Notes under the pieces: generated by a model
Told to the model about the DNA's origin: nothing
Database searches by the model: none
What the model saw: only the letters and a program-made list of their open reading frames with translations
In this document: piece after piece, positions 1 through 64,000 of the stretch
Layout of the letters: the number at the start of each line of letters is the position of its first letter
How positions within the stretch are numbered: position 1 is the stretch's first letter
NCBI GenBank assembly: GCA_029717555.1
Contig: JAMDHS010000047.1
Location: 62,001 to 126,000 of the forward strand
Length of the DNA stretch: 64,000 bases
Direction: 5' to 3'
Origin: Peribolospora baueri
Taxonomy: Eukaryota
Position numbers and translations under genes: made by a program

Positions 1-224
1 AATACACACTACTCTGAACCATGGTCAAGATCACATCTGACCTTGCCGCTGATTATGACCTCTCTTTGAGGACGGCAAGTTGCGTTACCCCAGTTTCACA
101 TGGCCCCAGTTTCACACGGACGCACGGTAACGCAACTTGCCGTCCTCAAGAATAGGTCATAATCAGCGGCGAGGTCATATGTGATCTTGACTATGGTTCA
201 GAAGTATAGAACGTGGTGTGTATT
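1..224. repeat. Long imperfect inverted repeat (fold-back/MITE-like); arms 1-89 and 126-224, loop region with a 13-bp direct repeat
   Basis: The reverse complement of 126-224 aligns to 1-89 (e.g. TTGAGGACGGCAAGTTGCGTTACC vs GGTAACGCAACTTGCCGTCCTCAA) with few substitutions and short indels near the outer end. CCCCAGTTTCACA occurs at 88-100 and 104-116. The left arm reaches the window edge. Confidence 0.9.
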
Positions 225-1534
225 CATCAAGAGGGAACGTGGGCACAATGGTAGTACACGAGGTTGTATGTGAAATCACACCCCCGCCGGAGCAGCTATC
301 TCACACCCCAGCCGGAGATATCCGTAGGGCATGCGTCGGCGTCGCTTCTTCCATTGGCTGGATGACAATCAGACCCGATGACGCGGCAAGCAGCACAAGC
401 AGCAACAAAAGGAGGTCTCATCTTGGAGCTTGAGAACGGAGCAACGTTGATAACGACTTTACAGGCGCTCGTCGAGGAGCCAAGTGAAGGAGAGGACTGT
501 GGTGGATGATACGTGCTTGCAGCTGGCGGGAGGTGCCCTCGAGCACCCCCGACTGAACACAGGCCCTTCGGTGTGGCGGGCGAGAGCGGTCACATAACCC
601 TAACACTGGCCCTTGCTGGGCTTGCTGGGCACGAACACTCGAGCACATAACGAACGGTTCGTGCAGTGCGAAAAGCGACCGTTCAGTGCGCGCAGGCGAG
701 TTGGAGGCGACGAAGTGTACTCGGTCTGATATTAACACGGCACAGAGAGAGAGAGAGAGACGACCTCCTCCGTCCTCTACCGTGGTTGTGCAATCGTCCT
801 GGTTACGTTCTTCCTCCCCAGGCGTTCGCAAGACCTGCCGTCCGACCTCTTGCATCCCTCTCGCGGCTTCGGCCAGAATTGAAACCGTTCCCTTTAACCA
901 GAGCGTAGCTCGTTGCTACAGGTTCTCCGTCGGAGATCGCATACCTTGACGACCGCACCTGTCTGTTTCTCTCTCGTTCTCTCGCGGGGCTCTGCGAGCA
1001 GGCGATAGTGAAGAAAAGACGGATGCCGAACGACGTCTGAGTGCCGGATAGACGACTGCGGCATCTGGCATCCGCAGTCGCTCGCTTCCCCAGCGTCTCA
1101 CGCACTTTCACATGCGCGGAATCCGACGCCTGGTTCACAGCGTGCTCCGTCCTGCCTGGGAATCACTGGACATGGGCGAGACGGCACGGAAATTCAGAGC
1201 ATGTATAGAGCACGAGCGTATCTTGCTTTGCTTCTCGTGAAATCCTCGACAACAATCTGCCCATTAACATACCGGAACTAGCTCCACTCAACCCGCCCGT
1301 TCGCCGCTCGGGCCGCTCGATCATTGGGATCTTTTTCACGCTCAGCATGTCACGGTCGACGTCGTCTTGCTCGTCCACCATCACTTTCCCCTTTCCAGGC
1401 CTTTTTATCTTTAAAACGGCAATCTCTCCTCGCGTTCCGCCACCTCCACCATTCCTTGCTCCTCCCCGTCTCTAGGAAAGCGAGCAGCAGCTTAGCATAT
1501 CCCTTTCTTCGTTGGTACAGGAAACGCGAACGCG

Positions 1535-3936
1535 ATGACGTCTACAGAGCGACCAGAGTACCACGACGTCGTCATCGTTGGCGCCGGCGTGTCCGGCATC
1601 GGCATGGCCGCCCAGCTCAAACGCAACCTCGGCGTGACGGACGTGCGGATCGTCGACCGCGAAGCGGGCCAGGGCGGTACATGGTGGGCCAACACGTACC
1701 CGGGCTGCGCCTGCGACATCCCCGCTACGCTCTACAGCTTCAGCTTCGCGCAGAAGAAGGACTGGTCCACGTTCTACCCGGGTCAGGGCGAGCTCCGCAA
1801 GTATATCACCGACGTGTGCCACAAGTTCGAGCTGGATGACAAGTTCCTCTTCCGCCACGAAGTGCGCTGCGCCCGCTGGGACGAAGCGACCCGTCTCTGG
1901 AACGTCGAGCTGGCCGACCTGAGCGAGGTGGGCAACGACAGGTCCCTTTCCCCGGGCTCGACCAACTCCGAGGTGGTTCAGACGGCCAAGACGAAACACT
2001 TTGTTTGTCGCGTGTTCATCTCCGCCGTCGGAGGCCTCTGCGTTCCCAACGAACTGGACGTGCCCGGCGTGAAGGACTTTAAAGGCCCCCTCTTCCACTC
2101 GGCCCGGTGGGACCACTCGGTGGACATGAAGGACAAGAACGTCATCGTCGTCGGCAACGGTTGTTCCGCCACCCAGTTCGTTCCCGTCGTCGCTGATGAA
2201 GCGAAGACGCTGACCCAGTTCGTCCGCTCCAAGCACTGGTGTGAGTAGCCCCATCGTACGGCTTTGGTGTTCTCTCTCAATTGTATCGCATTAAACCGCC
2301 TTCTCCGCACTCCAGATTTCCCTCAGCCGACCAACCCGTTCAGGTCTGCCTTCTTCCAATGGATGATTCGCCACGTTCCGGGTTTCAACCGGCTTCAAGT
2401 GAGTCCCACTGCGCCGATCCTGATCGCCAGGCCTGTCGCCCCGCGCATATGCGATGCGAGCTGACCATGGCCCTGCCTTCCGTTCTATCGCGTCCCGCAG
2501 CGTTTCCTCGTGTACTTGGCATGCGAGTTCATGATGCTGATGATGTTTGAAAGGTGGGGCAAACTCTACCGGGAGAAGTGGGCCAACGATTCTCGGAAAT
2601 AGTGAGTGCACGCACCTCACCACACCGCACCGCATCGCGTCGCCACTCGCGGGCATTGAAATTACCACAGCCCCGAGTGCGGCGGCAAAGATTCTGACGA
2701 CTGATCTTGCCTGGCATTGCTTCTCATTCTCCTAGCATCCGGAAGAATGCTCCGAAGAAGTACCACGAGCTACTCATTCCAAAGAATGGCGAGCTGAAGG
2801 CTGGCTGCAAGCGCCGCGTATTCGACACCGGCGTAAGTCTGTTCTTGGCATTTGCTCTCGCTTCGTCTCCCCTTCAAGTTCACGCTCTCACTTTGGTCCC
2901 TCCTCCCATCGACGTCGCAGTACATCCCCTGCCTCAACCGTTCCAACGTCCGCCTCGAACCCTCCAAGCTCGTCCAAATCAAGGAGCACTCCGTCATCAC
3001 CGGTGACGGTCGCGAGATTCCGGCCGACGTCATCGTCCTCGCCAATGGCTTCAACGTGCACGGGATGGGGTACCCGATGAAGGTCTACGGCAAGGGCGGA
3101 AAGACGGTGCAGGACCACTGGGAGGACTTTAACGGGCCCGTCGCTTATCGCGGAACTATGCTGTCCAACTTCCCCAACTTTTTCTCACTCATGGGACCTA
3201 ACACCGGCACGGGTCACCTCTCGGTCATCTTCACCGTCGGTGAGTCTTCTTCGCCCGTCGAATCGTGCGGACGGTCGGGTCTCTTTCTCACCCAGGGATT
3301 TGCCCGCTCACTCGTTCCCCGGGTCGCCTTGGCCGCGGCAGAATGCCAAATGGGCTTCATCGTCACCCTCCTCCAGCCCATCCTGCAAAGCCGGCCGCCC
3401 AAAGCGCTCACCACGTCGGATCTGCCCGAGGGCCAGAGCACGTCGCATCTCCCCATCGTGGAGGTCAAGGCGGAGGCGGTGGCGGACGAGCAGGTTTGGC
3501 TGCAGGAGAAGGTGGAAACGATGGTTTTCGCGCCTCGCAACGGGTGTGGGAGCTGGTACATCGACAAGGCGAGCGGAAAGGTCACCGCCATCTGTGAGCG
3601 TCAGCGTTTCTTTTCCATCTCCGCTTTCAGTCGGCTCTTGTTCGGATGGACGTTCGATCGTCTGGGGAGTTTGCATGGACGGACGACTGGCTGATCGCTC
3701 TCGTCGTTCCATCCATCCTATACGGGCTCTGCTCGTCTTTCGCCGCAGACCCGGATTGGCAGTTCCGCTTCTGGCAACGCTCCGCCTTCCCCGTCTGGAG
3801 GGATCTGGTGTACAGCGACCTCCCCGGCGGCGCCACTCGCCCCAAGGGATCCTTCATCCAGCGCATCGGATGCTCGCTCGGCTTGGGAGAGCTGTCGGCT
3901 CACAGCAAGGCGTCGTCTGCGAAGAAGGTGGACTGA
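1535..3936 (+). CDS. FAD/NADPH-dependent monooxygenase, Baeyer-Villiger (BVMO/FMO-like) family; about 7 exons
   Basis: Rossmann motif IVGAGVSG, BVMO motifs GGTWWANTYPGCACD and FKGPLFHSARWD, second Rossmann VGNGCSA, later DVIVLANGF and FPNFFSLMGPNT. Introns at about 2241-2315, 2399-2500, 2602-2735, 2833-2920, 3240-3341 and 3594-3748 join the frames; stop TGA ends at 3936. Confidence 0.9.
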
Positions 3937-4803
3937 GCGAGAGAGGTACCGTGAGGCCTCGCTCGTGCTTTCACGTTGATTCGTCTGTGGAGCGATCCGG
4001 ATCGTCGTCCTGTCTGTATTTATCGAGTCGCCGCCCGGCGTTGTCGTCGTTCCCATCCGTTGCCCCTCCCCGCTCTCCTTCCTCCTTCCTCCCTCGTTCC
4101 GCCGTGGGCGGGGCTCACACTTAGCCCCGCGTCTGATACCTAAGAAGATACGAGATGGCCGTGCTTAGATAGCTCCTCTACGTCGTCTTTCTGAGAAGGA
4201 TGGTACCCGAACCGCTCCCGCCGTGTACTGCCGTCATTTATGGTCTCGTGTACAGAAGAATGGTAGCTTACCTGCCCGCCCCGCCTTCCACCTTTTTTTT
4301 CTCCGAGACCGTCCAATCTGAGCCAGCACGACCGTGTCTGCCTGTCTGCCTGCCTGCCTTTTCTCATATCTTTCCTTATGTAATTCCTTCGTCCTTCCTT
4401 GCCCTAGAGCGTATTCGGTGCGCAGCGCTGGTGCCGATGATGGCGGATTTCACGTTCGTCCTTGTCCAGTCCAGTCGATTCACGACGCATGTGAAACGCA
4501 CCCTTCTACTTCCGCCCGCCCTTCGATCCGAGCGGCTGGTTGGTCCAAGACCGGATTGGACATTGCCGAAGGGCCGCTCGTGCTGAGGCCGATCGCCGGT
4601 CACCATCCCCCACATCGGAGCGGCCAGCCCAAATGACGGATGGCGGAGAAGAAGGAAGCCAACTACCACCATCACGAACCACGTTCATCTTCCACGGACC
4701 CCTTTACTCCTCGCCCTCCCTGCACTGTCGCGCTTAGGAAAACAAAGCAGGAAACGACGAGTCAGTTCATTCTTTCCCTCCACGCCACACCCCCCCTCCC
4801 GCC

Positions 4804-7800
4804 ATGTCGCTCGTAAAGGCAGCCGCCGGGCTCGCTGCCATCGCCTACGCCGACGCCTCCTACGGCCTCGGCTACGACTTTCGTCTCGCCGACCTCTTCC
4901 TCAAAGGCACCGCCATCAGCGCCTATCGCAGCTACCGTGGCAAGATCTCGCTCTGGTCCGTCTTCGAAGACTCCGCCAACCAGAGGCCCGACGAGCTGTG
5001 CTACTGGTTCGAGGGCAAATCGTGGACTTGGAACGAGGTCGCTCTCGGTGAGCTCGCCCCCGCCCCCCCTTCTCCGCACGCACGAGCCGGCCGAGAAGCG
5101 CTGGTGATGGATGAACAGCTGCGCTCATCGCTCCTATTCGACGATCCCCCTTCCTTCTGACGCCCCATCATCACAGAGGCCCGTCGAATCTCCAACTACC
5201 TCATCTCGAAGGGCTTCCATGTCGGAGGTGAGCAGCGACGCTTCATGGCCCCGTCCTCTTTTTTCCTCCTCGCCGAGAGTTCACGAACTAGTTCCCGGCT
5301 CACGCATAGCTTTTCCTATGTCCCTCCACAGATCGCTTCGCCTTTTTCCTCCCCAACAAGGTCTCCTTCATCTTCGCATGGCTCGGCTGCCTGCATGCCG
5401 GCGTCACGCCCGCCTTCATCAACTACTCTCTCACCGGCAAGGGTCTCCTCCACTGCATCTCTATCGCTGAGGCTCGCGGAGTGCTCTTCGATCCGGAGCT
5501 CGAGGCGGAACTCGTGCCCCTTGCGGACGAGTTGCGCAAGACAAAGCCCGGCTTCCTGTTCATCCGCTTCGACGACGGCTTGGGGCCCGGAGAGGGCAAG
5601 GAGAAGCCCGCCCCAAAGGACAGGCTCCAGGGCGCGGACGTCGAGTTGTTCGACCGCGCCGCGTGGAGCGCTCAGAGCAGCGCTAGGGTGCCAGACGAGT
5701 GGAGGAAGGACATCACCCAGACCGACCCGGCCTGTCTGATCTACACCAGGTGACTCGCGGCTTTCCTTGCCCACCTGTTTCACCGGTTTTCTGCCTTCAT
5801 TTCCCGCCAGCTTTTGCTGTCGGAGGATGGTGCTGCAGATGGGCTTACTCGATTCGGGCGTTCGCTTCCCCTTTCCCTCCTCCCATCGCAGCGGTACCAC
5901 GGGCCTCCCGAAAGCTGCGCTCTTTTCCCACGGAGTGAGTCGGCCATGCACTGCGATGACGGACTCTGAAGCCTCGGCGCACTAACCTCGTTTTCTTCCT
6001 TTTTGGCAATCAAGCGAGCTACGATGGCAGGCCAAGCGTTCTCTCGTTTGAACCGCCTAACCCCCAAGGATCGCGTCTACACTGCCATGCCCTTGTACCA
6101 CTCCAGCGCCGGTGAGCCTTCCGTCTGTCGTCCTCGCTCGGTTTGATGATCAACCCTTCTGGCCTCTACTCTCAGGCTATGGTCAGCTCGGGATGATGGA
6201 GTCGGATGGAGTGGGACGCTCACCCTTGACCCTCGCCCACTTTCCATGGTCCCATCAACAGCCATCCTCTGCGTCGGCGCCTCGTGGTGCGGCGGCTCCT
6301 CGGTTGCCGTAGGCCGCCACTTCTCTGCCCGACGCTTCTTCAATGAAGCTCGCGAAGCGAACGCGACGGTGATCCAGTACATCGGCGAAATCGCCCGCTA
6401 TCTCCTCTCGACCCCTCCCTCGGACAAGGACAAGGACCACAACATACGCATGGCTTACGGTAATGGCATGCGTCCGGACGTGTGGGAGAAGTTCAGGGAC
6501 AGGTTTGGCATCCCCGTCATCAGCGAGTTTTATGCCTGTGAGTATCGCTCGCCGCCTCAGTATTCCAGTCAGTTCAACAGCTCGGACGGACGGCTGACCA
6601 CCCGTTTTTATGCGCCCTCTTTTCAGCCACCGAGGGCAATGGCAGCTTGCTCAACTACAACACCGGCCCGTTCGGTAAGGGCGCTGTCGTGAGTGGTCGC
6701 AGACCGTCGCTATTTTGGTTCCCACGCTTCCTGTCGTGTGAGAGTGAGCGCTCGAGCTGAGAGAGTCCCCCCCCCCCGGCCGGCGTTGGCCGTCGGCCAT
6801 TTTTTTATCAACAGGGCCGCTTCGGCTCGTTCATCCGGACCATAAAGCCGGATGTCAAGGTCGTACAGGTGGATGCTATCACTGAGGAGCCTGCGCGGAC
6901 CGCCAATGGCTTCTGTATCGAGGTGAGCTACCGTCAACCCGCATACCATCACGAAAAGAGTTGTCGGTCACGAACTGCTCTTTGTCCGATCTTCCCGTCC
7001 TTCGCTCCCTTCAGTGCCCTCGCGACACGCCCGGCGAGCTCCTGATGCGTATCCACGAGGACCACCCATCAGGCAAGTTCCAAGGCTACGCGGGGAACAA
7101 GGCGGCGACGGAGAAGAAAATCATTCGCAACGTCTTCGTGAAGGGTGACGCCTACTTCCGCACGGGAGACCTCATGCGCATGGACAAGGACGGACACTTC
7201 TTCTTCTGCGACCGCCTCGGGGACACTTTCCGGTGGCACGGAGAGAACGTCAGCACGGCAGATGTCGCGGAGGCGCTCGGAGAAGTCGTCGATGAGGCCA
7301 AGTGAGTCTGAGAAGGAGAAACGGTCTCGTCTTTCATGCTCGAAACGGCTGTGCTCCAGACTTCATATCTCATCCACCCTTCATCCCTCGCACTCCACAC
7401 CTGCTATCTGCAACGTCCGCCCACAGCGTGTACGGCGTCCTACTTCCCAATCACGAAGGCCGAGCCGGCTGCGCCGCCATCCCCGCGACCTCGAAGATCG
7501 ATTTTTCTGTCGTGGCACGGCACGCGACCAAGAGGTTGCCCAAGTACGCCGTGCCGATCTTCTTAAGGATCGTGCCTGAGTGAGTAGTCTTGCGGACTGG
7601 GTCCTCCTTGCGTGAGCTGAGAGGGAGGGAGCTCTGATCTGACGACTCTTTCCTCTCTTTGGCCGTCTCTCTGTCCGTCACTCGCTCCACAGGATGACGT
7701 CGACGGGCACCGTGAAGCAGCTCAAAGTCGGCCTGCGGAACGAAGGCGTGGACCCGAACAAGGTTTCCGACCCGCTCTACTGGCTTCCTCCTGGCGGGAG

Positions 7801-7864
7801 CGCTTACTTGCCCCTCGACAAGAAGGCTTGGGCCGAGATCACGTCTGGCAGGGTCAAGCTCTGA
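4804..7864 (+). CDS. FAT1: Fatty acid transport protein / very-long-chain acyl-CoA synthetase (FATP/Fat1 family); multi-exon; C-terminus VKL
   Basis: AMP-binding motif YT|SGTTGLPKAA split by an intron, PLYHSSA, IQYIGEIARYLL, EFYA|STEGN, FATP signature GDAYFRTGDLMRMDKDGHFFFCDRLGDTFRWHGENVST, LPKYAVPIFLRI. Ends SGRVKL-TGA. Confidence 0.92.
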
Positions 7865-8481
7865 TGCCTTGGACAGTTGCGCTTCTTTCTTTCTGTCTGC
7901 TTTGCCCACATCCCTGTCCACCGCACACGTCTCGTCTCCTCCTAAGATCTACCGCTCGGGCACTTATATCTGTCGGTCGTTAGTATCTGGAATGAAAATC
8001 TTCTTTAGCTGCCTTCGCAATGCTGGCACTCATGGGGGGTAAGGGAGGAACTGGCACGGGCAGCTGGTGGGACGATGGATGTGAAGGTATTTTGTTGTTT
8101 TGCCTGTCTTTGCTTTCCTTCCCGCCATATCCGAAGAACGACAACCGCTGGTTGCCTTGGCCGCGTTTCGCCGCGGTTGAGCGAGGATGCCACCTACCCC
8201 ACTTAAACCGGGCGTCCGACAAGTGGCCGAACCCGAAGGCGCCCGTCCGTCGCCCACCGATGCCTGTCTCTCCATCGTCCTCCGGCTCGAGGACGACAAC
8301 ATCTTCTCTTCGCACCGCACCTTCCGACCTCGCCGCTCCTTCTAGCCACCCCTCTCGCTCTTTCGAAATAGCCGTACCGCTGCCCACTCCATCTCCCGCT
8401 GACTCGCGTTCGTCGATTGCTTCCGCAAAGGCGACGTCCAGACTCCAACAGGTCGCCTCTCACTTGCCTTCTCCCAACAAG

Positions 8482-10757
8482 ATGACTTCGCCTCAGGAGT
8501 TCAAGCAGGCGCCTCACAAGGTGCGTTGCGCTCCCCTCCACCCTTTGGCCAGCTTTGCGTTGATCGGCCGTGATGAGGGAAGGCCCCAGGTCGCAGATCG
8601 ACGTGGTCGCCGAATGTGGAGGTGCCGCACGACCTACGCCGGTCCACGTCGTCCCCACTGACGCTGAGTCCTCTTCTCCCTCCCTGACCCCGCTCCACAG
8701 CTGCTCGTCATTCCCGGTGAGGTCGTGCACCCGCTCCGTCCTCTCTCGTGCGATTATGTAGCCTGACGGCTCACCGTTTGTGCTATATCACCGTTTCAAC
8801 AGGCCCGATCGAGGTGTCGGACGACGTCCTGCTCGCCAATGCGCATCCTTCCATGTAAGCTTGCTGCCCCCATTCCCTTCTTCACGCCCGGCCCATACAT
8901 GGCATGGAGCAGGCCGCCGATATCTCGCCCCTTTGGCCGTGATCATCGCCTTCCCCGCAGGTCCCACGTCTCCCCGGACTTTGTCCCCGTCTTCGGCGAC
9001 TCTCTCCGCATGCTGCGACAGGTTCTCTTTACCTCCTCGGGGCAGCCCTTCCTCGTGGCCGGATCGGGTACCCTCGGATGGGACATGGCTGCGAGCAACC
9101 TCGTCGAGCCGGGCGAGGATGTGCTCGTGCTCAACACCGGCTACTTCGGTGATAGCTTCGCCGAATGGTGAGTTGTTTTGATCGGTGTTGATCGGTGAGG
9201 GTCGCCGCTGGCTTAATTGGGAACGTCGCCGTGTTGACAGTCTGCTGCTCTTTGCCCCGCTTCTTGTCTTTCAGCCTGGACACCTACGGCGCCAAGGTGA
9301 CCCAGCTCAAGGCGCCGGTCGGCGACAGGAACAAGTTGGCGGACGTCGAGAAAGCGCTCAAGGAGAAGGAATACAAGGTTAGCGAGTTACGAACTGGGGA
9401 TACACTCAACGGACTCATGCTCATCTCGCTTGATTTGCTTCTGTCTGGCTTGATTTTTTTTGCTAGATTCTCACGCTCACTCACGTAGACACCTCTACTG
9501 GCGTCCTGTCCGATGCGAAGGGGATCGCCGAGGTGGTTAGGAAGGTCTCTCCTAAGACCCTCGTCGTGCGTGCTCATTTTTCTGTCTTTGTTCCTTGAAT
9601 GTGACCCCGTTTCTTATGACTTACCTTTTCATCGGCCGGCTACCCACCCCCCAGGTCCTCGACGGCGTCTGCTCCGTCGGATCGGAGGAGATCCGCATGG
9701 ACGACTGGGGCATCGACCTCGTTCTCTCAGCGTCGCAGAAGGGTCTCGGAACTCCCCCCGGCTTGGCCGTCCTGTGCGCGAGCCAGAAAGCCATCAAGGT
9801 CTTTGAGAACCGCAAGGCCAAGCCGACGAGCTACTTTGCCAGCTGGGCCAAGTGGTTGCCGAGTGCGTATCTTGTCGGCTTTCCCCGCCTCAAACCTTCA
9901 TTTCGAGGTTAGCAACGCTGACCAAACCTTCGCTTCATGCTTCTTCTCTCTTTGCTTTTCGTTGACGATAGTCATGAAGGCGTACGAGGCTGGCCAGGGC
10001 GCTTACTTCGCCACTCCGCCGGTGAACCTGATCTACGCTTTGAACGCGTCCCTCACGGCGATCACCCAAGGCTCTCCCTCGATCGAGGAGCGTTTCCGCC
10101 TCCACCGCGAGACGAGCCAGCGCGTCAAGCAGACCCTCGCCTCGTGGGGGCTCGGGCAGATCCCGGTCAGCGCCGAGGGGAGCGCCAACGGCATGACCGC
10201 CGTCAAGTATCCCGACGGACTCAAGGCTCCCGACGTCCTGCCTCGCATGGTCAAGAAGGGCATCGTTGTCGCCGCTGGCTTGCACAAGGAGGTCAAAGGT
10301 ACGTGCTCGGTGGAATGAATGGACTGGAGAGCGGATCGGCCCCAGAGGGTGATCGTGCGCGTCATCCAGCGCCCATCCCTGGACACCCGGATCGACTTTG
10401 ACCCATTTTTTTTTCAACCCCTTCGACATCGATAGACACTTATTTCCGTATCGGACATATGGGCGAGACGGTCGTTCGGCCCGAGTGAGTCTCGTTCCGT
10501 CGCCTCCTTCATGCCCTCGCTCCGTCGTCCATATCTGGAAGGAGGGACGATAGACCGATCGATCGTCTCCGCCGATGTGTCCCGCTCGAGGAGATTGGAT
10601 ATGTTATCTGACCCGTGCCTCTCGTCGTTCTTGCCCGCCCTTTCCCCACCATCTCTCGCTCCCTCTCCTCGTCCCTTCATTCAGGCGCGGAGACATCGAC
10701 AAGCTCCTCAAGGCGCTCAAGGAGTCTCTCAACGAAGCTGGCTACCACGTGCAGTAA
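8482..10757 (+). CDS. AGX1: Alanine-glyoxylate aminotransferase (class V PLP enzyme); multi-exon; possible in-frame N-terminal extension from 8260 or 8416
   Basis: MTSPQEFKQAPHK|LLVIPGPIEV, AGSGTLGWDM, NTGYFGDSF, LTHVDTSTGVL, LDGVCSVGSEEIRMDDWGID, PLP-lysine motif SASQKGLGTPPGL, YFATPPVNL, YFRIGHMG. 16-nt micro-exon at 8701-8716; stop TAA ends at 10757. Confidence 0.93.
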
Positions 10758-11064
10758 ACTTCTGAAAGACGGAAAGAGTCCTTCTGTATGCTTACTACTC
10801 GGACGGAGGGACCATCGGTCAGGTTTCGTCAAAGGGCCGTCATTGTCCTTCGCGGCATGACGCCCGAAGATATACGTGACTAGAAGTACACTTTACAGAC
10901 GAGAGACATGAATGTGCGGTGACGGGAACCGACGAGACAAAAGTCAAGAAGAGAGCGAGTGGATGAGAACCCAAAAGAGGAAATTGAAGTGGGAAAACGG
11001 GAGATAAAATGTCCAAAGGAGGAGCAGGGAATAGGAATGGAACGAACGAGCCACATCCACGTCG

Positions 11065-14000
11065 TCACTGCTCCCCGGATTGGGCCGGGTGCCAGAAGAG
11101 GATGGACTGAACGAGCGGGTCGAGGTGAGTCCACTCGACGGGCGTGGCGAATTGGTCCGGCAGCGCGGGTTCAGCGAACAGGGCGGCCACGTCGTGGATC
11201 GACGACACGTCCGACCATCCTCCCCAGCACATCGGCGCGGACGAGCTGGTCGGATAGCCGACGTACAAGTCAGCCGCAGCCGCCGGTCCTGGGCGTATGT
11301 CACCTGCGGCGGAGCCGGAGCCGGAGCCGGAGCCGCGAAACGTCGATGGGGCGCCGTCGCTGGGGAAGGGAAGACCGGAAGGGGCGATGGAGGAGTCGTA
11401 TGAATTTGACCCGCCCCTTGCAAAGGAGGAGGAGGAGCCGGAGCGTTGGCCGGTCTGTCTGGAGACCTGGCTCGAAAGGTGGCTCTGCAAAGGTGGCGGA
11501 ACCGAGGGCATGTCCTGACCGATGCCCGCGCCCCCATCATCCTCGAGTGCGGGGTCCAACGCATACGCGCCGAATTGCCCCTCGCCTTGCGAAGGGGCGG
11601 CAGAAGAGGATGTCCCGCTTTGCGCGCTAAGGCCTGAGACGTTGTTGGGAGTGAAGTTGGAATGGAAGGAGGAGGAAGCGCCAGAGGTCGGGTCGAGGGA
11701 GGCGGTAGCAGAGGAATGGTACGAAGGGGCGGGAGACTCGGCGTATACGACCTTGTCGCCTGGCCGGAGCCTCGTGGCGAAGGTCAAGAGGCCAAAATCA
11801 GGTCGCGAATAGTCAGCGAGGGCGTTGTTGCCCCTGTTCGGAAGGCTGGTGTAGTCTCGGTCCTTGGAGTCGACGAAGGCGCGCAAGGTCTCGAGCATGG
11901 GCAAAGCCCTCCTCGCCATCTTAGAGCCGGGAGCCATCTCGCAAAACAGGGCGTAGGAGAGCTCAAAGTCCTGCCGAACGTCGCGGGCGAGCATGCTCAA
12001 AGGCGTCCGGATCAGGACGAGGGCCTGTATGACGGCAGCACTGAAGGCATGAAAGACGAAAAACCACCACAGATATGCATCTCGGGGAGACTGACGAAGG
12101 AGGGACTCCATAATGCGCATGTGTCGCCGCGCGCTCGTAACGCAAGCCGAGAAGCTGTCCGCGTACGGCGTCACTAGCGGCTCTTGACCTTGTTCGAGGG
12201 CGCGAGAGAAGAAGGGTCGGTGAAGGAAGAGGATCGCTTTTCCGACGAGAAGGCTCAGCATGTGTCGCTGGGGAATCGCTTTCGGGTCATCTCGAAGGGC
12301 CGCCAGTGCCGATGGGGAGCCAGTCGGATGTTCGTCCAGCCGCCAGTAGGGAGGAAAGCTCGCTTCGAAGGCATGAAGCTGATCCAGTGAAAGATGGAGG
12401 AGAGTGCCCGCGAAAGCTGTCAGCCTCGGAACGTGGGTTCCGTGCGCACGGGTCTCGACGCGCACCTTAACGTCCAAAGCCATCACCTGTTCGTAAGGCG
12501 CGACGGAGGGACCGGCGAGAAGAAGATCAGACACTTGGCCGAACACCTTGACGCCAAGGTATTTGAAATGGTGAAAGTCGGGCCCGCCCGGGCCCGGGCC
12601 TGCGTGCACGTTTCGATCCTCTGGTGGTTTGGCGTCGACGAAATCGAGGCTAGTCATATAAGGTCGACCGAAATTAAGAGACTGGAAGCGGTCATACACC
12701 TGTCGAATAGGATGGAACGCCGGAGGGTGAGAACGGGATGGCTCGCGTACGATATCGGCCGGCAGTTCCGATGTGGCAGGACTGACGTACCATGATCTCC
12801 CACCACATCCTCGCTCGCTGTTTGACTTCCGCCTTGTCCAACGGCCACTTGGTCGCATCTCTGAGAGGAGGAGAGAGCGTGTAGAAGAAATAGAAAAAAA
12901 ATGAGCCATCCGCGGTAGACGGGAAGAGTGGAGCAGGTACACTGACTTGTGAAGACCCATCGCCTGACCGAGTCGCATTGCAAAGCCAAGGAGCGGCCAA
13001 GCAGCCCGCGGCGCCTCTCCTTCGTCCACGATGAAAAGGAAGGTCACCATCAGATGGAGCGTCTCGCAGCACGCAAGCGTCTGATGAGCCAAGAAATGAA
13101 TGCCTAGGAATAGGAGAGAAAGTGAGATGGACAAGTGACTACGATTCAACTTGTGCAAAAGCAAGCGAGAGCAACAGCGCCCGGGCGACTCACCGTTGAC
13201 AGACAAACAAGCCGCCGCGTCGGTGAACAGCTTCTGCGCCTCCCTCACCGCGTCGGGATCCATGGCCCAGTGGGATTTTTTATTGGCAGAATGAGCCCGG
13301 ACGTCGAAGACCTTGCCGAGGGCAAATACCATTAGGAGGCGGGCCGTATGGTGGGGATGGAGCCGGCCGATGCCGACGCTGAGGCTAGACGCGCCGTAGA
13401 GCACGGACAGGTTTTGCCGCACCGCGCCTTCGCCCGCGGCTCGGTACATCCAGTCCACGCCGAGCATGTATCTGGCCCAGGTAGGGGTCAAGCGGAGGAG
13501 AAAAGACGAGACGTGGCGGCATAAATCAGACGACGTGTTCATCGAGCGAAAGTCGGACCTGTGGGACGACCCACATATCGACCAGCCTTTCCGCCTCTTT
13601 CCTGCTCGGTAAACGGGACGGCAAGGACACGAGTGTGGACGGGTCTACGCCGAACGGCAGGCCGGCGGGGAAGGTGAACGCTGGTGTCGATCCACCTGCG
13701 GGAGAAGATGTGCCCCGTTTTTCGCTCCGGCCCTGAATGGGAAAGGGGACGGAAGGAAGGATTTGACGGCTAAGCAGAGCGCCTCCCCCTTGCCCTCCGG
13801 GGACGGCCCCTCGCAAAGGCCCACCTGATCCTCACCTGAACCTTGCATCCCCCTAAGGTCAAGATGGCCGCGCCCGAACGACCGATGTACCATGTCTCGC
13901 CGGCCTCGTACACCGACAGCAGCCCGGCATCCGAATCCTGCTGCGCTTCGTGGCGAGACTCGTCGTCGGATCGTTTCCCCCGGACATGGGGCTTGTCCGG

Positions 14001-14810
14001 AGACGCTCCGGCGGCGGCGGCGGCGGCGGCGCTGCGCGTGTTCAAGCCTTTTGTGCTGCCAGCGCCCGCGTCGTCGCCGCCATCGTCTCCGACCCAGGCG
14101 TCGGCGGTGGCAAGGTGGTGGCGACCGCTGGGAAAATCGGTCTCGAGGGCGGATATGAGATCGGCAGTGCTCGGCGCGGCCGACACGATCGGCGGCGGGG
14201 GAACGCCATTGGCCCTGGTGACCTCGGTGAGGGCGTTCTCGAGCGCGGCGATGCGCGCGAGAAGCAGTTTAATGGACTTTTGGCTGCGGAGGTTGGAGCT
14301 GCAGGAGGGACGGAGGAGAAGAAGGTGGAATGAGGCGGAGACGAGGACGGCGACGGAGAATTGGGAAGGTCCCGGTGCGCAGGTGGACGACGACGCACCT
14401 CGGAGCCAAAGATCCGTTAGGACAGAGGTCCTTGACGTTCCTCCTGATGCAGTTGGTGCAAGGCCATGTCCGAGAGCACTGGGAAGAGACGTGGACGAGG
14501 GCGGTGAGAGCGAGAAGAGTGAACAGGAATGTGCGGATGAACGACGACGACGACACGGCAACGACGAAGAGCCCAAGTCCGATTGGCGGGGTAGGAGCCA
14601 GAAAAGGGTCCGATGGACGGCGAAGAGGAGATCGTCCATTTGCTACTTTTGTTTCATCTCTTCTCATCTCTGGTGTCGTCTCCCTCTTGCTCCTCCCACC
14701 TCCTCTTTCTCGTCCCATCTCAGTCTCACCTTGAGTTTGAGTCGTCTGCACTCTGCGCAGCTCTCGGCCTTACTCTTCCCTAGACGCTTCGCCGACGGTT
14801 GCTTGGGCAT
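11065..14810 (-). CDS. Zn(II)2Cys6 binuclear-cluster transcription factor with fungal-specific TF domain; multi-exon
   Basis: Spliced CAECRRLKLK|CSRTWPCTNCIRRNVKDLC gives six Cys in GAL4 spacing; coiled coil LLARIAALENAL; middle-homology region AWPLLGFAMRLGQAMGLH...RARMWWEIM...YDRFQSLNFGRPY. Start uncertain because further in-frame ATGs lie upstream to 15077. Confidence 0.88.
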
Positions 14811-14883
14811 GCTCGGCGGACTGGGCGGCGGGGGTATAGAATGGGATGTGGAGGACGAAAGAAGATGGGTCGCTCCGTCGGGT

Positions 14884-14884
<1 letters not shown>

Positions 14885-14920
<36 letters not shown>

Positions 14921-14945
14921 TCGTCGTTCGTCGTCGTCGTCGTCG
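14885..14945. repeat. Imperfect (CGT)n microsatellite in the leader or N-terminal extension of the Zn2Cys6 gene
   Basis: Run of cgtcgtcgt visible directly; reads as poly-Arg then poly-Asp in the frame of the transcription factor. Confidence 0.9.
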
Positions 14946-16078
14946 CCGGTACCTTGGCGTCCGCGGTCGTAGGTCGGGGAGCTGCGGGGTCGCGGATTCG
15001 TCGTCGGCGGGACATCGGTCGAGCGAACGCTGTTCTTGCTCCATCCCATCCCATCCCATCCACCCTTCCTCCTTCATCTTCTCTCCACCAGCAGTTGGGC
15101 GGATGAACCAGCGAAGTGACTGCTAGCCAAGTGATTTAGTCACACGGCGCACGCAGAGTCGTGCCAGTGAGTACCGTACATGCTGTACTTAAATGAGCAA
15201 CATGGCGTCAATCATAATCGCCAAGCACGGGCGGATAACCTGACAGCTCGACGACATGAGAAGCGGCGTTCACATCTGCCTACGAAGCAACGGGTGGGCG
15301 GGCGGAGGGAGGAGTAAGTGAAGCGAGGATGGGCATCGGCGACGCTCGTCCCCAACGACGAAAACGGACGGTGGAACAGAGAAGCGCGTTGGTTAAGACC
15401 GTCCAGTGTGGCTGCTTGAGCTGCTCATTCAGTGCCTTGGCTCGTCAACGGTTGCTGTAAGAGAGAGCAGTATGCGAAACGAAGAAAGTCCTGGCGTTTT
15501 TCCAATCCATATCCGGATGGCCGTGCCAAGGTCGACCTGTCCTGAGCTGATGTTCTTGGCCGAGCTGTGGGGCGGGGAGGGCGCCGCCATGACATGGCGA
15601 TGGTCATTCAATCCGGCCTCGGTCAGCACCCGTGTCCGGTCATGCTCCTCAACTTGACTACGTGCGGGTTGGAGAAAAACAAGAGGGGGGCCGAGGATAT
15701 AGGGAGGAGATAAAGATGGTAGTGGCGCTGACATGGTGGAATTGGTCCCCTCCAAAGTCATGTTCCGCGCACGAGGTCACGTCGAACGAGGTGCCGCATC
15801 TGAGGAAGAGGATGGATGGATGACGACCAACAGTGTATGCTCCACTTTGATATACGGATCCTCCAACCTCGTTCCGCACACATGGCGAGGTGGCCACGCC
15901 GCTGGGGCGCTGCCTGGAAGGAGAATGGAGGAGGGAACAGAGATCCAAAGGCGAACGCCGATTGCGCTCTCTCTGCGATCGTCTATTCGTTCTCCACCTC
16001 GCCTCGGCATTCTTCTTCGGACGACCGATCGGCTTAAACGCACCGCCGATCACCACCAGCTAAGCTCTTCGCACCACT

Positions 16079-17360
16079 ATGGCCGACTCCCTCGGCGCCG
16101 CGCCGCCGCTCCCAGATGACCTTCTGGGGAAGCAGCTCTCCGCCGTCGAGCTCCTCCAGGGCATGTTCTGTCTCGACGGGGAGTTTCTTCTCCTCTCCGA
16201 GCCAGCCGAGCTCGATCGCCTCCGATCGTACCTCGAAAGGTCGGGGTCGGACGAGCCGGATGGGCGGTCGAGTGCTGTCGAGGAGACGACGGGGCGAAAG
16301 CGGCAGCCGCCGTTGAACGTCCGGATCAGGCTGCGGATCCTCATCGACGAGGACGTCCGATATCCGCTCGAAGTAGACGTCAACGTGCCGTTGCGAGGTC
16401 ACGTCCTTCCCGACGCGACAGAGCCACCAGAGCCGTCATGCGTCCTCCGGTGTCCCCCGTGGCTCGACAGGCGGTCGCATGCCCAACTGGCCGCAGGACT
16501 GCCTCGCTCGGGCTTGGGAGAGGACTCCATGCTCCAAGTCGTGGAGTATCTCCGGCAAGAGGCACCAGCTTACATCTCGTCGGCGGCGGCATCAGGTACG
16601 GAGACGGCCGGTGACGCCGTTGTCGGGCGAGGTCGAGGAAGGGACGACGACGCGCACCTCTGCAGGGTGTGGTTCTTCTTTCCGAGTTTGTCCACCAGGG
16701 CCAAGCGAGACGATCTCGTAGACTTTGCGCCCGAATATCGACTCACCGGGTTCGTGCTTGCGGGTGAGAGTCAGGCAAGCCGAGCGCGGAGAAAAGCAGG
16801 GGCGATGCAGACGGAGAACAACAAAAGGCCGAGTCACTCGGTCTTCGGAGAGTGGGCAAGGGAGGCTGTAGCATGGATTTCATTTTATGTCTTTAGTACT
16901 CATCCGGTCTACGTTCCTCCGCATGCCCCTTTCTTCTCTTCCAAGGCAAGCCGGGTCTCCTCTGTCTCGAGGGCGCACCGACCGACGTGGACGCCTACAT
17001 GCGGCACATCAAAGTCCATTCGTGGGGGGACATACCATCCCATCAGAAAAAGGTGGGTGGGATGGGCGGAGGTGGCCCAAGCATTCACCGTCGGTGTCGA
17101 AGCTTTGTTTAAAAACACGCCCCTGATCTGCCTTCCTTTCTCTTCCCTTCCATATCCCCCATTAGGTAACAGAACGATACCGCGAGGATCCCATCTCAAA
17201 TCGCGCCTTCGCGGACATGCAGGAGATCACGGACCATATCCAAAAGCGCGGCGCCCGAGGGAACCGGGGCGAAATGCGCGAGGTGAGGGACTGGATGGTG
17301 GCCGCCGGCGTCGGCGACGCGTTCGGCAAGGTCCTTGGCGCCGAGTTTGCGTCGACGTGA
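16079..17360 (+). CDS. RWD-domain/DUF1115 protein (RWDD2-like); 3 exons
   Basis: N-terminal KQLSAVELLQGMF, then RVWFFFPSLSTRAKRDDLV..YRLTGFVLA|GKPGLLCLEG...SWGDIPSHQKK|VTERYRE; introns about 16764-16945 and 17052-17165; stop TGA 17358-17360. Family assignment from recalled motif resemblance. Confidence 0.72.
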
Positions 17361-17791
17361 ACCTTTCCCTTGCACTCATCATGCTGCCCTTCGCACGGCC
17401 CACGCGCGGGACACGAGGACGCTGCGAGATCCAAGTCGAGCCGAAAGCGTATACCGATTGTTGAAATATCATCATTGTATCAGTGATTGGAGAGAATACA
17501 CAACAAGGGATGGAAGGAAGAAGGACAGACAAGCGAAACAAGGAGCACAGGTCGGAGAGCTACACGTTGGGTGGAAGAGTCGCGGAATCACGGCGGTCGC
17601 ATGAATGGTGGTCGGTATGGAGAGAGGTGATCGAGGGAAAACAGCTTTATACAATTCATTCGGGTCAAGATGGGTGCCATGAGAGAGACGCATGTAGATG
17701 GACGGCGAGCGCCAAACCAATAGTACGGTCGAGACTGATGCCCAAGCCGAGCGAGGCCTGCCTCTGGCGGGGGTTCGATGATGAGACAAAT

Positions 17792-20752
17792 TTAGTGCTT
17801 CTTCGACTTGCACTTCTTCGGGACTGCCGGAATGAAAGGAAGAGACGAGTAAGCAACCGAACAGAAAAACGTCGTCAGGCCTCTCTCCACTCACGCGCAA
17901 AGTCATCCGTTCGCAATCCACCGCCCCAAGGGCTGCGACCGACGACCTCAGCATCCGGGCCGAGGCCACGCTTGGAGAAGCCCTTCCAAAGTGCACAAGT
18001 GTTGTTACCGCCAGTGAGCGCTTCGTCAGCCTGGATGATGGCGTCCCTGGCTGCCAAGAAATCGGGGCGGCACGGCTGGAGCTTCATGCCCGTGATGACG
18101 AGCTGGACGCTGAGCGTGTTCCCGTGTCTAGGGATGCGAGGCGCGTCCTTGTCCAGACTCGAGGCAGGGAGGTAGAACTCGTTCAAAGGGTCGAGCACGC
18201 CGTCCTCGTCCAGGGCCGGAGGGAAGAGAGAAGGATTGTGGCCGTGCCTGAGATATCATATCCGGAAAGAAGGTGAGCGATGATGCTCGATGGTGTCTCG
18301 AAACAAATGCGGACTCACTTGGCAATCAGCTGCTCCGTGACCTCGAAGAGAATCTCGGCCCAGACCTGTCCAATCTGGTGGACGCCGAAGTACTTGTCAA
18401 TGCTCTTGTACGTCTCGGGATTGTGCGAAAAGTTGGTCGAGTAAGGGTAGCCGCGGATGCCACCTTTGTGATCGCTGGCCCAGGCCCCCATAGGATAGTC
18501 GGTGGAGTTGGACGTGTGCTTTCTGATCTGCGTGGCCAAGTAATCGCCCCATCCTTCACCCATGCCACCAGCCTCGCCCCAGCCAAGGCATCCGCTGTTG
18601 GCGGGCCCGCCGGTGAGCCTGGTCGAGATGCCGTGGGTGTACTCGTGGATGACGATTCCGGCCTCGAGATCGCCATCGCGGTAAGGAGTCGACCCGTCCC
18701 ACTGGTACATGTTCATGCGAGGTCGCTGGCCGTCAGGGGGGGTCATCATGTTGGCGTTGTTCGCGCGGCCGACAGCAGCACCATCCTGAGCGTTCGCCTG
18801 CAGAGCGTCGCCGCCTATGCCACCCCTACCGAAGTTGTGTTCCTGGAAGTTGCCGGTCTTCTCGGTGAAACCGTAGCGGTACGCGAAGTCGTGGATTTGG
18901 TTGGTCCTGCAACGGTGACAAGCCATGCGACCTGTCAGCGAATTCCTGAAAATGAGACCGAGCGCATACAGATAGTGAGGACTCACGTGTAGAACAGCTG
19001 GGTGACGCTGGCGTTGATGTAATCCTCGGGTGCGGGCGTCATGCTGTGCTTCTTGTCGGCCTTGCGCCAGCCGAGCTTGAAGTCGAAGACGCCATGGTCT
19101 GCCTCAGGGCGGTGGTTGTTCAACCACTGGAAGCCGCCATCGGGGTTGGCCTGAGCGAAGACGTTGTTGCCGCGAGTGTCGTTGAACGTTGTACCATTCT
19201 TGCTCGGCAAGATATCGGACCAGGGATGTGAGGAGCCGGGGATAGTATGCCAGCCGAGGGGTGAAGCTACCTTGTCGTAGGGGTCGACTTCGAACGACCT
19301 ATGGCCCTCTTCGGGGTCGTTTATGCCCCACTTGAAGACGTAGTAAGACGTGCGACCCTCGTCGTCCTTGCCTTGTTTCTTGTCGGCGTTCTTGCGCTTA
19401 TCGAGCTCCTCGACGAGGTGCGAGGGCGCATCGCTGGCCCAGTCCACCACGGCCGAGGTCTGACCGGGGCGGGTGGCGTCGACGTAAACCTCGTACCAGT
19501 TGTCTTCCATCTCAAGCTCGAAGCGCCAAACGAGATTGAGCTCAGAGCGCGAAGGATCCTCGGGGTGGGGGTGCTGAATGTAGGCCAGGCGAGCCTTCAC
19601 CGGAGACATGGCCGAAGGCACATTGTGAAGGAGCTCGGTAACCTGCGAGTGATGCTTGCCGTGCAAGTGATGCTCGAACGTGGAGCGGATGCTTTCGACG
19701 GCAGAGTCGAGGTCTTCGGTCAACCGAGCGACGAGACCCTCGTCCGGACTGGCCTGCGCGAGGAAGCCTACGACGGCGATGCGTGGGTCGATGATCCTGG
19801 TGTGCGCGTTGCCGAGCACGTCGACGATCTTCTTGGCCTCCTTCCCGGCGATCTCGAGGCCATGAAGAAGAGGAGAGTCATCGGCTTCTTCGCAGAGCTG
19901 ATAGAGCTCACTCTGGAGCGGCGCGAGCTCTTCCTTGAGGGTGCCAAGCGCGGACGAAAGGCCGTGGCGGAGCGAGTCAAAGACGATCTGACCCAGATGG
20001 CCGATGACGCCGTAGGAAGTACCGAGTGCGGCCGAAGCCTCTTCATGGCCGACGTCTGCCTGAAGAGAAGACAGCTTGTCGAGGATCTTGGTCTTCAGAG
20101 CGGCACAGCGGCTCGAATGACGCTGCTTCTCCTCAGAATGATGGATGGGGTTGGAACCGGGAGCAGGAACGGCACCGCGGTAGAACGAGTCGCCGTAGGA
20201 CAGAACGCGGCCATGACGGTCGACGTTGATGTTAACGTCCGCATCGGAAACTGGGTAAAAAAAGGTGCGGGGAGAGACGAACAAAGAGGGGAAGGGCGTT
20301 TAGGTGAACAACGTCCATGATACGTACGGGAGGGAGTACAAGGCCAGCCCACCCTCAATGCCGTTCACAAGCTGGCGAACGAAGAGATGAGTGACACCAG
20401 TATGGTCATCTGTGTAACTGTCCTCCCTGACAAAGTACTCGATATCAGGGCCAGCCAGCTTGTCCGCAAGGCGCTTGGCGACCTCGAGAGGAGAGGCGGC
20501 CTTGTGCTCGCTCGACTGGATAGCGGCAAAGGAGACGGGACTGCCGTGAGGAAAGGCGTCATCACCGCCGCGAAAGGAGGCGTGCGGATGAACGGGCCCA
20601 AAGTTGAGCGACTTGCGAGCCGAGCCGGCTTTGGGCGGGGGAGGGTGGGCGGCGAGGTGGGTCGAGTCTGACTCGGAGACGCCGCCAGTGGGTACGGTGG
20701 CCCAGGCGAGCGACGCGAGCGACGCGGCCGCAAGGGCGTTGGAGAAGCGCAT
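17792..20752 (-). CDS. Secreted fungalysin metalloprotease (peptidase family M36) with signal peptide and propeptide; multi-exon
   Basis: Signal peptide [21 protein letters not shown]-type prodomain [42 protein letters not shown]; zinc motif [14 protein letters not shown]; third ligand in [41 protein letters not shown]. Last exon [13 protein letters not shown]. Confidence 0.95.
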
Positions 20753-21550
20753 GGTCGAATGAGATGTATCAAAGTGCGTGCGATACTACGAGGCCGCCGC
20801 TAGGGGATGGGTGTCACCGAGACTATGTATCTATCGCCAAGTCTGCCTGTCTGACTCTCTATCGAACGCCGTGCTCCAGGCAACGCTGGGTAGCGATCCT
20901 CCAAGGCAACGAAAGCAGAAGAAGGGGCGCGGCGCGGAGCAGATGGAAAGAACAAAATAAGAGCAAGTACGAGTATTTGTGGATCGTGGACGGGTGATGG
21001 TTGCCGTCAATGGTGGTGGTGGTTGCGTCTTGTCGTACGACCTCGCCCAGGCCCTGTTGGGGGGGGGGTACCGATTGTGAGTCCGATAAGCCCCTTGCCG
21101 CAGCACTCGAACGGGTGTGGGGCTGTGATTGGCTGGCGGGATGAGATCATCAGCCGGCCTTCCGGATCCGGCAACACCGGACCGACGATGGCCAGTGGGA
21201 GCCGTCCGGGGCCGACGTTTTTCTCTGGATGATGCTGTATGTGAGGAACAACTGACTGCTTTCATCGAATGTGTACTCGCAGAGCAGATGGCAGCGCGGT
21301 GGTCATGAGGGAATTTGGAACGGCGTGTGGGCGGCTTCGTCAACCACTGAATGGAGTCCTGGACGCCTGCTCCGGTCCGTCGTTGTATCCCTTCGCATGC
21401 TACAAAGCAAGCAGACCTTGGACCTGCCGATCTCTAACATATTGGCGGAAGCCGTACGAGTACGTACAGAGAGCAAAAAGAGAGAAAGGAAACGGGAGAA
21501 GAGAGGAGCGGCGACGACGGTAGTCCACATGCGTCATCGCGCGGCTATCC

Positions 21551-24500
21551 TCACGCGGTGAAGAGCAGTCCGACGGTGTACCACAAGAAGCCGAGGAATC
21601 TGTTGTTGGGAAGGTGGCCGTGGTCAGTGTATGTCTCCCAGTGCGCCGCTTCCATAGGAGGCAGATGATAGGAAAAGGACCTACCGAATGGTCGAGAGAC
21701 CGAAGATGGCTGTACGTAGATAACGAGCCGGTTCGACGGAGCTGAGCACTGCCATCTACACGGAGTGTACCAACCAAAATGACCCCGGAAAACTTACAAT
21801 AAAGCTTTGTGTCGTAACAACAAAAATAGAATAGGGAAGGAAGGGGAAGGGTCGAATGCAGAGGGAGAGAAGAGGTCAGTCTTTGCAGCAGCACGCACCC
21901 TAACAAGGCCATCACCAAATATACTCACAAGGAAGGTCATGTATCCGCTTCCGGGCGAGCAGCAGCGGTCATTGGGACTGCACGCGCTCGACGGACCTCC
22001 CGTGAAGATGTCGCGACCCTGGGCAGTATAGACAACAACGGCAGCAAGAATGATCTGTTCGCACAAAAGGAGATGCGAGAAACGCCGTCGTGTCAGCGTT
22101 GGGTAGAAAAGCGCCTATCCCATCCATGGCCGAGACCCACATTCGATCCTGCCCATGACATGACAAGGAAGGTCCTGAAGGAGGAGTAATCTGCAGAGCC
22201 AAGGCAAAGACAACGAACAAACATATAAGCGAAAATCATATGATAGCACGCCGGCATTCGTTTCTGAGCTCACAGTCAAGCATCTCTTCCTTCTCTCTCT
22301 CCTCCTTCTGCTGAGGGGTCTCATGAGCACGTTCCACCTTTTTCTCCTTTCTGTCTGACAGGAACGTCTCGTCCTGCAGACGGATACGTGCGCGCTCGAA
22401 CGAGTTGGTGAGCTGGAGGCGCGAAGGAACGTTGGTGCGAGCGAGATTTGTGTTCCCGCCGACGAGCTCAGTGTCGCCCGCTTTATCCGTCGAAGACCCC
22501 TTCGTGCCCCATGAAAAGTCGTTAGTGTTACAAAAAGCGAAGGTGTTGAATATGTTGACATAAGTGGGTGATAGAAGGAGATCTGCACCACGACAAAATA
22601 ACGTAGTGAGCGTGGGTGTCGACGGCAAAAGCAGAAAAGCGGTGGCTTGCAATCGTCACTGACATTGTACGAAGCTGGTCATAAGATGCCAAGGTTGAAG
22701 GGCAATGATACTGTCGACGCAAGGGTGCAGAGAGAGGTTGGAACGGATCAAACTATGGCACACAAGAACACACTGGAGCGCACTCACCTGCTAAGGAGAT
22801 AAACACCGTATGTCCTAACATAACGAAAGCGTTTCAGCACAACCAGAGCTGTGCCCTACTCAAATGATGCGAGCACTCACGAGAAGAGAGCAAAGAAAAC
22901 TTTAACCATGTTGCAGTTCCTCACGAGATCATGGAAGGTGACCTTGCCCGGCATATCAATAACTTGTCGAACGGCGACCTCCACCAAATAGATCGTGCTT
23001 CCAAACACTTGAAAAGCCGTCGGAGAGAAGTAAAGTCAGCTGCCGCCAGAGAACCGCAACCACACGTCCCCTACTCACTGTACGCGATCAGCACAGCGTA
23101 CCCGAACGACACCCATTTGCTGTGAGAACAAACGACAAGGTCAGCAAAGCTTGTTTTCCGCGAGCTCAGCAGTGTCGATGAAAAACGTACTAGAACCACT
23201 GCGACGCAATGCCGTTTGGTTTGTTGCCGAGAGAGAGGATGACGATGGAGGCGAAACTGGCGAGATACAGCCAATATGCGAAGATTGTCGGAACCTGGAA
23301 GAGGAAAATGGAAGGAAGAAATGGACCATGACTGCGTCAGAATGCGCGTCTCGTCGGCTCGACGGATCGGCTCCGGTTGAAGTAGAGAAAAAAAGTAAGA
23401 AAGAGACTCACATGGATGCCTGGAAACGCGCCACCGTTGGCTGACTGATAGTTCCTCACATTGTCCACTTGGGTCTCCATGGCCTCGGAGATGAAGACAA
23501 AGGAGATGAAAAAGTTGCCAGGGAGGAACCAATTGAAAACTGCAAGAAAGGACGCAGATCGTGAGACGACGGTCAAGAGGGAGAACTCATGACCATGTTC
23601 TGCTCTGCACGCACAAAGGGAAACGACGTTGTACAACCACCTGGAAGGAGCCCACGAGACCGTCAGTAAAACAGACGAAACACACGGACTCACGCGGAGT
23701 CAGGGATGGACTCACTGCACGCAAAAGAATACTTTTCGGAGAAGCGAGTGGGAGGAGCGAAATATGTGGGCGAAATGTACGACGGCATGAACGGCCACGA
23801 AGAAGGAGCCGTTGAGCCATCTTCGCCCTGTCATGGTTTAAAAATGCAGCGTAGGCGTGAGCAGAACGCTTCCAGCAAGTCCTTGACAAAGGAAAACGCT
23901 CACTTTGTAAAATCAGTTCGGGCATCTGCGCCGACGGTCGTGTAGAGAGGCACGAAAAGGGTAAGCCGCCGCCGTTCGCCACCTCTGCAGGACGTCAGCA
24001 AAAGCAAAACTCACATGCTCCACGGGGTCCGTCGCCGCCACCGAGAGCTTCGAATAGTACAGGGTGTAGTTGCTGTTTGGCGACATTTCAACGACGATCA
24101 GCGAGCCGGCGAGAATGAACGGACGCGAATTGCGGCAGAACTCACTGTCCCGTCTTTGAGATGATCTCCCAGCAAACTGCAAAAGAGAAACAATCGGTCT
24201 TTGTGAGTACCAATGGGAGAAGGAGCGAGGAGCCTTTGCCCAATCACTCACGAATGCGGTCCTCGGCGAGGTACATGTTCCTCTCGAAGACGTTGGCGAC
24301 GGGATTGAAGGTTCGCTTCTCCGGTAATTGCACGCCGTAGTTGCCATACTGGTCTAACGCGGACAGAGGTTGTTGGCGCTGACCAAACTCTCCGAGGAAG
24401 TAGCTCCGCAGAGGCCCTCGCCCCGTTACGGGATCGTTCTGGATGGCCGAATAACGGTACGCGGAGAAGGCGCCAGGAAGGACCTGGATAAAGCCAAAGG

Positions 24501-27500
24501 CGGATTCGAGGGGCTTGTCGAGGATGTTGGACATCTTGTACTCGAAATTTTGCGCCGCCACGAGAGGGTTCAAGAGAAGGCGGTAGCCCCTGTGGGATTG
24601 GAAAGGAGATGGGTTGGAGAAACGTACGTGCGAGATGCCCATCGTCAACCTGTTCCGACTCACTTTCCCTTCGCGGGCTTGATTTCTCCGCAAGCGCCCC
24701 CGATTTGCGGATGCTTGTACATTGGCCGCCAGAGGTGATAGATGGCGTCCGGATCCGGCTTCGTGCCAATATCCAACAGCACAGTCGTGCGCGGTTGAAG
24801 GATGGAGCAGAAGCCATTGAAGAACCATCGGTGCGAGTTGATCTGAGGGTCCGGTGAAGAAACGCAGACGCGTCAGTGGTCGTCTGAATGAGAACTCGAC
24901 CGGCGCATTTGAATGACAGACCTTTTTCAGGTTCTTCGTCTTGAGGCACAAGATTGTCTGTACCGGGATAGGATCCGGAGTACTCGACGAGCCGCGCGCG
25001 TGGTAATCAGGCGGGGGGATTTGCGTCGTGAACTGGTGGCGCGTAAGGAAAACGGGTCAGAAGGTCGGACAGACTGAGAAAAACGACGTCACGATCCAGA
25101 AAAGCTTGTTCACTAACCTCGTAGACGTGTGCTTTGATATCTTGACCGCCGACGTGCGTTCTCGGCATCCACCGTCCGTCCGGCCCAGCTTCGCGACAGC
25201 ACTCCGGTTGAAAGATCTATATGACCGTGGCGAAATGAAGGCAGAGATGAGCTCCGTTCGAAAGAGTAGTCAAAATGGCAGAAATGAGCTCACCCCCATC
25301 GCCTCCATGTTATCCAGAACTCTCTGATCCACCTTGTCCATGCCGTCCGCCACAATCACCACGACAACCTTCTTCCAGCTGTCCTCTCTGAACCATCCTG
25401 CCTCAGCGGAAGGATCCCTGGCGCGCATCTCCTCGTACGTCCACTCGTCCTCGATGCCCTCAGCAGCACCGTGCAAAGGTTCTCCCTCCGGCCACTTCTC
25501 TTTCGAGTCGTTCAGACGGTTTTTGTTGAGGGGAGGGCAGAGGAAGTCGATCGTCCGACGCAGGTTGGAACGACCGCGTCGGCGGGCGTTGCAGAGATAC
25601 GAGATGTTGCGATAGATACCGTCGAGCGTGGCCGTGAAAGAATCAGCACGCTCGTTGTACCTGTCCGATTGAGAGGAACGAATGGATCATCGTCAACGAA
25701 CGTAAGAAGCGGGGAGAAGGGCTCGGCGCGAAAAAGGGACACGGCAAAGCGAGGTAGAGAAGATGGCTGGACGACTCACAGAGTGACACAGATGCAAATC
25801 TCGATACCAGGATTTCGGAACATCGACTCCGCCTGTCCTTCTTGGACATGGGCGGGGTGTCCGTTACCCCATTCGGCATACGCGGATGTTAACGGTCGGC
25901 CTTCGCCGGATCCTAACCCCCATCCTCGGCCATCGCTCAGGCCGCTCGGGCCTCTCCCAAAGCCGGACGCGCCTCTGCGGCCCGAGGAAGCGGACTCGAA
26001 GCCGAGAGGCTTTCCTAGCAATCCCTGCTCCCTGACCCAATCGGGCGTCTGCCTCAACGTCCATCCTTCCTCTCGCATAAAGTCCGGGTCGCACGTCATG
26101 GCGGAGTAGCGTACGGTGTCAAAGTGCGAGTAGTTGGACGGGTGAGCGGAAAAGGTCTGCGGGTGGACGACGGTCGTTCGCAGGAGCGGTGGGATGGGAA
26201 GGTCAAGGATGAGATGCCCGCCCGGTGCGAGGCTGCAAAGCGGCGACGAGAAGAGGCATGACGCGTCGGTCAGCTCAGGTCCGAAAAGGGTTTTACGTCG
26301 CTGCGATACGGAGCTGAAACGCAGCAAGGTAAGAGGACGACAACGACGAACACTCGGACTCACTCGACGGTCATCCTCCGATAATAACCCTCATCCGGCA
26401 TCCGCACCCTCCTTGGCAAGGTATAATTCCCACCACCGTCGTCCAGGCCCATCCCTCCAGGTCCGTACAGACCACCGTTGTGGCCGAAGAAGGAGCCCGA
26501 GTCGTTCCACTCCTCCCCACTCTGCAGTCTCACCCTCCTCCTGCCCCCGTCCGGTAATGTCCTCCGCCTTGTCGCGCCCGCGAAGGCGTTGTGCGCGGGC
26601 GTTGAAGGCAACGGAGGTGAGCGCTCACGTCCGTCTCCAGGGAAGCCCGCTGGCCAAGGAGGGGGCGGGGCCGGCGGAGGCTGGAACGAACGCGGCTGGC
26701 TGGTCAGATGATCCTCCGGAGAGAAGGGCGCAACGGTGGGTGGGTCGACGGAGTCGGGCGGAGGAGAGAAGAACTCGTCTCCAGGTGCCGCCGCCGCTAG
26801 TGGCGGGGGAAGATGTGGTGGACCCGGGGGAAGCTGGGGTGGACCGACAATCGGGGGACCTTGGGCGTGAGGGTGGCTGGGAGGCGGTAGGCCGGGCAGG
26901 TCGTACTGTGCCTCTGCCCTCGAGCCTGCGCCTCCAACGCTCTGCAAGGTACGAGAGGTAGGGGAGGCGGGCCTACCGACAGAAGGCATTCTCGGCCCGG
27001 TTGCAGAGACGGTCGGCGCATTGGCCATCTCCACATCATTCATCGGGGGCGGACTGGGGCTGTACGCTCTCATCGCCTGATCCTCTACCGGCTGATTTGC
27101 CTCTGCAACGCCAGAAGGTCTCGCTCCGGCGTCAACTGAAAGCATACTGGCAGCCTCGCCTCCCACCGCTGGGGGCTCAGGCGTCTGTGGGTTGAGAAGG
27201 ATCGAAGGTGGCATCGGCCCGTCTCGGCGGTTGGCAATGCTTCCCGTCGGTGCACCTGACATGCGCGATCGCGGCGGTGTGTCGGGTCTGGAGGGGAGCG
27301 CGGAAGGGGAAGACTCCGGAGGAGCAAAGTCGCGAGCATAAAAGCCTCCTTCCTCGAGCTGACGTTCTCTCTCCGCGGTCCGTTGGCGTCTGTTTCTTTT
27401 CCTGCGCACCGCTGCCACGCTGTCGCGGTCTCCCCCTGCTCTAGCGTCCCCGGGACCGAAAGGCTCCTTGTCCTCATCATCGACGCTCACGGTAAAGCTG

Positions 27501-28255
27501 ACGGGTCCGCGCGCACCAAACTCAGACACCCCTCCGCCGCTTGGTTGGCTCGGGGAGATGGCCCCGTCGGCGGGAGCGTTGCGGCGAGTGGGGGAGGGGA
27601 GGATGGTGACGGGCTTGGGCAAGGGGTTGTTTGATCTCGAGAACTGCCAGGTGGGAGAAGACGCGCTGGCGCTCGTACCCAACACCCTCGACCGTCGACC
27701 ACCCGAGCCTGTGCCTGGGCGCGAGCCGGTGCCGGGCGCTGAGCCTGCGTTCCCCTCACGGTCGACGCTGCCAGGTATCGACGGTTCGGGATAGCGAGAG
27801 GTAGCCAGACCGGGGTCGAGGATGCGGGACGACGTGGGGCGGAGGCGGGAGGGCGGAGGACCTCCCGCTCGGCCTCCTTCCCATCCTCCATCCCAGCCTG
27901 GTGGTGGTGGTCCTACTCCTCCTCCTCCTCCTCTCCGCTCTTCAGCGCCGCCAGCGCTGCTGCCCCAAGCGCTGAGTCCGATCGAGTTCATGACAGAGCC
28001 GACGCTGGGCAACCACTTGCTCAAGCCGCCAAATCTGCTGGAGCCCTCGCCGCCGGGCTGAGAATCGGAAGTGCGTCCGGGACGACCGTAGGGAGAGGAA
28101 CTAGAGAGGGTGCCGGAGCAAGAGGGCCTTGGGCGGGGTGCCATACCCGGCGGGGGGCCCGCGGGCGGCGGCGCCATTGGACCCCGACGACCGGGTCCTC
28201 CGGGGCCGACGCTGGAGGGGGCATAGCCTGACGGTGCTGGTCCTGGACCGTCCAT
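21551..28255 (-). CDS. chs: Chitin synthase (division 1, class I-III type) with a long Pro/Gly-rich N-terminus and many short 3' exons
   Basis: Spliced motifs [125 protein letters not shown] and several TM segments. Last exon [18 protein letters not shown]. Confidence 0.93.
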
Positions 28256-29480
28256 TGCGAGTCGCTCGTTTGCTCGTTTGTTCGTATGTTCGTATGTTCG
28301 TGCGTTCGTGTGTTTGTTCGTTCGTGCTTTCGTCTACTCTCTACCCATAGAACTGAGCGCTGGCGATATGCGCCACGCGTCGATGGGGGTCTGGGTGAGG
28401 AACTGAGGCGGAGGTGACGACGGATGTGGTATGTAAGATCGGCGGGGAAGGAAGACGGAGATGGCGAGCGGGGCTGAAAGGAAGGAGGGCAATGGAGAAG
28501 AGTAAGGAGAGCATGGAGGACGAGCGACGACGCATATCGGGCAGTGCGAGCTGGATTGTTGTCCGACGTTCTACTCGTCAACTCCACCCGGCCGCACAGA
28601 CCATCCACCCACCCACCCATCCATCGCCCATCCGTCCATCCGTCCTCCCATCTTCCCGCAATTCATTCCTCAGCCTCTCATCCCTGCCACCATGCTATCC
28701 AACCTACCGCCCCCCCGTGTCGCCGGACTTGGCTGACCAGTCCCTTGGACGTGTTCCTTGCGTGTTGCGAGACGAGCTGGCTCGTCTCCATCCATCTACC
28801 TCCCCCCGCCTCGACCTCGGTAGATGTCTCGGCCAACATGAACGGGACCGATCACGCGCATCGACTGCGGTCATCCGCACCCCTTCGCAACGTGCTCCAG
28901 AGCCAGCCGTCTTTTAACTTGAACAGATCAGACGGATTGATCGACCGTCATGATACGTCCACTTTCTTCCCATCCATTCTCGTATCTATGTCCCTTAGTC
29001 AACGCCGGCTCCAATATCGACGCTGGCTTCGAAGCAGATGATGTGAAGGTGGTCGGTTGCAGCGACAGAACTCCTTGTAGAGTCCGCGTGATGCGATTGA
29101 AAAAGTGCTGCATGCACTCATTTCCGTCGTGCTTGATTCCCTTTTACTGCAAGTGCCGCATGGATGTCTGGGTCACGACATCCTCGCCCCGGTGGTCCCT
29201 GCCATCCGCCGCGAACAAGGCTCTCGAAGCCACCCCAACCCAACAAGTTTTCCGGCGCTAGAAGATCTTAGGCCATCACGGAGGGATTCGTCATTCACTC
29301 GTCCAGGACCGCGAGCAAGCAGCTCCTCGCTCTTCGACAGACCGGCTCGGCGGGCGATTACGCCACCCGCTTCCGTGCCATCTTGGAGAGACTTGGGTGG
29401 AACGAGAAGACGCTCGTGGAGCTCTACCGACACTCCCTTAAGACCGAAGTCCAGATCGCCGGCCTCTTCGGACGAAGGCG

Positions 29481-29612
29481 CAACTTGATGGTGCCGTCTT
29501 GGACTCGTTCGCGCAGAAAGTGAAAGGCGATGTCGATACGTTTGGTCCTATTGTCGAACCTCTGCCCGCTAGTGAGAGCAATCGCACCTTGGTTATCGCA
29601 GTTGAGCTGGAC
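29481..29612 (-). mobile_element. Degenerate Ty1/copia LTR-retrotransposon RNase H fragment
   Basis: Translation VQLNCDNQGAIALTSGQRFDNRTKRIDIAFHFLRERVQDGTIKL fits the copia RNase H C-terminal consensus (CDNQxAI...RTKHIDIxxHFxRExVxxGxI). No LTRs or intact pol visible. Confidence 0.85.
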
Positions 29613-30058
29613 GGGTGGGACGCAAAGATGCAGAGACGTCTGGCAACATGTGCGTGGGGAATGCGCGCATCGTTCTATTCCCGAAAGGCAATGCCCAAGA
29701 AAGTCACGCGGTCCCGGTCCCTCCGCCGCTGCGCAAAGCTCCAGTGCAGCCGAGAGCGAGGGGTGGTAGAGGACGAGGAGCGTCGAGCGGAAGGAGCGAG
29801 GCGAGGAGAAGACTGACGAACCAGATCCTCTGCGAATAGCAAGCAAAGCAGCAAATCCCTTCCCCGTCCATTCCCTTCATTGCTGCCGAGGTGAAGCGCC
29901 AAGCCCGGTCGCAACAATGCTCGACGACGATTCGAGCCATTCGAGAGCCGCTCCGGTTCAGACGAGTTGGCCAAATCTAACGTGGCATCCCACCTCATAA
30001 GGTTACTCATCCTTGCTTCCTTCCCGGACACAGACAAAGGCACCGACCGGAGACCTTT

Positions 30059-32949
30059 TCAGGTATTCGCGCTGGTGGCATACGTGGAGAGCGCGCGCAG
30101 CCGAGCGCCGTATCGATAGATAACGAACGGCGCGGGCACTCCGATGACGAAAACGATGAGCGCAAGCACCGAATTGCCCCAGCCTGTGGGAAAGAAACGA
30201 AATGAAATGAAACGAAGGGCGAGCGACGTGTCAAGGACGTGCGCTGGTTGGTCAGTGCCGACGCTCGCCGCGTGTCCGCAGATGGACCTACTCACCGAAC
30301 CCCAGCTTGGCATACATGTCAGGCGCGAAGAGCGGAAAGCCGAAGCCAAGGCACGAACGCAGGGACGATGCGGCGGCGACCGCCGAAGCAGCGTAGAGGG
30401 TGTAAGCGCTACAATGCGAAGGGGAGGAAGGCGATGGAGACGGGGTCAGCGTCCGAGTCCTCGGCTGCGTGCCCCACCCAAGATTTGGCCACCCACTCTA
30501 CGAGATAAGCCTGTTGTGAGCAACGGCAAGGCGAGATAAATCGAACGGGACGCCGAGCGCACCCTCGTAAGCGAAACCGACTTCCAGGGCTTATGTACGA
30601 AGCCGTGCGCAGTGGCGACATACCTGGGTGCACAAAAAGCTACCCATCATTCCGAAACCGAACATGGCGGCGCCGATGTTGGGCGCGATCCAGTGCTTGT
30701 GGTACTCGGCTCTGTTGGCCGTTCGGAACGGACGAGCGGAGCGCCGAGTCTGTCAGCTAGCGCCGTCCATAGAGACTTGGACAGGATAAGGAGCGCCCGC
30801 GAGAGACACTCACGTCCATCCATACAAGAGCATGCCGGCGGGGATGAAAAAGGAGGTCACTTTCATCATGACGAGTCGCATCTCGGGCTGGCCCACGCCA
30901 CCGTTCTGTTTCTTGAGCCGGATATAGATGCGATCCAGAAGCCGGGCCCCAAGCTGGCCGCCTATGGGATCGCACAGCCATGGGGACGTGCCGCTCAGCG
31001 CGTGGACGCGAACGGGGAAGATCAGAGCGTGGGGCGCGCGAGGGGGGGCACTCACCAGAGGTAAATCCGATGCCGAGAGAGATGTAATTGAGCGAGGCGA
31101 TACCGGGACGCTCGTGGTATATGGTTTGGAATACGGACGGGAAGGTGACGAGGAGGAGGTACTGCGCCGCCAAAGGAAGGAAGGAAACGCGTGTCAGTTC
31201 TCGCCGGTTTCTCCCACCCATGCCCAGTCGAATCGGCAACGAACGACTCACCATGGTGCCGTAGAGAACAGCCATGTAGGTCGACAATACCATCACGATC
31301 GGCTGGGTGGTAAGCATGATCTGCGCGCCAATGAATCCGGACGAGGAATTTGGTGAGCTTTACGTACGAAAACGCCCACCTCGACAGTGCTGCGTCCTCC
31401 GATCCGACTACTGCGACTCACGATTGGCCTCCCGAGGCTTCTGCGCCAGAGCTGCGCGACGGTCTCGCCCTTGTCGAAGACACTCCTCAGCTCTTCGTTG
31501 CCCGTCTCGTTACGCAACCTCCTGGCCTTCTTCTCCAGAATGACAGGCGCATAGGTCTCCTTGAGCAGGAATAGGCCAACGATGGCCGGCACCGCTCCGG
31601 CGATTGTGGAAATGTAGAAAATCCACCTCCAGGAGATGGACTGCGCTATCCAACCGCCGGCTATCGGGCCGATGACCGGCCCTGCCAGAGGGGCGAGCGA
31701 GAAGAAAGCCATAGCCATTCCACGCTCTTCGGCCGTCCAGAGATCGCTGAGCGTGCCACCGCCGATGGCCATTGGCGCAGATCCACCGAGGCCAGCGAGA
31801 AAGCGGACTGCGGCCATCTGAGAAAAGGTCTGAGCGCGAGAGCAGGCGATGTTGAAGGCTGCGCGACGCAAGGACGGGACGGGCGAGGCAAGGACGATCG
31901 AGGATGGATGGATGGGTTTAGAGAAAAGAGACGTCTGTCAGCGTAAAGGTCACCTGAAGGTACCAGCCGACTCCGGCGATGACACGCACCTAAGAAGAAA
32001 ATGTTGCATCCTTGCAGTATGGGCCGTCGACCGACAATTTCGGAGAGCGGTCCAAGGAAGAGGGGGCCGACAGCGCTGCACGGTCAAAAACGGATGAAGA
32101 ACCGCTCAGGAACGGTCCTGATCCCATGTCCTCGGAACGACAAGAGCACACGCACTATGCCAGTACAAAAACGGAGACCATCAGGCTCTGTTTGACTGTG
32201 CTCGTCACACCAAACTCTTTGCTGATCTCGGGCACGGCGGGGGCTACCATCGACGAGGCAAGAGGCGAAATGAAGGTGTAGAAGCTGCGAATGGACGAGG
32301 CGAGCGAGGCGGCGAGGTCAGTGGGGGGGGGCGGGGGCCAGTATTGCCGCGGCAGGGCCGCCTTTCGGGCTCACCTGACGATGCTCGTAGCTGCCCATCG
32401 TCGTCCGAAGCTCCAGTTCTTCGGGTTGGCCGGGTCCATTGGTCCCTCCCATCCAACTATCTTTGGTACATTCTCGACCGTCGACGTGAGTTGCTCTTCG
32501 GCCTCTTGCTCCTCCTCTCCCTTCTCCCCGGTCGGTGCCCCCGCCTCTAGATCCCTTTTCGCGTCATCGTGGTAAGACGATCGGGCGTCGCTCGAGCTCT
32601 TACCGCCCTTCTCTCCACGCTCCACCGCCATCGGCTCTGTGCGCTTCCGTGCTGCCTCGGCCTCCTTATGCTGTCTCATCACGGCCTTGATTTCCGCCTC
32701 GCTGCTCGCCCGTAGCAGCTGGGCGCCTCCCTGAAGCTCCGCGGCGAGCTGGCTGCGATTCGTCACAGACCGCTCCAGCTCGGCGCCGAGGGCCATGCTC
32801 GACTCTGGAAACTCATAGAGTGACGACGCGACTTCTACGGCTCCGGCTCCGGCTGGAGCGTCGTCTTGCTCCCGCACATGGGAAGAAGACGACATTCGGC
32901 GCAGTGCGCCAGGATCGGCCGCGGCTGCTGATGATCGGTGGGCCGCCAT
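30059..32949 (-). CDS. MFS drug:H+ antiporter (DHA1 family); multi-exon
   Basis: VGWEGPMDPANPKNWSFGRRW, FISPLASSMVAPA, GPLFLGPLSEIVGRRPIL, RFLAGLGGSAPMAIGGGTLSDLW, GPVIGPIAGGWI, LKETYAPVIL, PEMRL, GWGNSVLA, YRYGARLR. Stop TGA at 30059-30061. Confidence 0.92.
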
Positions 32950-34509
32950 GGGTAGTATGTGCGTAGACGAGGGTGGCGACAGGGAGCAACTCCGGTGGGC
33001 CTCGCAGCAATCGGCGAGTGTGGGTCGGTTCCTAGCAGTGGGGAAGGGACGAGATCGCGCGAGGGGAGTGCGCCATTAAGTATGTCCGGCCCGGCAAGCA
33101 TGTCCGTCAAGCAGGTTTCCACCTTAGCTGATCGATGCCGAGAACTTTTTTTTTCCGAAAAAAAAAACGAGCATGTCCGTAACGGCAGGAACGTAATTCA
33201 AACCGGCCGACACGACCTGACCTCCCTTGTCTTCCTTTCCTTGTCTGGGACCGCCCATGGCCCGTCTCGAGACGGGGGCGGAAAAAGGGACGAAGGAAGG
33301 ACGGGGGCCGTGCCGGGACGCTGGCCCGCTTTGCCATGCGAACAGCCTAGGACGCTCGACGAGACGTCGGCAGCTTCAGCTACGCCAGTCACGGCGAGGT
33401 GGCGCTGGGTGAATGGGCGTGTTGGTCTTGCTGACCTCGGCGCCCTTCGTGTCTTGTCGCCGTCGGCTTTACTCGCATATCGGCCGATACGAAGCCGATC
33501 AGATGTCAGCGAGCGGCGGCGTGCCCGCGTCAGCCGTCGTCGTCTCGGCCCGACTGGCGTCAAGCAACTTGTACAACTCCATCCACCAAGCATGGCCTTA
33601 GGAGGAAGATGTCGCGAAATGAAAACGTCCTTTTACATTCACCCACCTCTTCCTCGCCGCGAACGATACGGCCCTGATCAGACGTCAGCGGGCTGCAGCG
33701 AACCGCAGCCTCGTCCAGGGCCACACGGGTCCTTCCTTTCCCTCGCCCCGCCAGGTCTTCCTCAGCACGCAGGTCCCTATGCGCACCTGCGTTCTTCTCG
33801 GATCGGCCGTAGGTGTCCCGGAATAGAGAGCAGGATGTACGGCCCGCGAAGGCGTAGCCGATATCAGTGTGGATCGCCGGGCGGAGGGACGGTCGTGGCC
33901 GCGCATCGGCGGTTCTCACCGACGGGCACCACGCTCCAGCGGACCGCATCGCATCGTCGCAGATGGACGTCCAACGTCCGGGTGGCTCACAGGGCGCAGT
34001 CCAGAGCAACCGTCGCCGCTGCCACCTGTTCCGTGAGCTGAAGACAGCCTGAGATGTGCTCTTCCATCGATAACCACGGCAAGGAGGCGGTTGAGTGTCG
34101 AACGAATAGGTCCATGAGTCGGAGCGTCGTGAAGAATAGGGTACAGTGAGGAATAGGAGGCTTGCGAGTAGATCATCGACCCGGTCAGAAGGGCGTCCGG
34201 GCCATCGTCGATAAGTAGCTCGATCTCAAACTCGCATTCTTTCAACTACCTCCCGTCTTTGCCCTGCTCGCCCCTTTACGCAGAAATACGAGCAAGCATA
34301 ACCTTTATGCATCTGTTCCTCAAAGTTCATGTAGTAACCGCCGCCAGGACTTGGCAAGTCTCAACTTGCCTCCTCTTCGCCCCACGTTGCATGGAAGCGC
34401 TGCGGATGATCGGACCGATCACCTCGTCACGTGCACCGGCGAGCTTGGGGGCCAACCCGGGGGTGACCGTCGCCGTCCCACGACATCCCTACCACCACCG
34501 TCCTCGGCA

Positions 34510-37241
34510 ATGTACACCTCAACCTATACCTGGCATCAGGTAAGCGCGCATCTCCCATCAGACCATCTCCCACCGTGCCGCGTTCCATCCTTGCTCATAG
34601 TCTCCCTCCATCGTCCTTCGCAGTCTCACGATCAAGCAACGCTCCTCTTTCTCGTTCCTTATGAGACCACCAAGGATGACTTGGATGTGACCATCGAACC
34701 CGATCGTGAGTGCCTCGTTTCGATGTCGGATACTCCACGACTTTCTCCCTTTGTCTTATATGCGTCATATTTATCTAGACATTGTCGCTGGCTTGAAAGG
34801 CCAAGCGGCGATCGTCAAAGGGCGGCTTTACCGACCGATCGACAAGGAGTCGAGCGTCTGGCAGCTGGAGAAGGCCCACCCATCTTCCTCTCGCCGACAC
34901 CGTTCCGGGAGCCAATCAAGGCGGTTCTCCTCTTCCGTCTCTTCCGCCGGCTCCTCCTTTGCCATTCTCTCCTCCCCGCACACCGCCTTCAGCCCAGCGG
35001 AGGGCAGCAACGGCAGCTCAAATGGCCACGACAGGCACAGCTCCGAGGAGTGGTCGCCCTCGTCCGGACCTGGTTCCGGTACAGGGAGCGAGCCCAGAGA
35101 AGGAGCGGCCGAGTCGTCCTTGAGCGGTACCACCAGCTCCCCTCCCTCGCCCACTCTTTCTTCTGCGCCGCCATCGCTGTCTAATTCTGTCAACTTGTCG
35201 GCGCCCCTCCTGACGGAAGAGGTCTCCCCTCCCGAATCGACCACTCGCTCCATCTCACGCGCCTCGCAGGTTAGTTCGACCGCGTCGCCGAACCATCAGC
35301 AGAGCGCAAAGTTGGTGACATTGCATCTGGCCAAGGGTGAGCGATCTATTTGTCGTCCGTCTATCTGTCGAGGTCTATACTCTTACGTTATCGTTTCTCT
35401 TCTTCGCTATCGCAGACGAGAGCTGCATATGGCCGAGCCTGATCGTCGGCCCGGCACCTCTGACAGCAGCTCCAGAGTCGACGATGACGCAGGCCGGTGA
35501 CGATCCTTCCTCCCTCGCCCAGGCGGCCTCCGCCAAGCCACTACCATCTGCTCCTGGACGAATCCTCCACGCTGCTTCGCCCATGCGGCCGTCTTCGTCC
35601 GCCGCGTTCGTCGGACCCGGGCCGGTCCAGCCGCTCGACTCGGCGTCAGAGGAGTACCTGTACAACCTCGACCCGACCTCTCTATCCCTTCTCGGACTAC
35701 AGCACCTCTCCGCACGACCGAGCCCGGCGGACCCGAACCCGCACGCCACGGCGTTCGAGTACCTTAGCCGTGGTTGGAAGACGGGTTGCGTTCCCGTGGC
35801 AGTTCAGAAGCTCGTCGACGAGTATCTCCCGCTCGACCAACGCGACCTGTCCCCGCTCTTTTCCGGAGGCGCTCACTCGCGCCCCCGCGCGGACAGCGGC
35901 GGCGGTCTCGCCCTTTCGCTGGGCATCACCTCGAGCTCGAGCGGCGGCGGCGGCGGTGCGGCGAGCACGCGCAGCTTGTTCAAGTTTTACGCCCTCCGAC
36001 TCGGGGGCCCGGCGGCGCTGGCGAGACTGTACGTGGCGTACGCGCGCCTCCACCTCGGCACCGCGCCCATCTCGCCGCTCAGTTTCCCCTCGGGCCCGCT
36101 GACGAACCCGTTCAACGTGTCGGCGGCGAGCACGCCGGGAAGCTCGCATCCGTCGAGTCCGAGACACGAGTACGCGCGCGGCGGCGGCGGCGGGGGGGGG
36201 GCGAAGAAGGAGGCGAGCGCGGGGAGGAAGACGAGGGACGGCTGGAGCGCCGAGCCGGCGCTGGCGCTCGAGTACCTCGAAGAGGCGAACCGCCTCGATC
36301 CGACGTCGACGGCGGATGTGACCGAGTACGAGTGGCACCAAGCCAGGGCTTCGGCGGGGGACAGAGAGGAGACGGCGGAGATGGAGCGAGTGCGGGAACG
36401 TCGAGAGGGACGAGGGACGGAGGAGTGGGCGACGCACGACGAGACGGAGCTGATGAGCTCGGAGGACGAGCGCACGCTGCTGTCAGCCAGGCCGCGATCG
36501 ACGAGTGCGAGTGCGAGTCGAACGGCGGCGGCGGCGGCGGCAGCGGGGGGAGCAACGGCAGGAGCGCACCGAGGCCGGCGGACGGAACTTGCTACAGAGT
36601 CGAACGGGGAAGAAGGCGGTCAGGTTTGCGGCCATGACGCTCATCATCACGACCGGCACGCCGTCCGGGGCGTGTTCTCCTCGGCGACGTGGGAGACTGC
36701 GCACATGATGCGGAGGGCCCATCGTCATCCGGACGAGGAGGAAGGGGAAGGGGGGCAGAGCGGGGGCGACGAGGACGACGACGACGTGGTCACGCCGGTG
36801 TCGAGCCTGTCGGAGCACGAAGAGGCGGAGGGCCCGGAGATGTCCTTAGCAACCACCCGGTCGAAGCGGGAGCGCCCCACTGACCGAGAGGACGACGGGG
36901 TGGCCGGGCTGCTGCGAAAGGCGCCCTCGTCGACAGGCGCCGGACGAAGGAAGGAGGCGAACGAGCGCGGCCTCGTGGGTCGATCTGGTACGCATGGCCG
37001 TGGCAAAGGCAAAGGCAAGGGCAAGGGCAAGGGCAAGGGCAAGGGCAAGGGCAAGGGCAAGGGCAAGGGAAAGGGAAAGGGCAAGGGTGATGGCACACGG
37101 AGGGGCATCGTCGCGTTCCCCGCATGGGGCATGGAGGCCAAGTCGAGCGAGACGCTCGTCCGAGGCGTCGTCCTTCTCGGCATCGTCGGCTTTGGCGTCG
37201 GCGTGGCGAGCTGGTGGAGAAGGGGCAACTTGGGAGGGTGA
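34510..37241 (+). CDS. Uncharacterised protein: N-terminal CS (p23/HSP20-like) domain, helical-repeat-like middle, (GK)14 tract, C-terminal tail anchor; 4 exons
   Basis: Exons about 34510-34539, 34624-34705, 34779-35336, 35416-37241 give YTWHQ|SHDQATLLFLVPYETTKDDLDVTIE...IVKGRLYRPIDKESSVWQLEK...LVTLHLAK..WPSLI, resembling NudC-type CS domains. Terminal hydrophobic helix GVVLLGIVGFGVGVASWW followed by RR. Confidence 0.75.
37002..37085 (+). repeat. Coding hexanucleotide repeat (GGCAAG-type, 14 units) encoding (GK)14
   Basis: ggcaaaggcaaaggcaagggcaag... 84 nt in frame with the last exon of the CS-domain gene. Confidence 0.95.
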
Positions 37242-37621
37242 AACTGGTCTATCCGGACCGAGACCGGGACCGGTCGAATATGTATATCTCTGCCCCAGAG
37301 TCGGGAGGTTTCGTTGACCAATCCGTCCAGCATATCATCTCGCTTTGATCATTTTTTTTTCGTCTCTCTCTTCCTTTCTCTCTGTGTTTTCACGTTGGTG
37401 TCGGATGGACGTACATCCCATTGTATCATCTATGTTTCTGTAACGCGCCCCCGCCTTCGCTGGACGATCTGTTCTTCGGACCGCACCGACCGACCGAACG
37501 AGAAGAGAGGGACACCGCCATCGCTCTCTGTCTAACGAAACGAAACGAAGCGAAAGCGAGAAAAAAAAACGAAAAACGAGAAACGAAAGCCGCTCATACG
37601 TCGCCCGACGCAACGGTTTTT

Positions 37622-39381
<1,760 letters not shown>

Positions 39382-39555
39382 CGAGGGCGTGTGGAGGCGA
39401 CAAGGATGAGATGAGGAGGAGTAGGAGGAGGACGACGACGACGGCGACGAGGAGATAAGGCCAAGCTCGTGACGAGACTAACTACCCCGCACGGCCATCC
39501 ACTCGTCTTCCATCCGGCATCGGTGATCTCGTTAGCCGGGCCGACGACGCGACGG

Positions 39556-39810
39556 GAACACATCTCCCTCAACTAATCCTGCAATGTAATGCGGAGATAT
39601 AGATTTTAGAGATGGGATCATCGCTTTCTAATGTAGTGTTTAATAGTCATTCATACATTATATTTATTACATATATAATGTCATAATATATTGTTATTTG
39701 GTCGATATGGAAAATTCCCATATATTGAAGCTCTTGGATTAGATACTACTCCACTTAATGTTTTTGTAGAACTTGACAAAGTGGAAAATCTTTAAGGTGG
39801 AATATAATTT
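39556..39810 (-). pseudogene. AT-rich degenerate LAGLIDADG homing-endonuclease fragment, probable nuclear mitochondrial insertion (NUMT)
   Basis: Abrupt AT-rich block in GC-rich flanks. Minus strand reads IIFHLKDFPLCQVLQKH near 39808-39758 and, after stops/frameshifts, KSISPHYIAGLVEGD (SPHYIAGLVEGD at 39597-39562), a LAGLIDADG-like helix motif with A/T-ending codons. Confidence 0.72.
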
Positions 39811-40047
39811 GAACAGCCAGCGTCCGAACGTCTGTCTGTCTTGTCTGTCTTGGCTCGCGTCGCTGGCCCACGTCCACTCGTCCTCATCGGGCAAGGACGA
39901 AGGAAGGAAGGGCGACAGGACAGGATGACGTCATCCTCCCTCTCCTGTAACCTTGCCCAGTCCCCGTCTCCCTGCGCGCCGGCATGACCCGAATAGCTAT
40001 GGACGGCTACCTGGAGCATCTCTCTCATTTCTCATCCATCACTTTTC

Positions 40048-40091
40048 CATCTCTGTGACAACTGTGCCTCATCTCTGTGACAACTGTGCCT
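40048..40091. repeat. Perfect 22-bp tandem duplication
   Basis: CATCTCTGTGACAACTGTGCCT at 40048-40069 and 40070-40091. Confidence 0.95.
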
Positions 40092-40934
40092 CCGATGATG
40101 CTCTCTCTGCATGCACGTGTAGTCGAGTAAACTACAGCGGCCATCCAAGTGACCGCCCAGGAGCGCCAAAAAGGCGCCCTCGCGAAGACTGACCGACTGA
40201 CTGACTGATCGAAGGCCCAACCGGGGACGTCCGGTCGTCGCTGCGGCCAACGGACGGACGGACGAGGCCTCGCCGATCGGCACGCGTACCGCGAACGGGC
40301 ATCGAGATGTACGCCGACGGGTCGCTCCGCTTGGTCCGATGTGGTGCTCGCGCTAGCTGCTCACAGCTTACGGTAGCATACTCAGCCAGTCAGTCAGTCC
40401 AGCCGCAATCCAATACGCTCATGTTGTCGCCCGCCGACTCAAACTCCTGCTTGTTTGATGAACGCCCAATCGGCCTGCAGCGGAAGCTTTCCGAGTTTGA
40501 AAAACTAGCGAGAACGAGCGAGAGCGAGCAAGCCCCGTTCTCCCTCCATTCTTCCGGTCTGTCCCACGGGCCCCCAAGGTCCAGGCCAGTGCAACGTACG
40601 ACAGTTCACACACAAAAGGTCTAAAAGAGCGTAAGTTTCCGGAAGGGGTTTAAAAGACGATAAAGGAAAAAAAAGAGGCAAGGAAAAGGGCGGAAAGGGG
40701 GTCAAGCGTTCTGTCTGAGATGAGGCAGGGTGGCAGGGAAGCTCGTCAGGGCAGAGGCCGGCAGAGGCCGGCAGAGGCCCATACAGGTGTCTACATGACA
40801 TGGGACGACGACTGAACGCAGTCGGCCGGAAGGGGCACGGTCAGCCACGAGCGCCAGGACGCCTTTGAGGCACCACTATCGGTCACACAAGAAACGGTGG
40901 GACGCGTGGAGAGGAAAAGTCGGTCGAACGACGC

Positions 40935-41864
40935 TTAGGCCATGAAGGCAGCGGCGGCGACACCGATGACGGCGGCGAGAGAGGCAGCGGCCTGGAGGCC
41001 GACGGCGCCGTTGGACTTGCTGCTCGACGAGGAGCTCGAGGTGGGGGACGAGGCGGCCGCACCGGATTGGGTGGCAGAGGCGCCACCGGTGGCGGCGTCG
41101 GTGCTTTGGCTGCCAGAGGCCGCGCTGGTCGCAGGCGAGCTGCTAAGGAGAGTAATGAATGCAGATACAGGGTGGAAAAGGTAAGGGTGACGAGTCTACA
41201 AGTCCACGCGCTGTGTTGGCCCGTGTGCTCACCCGGCAGAGGAAGCGGCCGGGGCAGGAGCAGCGGAGTTGTTGTTGGCGGAGCCCGAGTTCTTGCACTT
41301 GGAGGCGTCACCCTGAACGGTGATGGGGCTCGAGTACTGGATCTGACCGGTGCCGTCGGTGACCTTGATGGTGATGGAGCCCGTCTGGTCGACGGTCCAG
41401 GTGTAGGACGTGGCCTGAGAGTTGGTCAGGAGCGTCTCGAGGGGAGCGGCACCGCTCTGACCACCGGGAAGGATGGCCAAGAAGTAGGGAGCCTGACCGC
41501 CGGCCCAGCTGAGGGCAGCGGGCTGGCCTGGAGAGGGAGAGGAGGAGAAGGAGGAAGAATGATGGACCCATCAGAGCGCGCTACGACGAGAAGTGGTCGA
41601 TGGTGGTCACGAGAGACGCGACAGGTGGAGCGGTGCAGAACGACGACGACGACGACGACAACAACAACAACAAAAGACGACAACGACGGGCGCGCACGGG
41701 GTCGACGATGTCTACCAACGCGTGCGGAAACGCGGGCGACGAATGAGCCGGAGTGGATACTCACAAGCAACGAGAGCCGGGGGAGTGGTGACGGTGAAGC
41801 TCTGGGCGGCGGCGCGGCCGGCGAGGGCGATGGCGGCGGCGGTGACAGCGACGGAGGTCTTCAT
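40935..41864 (-). CDS. Small secreted Ser/Ala/Thr-rich, probably GPI-anchored cell-wall protein; 3 exons
   Basis: Signal peptide MKTSVAVTAAAIALAGRAAA; FTVTTPPALVA|CQPAALSWAGGQAPYFLAILPGG...YTWTVD...ITIKVTDGTGQIQYSSPITVQ..C; Ser/Ala-rich stalk; omega-site-like SNGA then hydrophobic tail ASLAAVIGVAAAAFMA-TAA. Confidence 0.85.
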
Positions 41865-43682
41865 TGCGAAAGATTGGAGTTTTGTGGTTTTGTGTGTAGT
41901 GTTAAAGGAAGGGAGGGATGCCGAAGGGGCGAGAGAGAGGAGAGAAATAAAGAGACGGGAGCAAGAAAAGAGATATGGTGGTGGTTCGGGGGAGAGAGAC
42001 GACGAGGGCGAGGGGGAAGGGGAAGGGCGCGATGGGAGGGAGGGAAGGAGGCAAGCGGAACAACCAGCCGGGGCTGGCCAAGCCGATGCGAGCAGAGAGG
42101 GCGGAAGGGGACGCGGCCGCGCGCCCGCTGCCGCAGTCGTTAGTCCAGCGCCGCGTTGCTTAGGAGCGCCTTATTGCCTCCCGCTAATGTGCTTGGGCCG
42201 TGCCGCAGCCGCACGCCGTGGATCTCGACTCGGCCGCCGCTGCTGCGGGTAACCCTAACCTGACACATAACTGACGACGTCAAGCCCATCTTCCTCCGCC
42301 AGTCTCCCTCGCCGGCGTGACGATCGCTGCAGAAATAAATAACTCAGCGCTGGCCTGCGACAAAATGAGACATGCAAAGCACGGACGTTGATAAACGACT
42401 TGGCCCGTTCGACGACGAACCGACACCGCCGTCCACATAACTAACCAGCCCTGCTGGCACGCGCCCCTCTCGCGGTCTTGGCTGGCTGACCGACCGGGTT
42501 GACAGGCGGCACGGGACTGAATCCACTTGGATCCAACTTGGATCGTCGGACTAGCGACGGAAGATAGTTGGTTCGATAACTACAATTACCTAACTCGATA
42601 GGCTCGGCACGGCCGATGGTGACGTCCAATTCGTTTTCCATTTTCGTATTTGCACATAAACACAGCGTGCCCGAGCCCGCGTAACGCTCGCACTAAGCGT
42701 CTCCGGCGACGCCTCTCTTCTCGACTTGCCCCGCGAAAGCGGCACGGATTCTCGGTCTCCGTCACACGTGCTTACGCTAGGCAGAAGATGGCACAAGGGC
42801 CGCTCAACTCGCCAGACCAGACCACTGTCGATCATTTCACGGCAGACGATGGGCGGCGGCGGCCGGAGCTCAACTGCGTAGATAGATTGGTGTACGAACT
42901 CGGAAAACGTACGCGTGATCGTCGACAGAGCTGAGCCCGCTGCGAACAGCATCGCTTCCCTAAAGTACCTGACATCTCTCCCAGGAGAGATGAACAGCCA
43001 GACAGCGGCACGCGGCACGTCCTCCTTAACGGCTTCTCCCCCACTTCTCTCCCCTCCGCTGCTTTGGCCTTTGAAATAGCCCACCAACATCTTTCTTCAC
43101 CACGGCCTCCGCTTGTCCATCTCCATCTCCATCTCCGGCGCCGACGACGTACGCGAACCGAATCTCACGTCATCATACTGGCCTTCACGCTCGCCTGGCA
43201 TTCTCCTCTCCTTTTCGAAAGCAGTGGCGGCCCCTCAATTTTTTTTTTTTTTTTCCATCTCATGAAGACGTTCTACGGAAGAATGGGAGAACTCGCCTCC
43301 CCTCCGCCTTCCCTGCCTTTTCAAAACTCAAAGAAATGGACCACACCACAGGAAAGACGGCGATCGGGGGAGAAGACCGACGTCCCCTGCATCATTCCAT
43401 TTTGCTCCGTCGTTGATCAAACGAGGAAGGTGCTGTTTTGAGAGGTGCGATGCCGGGAAAAGGCGCCGGTTCTGGTTCATTGAAGAGTCTGTATGCTGCA
43501 TGGGCGCACAAGCCCAGAGACGACGAAGCCAGACGGGCTCGCGCGTCTTGACGCGACTCGAATGGTGGCCGCAGCGGCGCGCTAATGGAACCCGCTCGTC
43601 CCCTTCCGCACGTCGTCTTTCCAACCTTTCGTTCACCTATTCGGTCCAGTCGGTATCGAGCTGCCGCCCGCGCCAGTTGTTC

Positions 43683-46295
43683 ATGCCCAATCCCGGCGCC
43701 AAGCGCAAGGCGCGGTCACCGACGTCTTCGCAAACACGTCTGCATCTTTTGCAAGCGCCCTCATCCGCCTCCGTCGTCCTCCCCCCCTCTCGCACGCGAC
43801 CTCACCCGCGCTTGTACCACTCCCCCCTTCTCCTCGAGGATTTCCAGGCGAAGGGGCGGCTGCTGGAATGGTTTGAAGAGGTCAGGGAGAAGAGGGGCAT
43901 GCCTTGGAGGAAGAAGTGGGAGGATAGAGACGAGGCGGCGTTGGCACAGAGAGCTTACGAGGTGCGTGATTCTTGGAGGCATCGCCTTTGCTTCATGCGG
44001 CCCGCTTATCACCTCCTTCCTGACTTCTTTCTTCCCCTATACCCCGCGCTTTCGTGGGACGGGCAGGTATGGGTGTCTGAGATTATGCTCCAGCAGACCA
44101 GGGTGGAGACGGTGATCGACTACTACAACCGTTGGATGACGGCTTTCCCCACAATGAACGACCTCGCCCAGGCCGATCCCGAGGTGCGTACATCCTCTCT
44201 TCGGTGCAGGTGTCCACATACGGGAACAACCATAATGCAGACAACGGTCGTTTTACCTTCTCCCGCCCTTTATTCCCTTTTGTGGCCCAGTCTGTGCTCT
44301 CACACTGGCGAGGGCTAGGTTACTACTCCCGAGCGACGAGGCTCCATGCGTCGGCCAAGCGGGTGGTCGAGGAGAGACACGGGAAGCTTCCGATGGAACC
44401 TATAGAGCTGGAGAAGGGCGTGGGCGGAGTGGGAAGGTACACGGCTGGTGAGCTTCGCCACCCCGTTCGGCGCTCAGAGTCAAATGCGGCTCTGTGAAAT
44501 GGCGCGTGGCGGTTTCCACGTTGACGCCCGCCTCTTCTCCTTCCTCCCCACATGCATTCTTTGCGTCCGCCGTGGCATAATACCAAGGCGCCATCTGTTC
44601 CATCGCGTATGACGTGCCGACGCCAATCGTGGGTGCGCTTCGACCGTCCGACGAGGCGCGCATTCTCTCTAACACGCACTTCCCTCTTCGGCTCGCGTGC
44701 GCTCCAGCTCGACGGAAACATTCAGCGCGTCCTCTCCCGCCAAATAGCCTTGTACTCCTTGCCAAAGTCAAAGGCCACCATCGATCTCCTGTGGGACGTC
44801 GCCGATCAGTTGGTGAAGAGCGTTTCGGGCACTGGCGTGTCGACTGCAGACGGACAGGCGGTGCACGCGGGGGGCGCTGATAAGAGGGCTGTACACGAAA
44901 AGGCAACTAGAGGTCGAAGGGGAGATTGGAACCAGGCTTTGATGGAGCTAGGCAGGTGAGTGGGCACAATCGAGTCTCCTTGGAACCGCCGTCCGCGGCT
45001 CACTCGTCCCTCCCGTCTGAAACCGGACAGCACGCTATGCACTCCCCAGAAGCCATCGTGTGACACCTGTCCGATAGCTGACACTTGCAGGGCGTACTTG
45101 GAGGTGAGATGGAGACCCCTCACCCTTCCTCACAGGATCGCACCTCGCTCATCCCGTCCGTCCGTACCCTTCAGGCCACTGCTCTAGCCGACCAAACGCT
45201 CTCTGACTCGTCGACCCCAGTTTCGGCAAGATCGAGCCCATCCGACGGGTCCGTGAGCGACATCGAGGACTTGTGTTCTCTCTGCGAGCCGTTCCCTTTC
45301 ACACCTTCACCGACCGAGCCTTCGCCGAATGACAAGACTCTCAAGAAAAGGCGCGTCGATTCGATGAACAAAATCAAAGAAGCGGTCGCACCGGCTGGAT
45401 CAGGAAAGCAGACGACCTTGCTCAGCTTCCGGTTCTCCTCCTCCTCAGCCGGAGCGTCAGCCGCGACGGCGAAGGATGCAAAGGCCGCTGAGGCGTCCGC
45501 CCGCGCGCGATCCGCTCTGATAGCGACACATGTGACCAAGTATCCGATGCGAGTGGAGAAGAAGAAGCAGCGCGAGGAAGAAGGGAACGTGTGCTGCGTG
45601 GAGTGGATCGGGGAGGGGGACGGTCGGAGTAGGTACTTGCTCGTTCAGCGACCTCCTTCCGGTGAGTATGCGAGCCCTCGCCAAACGATGTCTTTTCGCC
45701 GCGCTGTCGGTCGTGCTCAAAAAGTGTCTCGTTTCGCTCTCTAGGCCTGCTCGCGAGTCTGTTCGAGTTTCCTACCGCGCCCCTCTCCACGGCAACATCC
45801 GCAAGCCCAGCTTCGCGGTCTGCGGCTTCGCTGGCACAGTTGACGAAGCTGTTCGATCGGGCGGTCGTGGACGTCGACGGACGCGGTGAAGGTCTGTCTC
45901 TGCTCAGCCGCCGTCGACTCGGCAGCCTCGTGCACGTCTTTAGCCACATCCGAATGACATATCATTTGGAGCATGTCACTCTGAGCAGCGCCAGCGCCGG
46001 AGGTCGGCCTCCTGACGTTGTCGGACAGGCCTCGGACGGAGAGGCGTTGTCGGACGACTCGGCCGACGAGCCGTCGTCTCCAGAACCCGTCAAGAAGCCG
46101 AATCGCGGAGGGAAGCGGGGGCGAGCGTCGGCAAGTGTCCCGACGTCCGCCCCGTCGACGGCTTGGCGCTGGGCCACGGCCGCCGAGGTGGACGAGGCGA
46201 ACATGGGCACGGGCTTGCGTCGCTGTTGGGAGCTGGTCAAGGCGAGCAAGGGGAGGGATGTGAGTGGGCGGGCGTCCAACGGGGTGAAGCGATAG
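43683..46295 (+). CDS. mutY: A/G-specific adenine DNA glycosylase (MutY/MUTYH); multi-exon
   Basis: [36 protein letters not shown], HhH motif [30 protein letters not shown], [4Fe-4S] motif [31 protein letters not shown]-like [17 protein letters not shown] and [10 protein letters not shown]. Stop TAG ends at 46295. Confidence 0.95.
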
Positions 46296-46393
46296 CATCT
46301 GTTGTTGCCCTTTGGCTTCATTTCTAGCGCGTTCGACGCACACATAGAGCTGTAGGATGGAGAAGAAGGGCGACATGGATGAACACACGCCGT

Positions 46394-47571
46394 AGCGCAC
46401 CCACACAAAAGAGCACGAATTTAGAGGTACAGGCCGCAGGACAACCTGGTCCGTGCACATCACTACGACCCATCCTTCATCTCACATTAAGTCCCATCTC
46501 AACATCTTCATCTCAATCTCTTCATTTCAACCACTTTTTCTCAACCTCTTTAACTCAATCTTTTTTTTATCTCAGCTACTACGTCTCAAACCCTTTGCAT
46601 CAGTCCATTTTTAAACCTTTTTGTTGAATCCTCTTTGTTTTAGCCGCTTTGGAATTCAAGGCCTTCCTCATGAAGTGCATTCACAAGCCTCACCATTGCC
46701 GGCGTATTTTTTTTTTTTTACATTAATGATTATTTTTTTGGCTAGAGATTGGGATCATAAAAAAGCTGTTCTTCCGTGACCAGGTGGAAGATGCAGCGCT
46801 CTTCTCTTTCTCCGTCTTCTCCATCAATTCCAAGCCTGCTTTGATGGAGTCAAACACAACCCCTCCCACAAAGCGTTCGTCTTGGTTGTCTGCTTGTGCT
46901 GCCAGCCAAAGCGCGAAGTCCCTCACTTTCTGTGCCCTTTTCCTTGCCTCTTGCCTTGCCTCCTCCTCTTCCTCTCCTTTGACATCGTTCTCAAGGTCTG
47001 TGGCATCATTAATGGAGCCATTGTCTGCTGAGGATGTCGTGCAGTCGTCATAAGTGTGTTCATGATGGTGGTGTCGGAAGGTGAGAATGGCATGATTTTG
47101 CTGTTCATTGATGCTAATGAGAAGGCCGCCGAAGCACTTTTCGAAGCGCTGCTTCTGGGTGGAGTAGCGCCGGCGAATGCTGTCAGGTATTGACTCTTTC
47201 CGGAATTTGATATACCAAGGTTGCAAGAGGTATAAGGCTTCCCACTGCTCTTAAGAGCGAACAGTTTTGCTGGTTGGAGAGTTGAGACATGACTATGGGA
47301 AGACGGGGGGGGATGGGAGACGAGACGAACGAGCTGTGGGATTGATCGCTGTGACGGCGGCGACGGCGGCGACTGTCAGCAGGGTGGAGCAGGATGGTAG
47401 GGACTGTCTTGGTTATTCCCCTCAGAGGGGATGAGGTATGCAGCCTCGGACCGTGTGAACAATGGGAATACATCCGGCGCCCCAATTTCCATCAGTGATG
47501 ATGGCGGCGACGAGCACCTGCCGCAGCAGACACGTTAACCCTAAATTCGTGCTCTTTTGTGTGGGTGCGCT
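46394..47571 (-). mobile_element. Non-autonomous DNA transposon (1178 bp) with perfect 31-bp terminal inverted repeats; internal ORF resembles an internally deleted Mutator-like transposase
   Basis: AGCGCACCCACACAAAAGAGCACGAATTTAG (46394-46424) is the exact reverse complement of 47541-47571. Interior is more AT-rich than the flanks and holds ORF 47226-46723. TIRs are certain; the MULE assignment is recalled resemblance only and no clean TSD is visible. Confidence 0.8.
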
Positions 47572-47638
47572 GAAGATCCCACCATGAACAAAGGTCGGGC
47601 AGATTCTGCCGAGGCCACGTGGCTCATCGATCGTCGCT

Positions 47639-47651
47639 GGTTAGGGTTACC
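47639..47651 (+). promoter_or_regulatory. Telomere-repeat-like motif GGTTAGGGTTACC upstream of AHA1
   Basis: The same 13-mer occurs as its reverse complement at 42248-42260; shorter TAACCCTAA copies at 595-603 and 47536-47544. All lie outside called CDSs. Regulatory role is inferred. Confidence 0.4.
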
Positions 47652-47755
47652 TGGAATCTGCGAGAAGAAGCAACCCCCACGTTATATGAAAGAAGCCCGG
47701 GAATGCCGTTGAAAGGAAGACGCTCCCTTATCGCCTCGACCGCATCCTCACCGAG

Positions 47756-49507
47756 ATGAGCAACTGGAACAAGACGTACCACTGGAAGACGAAGGAGTGT
47801 ACGCCTTGGGCTCGCAAATACGTGAGTTATCTCGCTCCAACGTCGTCGTCGATCATTCTCGAGCGGACCGCCCACACTGGGCTGATCGAGCTCGCCTTTG
47901 CTACCGGGTGTCGTCCACCTGGCCTGCGGCCTCTCATCAGTTCGAGGACGGGCTCGTGGGCGAGAGCTCGAAAGGCGATGACGGCTCCGAGGTCAAGGTG
48001 GATCGTTTGGAGGACTTTGAGGGCGACGTTGAGCTTGGCCAGCGCAAGGGCAAGTGGGTGCCGATTGGCAGGCATGCTCTCGGCCGCTCCGTGTCCTTTC
48101 GGCTCCCGTCCTCGCCTCAGTGAGACTCACGCAAGGTTCGGAATTTTGTGCCTCTTCGTCGTCCGCTCACAGGTTGATCACCATCTATGACACCAAGCTC
48201 ACGCTCGACTGGTCCGGTGAGCGACGTCGGCGCTCCTTCCGTCACGGACTGATGTCTCACACAGCTGGCTCTCCCTTCGGTCGTTTCTCTCAGGCACCAC
48301 TAAGGACGGCGAGACGGGAGCGGGCAAGATCGAATACCCAGAGGTGTCGCACGAGGTGGATGACGCTGGCGATGAGCACAAGGTGAGCCGACGGCCTTGG
48401 CGCCTGTCCGCCCGCCCTTCCGTCCGTCCGCTCGCGCCTCACGCCCTCACTCACACACGCCCACCCGCTCGGCCGTGTCAGTTCGAAGTCACACAATCGT
48501 CCGGTCCGTCGGCATTGGCCGATCTGGTCCGCACCCAGCTCGCGCCCTCCCTGGCACCCACGTTCCGCTCTTTCCGGCCAACGCTCATCGAGACGCACGG
48601 CAAGGACTTTGGAGGGCTCGAATCGCCTTCGACCTCTGGTGCGGCGACCCCTTCTGGCGCTTCTACGCCTTCCGCCAAGGCGGCATACAAGCCCGCTCCC
48701 CCAGGCGGACACGTGGCGGCGCCGGTGACGGCCAAGGAGACGGTCAGCGTGTCTTCGGCGCCGGTCAAGGTCCGGGAGCAGTTTGCGACGAGCGCGGAAG
48801 ACTTGTTCTCCATCTTGACCGATCCAGGCAAGATCCCAATGTGGAGCCGAGCGCCGGCGCAGGTCAGTGCATCGCTTCGATCTTGTCCACTCACTGATGA
48901 TCGTTCCTATACGCGTGTAACTGACGTTTGCCCTTTCGCGCGTCGAACGTGGCATGTACGCCCATGCGTCTAGTTCTCCCTCAACCCGGGCTCGGAATTC
49001 TCCCTCTTCGCTGGCGGCGTGACGGGCTTTGTGGACGCGGTGGAGCGGCCGAGCAAGCTGGTGCAGAGGTGGCGCGCGGCGACGTGGCCCAAAGGTGAGG
49101 ACGCTGTCTCCTTCGCGCTGGGCGTTTTTTTTTCTCATCTCGCCGATTTTGTGGCCCCCCTCTCCCCCCCCTTCTTCTCCTCCCTCTCTTGTGCGACGGC
49201 GTCTCGCTGACAGGACATCACGGCACAATGACCATCACGCTGGAGCAAGGATCCGACGCGACGACCGCGACGTTCTCTCTCTCCGGCGTGCCCGTGGGCA
49301 TGGAGGACACGACGGAGGCCGGCTTGGAGGGCTACTATGTCCGCGGGCTCAAATCCATAGGGTGAGCGAAGGCGGGCGACGGCTTCTTCCTCGATGCGAC
49401 TGTCAGCGTCGTCGTCGGCGGGGAAGAGCGCACGGAGCTGACCCACGGATCGCTTGTCTTGCCCTCCTCCCCCCTCCTTTTGCGCCAGGCTGGGTACGAT
49501 GCTGTAA
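47756..49507 (+). CDS. AHA1: Activator of Hsp90 ATPase (Aha1); about 8 exons
   Basis: MSNWNKTYHWKTKECTPWA, EGDVELGQRKGK|LITIYD, IEYPEVSHE, C-terminal AHSA1 domain IPMWSRAPAQ|FSLNPGSEFSLFAGGVTG...KLVQRWRAATWP...YYVRGLKSIG|LGTML-TAA. Confidence 0.92.
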
Positions 49508-49755
49508 TTACACCACGTCATACGATAGAAGGCGCTTTTGTTGGAGCGAAAAGCAAGACGAGCTAATCGACGCGAAGAGTCGTGTGGGGAGCCACTTGAG
49601 GAGACGAAGAAGAATGAGAGCTCTATCCGTGTCCATCTGTCCATCTACTTCCCAGGGAGACTGGCTTGTACGGACGCGAGCCTTTTCGCATCGCACATGA
49701 TTGTCCTGTACCGTGTACATACATGCACACACGTCACGTCGGTCTCTCGGAGTCC

Positions 49756-49795
49756 CTGACTGACTGACTGACTGACTGACTGTCTGTCTGTCTGT
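49756..49795. repeat. Compound (CTGA)n(CTGT)n microsatellite
   Basis: Visible directly downstream of AHA1. Confidence 0.9.
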
Positions 49796-50552
49796 TTGTC
49801 TGTTGCTGGCTGTTCGTTCGTTACATCCGCCATTTGTCGGCGCGGCTGGCACTTGGATGGGGGGTGGGGGGTCGCGTCGGTTGATCGACCGGAGCGACGT
49901 CTGAGGACATCTATTATGGCTATCCATCATCCATCATCCGGCCTGGGCCTGTGCCTGTGCCTGAGCCTGAGCCTAGCTCGGCCGGCCGTACGAGGGTCGC
50001 CCAGTCTTTGTCGCAGCTCGTGGCCGTCGCGCCTCTTTCAGGCGCACCTACGTCCGTCGGCTGACCGGACCGGGAGCCGGCGCTGCCGAGCTGGCGTTCG
50101 CCCCTCATTCTCTTCCGTCCGGGCCCCCGCATCGCTCGTCTTCGCTATTCGGTCCGCATCAGCGTTGGTTTCAGCGAGGCTGGTCAGCCCTGGTCAGGTC
50201 AGGCCTGGTCTGGTCAGCGCCGTGGAGGACGGCTTGGTCGTGCGAGCATAAAACGCAGGCAGGGCGCAGTAGCGTCGACGGCGCGCAGAGCAGGGACAAG
50301 CACAAACACGCGCGGCCGCGACAGCGACAGATACAGACAGACAACGAACGAACGAACAGACGAACGGACGAACGAACACGCAGTCAGTCGTCAGTCGTTC
50401 CGTCGACGACCGCCAACCGCCCATCGGATTTATAAGGACCGTCTCCACCGCCTTTCTCGCTCGCTTCCTTCTCCGCCCGCCGACCAGACCACCCAGGCCA
50501 CCGGTGCCCGCCTTGTCCTCCTCCCCCTCCGCCCCCCTCGCCCCTTTTCGCC

Positions 50553-53500
50553 ATGTCTTTTTCCAAAAACTCGCGCGTATACTATCTCGCCGTCGTCGTC
50601 TACTGTGCCGTGAGTCCCGCCGGCGTCCATGCTTGCGCCTCTGACAAGCCGAGCGAGATCCGCGCTGACCGCCCGCCCGCCCTCGCCCTGGCCTCTATTA
50701 GAACTTCCTTTTTGGTTATGACACTGGCATCGCCGGAGTGAGTCCCGCTTCCATTTCCTCGCCGATGCCCAGCCCACTCGAGACCAGGTCGGGCTTACCG
50801 TCTCCCCTCTTGATCCTTGCAGGGAGTCGTCACCCAGCCGGCCTTCAAGAACGCTTTTGGCCTTCAGGGCAATGCGGCCCGCGTGGTGAGTCTCCAACGT
50901 TCCCTGCACCTCACACCAACAGACCTAGACGCTCAGCGGTACCTACCCCTCCTCGCGTGCGCGCAGAACGACCTCTCGTCCAACGTCGTCGCCGTCCTCC
51001 AGGCCGGCGGCTTCTTCGGTGCTCTCTTCTCCGCCCCGCTCACTCATTACATCGGGCGCAAGTGGTCCATCGAGGTCGCCTCAATCGTCCTCTGCATTGG
51101 CGCCGTGAGCCGCTTTTCATACTCCTCCTTTTCCCCCTCCCCTTTCAGATGGCTGTCCGGGGCCCCGCATCTGACGAACAAGGCCATTCTCGCCTCCTTC
51201 CTTCCTTCCTTCCTGCTCAGATCCTCACAACCGTCGCCTCGCATCAGATCGGTCTCATTTACGCAGGCCGCATCATCTCTGGTCTCGGCATCGGCGCCAT
51301 CTCCGCTCTCGCTCCCACCTACGTTGCCGAATGCGCGCCGAGGGACGTGCGAGGTAGGATCACTGGACTCTTCCAGTTCGTCCTCGCCATCGGCGTCTTG
51401 GTGAGTGCCGTCACCCGCTGCGAGGTCGCCGTGGAGCGATAGGACTCGCGTGCTGAAGCATACGTTTCTGTCCTCCTCTTTCTGCCCAGATCTCTTACTT
51501 CCTTGTCAGTCGAGCTCGGAAGCGCGTCTCGACGGGTCGGACGACGCTTAATGGGACTTGCTTCGACTGACTCACTTGCCCTTTCACTCGACACCTCTCT
51601 TCCGTGCCACAGAACTACGGAGTCAACCTGCACATCACGTCTGGGCCTGCTGTCTGGCGGTGCGTACTCCGCTACGACAAGTATCAACGCTTCCAATCAA
51701 ACATGCTGACCGCCCTTCTCTCCTCCCCTTCGACCGTGAAAAAAAAAAAAAAAAAAAAGAATCGCCTTCGGCTTCCAGCTCGTCCCCGCAGGTCTGGCCG
51801 GCATCGGCGTCCTCTTCTGTAAAGAGTCCCCGCGTTGGCTCGCCTCCAAGGGCCGCACGGCAGAGGCGCTCAAGAACCTAGCTTGGCTTCGAAAGTCTCA
51901 CGTCGATGATGTCGAAGTCCGCGCGGAGCTAGCTGAAATCGAGGCACAGATCGAAGAGGAGAGGTTGGCAAGGAAGAGCCTCGGCCTCAAGGAGCTTTTC
52001 TTCGGAAAGGGAAACTGGCCCCGGTTCCTCATCGGTGAGCTGCTCACCTTCGATGGACGCCGTATCCGCCGATCCGTTTCACGAAAAGTCTTTTCGCTGA
52101 CCGACCGCGGCCTCCCTCTCTCATATCAGCCTTTTTGATTTTCACCCTTCAGCAATGGGTGAGTCTTTTCCTATCCACGTCCTCTCCTACCCTCTCTGCA
52201 TCCTTTCACATCACCAGCAGACTGCTGACTTTGTTCTCTCCGCTCGCCTCGTTGTGACAACGAACAGTCGGGTCAAAACACGGTGAGCCCAAAGACTTCC
52301 TGCTCTGCGCTCTCCAACTGTCCCGCTCACCCGTCACCCTCTGTCCCCCCTTCCCGACGGTCAGGTCGGCTACTACGCGCCCCAAATCTTCCAAGCCATC
52401 GGCTACAACTCCAACTCGGCCTCGCTCCTCGCCTCTGGCTACTACGGCATGGTCAAGGTCATCGCCACCGGACTCTGTCTCGTGCTCGCCGTGGAGCAGG
52501 TCGGTCGACGCAAGATGCTCATCTGGGGAGGTTTTGCCATGGGCGTCCTCTTCTACATCGTCGGTGCCATCCTCAAGGCATACCCGCCCTCCACCGGCAC
52601 GGCTGACACGCCTAGCAAGGCCATGGCGGCCATGATCTATCTCTACTGGTGAGCTCGCCGTCATCAAGCCGCACAGACAAGACACCCAACGATTTCCCTT
52701 TCCAATTCTCCTCCCCCTCGCTCAACAACAACAGCGTCGCGTACAGCTTCTCGTGGGGTCCTCTTGTAAGCTTTTTCACCACGTCCCCTTCCTCCTCCCA
52801 TCCCCGCCGTCGCCGTTCATCTATTCTAACACGCGCTCGTCCGTGCCCTCGCTCCGTCCCGATCTGTGCAGCCGTGGGTGTACGTGGCCGACATCTTCAG
52901 CACTCGCACCCGTCACTACGGTCTCTCCTTCGCAGCCGCCACTCAATGGGTACGTGTCGGCCTCGTTCGATCGTTCGATCTCATCAGGACGTGACGTACC
53001 CGGCTTGATTGGGAGCGAGCACTCATTCAAATTTCCCTTCTTATTATTTCCCATGCCCTCATTTGTCTTGCGCAGGCGTGGAACTACGGTGTTTCCAAGC
53101 TGTCGCTCATCATGAAGGCCAACCTGGGCTGGAAGATGTTCATAACGTGAGTGATCTCCCCCTGGGGTCGCCCGGCCCGGTCCACTTAACGGCGGCCGCT
53201 GACGAACTTTTGTGACCGCTGCTTTGGTTCGCCCAGTTTCGGCACCATCAACATCGGCGGTATGGCCCTCTTTGCCTTCTTCCTTCCCGAGACGGCCGGA
53301 CGCTCGCTCGAGGAGATGGACATCATCTTCGGAGCCGTCAACGAAGAGAAGCGTGTGGCCGACATCCAGGTCGCCAAGAACGGTGAGCCACCGTCGTCCA
53401 TTTCTTCTCCCCTCCCGTCCTCTTTCCCGCTCGCCCCTTCTCCGCCTCCCCGTTCGATCGTTGATAGGACGCTCACCATCGATCGCCCATGTCCTTCCTA

Positions 53501-53621
53501 TGCACCAGCCATCGATCACGACGTCCTCCACCTCGAAGGCGCCGCCGGCGCCGCCGGCGGCACGACCACGCCGTCCCAAGAGGACAACAAGCAGCATCTC
53601 GACGTCGGCAACAAGGCTTGA
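50553..53621 (+). CDS. MFS sugar-porter family transporter (quinate-permease-like); 16 exons
   Basis: FLFGYDTG, SSNVVAVLQAGGFFGAL, IGRKWS, YAGRIISGLGIG, PTYVAECAPRDVRGRI, KESPRWL, QQW|SGQNT|VGYYAPQIF, EQVGRRKML, SFSWGPL|PWVYVADIF, FFLPETAGRSLEEMDIIFG. Substrate is inferred. Confidence 0.92.
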
Positions 53622-54201
53622 AAGTGGGCGGCCGTCGTCGCCCAAGATTCGATCTCGTCCGCTTTTTCCGTCCGCTGGTTTTTCTTTTTCGCATTCGCTT
53701 GTTCGCCCTTTTCCGTGCTCGAGCGCGCCTTCCTTTGGCCCTTTACCCCGCACCTTCCTGCCATATCTCCTCCCCCCCTCACGCCTTTACGCCCCCCTCC
53801 CCCCCCCTTGTCAACGAACCTCATCTTCTTCCCCTTCTCCTTCACGACTTCATCCCGCCCGTCCCTTCGCGACGGCAAGGACGGCTTCGCGCGGCCCGAC
53901 GACGTAACGTAATTCTTCTTCCACTACCTTTTGCTCGCACGGCTTGCCCTCCCAGCGTGCGCCCGAATCTTGTGCTTCTTTAACCCGTCCGCTTAGCTTC
54001 CTTGTTTCTTGGAGGGAAGATGCGAGGAAATCCATTTTGAGCCACTCGGAAGTGGTGAGTGACAAGGTTTTGCGTGTATGTAGCGAGTGCCCGCCGCAGG
54101 CACCGGGACCGTGCTCTTTCTTGTCCATGTACATTTTTCCCTCCCCCGCCGTCCGACTCCTCGAGGCCACGGCCAAAAGCGCGGACCAGCTACTGAAAAC
54201 C

Positions 54202-54743
54202 TCAAGCAAACGTTACCGACTTCTTCTTCTTCTTCTCCCTCTGGCCCTTGTCGGCCTCGGCGGCCACGGCAGTCGCAGACTCGGCCTCGGCTCCGACCGG
54301 CGCGGTCCCGGAGGAGGAAGCGATGGCGACGGCTCTTCCTTCGCGCGCCTTGGATCGCTGTTTTGCCAGCCGCCGCTTCTCTCTAGAGCGCGTTACGAGC
54401 GCCTTTTTCGCGGTGAGCTGCGACGGCGGGAGACGGTTTGGACGACGAAAAGGATAGATGGGGCGCAAGAAAAATAACAAAGGGACGGACAGTTGAAGCC
54501 ATCTGCCGTTCTCCGAAATGTCCCACGTCCCGGGAAGATACAAAGAAGAGAGGCAAAATCGCTCACCAGGCTCTTGTGCCTCTCCTGCTTCCTCTCGTGC
54601 CTCCTCTTGCGACCCTCCTTTGCCAAAGTCTCGGCTTCTCGCGCTCTCGATACTTTGCTTTCCCGCACCTCTTCTTTAGCTTGTGCAATTTCCGAGGCTA
54701 GCTTGAGAAGAGAAGACTGTGTGGCAGGGGCGGAGGACGGCAT
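54202..54743 (-). CDS. Small basic protein resembling 60S ribosome assembly factor Loc1; 2 exons (intron about 54567-54419)
   Basis: SSLLKLASEIAQAKEEVRESKVSRAREAE...RKQERHKSL|LTAKKAL...KKKKKSVTFA-TGA resembles the recalled Loc1 C-terminal half (ESKLEKAR...KKVSFA). Canonical GTGAGC..GCAG intron joins the two ORFs. An additional upstream exon is possible. Confidence 0.55.
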
Positions 54744-55995
54744 AGTAAGGACGGAGAGGTGTGGTTATGGAACGACGAAAGCGAAAAGCAACGCAGACGA
54801 TGATGGACCGACTTCGAGGGAATGGGTCATTGCACAAGCTGCGGCGTGCGACTTTGGCCGACCACGTGCCTCCGCTTCCAGTGTTACGTAACTATGCAGC
54901 CCTGTTTTCGATCAATTACTTGCGACCTGCATCTCTCCCCCACCCCAAATGTCTCGCTCGTTCCCTCCTTCTCTCCCCCTTCCCGCTCCCACGCTCTCTT
55001 CCTCTCATATGTCTCCCCACAGCGTCCACGTTCACCCTGCGACTTGTTGTCTCCGCGTTCTAGCCCTGTAGTATCTCACGCCCGACACTCCAAGAAGTTC
55101 GCACGCCTCATCAAGGGGCAACAAGAACATGTCGACGTTTTCAATCGCTCCCACGGCCTTGGCACCAATCCCATCGTCGCTATCCATCCATCCATCCATC
55201 CATCCTTTCCATGCACCGTACTGGAGGCGCTCCCTTCGTTCGCCGTCGTACGTCGTCGCATGGAAAGGATGGATGGATGGCGGAGGGAGGGGGATGGATG
55301 ATCACACGTTGAGAACGATCCAAACGGATACATCCCTTCTTAGCCGGAGGTTTGAAGGACAATGGCCTCTGACCTCAAAGGGCACTCATGATATGGGGAC
55401 GATTGAACGCAGTTAGCAGAGATGTTCATCAGGCTGGCCATGGGTCGTGTTGCCACACGTCGGTTGCATCTTAGTGCCAAGGGTGAAAACACACATCGGC
55501 GCTGAAGCTGACGCCGCTGATGATCGCTACGACAAGTTCTTCAAGAACCCTGGCGAAGGTCAATGCCTGCTTGACACCGCCTGACGCTGTTAAGTCGCAG
55601 AACGATCTAGGTGAGCTTCTCTTCAAATCAGTTCTCTTCGAACCAGTTTCTTCGATCGGCTCCTTGTTTCTTGTATGGGCAGCAGCTCGCTAGTTTAGTA
55701 TCATCGTGGACATGCCGTCGTCCGCCCATGCTTAACAGACACAGCCGCGGCTAGCTCTTTGGATGAGATGGGACCGTCAACGCGGGATGCACACAAAGAC
55801 CATTCAAGCTGTAGAATAAACATGAAGACCGTTCGCGCTGTAACAGTAAACACGAAGATCGTTCCAAGCTGTACAAATGATAGCACGTAAGAACAGCCTT
55901 TCTCGTGGGAAGTGGATCCCCATCGTGCATTCCAAATCGTTTCGAGGGACAGGACGGCCGCTGTGGCCCACCTTCACCCCCTTTATGGACGGAAG

Positions 55996-56034
55996 GATGA
56001 TGACGATGACGATGACGATGATGATGATGATGAT
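55996..56034. repeat. (GAT/GAC)n microsatellite
   Basis: Visible directly in intergenic DNA. Confidence 0.85.
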
Positions 56035-58037
56035 AATGTTGGCAAGCTCTCCTTCGGCGATCCGCCAGGTCTGCCCTGCGCGATCGTCGCTTAAAACATC
56101 GGTCTCGAGCAGTGAGAAACTCTTTTCTTCACAGGCCGGAAACTCACTCACACATCCGTCGACGACCGGTGTCCCTGGCCGCGAAGAGAGAGAGGGCTAC
56201 TGTATATGGGCTGAGGGACACACGTCGGCTCCAGGGGTGACGAACTTTTGCTTGTAGTCACCGAGCCAGCCGGATTGGATTGGACGCGGCGAGAGAAGGG
56301 CGGCTTCCTTCCGAGCCGGGAACAAAGGTGGGCGACATCGTTCGTTCGTCCTGGGCTGAGGAGGAGACTACCATAGCCTGGATGGAGCCAGATAGATGGT
56401 AGCGGACGGACAGCAAAGAGGAGCCCCAATGGAGGAAGGCAGAAAGGCCGACCGCCGCCGGTGGCCGTCCGGTTAGGTGTTCCTGCCGCTGCGCCGAGGG
56501 CGACGGCGACGGGCGTTGGTGCGGGTGCTCTGGGAAGACCCTTCCTTCGCCCACTACTCGCAAGGCGACCCGCTCGCTTCGATACTGTCCTGTCTCACTT
56601 GGACCACGGCGCTGCCATGGCTGGCGGGCTGGTACTATTGCTCCGTCAAATTCGGACGAGCTCTCGCTCTCCTTGCCCGAGCTGGGCACATCTATCCATC
56701 CTTCCTCGTCACATACTCGTCTCGTCCAGGCCAGGCGCGCGCAGTCGGGCCGGGCCGTCTCTCGCCACAACCGATCTGATTTCGGTCGCGTGCGAGCCGT
56801 GGTGGTTTTTGTTTCAGATGCCGAATCTGTGGCCGAACGAGCGAGCGGAAGGGATTTTCCCTTCCGTGGCGTCCTCAGCCAGAGAGGCCGATGACGACGC
56901 TGAGCGATGGATGGATGGGATAGGATGGGATGGATGGATCGATATGGGTCTATGATACCAATGGATGCGCCGCTCTTCCGGCTGTAACTAAGATGTCGGC
57001 GTCTCTGGCACGTCTCCGTAGGACCGGCGACCGCCCAAGACGGACGGACGGACGAAGAGGCCAGGGCTATTTTCTCTTTCAATTTAGCCCCCTGTCTTCT
57101 TCCAGTCGGCGTTCTCGTCCTCGTCTCAGGTGGTGGGATATCAAGGCGAAAGGGAGGAAGTCCCGATGGACTGACAGGAGATCCGATTCCTTCTTTCTCC
57201 ATCCGTCGATCACCCAGCCGGATCGATAATCAGGAAGCCGGTCGCCCTGCCTCTCGCTTTGTCTCACCCTTCTTCAGAGCAGTCTGGACATCTTCCTTTT
57301 TTTTTGTTCTTGTCTTCAAGCTACGTCGGCAGTTGGCTTCGCCACTGGGGAAACAGGTGGCGCCCGGATGAAGGTGGTCCGGTGCTCGGCGGACCGTCAG
57401 CCACGCCTGGGTCCCGCTCTTCCCCCTCCTCAGCCTGGGCGGGGTGAGCATTGGCGACACAGGCTGAGCTGCAGGCGGTGGTCACATTGCAGTGCAAGAA
57501 CACACGGTCATGTACTCCGCTCGGACTTAGCCTCGGGCTCACATCGAGCTCTCGGGCCACTTCATGCGTCCGAGGCCGGCCCGCCTGTGGCGCTCACATC
57601 CCCCCTCTACTCCCGACCACCGCCTCGCTTGTTCTCTCCCTTTCCCCCTTCCAGTAGCGCAGCTGCACACGCACACGGACTGAACCTGCGTTTGCTTATT
57701 GCTTTCTTCCTCTTCCCCCGTTCCTTTGAAGAACAGCTGGTCCCCGCACCCCCGGCTTCTCGCTACCTTACCGAACATCCGCTCACCCAGGGCCGACGGA
57801 CGTGGCTTACTTGTCTGCCCCGCTTTTGCTTCTCGTCCCCCTCCCCCGGCCACCTTAGCCGCCCTGACCCGGCGCCACCACTATACATACCCGGCCCCTC
57901 TGTCAGGCCCGAGCGCCATCATCTCGCCCCCCCCCTCCCTTACCCCTCATCTGTCCTCCCCCAGCGCTTTACCTGCCCTCGCACCCACCACCTAGCGTCA
58001 CTTGCGTCCTCCGTCAGTCCACCCGCTCGTTAACGCA

Positions 58038-60621
58038 ATGGACGCACACGTGCCGGCGCAGTCCGCTCCCGTCTCTCGGGACGTCTCTCAGGCTTACTTG
58101 CCAGGGCCCTTTCCCCTATCTCATTCCGCCCATGGAACGCCCACTCACTCGCCTGTCAACTCGAGGCCGGGCACGCCCACCGGATCTCGGCCGGGCGAGG
58201 TCGACGGTCAGAAGCACCACAAGGGGCCAGCGTACTCTCTCTCGCACACCAGGTTCGCTCCCCAGGCCAGCGCCGTGGAAGAGACTCGCCATAGGACCCA
58301 CCAGGGCCCGCTCTTCGGCCTCGCCCACGCCCTGCCTTCCAAGGAGCAGCAGGAGAAATACTATCAAGAAAAGACGGCACGGAAGAAGGGGCACACGCCG
58401 ACGTCCACCGCTCCTCCTTCCCGCCGCAATTCGCTCGAGATGTCGCCCACTACTTCGGTCAATGCGAACCAGCCGCAGTTCCTGATGGTCACTACGGAGC
58501 AACTGAAGGAGCTGGTAAGGGAGACGAAGAGGGCGGAGGAGAAGAAGGAGGAGGAAGAAGAGCAGGAGAAACAGGCTGACGAACCTTTGACGGAAACGGC
58601 GGCGGCGGTGGGTGGAAGAGGAGGAGAGAACGCTCAGCCCGAGGCGGGCATTCGCCGCTCGGACGGGACGAGTTACGGGACAGACTCGCTCTACGTCAGC
58701 AGTGACAAGGCCGGAGCTCACCCCAAGGCGGAGCACGAGCCCGCGGAGCATAGAGAGGTGGCCACCATCGACCCCGGCCTGATTGAGAGGAACGGGGAGG
58801 TCGTCGACGAGTTCCCCAACCCTTGGGCCAAGATCCGATATGTGAGTGACGTCCCCCACGTTCGAGATTTCTGTGTGTTTGGACCGAGGAGAGCAGACGG
58901 CATCGACTGGGACTCATTCGATCCCTCTTTCGTTCATCATGTCCGGCACACACACGTCCACCTATAGCACCTTCGCGAGCCGTTCGCAGAGTTCCTCGGC
59001 ACCTGTCTCCTTATCATGTTCGGCAACGGGTCAGTTCCGCCCTACCCCTTCCGTCGTATCAGTCAGTCTTCTCAGTTTCCACCCCAATCTTCTGACATGC
59101 ATCACCGTTCTTTCCGTCGTCACGGCCTTCAGCGTCAACTGCCAGGTCATCCTTTCCGGCGACAGCCAGACGCAGCTGTACGGTGCTGGCGCAAAGGGAC
59201 AGTATCTGAGCATCAGCTTCGGTGAGTGTCGTCGACGTTGCCCCCATCGCGTCTGGGTGCGCTCCTGTTTTCATGTGCTCACAGGGCTTGATATCGTATC
59301 CCCTTTTTTCGGCGGGAAGGGTGGGGCATCGGTGTGGCCATGGGTGTCTGGGTTGCAGGTGGCATTTCCGGAGGCATGATCAACCCTGCTGTGAGTTGGC
59401 CTGACCGGTGAACGTGTGCTGGCATGCCTGTGGGGGCAAACCGGACGCAGATAGCTCACTAAACGTTTTGCTTCGCTTTGCCCCCTTGACGTCCCAGGTT
59501 ACCATCTCTTTGGCGACGTTCCGAGGTTTTCCATGGAAGAAGGTGCCCATCTACATCCTTGCTCAGCTCCTTGGCGCGTTCACGGGTGCCATCCTCACCT
59601 ACGCCAACTACAAAAACGCCATCGACCTTTACGAGTGAGTTTCACATTCATCACCGTCCTTTCCGACCACCGCTCATCGTCTTCGGTCGCCGCTCCCTTC
59701 CTCCAACGACAGAGGCGGTCCGAACATACGCACGATCGAGAAGACGGCCGCGCTGTTCTCCACCTACCCTGCCAAGTTCCTCGAGGCGCCCCACTCACGG
59801 ATATCATGCTTCATCTCCGAGTTTATCGCCACCGCCGTGCTCCTCATCGTCATCTTGGCCATCGGCGATAGCAAGTGAGTTCGAGTGTCTGACGTGAAGC
59901 GCCGGCGGGTCGATTGGCGTGCGCACATCATCTCTGATCCTAATTCTTTTCACCGCCCCCTTCCTCCTGGCGGCCGTCGCTTCTGTAGCAACACCCCGCC
60001 CGTTGAAGGTATGAACCCGCTCGCACTTCTCTGGCTCATCGTCGGCATCGGCGCTTGCATCGGCTGGCAGACCGCGTACGCCGTCAACCCGGCGAGGGAC
60101 ATCGGACCTCGATTCAGTGAGTTGTCTTTACGTCGCCGGCGCCGGCCTTAGGCGATTGACTTGAGCGGCCGCGCTGACCTTGAACGGACGGCATTCCTTT
60201 TCTTCCTCCCTTGCTCTCTCTTTTTTTTTTTTTTTTTTTTGCATTTGTCTTTCAGTGACGTGGCTCGTCGGTTACGGAAGCGACGTGTGGACGTACTTGG
60301 ACTGGTACTGGCTGTGGGTCCCCACGCTTGCGACGATCACGTGAGTCGAAGACGTCCTGCCCGGTTGGTCTCGAACGAACGAACGAACACATTGCTCAGC
60401 GTTCGTCCCGCCTTTTTTCCGAAACCAGCGGCGGCCTGTTCGGAGCTTTCATCTACGACCTCCTCATCTACGAGGGTGGCGAGTCGCCGCTGAACAAAAA
60501 GTGGCGCTTCTCCGACATCCGCTTCGGTCGCGGCTCCAAGGACAAGCTGCCGGCTGGCGTGATGTCCAAGGGCCCGGGCGCCGTCGTGGAGGCGAGCGAC
60601 ATGCCGTTGAAGATCGCATGA
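58038..60621 (+). CDS. Aquaglyceroporin (MIP family) with long hydrophilic N-terminal extension; multi-exon
   Basis: [90 protein letters not shown], second box [14 protein letters not shown] (Asp after NPAR marks glyceroporins), [15 protein letters not shown]. Confidence 0.95.
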
Positions 60622-61892
60622 TGGCTTCCCACCCGACCCACCCACCCACCTACCGTTGTGTTCTTCTTCATACGCCTTGCGTGAAACGCTCCCATCCGGC
60701 GATGGCGATGGCGATGGCGCTCGACTCGACTCGTTTCTCTCTCCTCGAGTCAACGGATTTCGATGGTCAATACGCGCTTCTGTGCGCCCCTGTCTGTTCT
60801 GTTTTCTCTTCTTGCCGTGCTTTGCTCGCCTTGCTTTGCTTTACTTGCCCTGCTCGCTTGGATGTGCCGAGCGTACCTACCTACCTGTATGGAACAGTTG
60901 GCCTGAGTGGCTGGAGACGACGACGACGTGTCTCCATCACCGTACGCGAATCGATCACCACTCCGGTTCGCGATGAGGATCGCCGACTATCTCGTCGCGG
61001 ATGGATAGTCCACGGGGGCGGTACGTATCATGGACGAGATGCGAAAGAAAGGGACGATGGAAAAGGGAAAGCGACAGAAAGGAGGCAGGAGGGAAGGGAA
61101 GGTGAGGAGGAGCGGCGGAACGAAGAAGCCGAACGAGGCCGGAGCGGTGGCCCCATTTGCTCTTGAGGTTCCCCCCCTTCTGCTCGTCCACCTTGAGGTT
61201 CGCTTTCGTTCGATCCCGCTCCTCGTCTAAACGGACCGGGCGTGGTGAGATAAAAAGACCAAAGACCAAAGGCCGAGTCGAATCGCCTGCCCTGCGCTCT
61301 GTCTGTCGGGTGGAGAGAAGAAGAATAGACGGTCGGCGGCGGGCGTGGGCGTCTTCTGCCCGTCTGTCTGGCCAGCGTTCTTCTTATACCAATGTCTCGT
61401 CGTCCTCGTCGGCGTCCACCTCGGCCCTCCGCTCGCCCTTCATTCGTCCTTCCATCCATTCATCCATTCTTCCATTCGTCTCTGTTTCTGCTCTTTTCTT
61501 CTCTTCTCTTCTCTTTACCGCGGGCGCTCCTTTCTTGTGCCTTTTGCAAAAGTGGGCGGTGTCGCTGAGGGGGACGACGGATGGATCGATTGATTGATTT
61601 CCGAGGGACCGGCGGCGCCTTTCTTGGCAGGTCCACGGCTCCATCCATCATCGACCCCCCGTCAATCGACGTGCTGCCTGCCGCCTTCTCCGCCACCGAC
61701 ACGGCGTCCCGGGAACAAGGACAGGACGGACAAGAGAGGAGCGAGCTGGCCGTCCGAGTGCTCGCTCTCACTGCTCTGCTCACCGACTGACTCTGGTTGT
61801 CTCCAAGCCAAGCCACAGACAGCGCAGCGCAGCGGGCACAGCTTCCTTCTTGGCGCCGCTCTGCTCCTTCGACGACGACGACGACGACGACG

Positions 61893-64000
61893 ATGAGCCG
61901 CATGAGCCGGCAGGAACAGACAGACGGCCCTTTTCTGCCGTCCTCCTCCTCCGCCACCAGTCGTCATGTTACTGCCAAGCCCCCGCCGGGAGCAGGAGCG
62001 ATGATGGACGAGGGCGATGACAACGACGGCGGACCCCAGAACGGCGCCGGCCACCCTCGCACAGAGCCCGCTTCCTCTTCTAGCATCCACCAGGGCAACC
62101 TTCCTTCCACCTCGACTCCTTCGACCACCTCGACCTCGACCTCGCTCTCGCCCTCGCCCTCCGTCCCCGTCTCCATCCCCCACTCGCCGCCTCGCGCAGC
62201 TCATCCCTCCCCCCGCTCCCACCCCAGCGTCACCTTCTTCTCCAGCACATCCTCGTCCGCCGCTGGGCCCTCCCGCTCGCGTCACATCGACCGCGACGGC
62301 AGTCTGCCCAGCATGCCGCCCGCCCACTTTCCCCATCCCCACCGCATGGACGACATGCGCCACGGCGCAGACGAATACTTCCTTGGCGGTACAGACGTGC
62401 TCGACATGCAGCCAACCGCCCTCCAGCAAGCCGACCGGGACGGCGATGCGGACGGCAACTGGCATGATCATCAGGCCACCCTCGTCGGAAGAGCCTATGC
62501 CAATACCAACGGCAAGAATAGGAAGCTGGCTTCCGTCGGTGAGTAGTCGCCCGTCGGCTTTGGCGTTCGCGTCCTGTACCCCCGCCCCGCCGCCTTCGGA
62601 CGAAGAACCCTCGGGTTGTCTGTGCGCTATAGGTCTCCATGGCCATCGTCCGCGCTCACGCCCATCTTCTTCCCTTTGCTCCCGTCCCGCCACTCTCTAT
62701 CACTATCACCGCAGAACCCGTCATGCTAGAGGAAGACCCCCTCCGCGCCCCTCACCCTCCCTTCATCGACGAGGACGGCGGCCGCGCCTCGCTCGAGTCT
62801 GCCGCCTCCAGCGCCACCGACGAGTCCGACTTTGACTGGGAGGCAGAGGACGAGACATCGTCCCACATCGGTGCCGCCGAAGGGTCCAGGCGCGCCAAGC
62901 GCCTCCGCAAGGTCTACCTGTCCTGTCTCCGTCTCGCCCGGCCCGTGCGCATCTTGCTCGTTGGCTTGTTCGGCACGGCCTTCTGCATAGTGCCCACCAT
63001 CGTCGTCGTCGTCTGCTTCCCCGACAACCCCGCCCGCGCGCAGGTCGAAGCTTGGTCGATCTGGATCTCCATCGTCTTCGCTGCCGCCTGCGGTACCCTT
63101 CTCTTCGTCGACCTCGTCCCGGACCTCGCCCTTCGCCTGTGCCACTGGGTGTATGGAAAGGTGCCGGAGTACTTCAAGACCTGGGTCGAGCTGTTCATGG
63201 CCGTCCGGAACTGGGTCCAGCTCACGCTCATCGTCACCTGGGCGTGGATATCGTTGAGCGGCACCACCAGCGTGGCCCTCCGCAACCAGCCCACGCCCCA
63301 CTATTTTCACTACGTGAACGAGGTCCTTCAGGCCCTCTTCGGCACTTCTATCGTCCTCCTCGCCGAGAAGACGCTCCTCCGCGTCATCGCCATCAATTTC
63401 CACCGTACCGCCGTCAAGGATCGCTTGGATCAGAACGCAAAGGCTCTCCGCGCCCTCGACAAGCTTCACGAGGTCAAGTTCATCGCCAAGAAGAGGAACG
63501 CCGGGAACCGGAGGAGCGGGTTTTGGCCGGCCGCCGCCACCCCTGGCACCAGTCGACCCAACACGCCCGGCGCCGGCGTTGGCGTCTTTTGGGGCTCTTC
63601 CGACGCTGGAGCAGGCACTTCGGCTTCCAGAGCCCAGCAGGGCCAGCAGCAGCGCCCTGGGACGCACCTCCGCCAGAGGAGCAAGAGCGATTTCGAGGAA
63701 GTCAAGCTCAGTCCGCCCCAGAGTCAGTCCGTCAGTCGGTCCAACGTGAGTGCTCGGCATAAAAAATTGCGGACGTGGGTGAGCGTGTGGATGCGAATAA
63801 GCTGACGGTTGATTCTTGACCTTTGGAATGCTTCAGTCGTCGCACCATCATCACCACCACCATGTCCACGGTTTTCACCATGGCCACCACCACCAGCACC
63901 CACACCACGACCAACACCACGAAAAGAAAAAGAAGGTACCGGCACCGGTCCACCTGGCCTCCAAGGCGGCCAACAACATCGCCGACGCGCTCGCCGCGGC
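61893..64000 (+). CDS. Fungal MscS-like mechanosensitive channel (Msy1/Msy2 type), 5' part; runs off the window end
   Basis: Disordered N-terminus, intron about 62539-62714, four hydrophobic helices, then LLAEKTLLRVIAINFHRTAVKDRLDQNAKALRALDKL, matching the recalled EK..IQ.IAI.FH...DR motif of fungal MscS-like proteins. The MscS core itself is not in the window. Confidence 0.72.

What the first reader, a model, noticed from the sequence alone, without database searches (positions are those of the whole stretch)
8260..8484. Cryptic PTS2 peroxisomal signal upstream of the second AUG of AGX1: candidate dual targeting by alternative or non-AUG initiation
Seen: the frame upstream of the ATG at 8482, where the recognisable enzyme begins, stays open and encodes RLQQVASHL at 8440-8466, six codons before that ATG. 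In-frame upstream starts exist: ATG 8260 and near-cognate ATT 8416 (context TCG ATT GCT). The C-terminus (YHVQ) has no PTS1. Established: the PTS2 consensus is (R/K)(L/V/I)X5(H/Q)(L/A); mammalian AGT changes compartment through alternative start sites; PTS2-bearing extensions made by non-AUG initiation are known for fungal 6-phosphogluconate dehydrogenase. Inference: one gene yields a Pex7-imported long form and a cytosolic short form, and standard gene callers would miss the long form.
Basis: partly seen in the sequence, partly recalled or inferred. Interest (0 to 1): 0.75.

Follow-up and report, generated by a model that had tools for sequence, protein, structure and literature searches.

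The report
Hidden peroxisome tag on fungal aminotransferase
A fungal alanine-glyoxylate aminotransferase gene carries a peroxisome address label just before its usual start codon, a label shared by many distantly related fungi, so one gene probably makes both a peroxisomal and a cytosolic form of the enzyme.

Summary
RLQQVASHL lies in frame at 8440-8466 and matches the strict PTS2 consensus (29 of 20,000 shuffles). It shares 7 of 9 residues with the PTS2 of this genome's own thiolase, and the genome encodes PEX7 and Pex5 proteins with a Pex7-binding domain.

The motif is conserved. It is in 25 of 71 annotated basidiomycete AGX1 extensions (shuffle mean 0.2) and in 25 of 33 fungal metagenome loci chosen by the enzyme core alone. 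Mushroom-forming orthologues mostly carry mitochondrial-type presequences instead.

In filamentous ascomycetes the PTS2 form most likely starts at a conserved CUG in good context, with AUG in some species. In this window the likelier start is the weak AUG 8260, with AUG 8482 giving the cytosolic form; the nearest clade has an AUG 32-74 codons upstream. ATT 8416 has poor context but remains possible (about 0.2).

No RNA data were available, so transcript start, initiation site and import are all inferred. The mechanism class is known. I found no report of PTS2 on AGT in eight searches of the open library.

The parts
8203..8207 (+). TTAAA, the only TATA-like stretch between 7970 and 8500; would put the transcript start near 8240-8247, upstream of AUG 8260 (inferred)
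   Evidence: TATA 35-40 nt upstream of the TSS in Cryptococcus (PMC11302930 passages). Weak: not a canonical TATA box
8260..8262 (+). Upstream in-frame AUG in weak context (-3 C); most likely start of the 464-aa PTS2-bearing form
   Evidence: nearest clade has an AUG at -32 to -74 codons; this genome's putative PEX7 start has the same CCG-ATG context
8275..8296 (+). Perfect 8-bp hairpin starting 12 nt after AUG 8260; might aid a weak start (effect recalled from the literature; noticed post hoc)
   Evidence: 18 such hairpins in 64 kb, 28 of 3,000 leader shuffles have one; folding z only -1.29
8263..8439 (+). Ser/Pro/Thr-rich linker (or 5' UTR if the start is later); carries acidic residues and does not look like a mitochondrial presequence
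   Evidence: GC3 0.56 over 8260-8415 against 0.84 in the mature CDS
8416..8418 (+). Near-cognate ATT, 8 codons before the PTS2; rival start, -3 T, +4 G
   Evidence: same spacing as the ATG/CTG starts of loci L097, L022, L031, L037
8440..8466 (+). PTS2 nonapeptide RLQQVASHL
   Evidence: 7 of 9 identical to the genome's thiolase PTS2
8482..8484 (+). Second AUG in strong context (aacaagATG, -3 A); start of the 390-aa form without PTS2
   Evidence: a Met downstream of the motif in all 26 other basidiomycete rows listed
8482..10758 (+). AGX1 coding exons: 8482-8520, 8701-8716, 8803-8854, 8961-9167, 9275-9377, 9467-9565, 9655-9862, 9972-10298, 10436-10484, 10685-10758 (stop 10756-10758); ends YHVQ
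   Evidence: best PDB hit yeast alanine-glyoxylate aminotransferase 2bkw; PF00266; 70-73% identity to annotated AGX1
9733..9744 (+). SQKG motif; its Lys (9739-9741) is the PLP-binding lysine of class V aminotransferases (assignment from knowledge of the family)
   Evidence: alignment; searches show the motif nearly invariant

Best explanation
This is the genome's single AGX1 (alanine:glyoxylate aminotransferase) gene, and it has two in-frame starts. Some ribosomes start at the weak AUG 8260 and make a 464-aa form with a disordered leader and a PTS2 at residues 61-69. Pex7, with a long Pex5 as co-receptor, carries that form into peroxisomes, possibly taking a short subunit along because AGT is a dimer. 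Ribosomes that scan past 8260, or transcripts that start downstream of it, begin at the strong AUG 8482 and make a 390-aa cytosolic form. [quoted passage not shown] Shown: the anatomy, the conservation of the motif and the second Met, and the receptor genes. Inferred: transcript start, use of each AUG, import, piggy-backing and function.
For: Strict PTS2 match is rare by chance. The genome's thiolase begins MAS-RLSQLASHL. PEX7 is at G000:C11, best PDB hit the PTS2 receptor 3w15, E 4e-39. Two Pex5-like genes hit PF25098 above the cut-off. U. maydis imports PTS2 cargo through Pex7 and Pex5b (PMC9133605 passages). The motif is in 25 of 71 basidiomycete extensions, shuffle mean 0.21, maximum 3 in 1,000, and in 21 of 27 extended models of the clade sister to the window. 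There the first Met sits 32-74 codons upstream, and several N-termini share an Arg-Arg plus Ser start in both Ustilaginaceae and Tilletia. It is also in 25 of 33 fungal loci picked by core peptides alone. Weak AUG followed by strong in-frame AUG is the common dual-targeting layout in Cryptococcus (PMC7049704 passages).
Against: No RNA evidence for the transcript start or for either start. Region 8260-8415 shows no codon bias in frame and has the base make-up of the DNA upstream of the thiolase start, though ascomycete extensions also often have low GC3. I estimate that an in-frame upstream ATG with open frame arises by chance about 1 time in 5 (open frame 7,763 of 20,000 shuffles). Annotated long forms can only show AUG starts, so the basidiomycete sample is biased. 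A PTS2 at residue 61 is further in than usual. The leader has no detectable relative (0 hits). Five Tilletia models and Mixia have extensions without the motif. My relaxed motif pattern was widened after seeing the orthologues (classic consensus: 34 of 90 extensions), and the rows include close relatives. Histoplasma AGX1 (KAG5298338.1) is not in the published list of peroxisome-enriched proteins.
Confidence: 0.6

Rival explanations
1. The PTS2 works, but the long form starts mainly at a near-cognate codon (ATT 8416, or ATA 8368 or ACG 8434), because transcription begins inside the C/T-rich stretch downstream of AUG 8260. This is the Pgd1-type mechanism the first reader proposed.
For: ATT 8416 sits 8 codons before the Arg and reads I-A-S-A-K-A-T-S-R, the same spacing as M-A-P-S-R-A-T-S-R in L097 and L-A-S-S-R-A-T-P-R in L022. 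Codon-usage preference for the right frame appears only from 8416 (scores -2.2 against -14.2 and -14.9 over 22 codons). Filamentous ascomycetes appear to use CTG at this site (11 CTG, 4 ATG, 1 GTG, 1 TTG among 17 matched of 20 loci). U. maydis Pgd1 starts at AGG AUU (PMC7214817). A 7-bp stem begins 10 nt after the ATT.
Against: ATT 8416 has T at -3, whereas all 12 ascomycete CTG/GTG starts have a purine. All 26 other basidiomycete PTS2 rows have an upstream AUG (biased by annotation). The only TATA-like stretch points to a start upstream of 8260.
Confidence: 0.22
2. Only the long form is made: AGX1 is an ordinary PTS2 protein and Met 8482 is an internal residue, so there is no dual targeting.
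For: 27 of 48 models in the sister clade are annotated with an extension. AUG 8260 shares its context with the putative PEX7 start.
Against: A Met just before the core is kept in all 26 other basidiomycete PTS2 rows and usually has a purine at -3 in the DNA loci. A CUG start for the long form in ascomycetes implies most ribosomes pass on to the next AUG.
Confidence: 0.08
3. In this species the motif is a leftover or chance peptide in an untranslated leader, and the enzyme is cytosolic only.
For: The leader looks non-coding in composition. Some fungal loci have lost or eroded the motif (8 of 33 without it, 3 of them at a contig edge). There is no close relative to show selection in this lineage.
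Against: A perfect strict match, in frame and open, at the homologous position, would decay quickly if unused, given only about 70% identity of the core to the nearest relatives.
Confidence: 0.1

Closest known systems
Ustilago maydis Pgd1 cryptic PTS2 (Kremp et al. 2020, PMC7214817; parts 1-2 of 5 read)
   Same: A PTS2 hidden in frame upstream of the annotated AUG of a metabolic enzyme, conserved in related fungi, giving a minor peroxisomal isoform.
   Different: Pgd1 has no upstream in-frame AUG and starts at AGG AUU. This gene has an in-frame AUG 60 codons up. It is a different enzyme, and the motif extends to ascomycetes, with CUG there.
Weak-AUG/strong-AUG dual localisation in Cryptococcus and Neurospora (Wallace et al. 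2020, PMC7049704; passages)
   Same: Weak upstream start, targeting peptide, strong downstream AUG; weak AUG and near-cognate codons swap between species.
   Different: The cases in the passages I read carry mitochondrial presequences; here the peptide is a PTS2.
Mammalian AGT (AGXT) compartment switching (PMC3798809 passages; start-site mechanism recalled)
   Same: Same enzyme family, with location set by N-terminal start choice and varying between lineages.
   Different: In mammals the N-terminal extension is mitochondrial and peroxisomal import uses a C-terminal PTS1. Here the extension holds the peroxisomal signal and there is no PTS1.
Magnaporthe oryzae AGT1 (PMC3338719; passages)
   Same: A fungal orthologue reported as peroxisomal and tied to lipid use.
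   Different: That paper credits a C-terminal QKA, tested on a 46-residue fragment; full-length fusions gave no signal, and the passages mention no upstream PTS2. I did not see the Magnaporthe leader sequence.
Peroxisomal 3-ketoacyl-CoA thiolase (PTS2 cargo)
   Same: Near-identical nonapeptide: RLSQLASHL in this genome; RLSQVTSHL within a 40-residue leader shown to target in Histoplasma (PMC13343957 passage).
   Different: Thiolase has the signal 3 residues after its start Met; I saw no sign of a second isoform.

Membership tests
AGX1/AGT, class V PLP aminotransferases | Homology to AGT over the whole core with the SQKG lysine motif | tested here: met
AGX1/AGT, class V PLP aminotransferases | Alanine:glyoxylate transaminase activity | not testable with these tools
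   inferred from orthology only
PTS2 (Pex7) cargo | Nonapeptide (R/K)(L/V/I)X5(H/Q)(L/A), strict form with hydrophobic position 5 | tested here: met
   classic consensus as quoted in PMC3798809; the stricter pattern is recalled
PTS2 (Pex7) cargo | Motif conserved at the homologous place in orthologues | tested here: met
PTS2 (Pex7) cargo | Near the N-terminus of the translated protein | tested here: inconclusive
   residue 61 from AUG 8260, residue 9 from ATT 8416; orthologue models put it at 12-74
PTS2 (Pex7) cargo | PEX7 and a co-receptor present in the organism | tested here: met
PTS2 (Pex7) cargo | Pex7-dependent import shown | not testable with these tools
   no experiment; only an unconfirmed lead in Histoplasma data
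Non-AUG cryptic PTS2 isoforms (Pgd1 type) | No in-frame AUG upstream of the PTS2 | tested here: not met
   ATG 8260, 8032 and 8020 are in frame on the DNA; would be met only if transcripts start after 8262
Non-AUG cryptic PTS2 isoforms (Pgd1 type) | Near-cognate codon conserved among relatives in favourable context | tested here: inconclusive
   window: -3 T and no close relative; met for ascomycete loci, as CTG with -3 purine
Dual-AUG leaky scanning | Weak upstream AUG, strong downstream in-frame AUG, no AUG between | tested here: met
   the absence of an intervening ATG is not rare
Dual-AUG leaky scanning | Both AUGs on one transcript and both used | not testable with these tools
   no RNA holder listed

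The most novel reading that the evidence does not exclude
A PTS2 leader on AGX1 is ancestral to Dikarya and has gone unnoticed because it is made from interchangeable weak starts: weak AUG in basidiomycetes and CUG in filamentous ascomycetes. In many ascomycetes a third, further upstream AUG adds a mitochondrial presequence, so one gene serves three compartments from three in-frame starts. Mushroom-forming fungi dropped the PTS2 and kept or gained a mitochondrial presequence, some with alternative PTS1 ends. This would be a fungal replay of mammalian AGT retargeting using the other peroxisomal signal, and it would mean the published PTS1 explanation for Magnaporthe AGT1 is at least incomplete.
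Probability: 0.45. Interest if true: 0.7.

Novelty: new member of a known kind. Interest (0 to 1): 0.55.

Why it matters
It adds a glyoxylate-handling enzyme to the fungal peroxisome that PTS1 scans and many gene models miss, including the U. maydis reference model. It gives a widely conserved, directly testable case of CUG versus weak-AUG initiation at one homologous site. It also offers a second eukaryotic kingdom in which to study how AGT changes compartment, the question behind AGT mistargeting in primary hyperoxaluria. The mechanism class is already established, so this extends it rather than overturning it.

Tried and rejected
No RNA holder was listed for 7900-10900; this is no evidence either way, and no reads were laid. 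The leader found no relative among 1.84 billion representatives. No named Rhodotorula, Cryptococcus, Aspergillus or Neurospora orthologue appeared in the listed hits (only the best 120 of 593 and of 7,019 were shown in the first two), so those groups are untested. ATG 8020 and 8032 were rejected as starts: they lie within about 170 nt of the upstream gene's stop and upstream of the only TATA-like stretch. A cryptic PTS1 by readthrough, intron retention or alternative acceptor was not found. A mitochondrial reading of the window's leader was rejected by eye; no predictor was run. The codon-bias test did not separate the two starts once ascomycete extensions were used as a control. The hairpin after AUG 8260 is not significant by folding energy. 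The bacterial promoter scan does not apply to a fungus. The exact-match PEX7 pattern failed and two mismatches found it. The careful tree did not finish; quick trees place the window beside Ustilaginomycotina (94 SH-aLRT; 0.93) and leave its class undetermined. G217B_2021 could not be tied to a gene name. No structure or complex was predicted, since a Pex7-peptide pair would pass by likeness to 3w15.

Full report
OBSERVATION. The finding is as described. RLQQVASHL is encoded at 8440-8466, in frame with and five codons before ATG 8482. In-frame ATGs lie at 8020, 8032 and 8260, and ATT 8416 is one of several in-frame near-cognate codons. A ten-exon model with GT-AG introns gives 464 aa from 8260 or 390 aa from 8482, ending YHVQ. 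An exon's best PDB hit is yeast alanine-glyoxylate aminotransferase, the core is 70-73% identical to annotated basidiomycete AGX1, and it is the only locus hit by an orthologue in the 22.7-Mb genome. No PTS1 arises by readthrough, intron retention or 23 alternative acceptors. A strict PTS2 in open frame appeared in 29 of 20,000 shuffles and the classic consensus in 293. The open frame (7,763) and the lack of an intervening ATG (9,654) are not unusual.

THE GENOME CAN READ A PTS2. One of five thiolase-family loci scanned begins MAS-RLSQLASHL, 7 of 9 identical to the AGX1 motif. A PEX7 gene was found with a short recalled motif and confirmed by its best PDB hit, the PTS2 receptor 3w15. Two Pex5-like genes hit the Pex18/Pex21 C-terminal family above its cut-off. 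In U. maydis, PTS2 import needs Pex7 and Pex5b (PMC9133605, passages).

BASIDIOMYCETE ORTHOLOGUES. Of 181 near-full-length proteins including the window's, 90 have an extension of 15 or more residues before the Met next to the core. 44 match a relaxed PTS2 pattern and 34 the classic one. The relaxed pattern was widened after I saw the orthologues, and the set holds close relatives. Among basidiomycetes, 25 of 71 extensions match, against a shuffle mean of 0.21. By clade: 21 of 27 in Ustilaginomycotina, 3 of 5 in Pucciniomycotina, one Rhizoctonia model, and 0 of the other 38 Agaricomycotina extensions. Of those 38, 31 look mitochondrial by a crude rule of mine (at least 4 Arg/Lys and at most 1 Asp/Glu in the first 40 residues). 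Misses include five Tilletia models, Mixia, and Ceraceosorus, which has the near-match RTLQVASHL. The window's protein branches beside Ustilaginomycotina without a close relative. In that clade the first Met lies 32-74 codons before the motif, against 60 in the window; in Cystobasidiomycetes and Rhizoctonia it lies 12-14 before. Annotation is split: U. maydis, S. reilianum and U. hordei are 390-aa short models, while Moesziomyces, Kalmanozyma, S. graminicola and others are long.

ASCOMYCETES. A metagenome scan keyed on two core peptides returned 80 loci. My script classed 33 as fungal; 25 of these (21 distinct) carry a PTS2 in the open frame upstream, mostly RLSLISRHL. Three of the 8 without it are at contig edges, and three further fungal loci with an early intron had none. 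Among 20 distinct ascomycete-type loci, a residue followed by Ala-Pro/Ser or similar, 6-16 codons before the motif, was matched in 17. Its codon is CTG in 11, ATG in 4, GTG in 1 and TTG in 1; all 12 CTG/GTG have a purine at -3 and G at +4. Nearby leucines are CTG in only 15 of 84. A good-context CTG/GTG/ATG falls in this 12-codon window in 14 of 20 loci, against 6, 5, 0 and 0 in four control windows. This is the pattern of a conserved CUG start (inference). Named proteins from Chaetothyriales, Onygenales, Geoglossomycetes, Lecanoromycetes and Coniochaeta carry the motif (21 of 23 hits); that search was seeded with the motif and only supplies names. Onygenales models add an upstream, mitochondrial-looking stretch from a further AUG, and Emergomyces has Met at the CUG-equivalent site, suggesting three in-frame starts.

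WHICH START IN THIS WINDOW. For AUG 8260: the nearest clade's layout; the same CCG-ATG context as the putative PEX7 start; a single TATA-like stretch at 8203 that would place the 5' end near 8240-8247 by Cryptococcus spacing (PMC11302930, passages); and a perfect 8-bp hairpin 12 nt downstream, rare by count but not by energy and noticed post hoc. For ATT 8416: the same 8-codon spacing as L097, L022, L031 and L037; frame preference only from 8416; and a UTR-like make-up of 8260-8415, although true-looking ascomycete extensions also often have low GC3. Against ATT: T at -3. I put the weak AUG at 0.6, a near-cognate start at 0.22, long form only at 0.08 and an unused motif at 0.10. No RNA holder was listed, so none of this is shown directly.

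A LEAD IN PUBLISHED DATA. In the Histoplasma peroxisomal proximity proteome (PMC13343957; passages, supplementary file 6 whole, rows of files 2, 4 and 5), AGX1 (KAG5298338.1) is not in the list of peroxisome-enriched proteins, which counts mildly against. An unnamed product, G217B_2021, has log2 ratios of -0.12 in wild type, -2.18 in pex7 and +1.23 (adjusted P 0.003) in pex5. The PTS2 control Pot1 gives 5.1, -2.42 and 4.44. That is what a mostly cytosolic, partly Pex7-imported protein would show. Gene-order interpolation from the listed accessions puts AGX1 near ids 2018-2020, give or take a few, so the identity is unconfirmed and I do not count it as support.

WHAT IS KNOWN. Cryptic PTS2 by non-AUG initiation is established for U. 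maydis Pgd1 (PMC7214817, parts 1-2 of 5). Weak-start dual targeting, with swaps between weak AUG and near-cognate codons, is established in Cryptococcus and Neurospora (PMC7049704, passages; its supplement had no hit for glyoxylate or AGX1). Magnaporthe AGT1 is reported peroxisomal through a C-terminal QKA (PMC3338719, passages). Variable AGT location in mammals is noted in PMC3798809 (passages); the start-site mechanism there is recalled. Passages of PMC9549241, PMC11842775, PMC3237427 and PMC4580311 did not mention a PTS2 on AGX1. Searches gave no report of a PTS2 on a fungal AGT; most listed papers were seen only as listings. The library lacks most subscription papers, including fungal peroxisome inventories, and 11 of 23 supplements of PMC11302930 were not searched, so a listing in such a table is possible.

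VERDICT. The motif is real, conserved and very probably a working PTS2 on a minor isoform of AGX1. It works like Pgd1 in outcome, but on the DNA it fails the Pgd1-type membership test (an upstream AUG exists) and fits the dual-AUG layout better. It is a new member of a known kind, with a wider pattern across Dikarya that I found no report of. Interest 0.55.

Noticed in passing
L022, L025, L028, L031-L035, L037-L039, L051, L065, L075, L082 (5-12 codons before the PTS2): Conserved CTG (one GTG) with a purine at -3, replaced by ATG in L027, L068, L071, L089 and L097: probable CUG start of the PTS2 isoform in filamentous ascomycetes.
   Followed up: yes
ascomycete loci and P0204-P0225, just after the PTS2: A second conserved motif, (L/I)NTP(F/Y)(S/T), follows the PTS2 by a few residues in ascomycetes and is absent from basidiomycetes; function unknown (processing, regulation or receptor contact).
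   Followed up: no
P0213, P0215, P0217, P0219, P0222 (Onygenales): An upstream AUG with a mitochondrial-looking presequence precedes the CUG-equivalent site, suggesting three in-frame starts.
   Followed up: partly
P0011, P0014, P0032, P0044, P0065, P0099, P0107, P0193: 8 of 243 proteins end in a PTS1-like tripeptide (ARL, SRL, AKL, CRL); the named ones are all Agaricomycetes, and several have ends that differ from their relatives', hinting at alternative PTS1 ends where the PTS2 was lost.
   Followed up: no
L017 (G000:C14) and L018 (G000:C653): Two long Pex5-like genes 82-84% identical in DNA, while AGX1 is single-copy; a duplication or a partly hybrid genome. The L017 copy's reading frames are more broken up.
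   Followed up: no
window about 7000-7864, + strand: The upstream neighbour is a fatty acid transport protein / very-long-chain acyl-CoA synthetase ending GRVKL (read by eye), a possible non-canonical PTS1; its stop is only about 400 nt before AUG 8260.
   Followed up: partly
P0236, P0177 against P0237 (Tilletia): T. controversa and T. laevis models have a mitochondrial-looking N-terminus where T. indica, T. walkeri and T. horrida have the PTS2: a recent switch or alternative first exons.
   Followed up: no
window 11068-13542 (-), 13864-15126 (+), 16079-17464 (+), 26360-28255 (-), 35484-37241 (+): Long open frames (420-825 aa) with no Pfam hit; not checked for being real genes.
   Followed up: no
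PMC13343957 supplement 4, G217B_2021: Unnamed Histoplasma protein with a Pex7-dependent, dual-location labelling pattern, near the expected position of AGX1; identity unconfirmed.
   Followed up: partly
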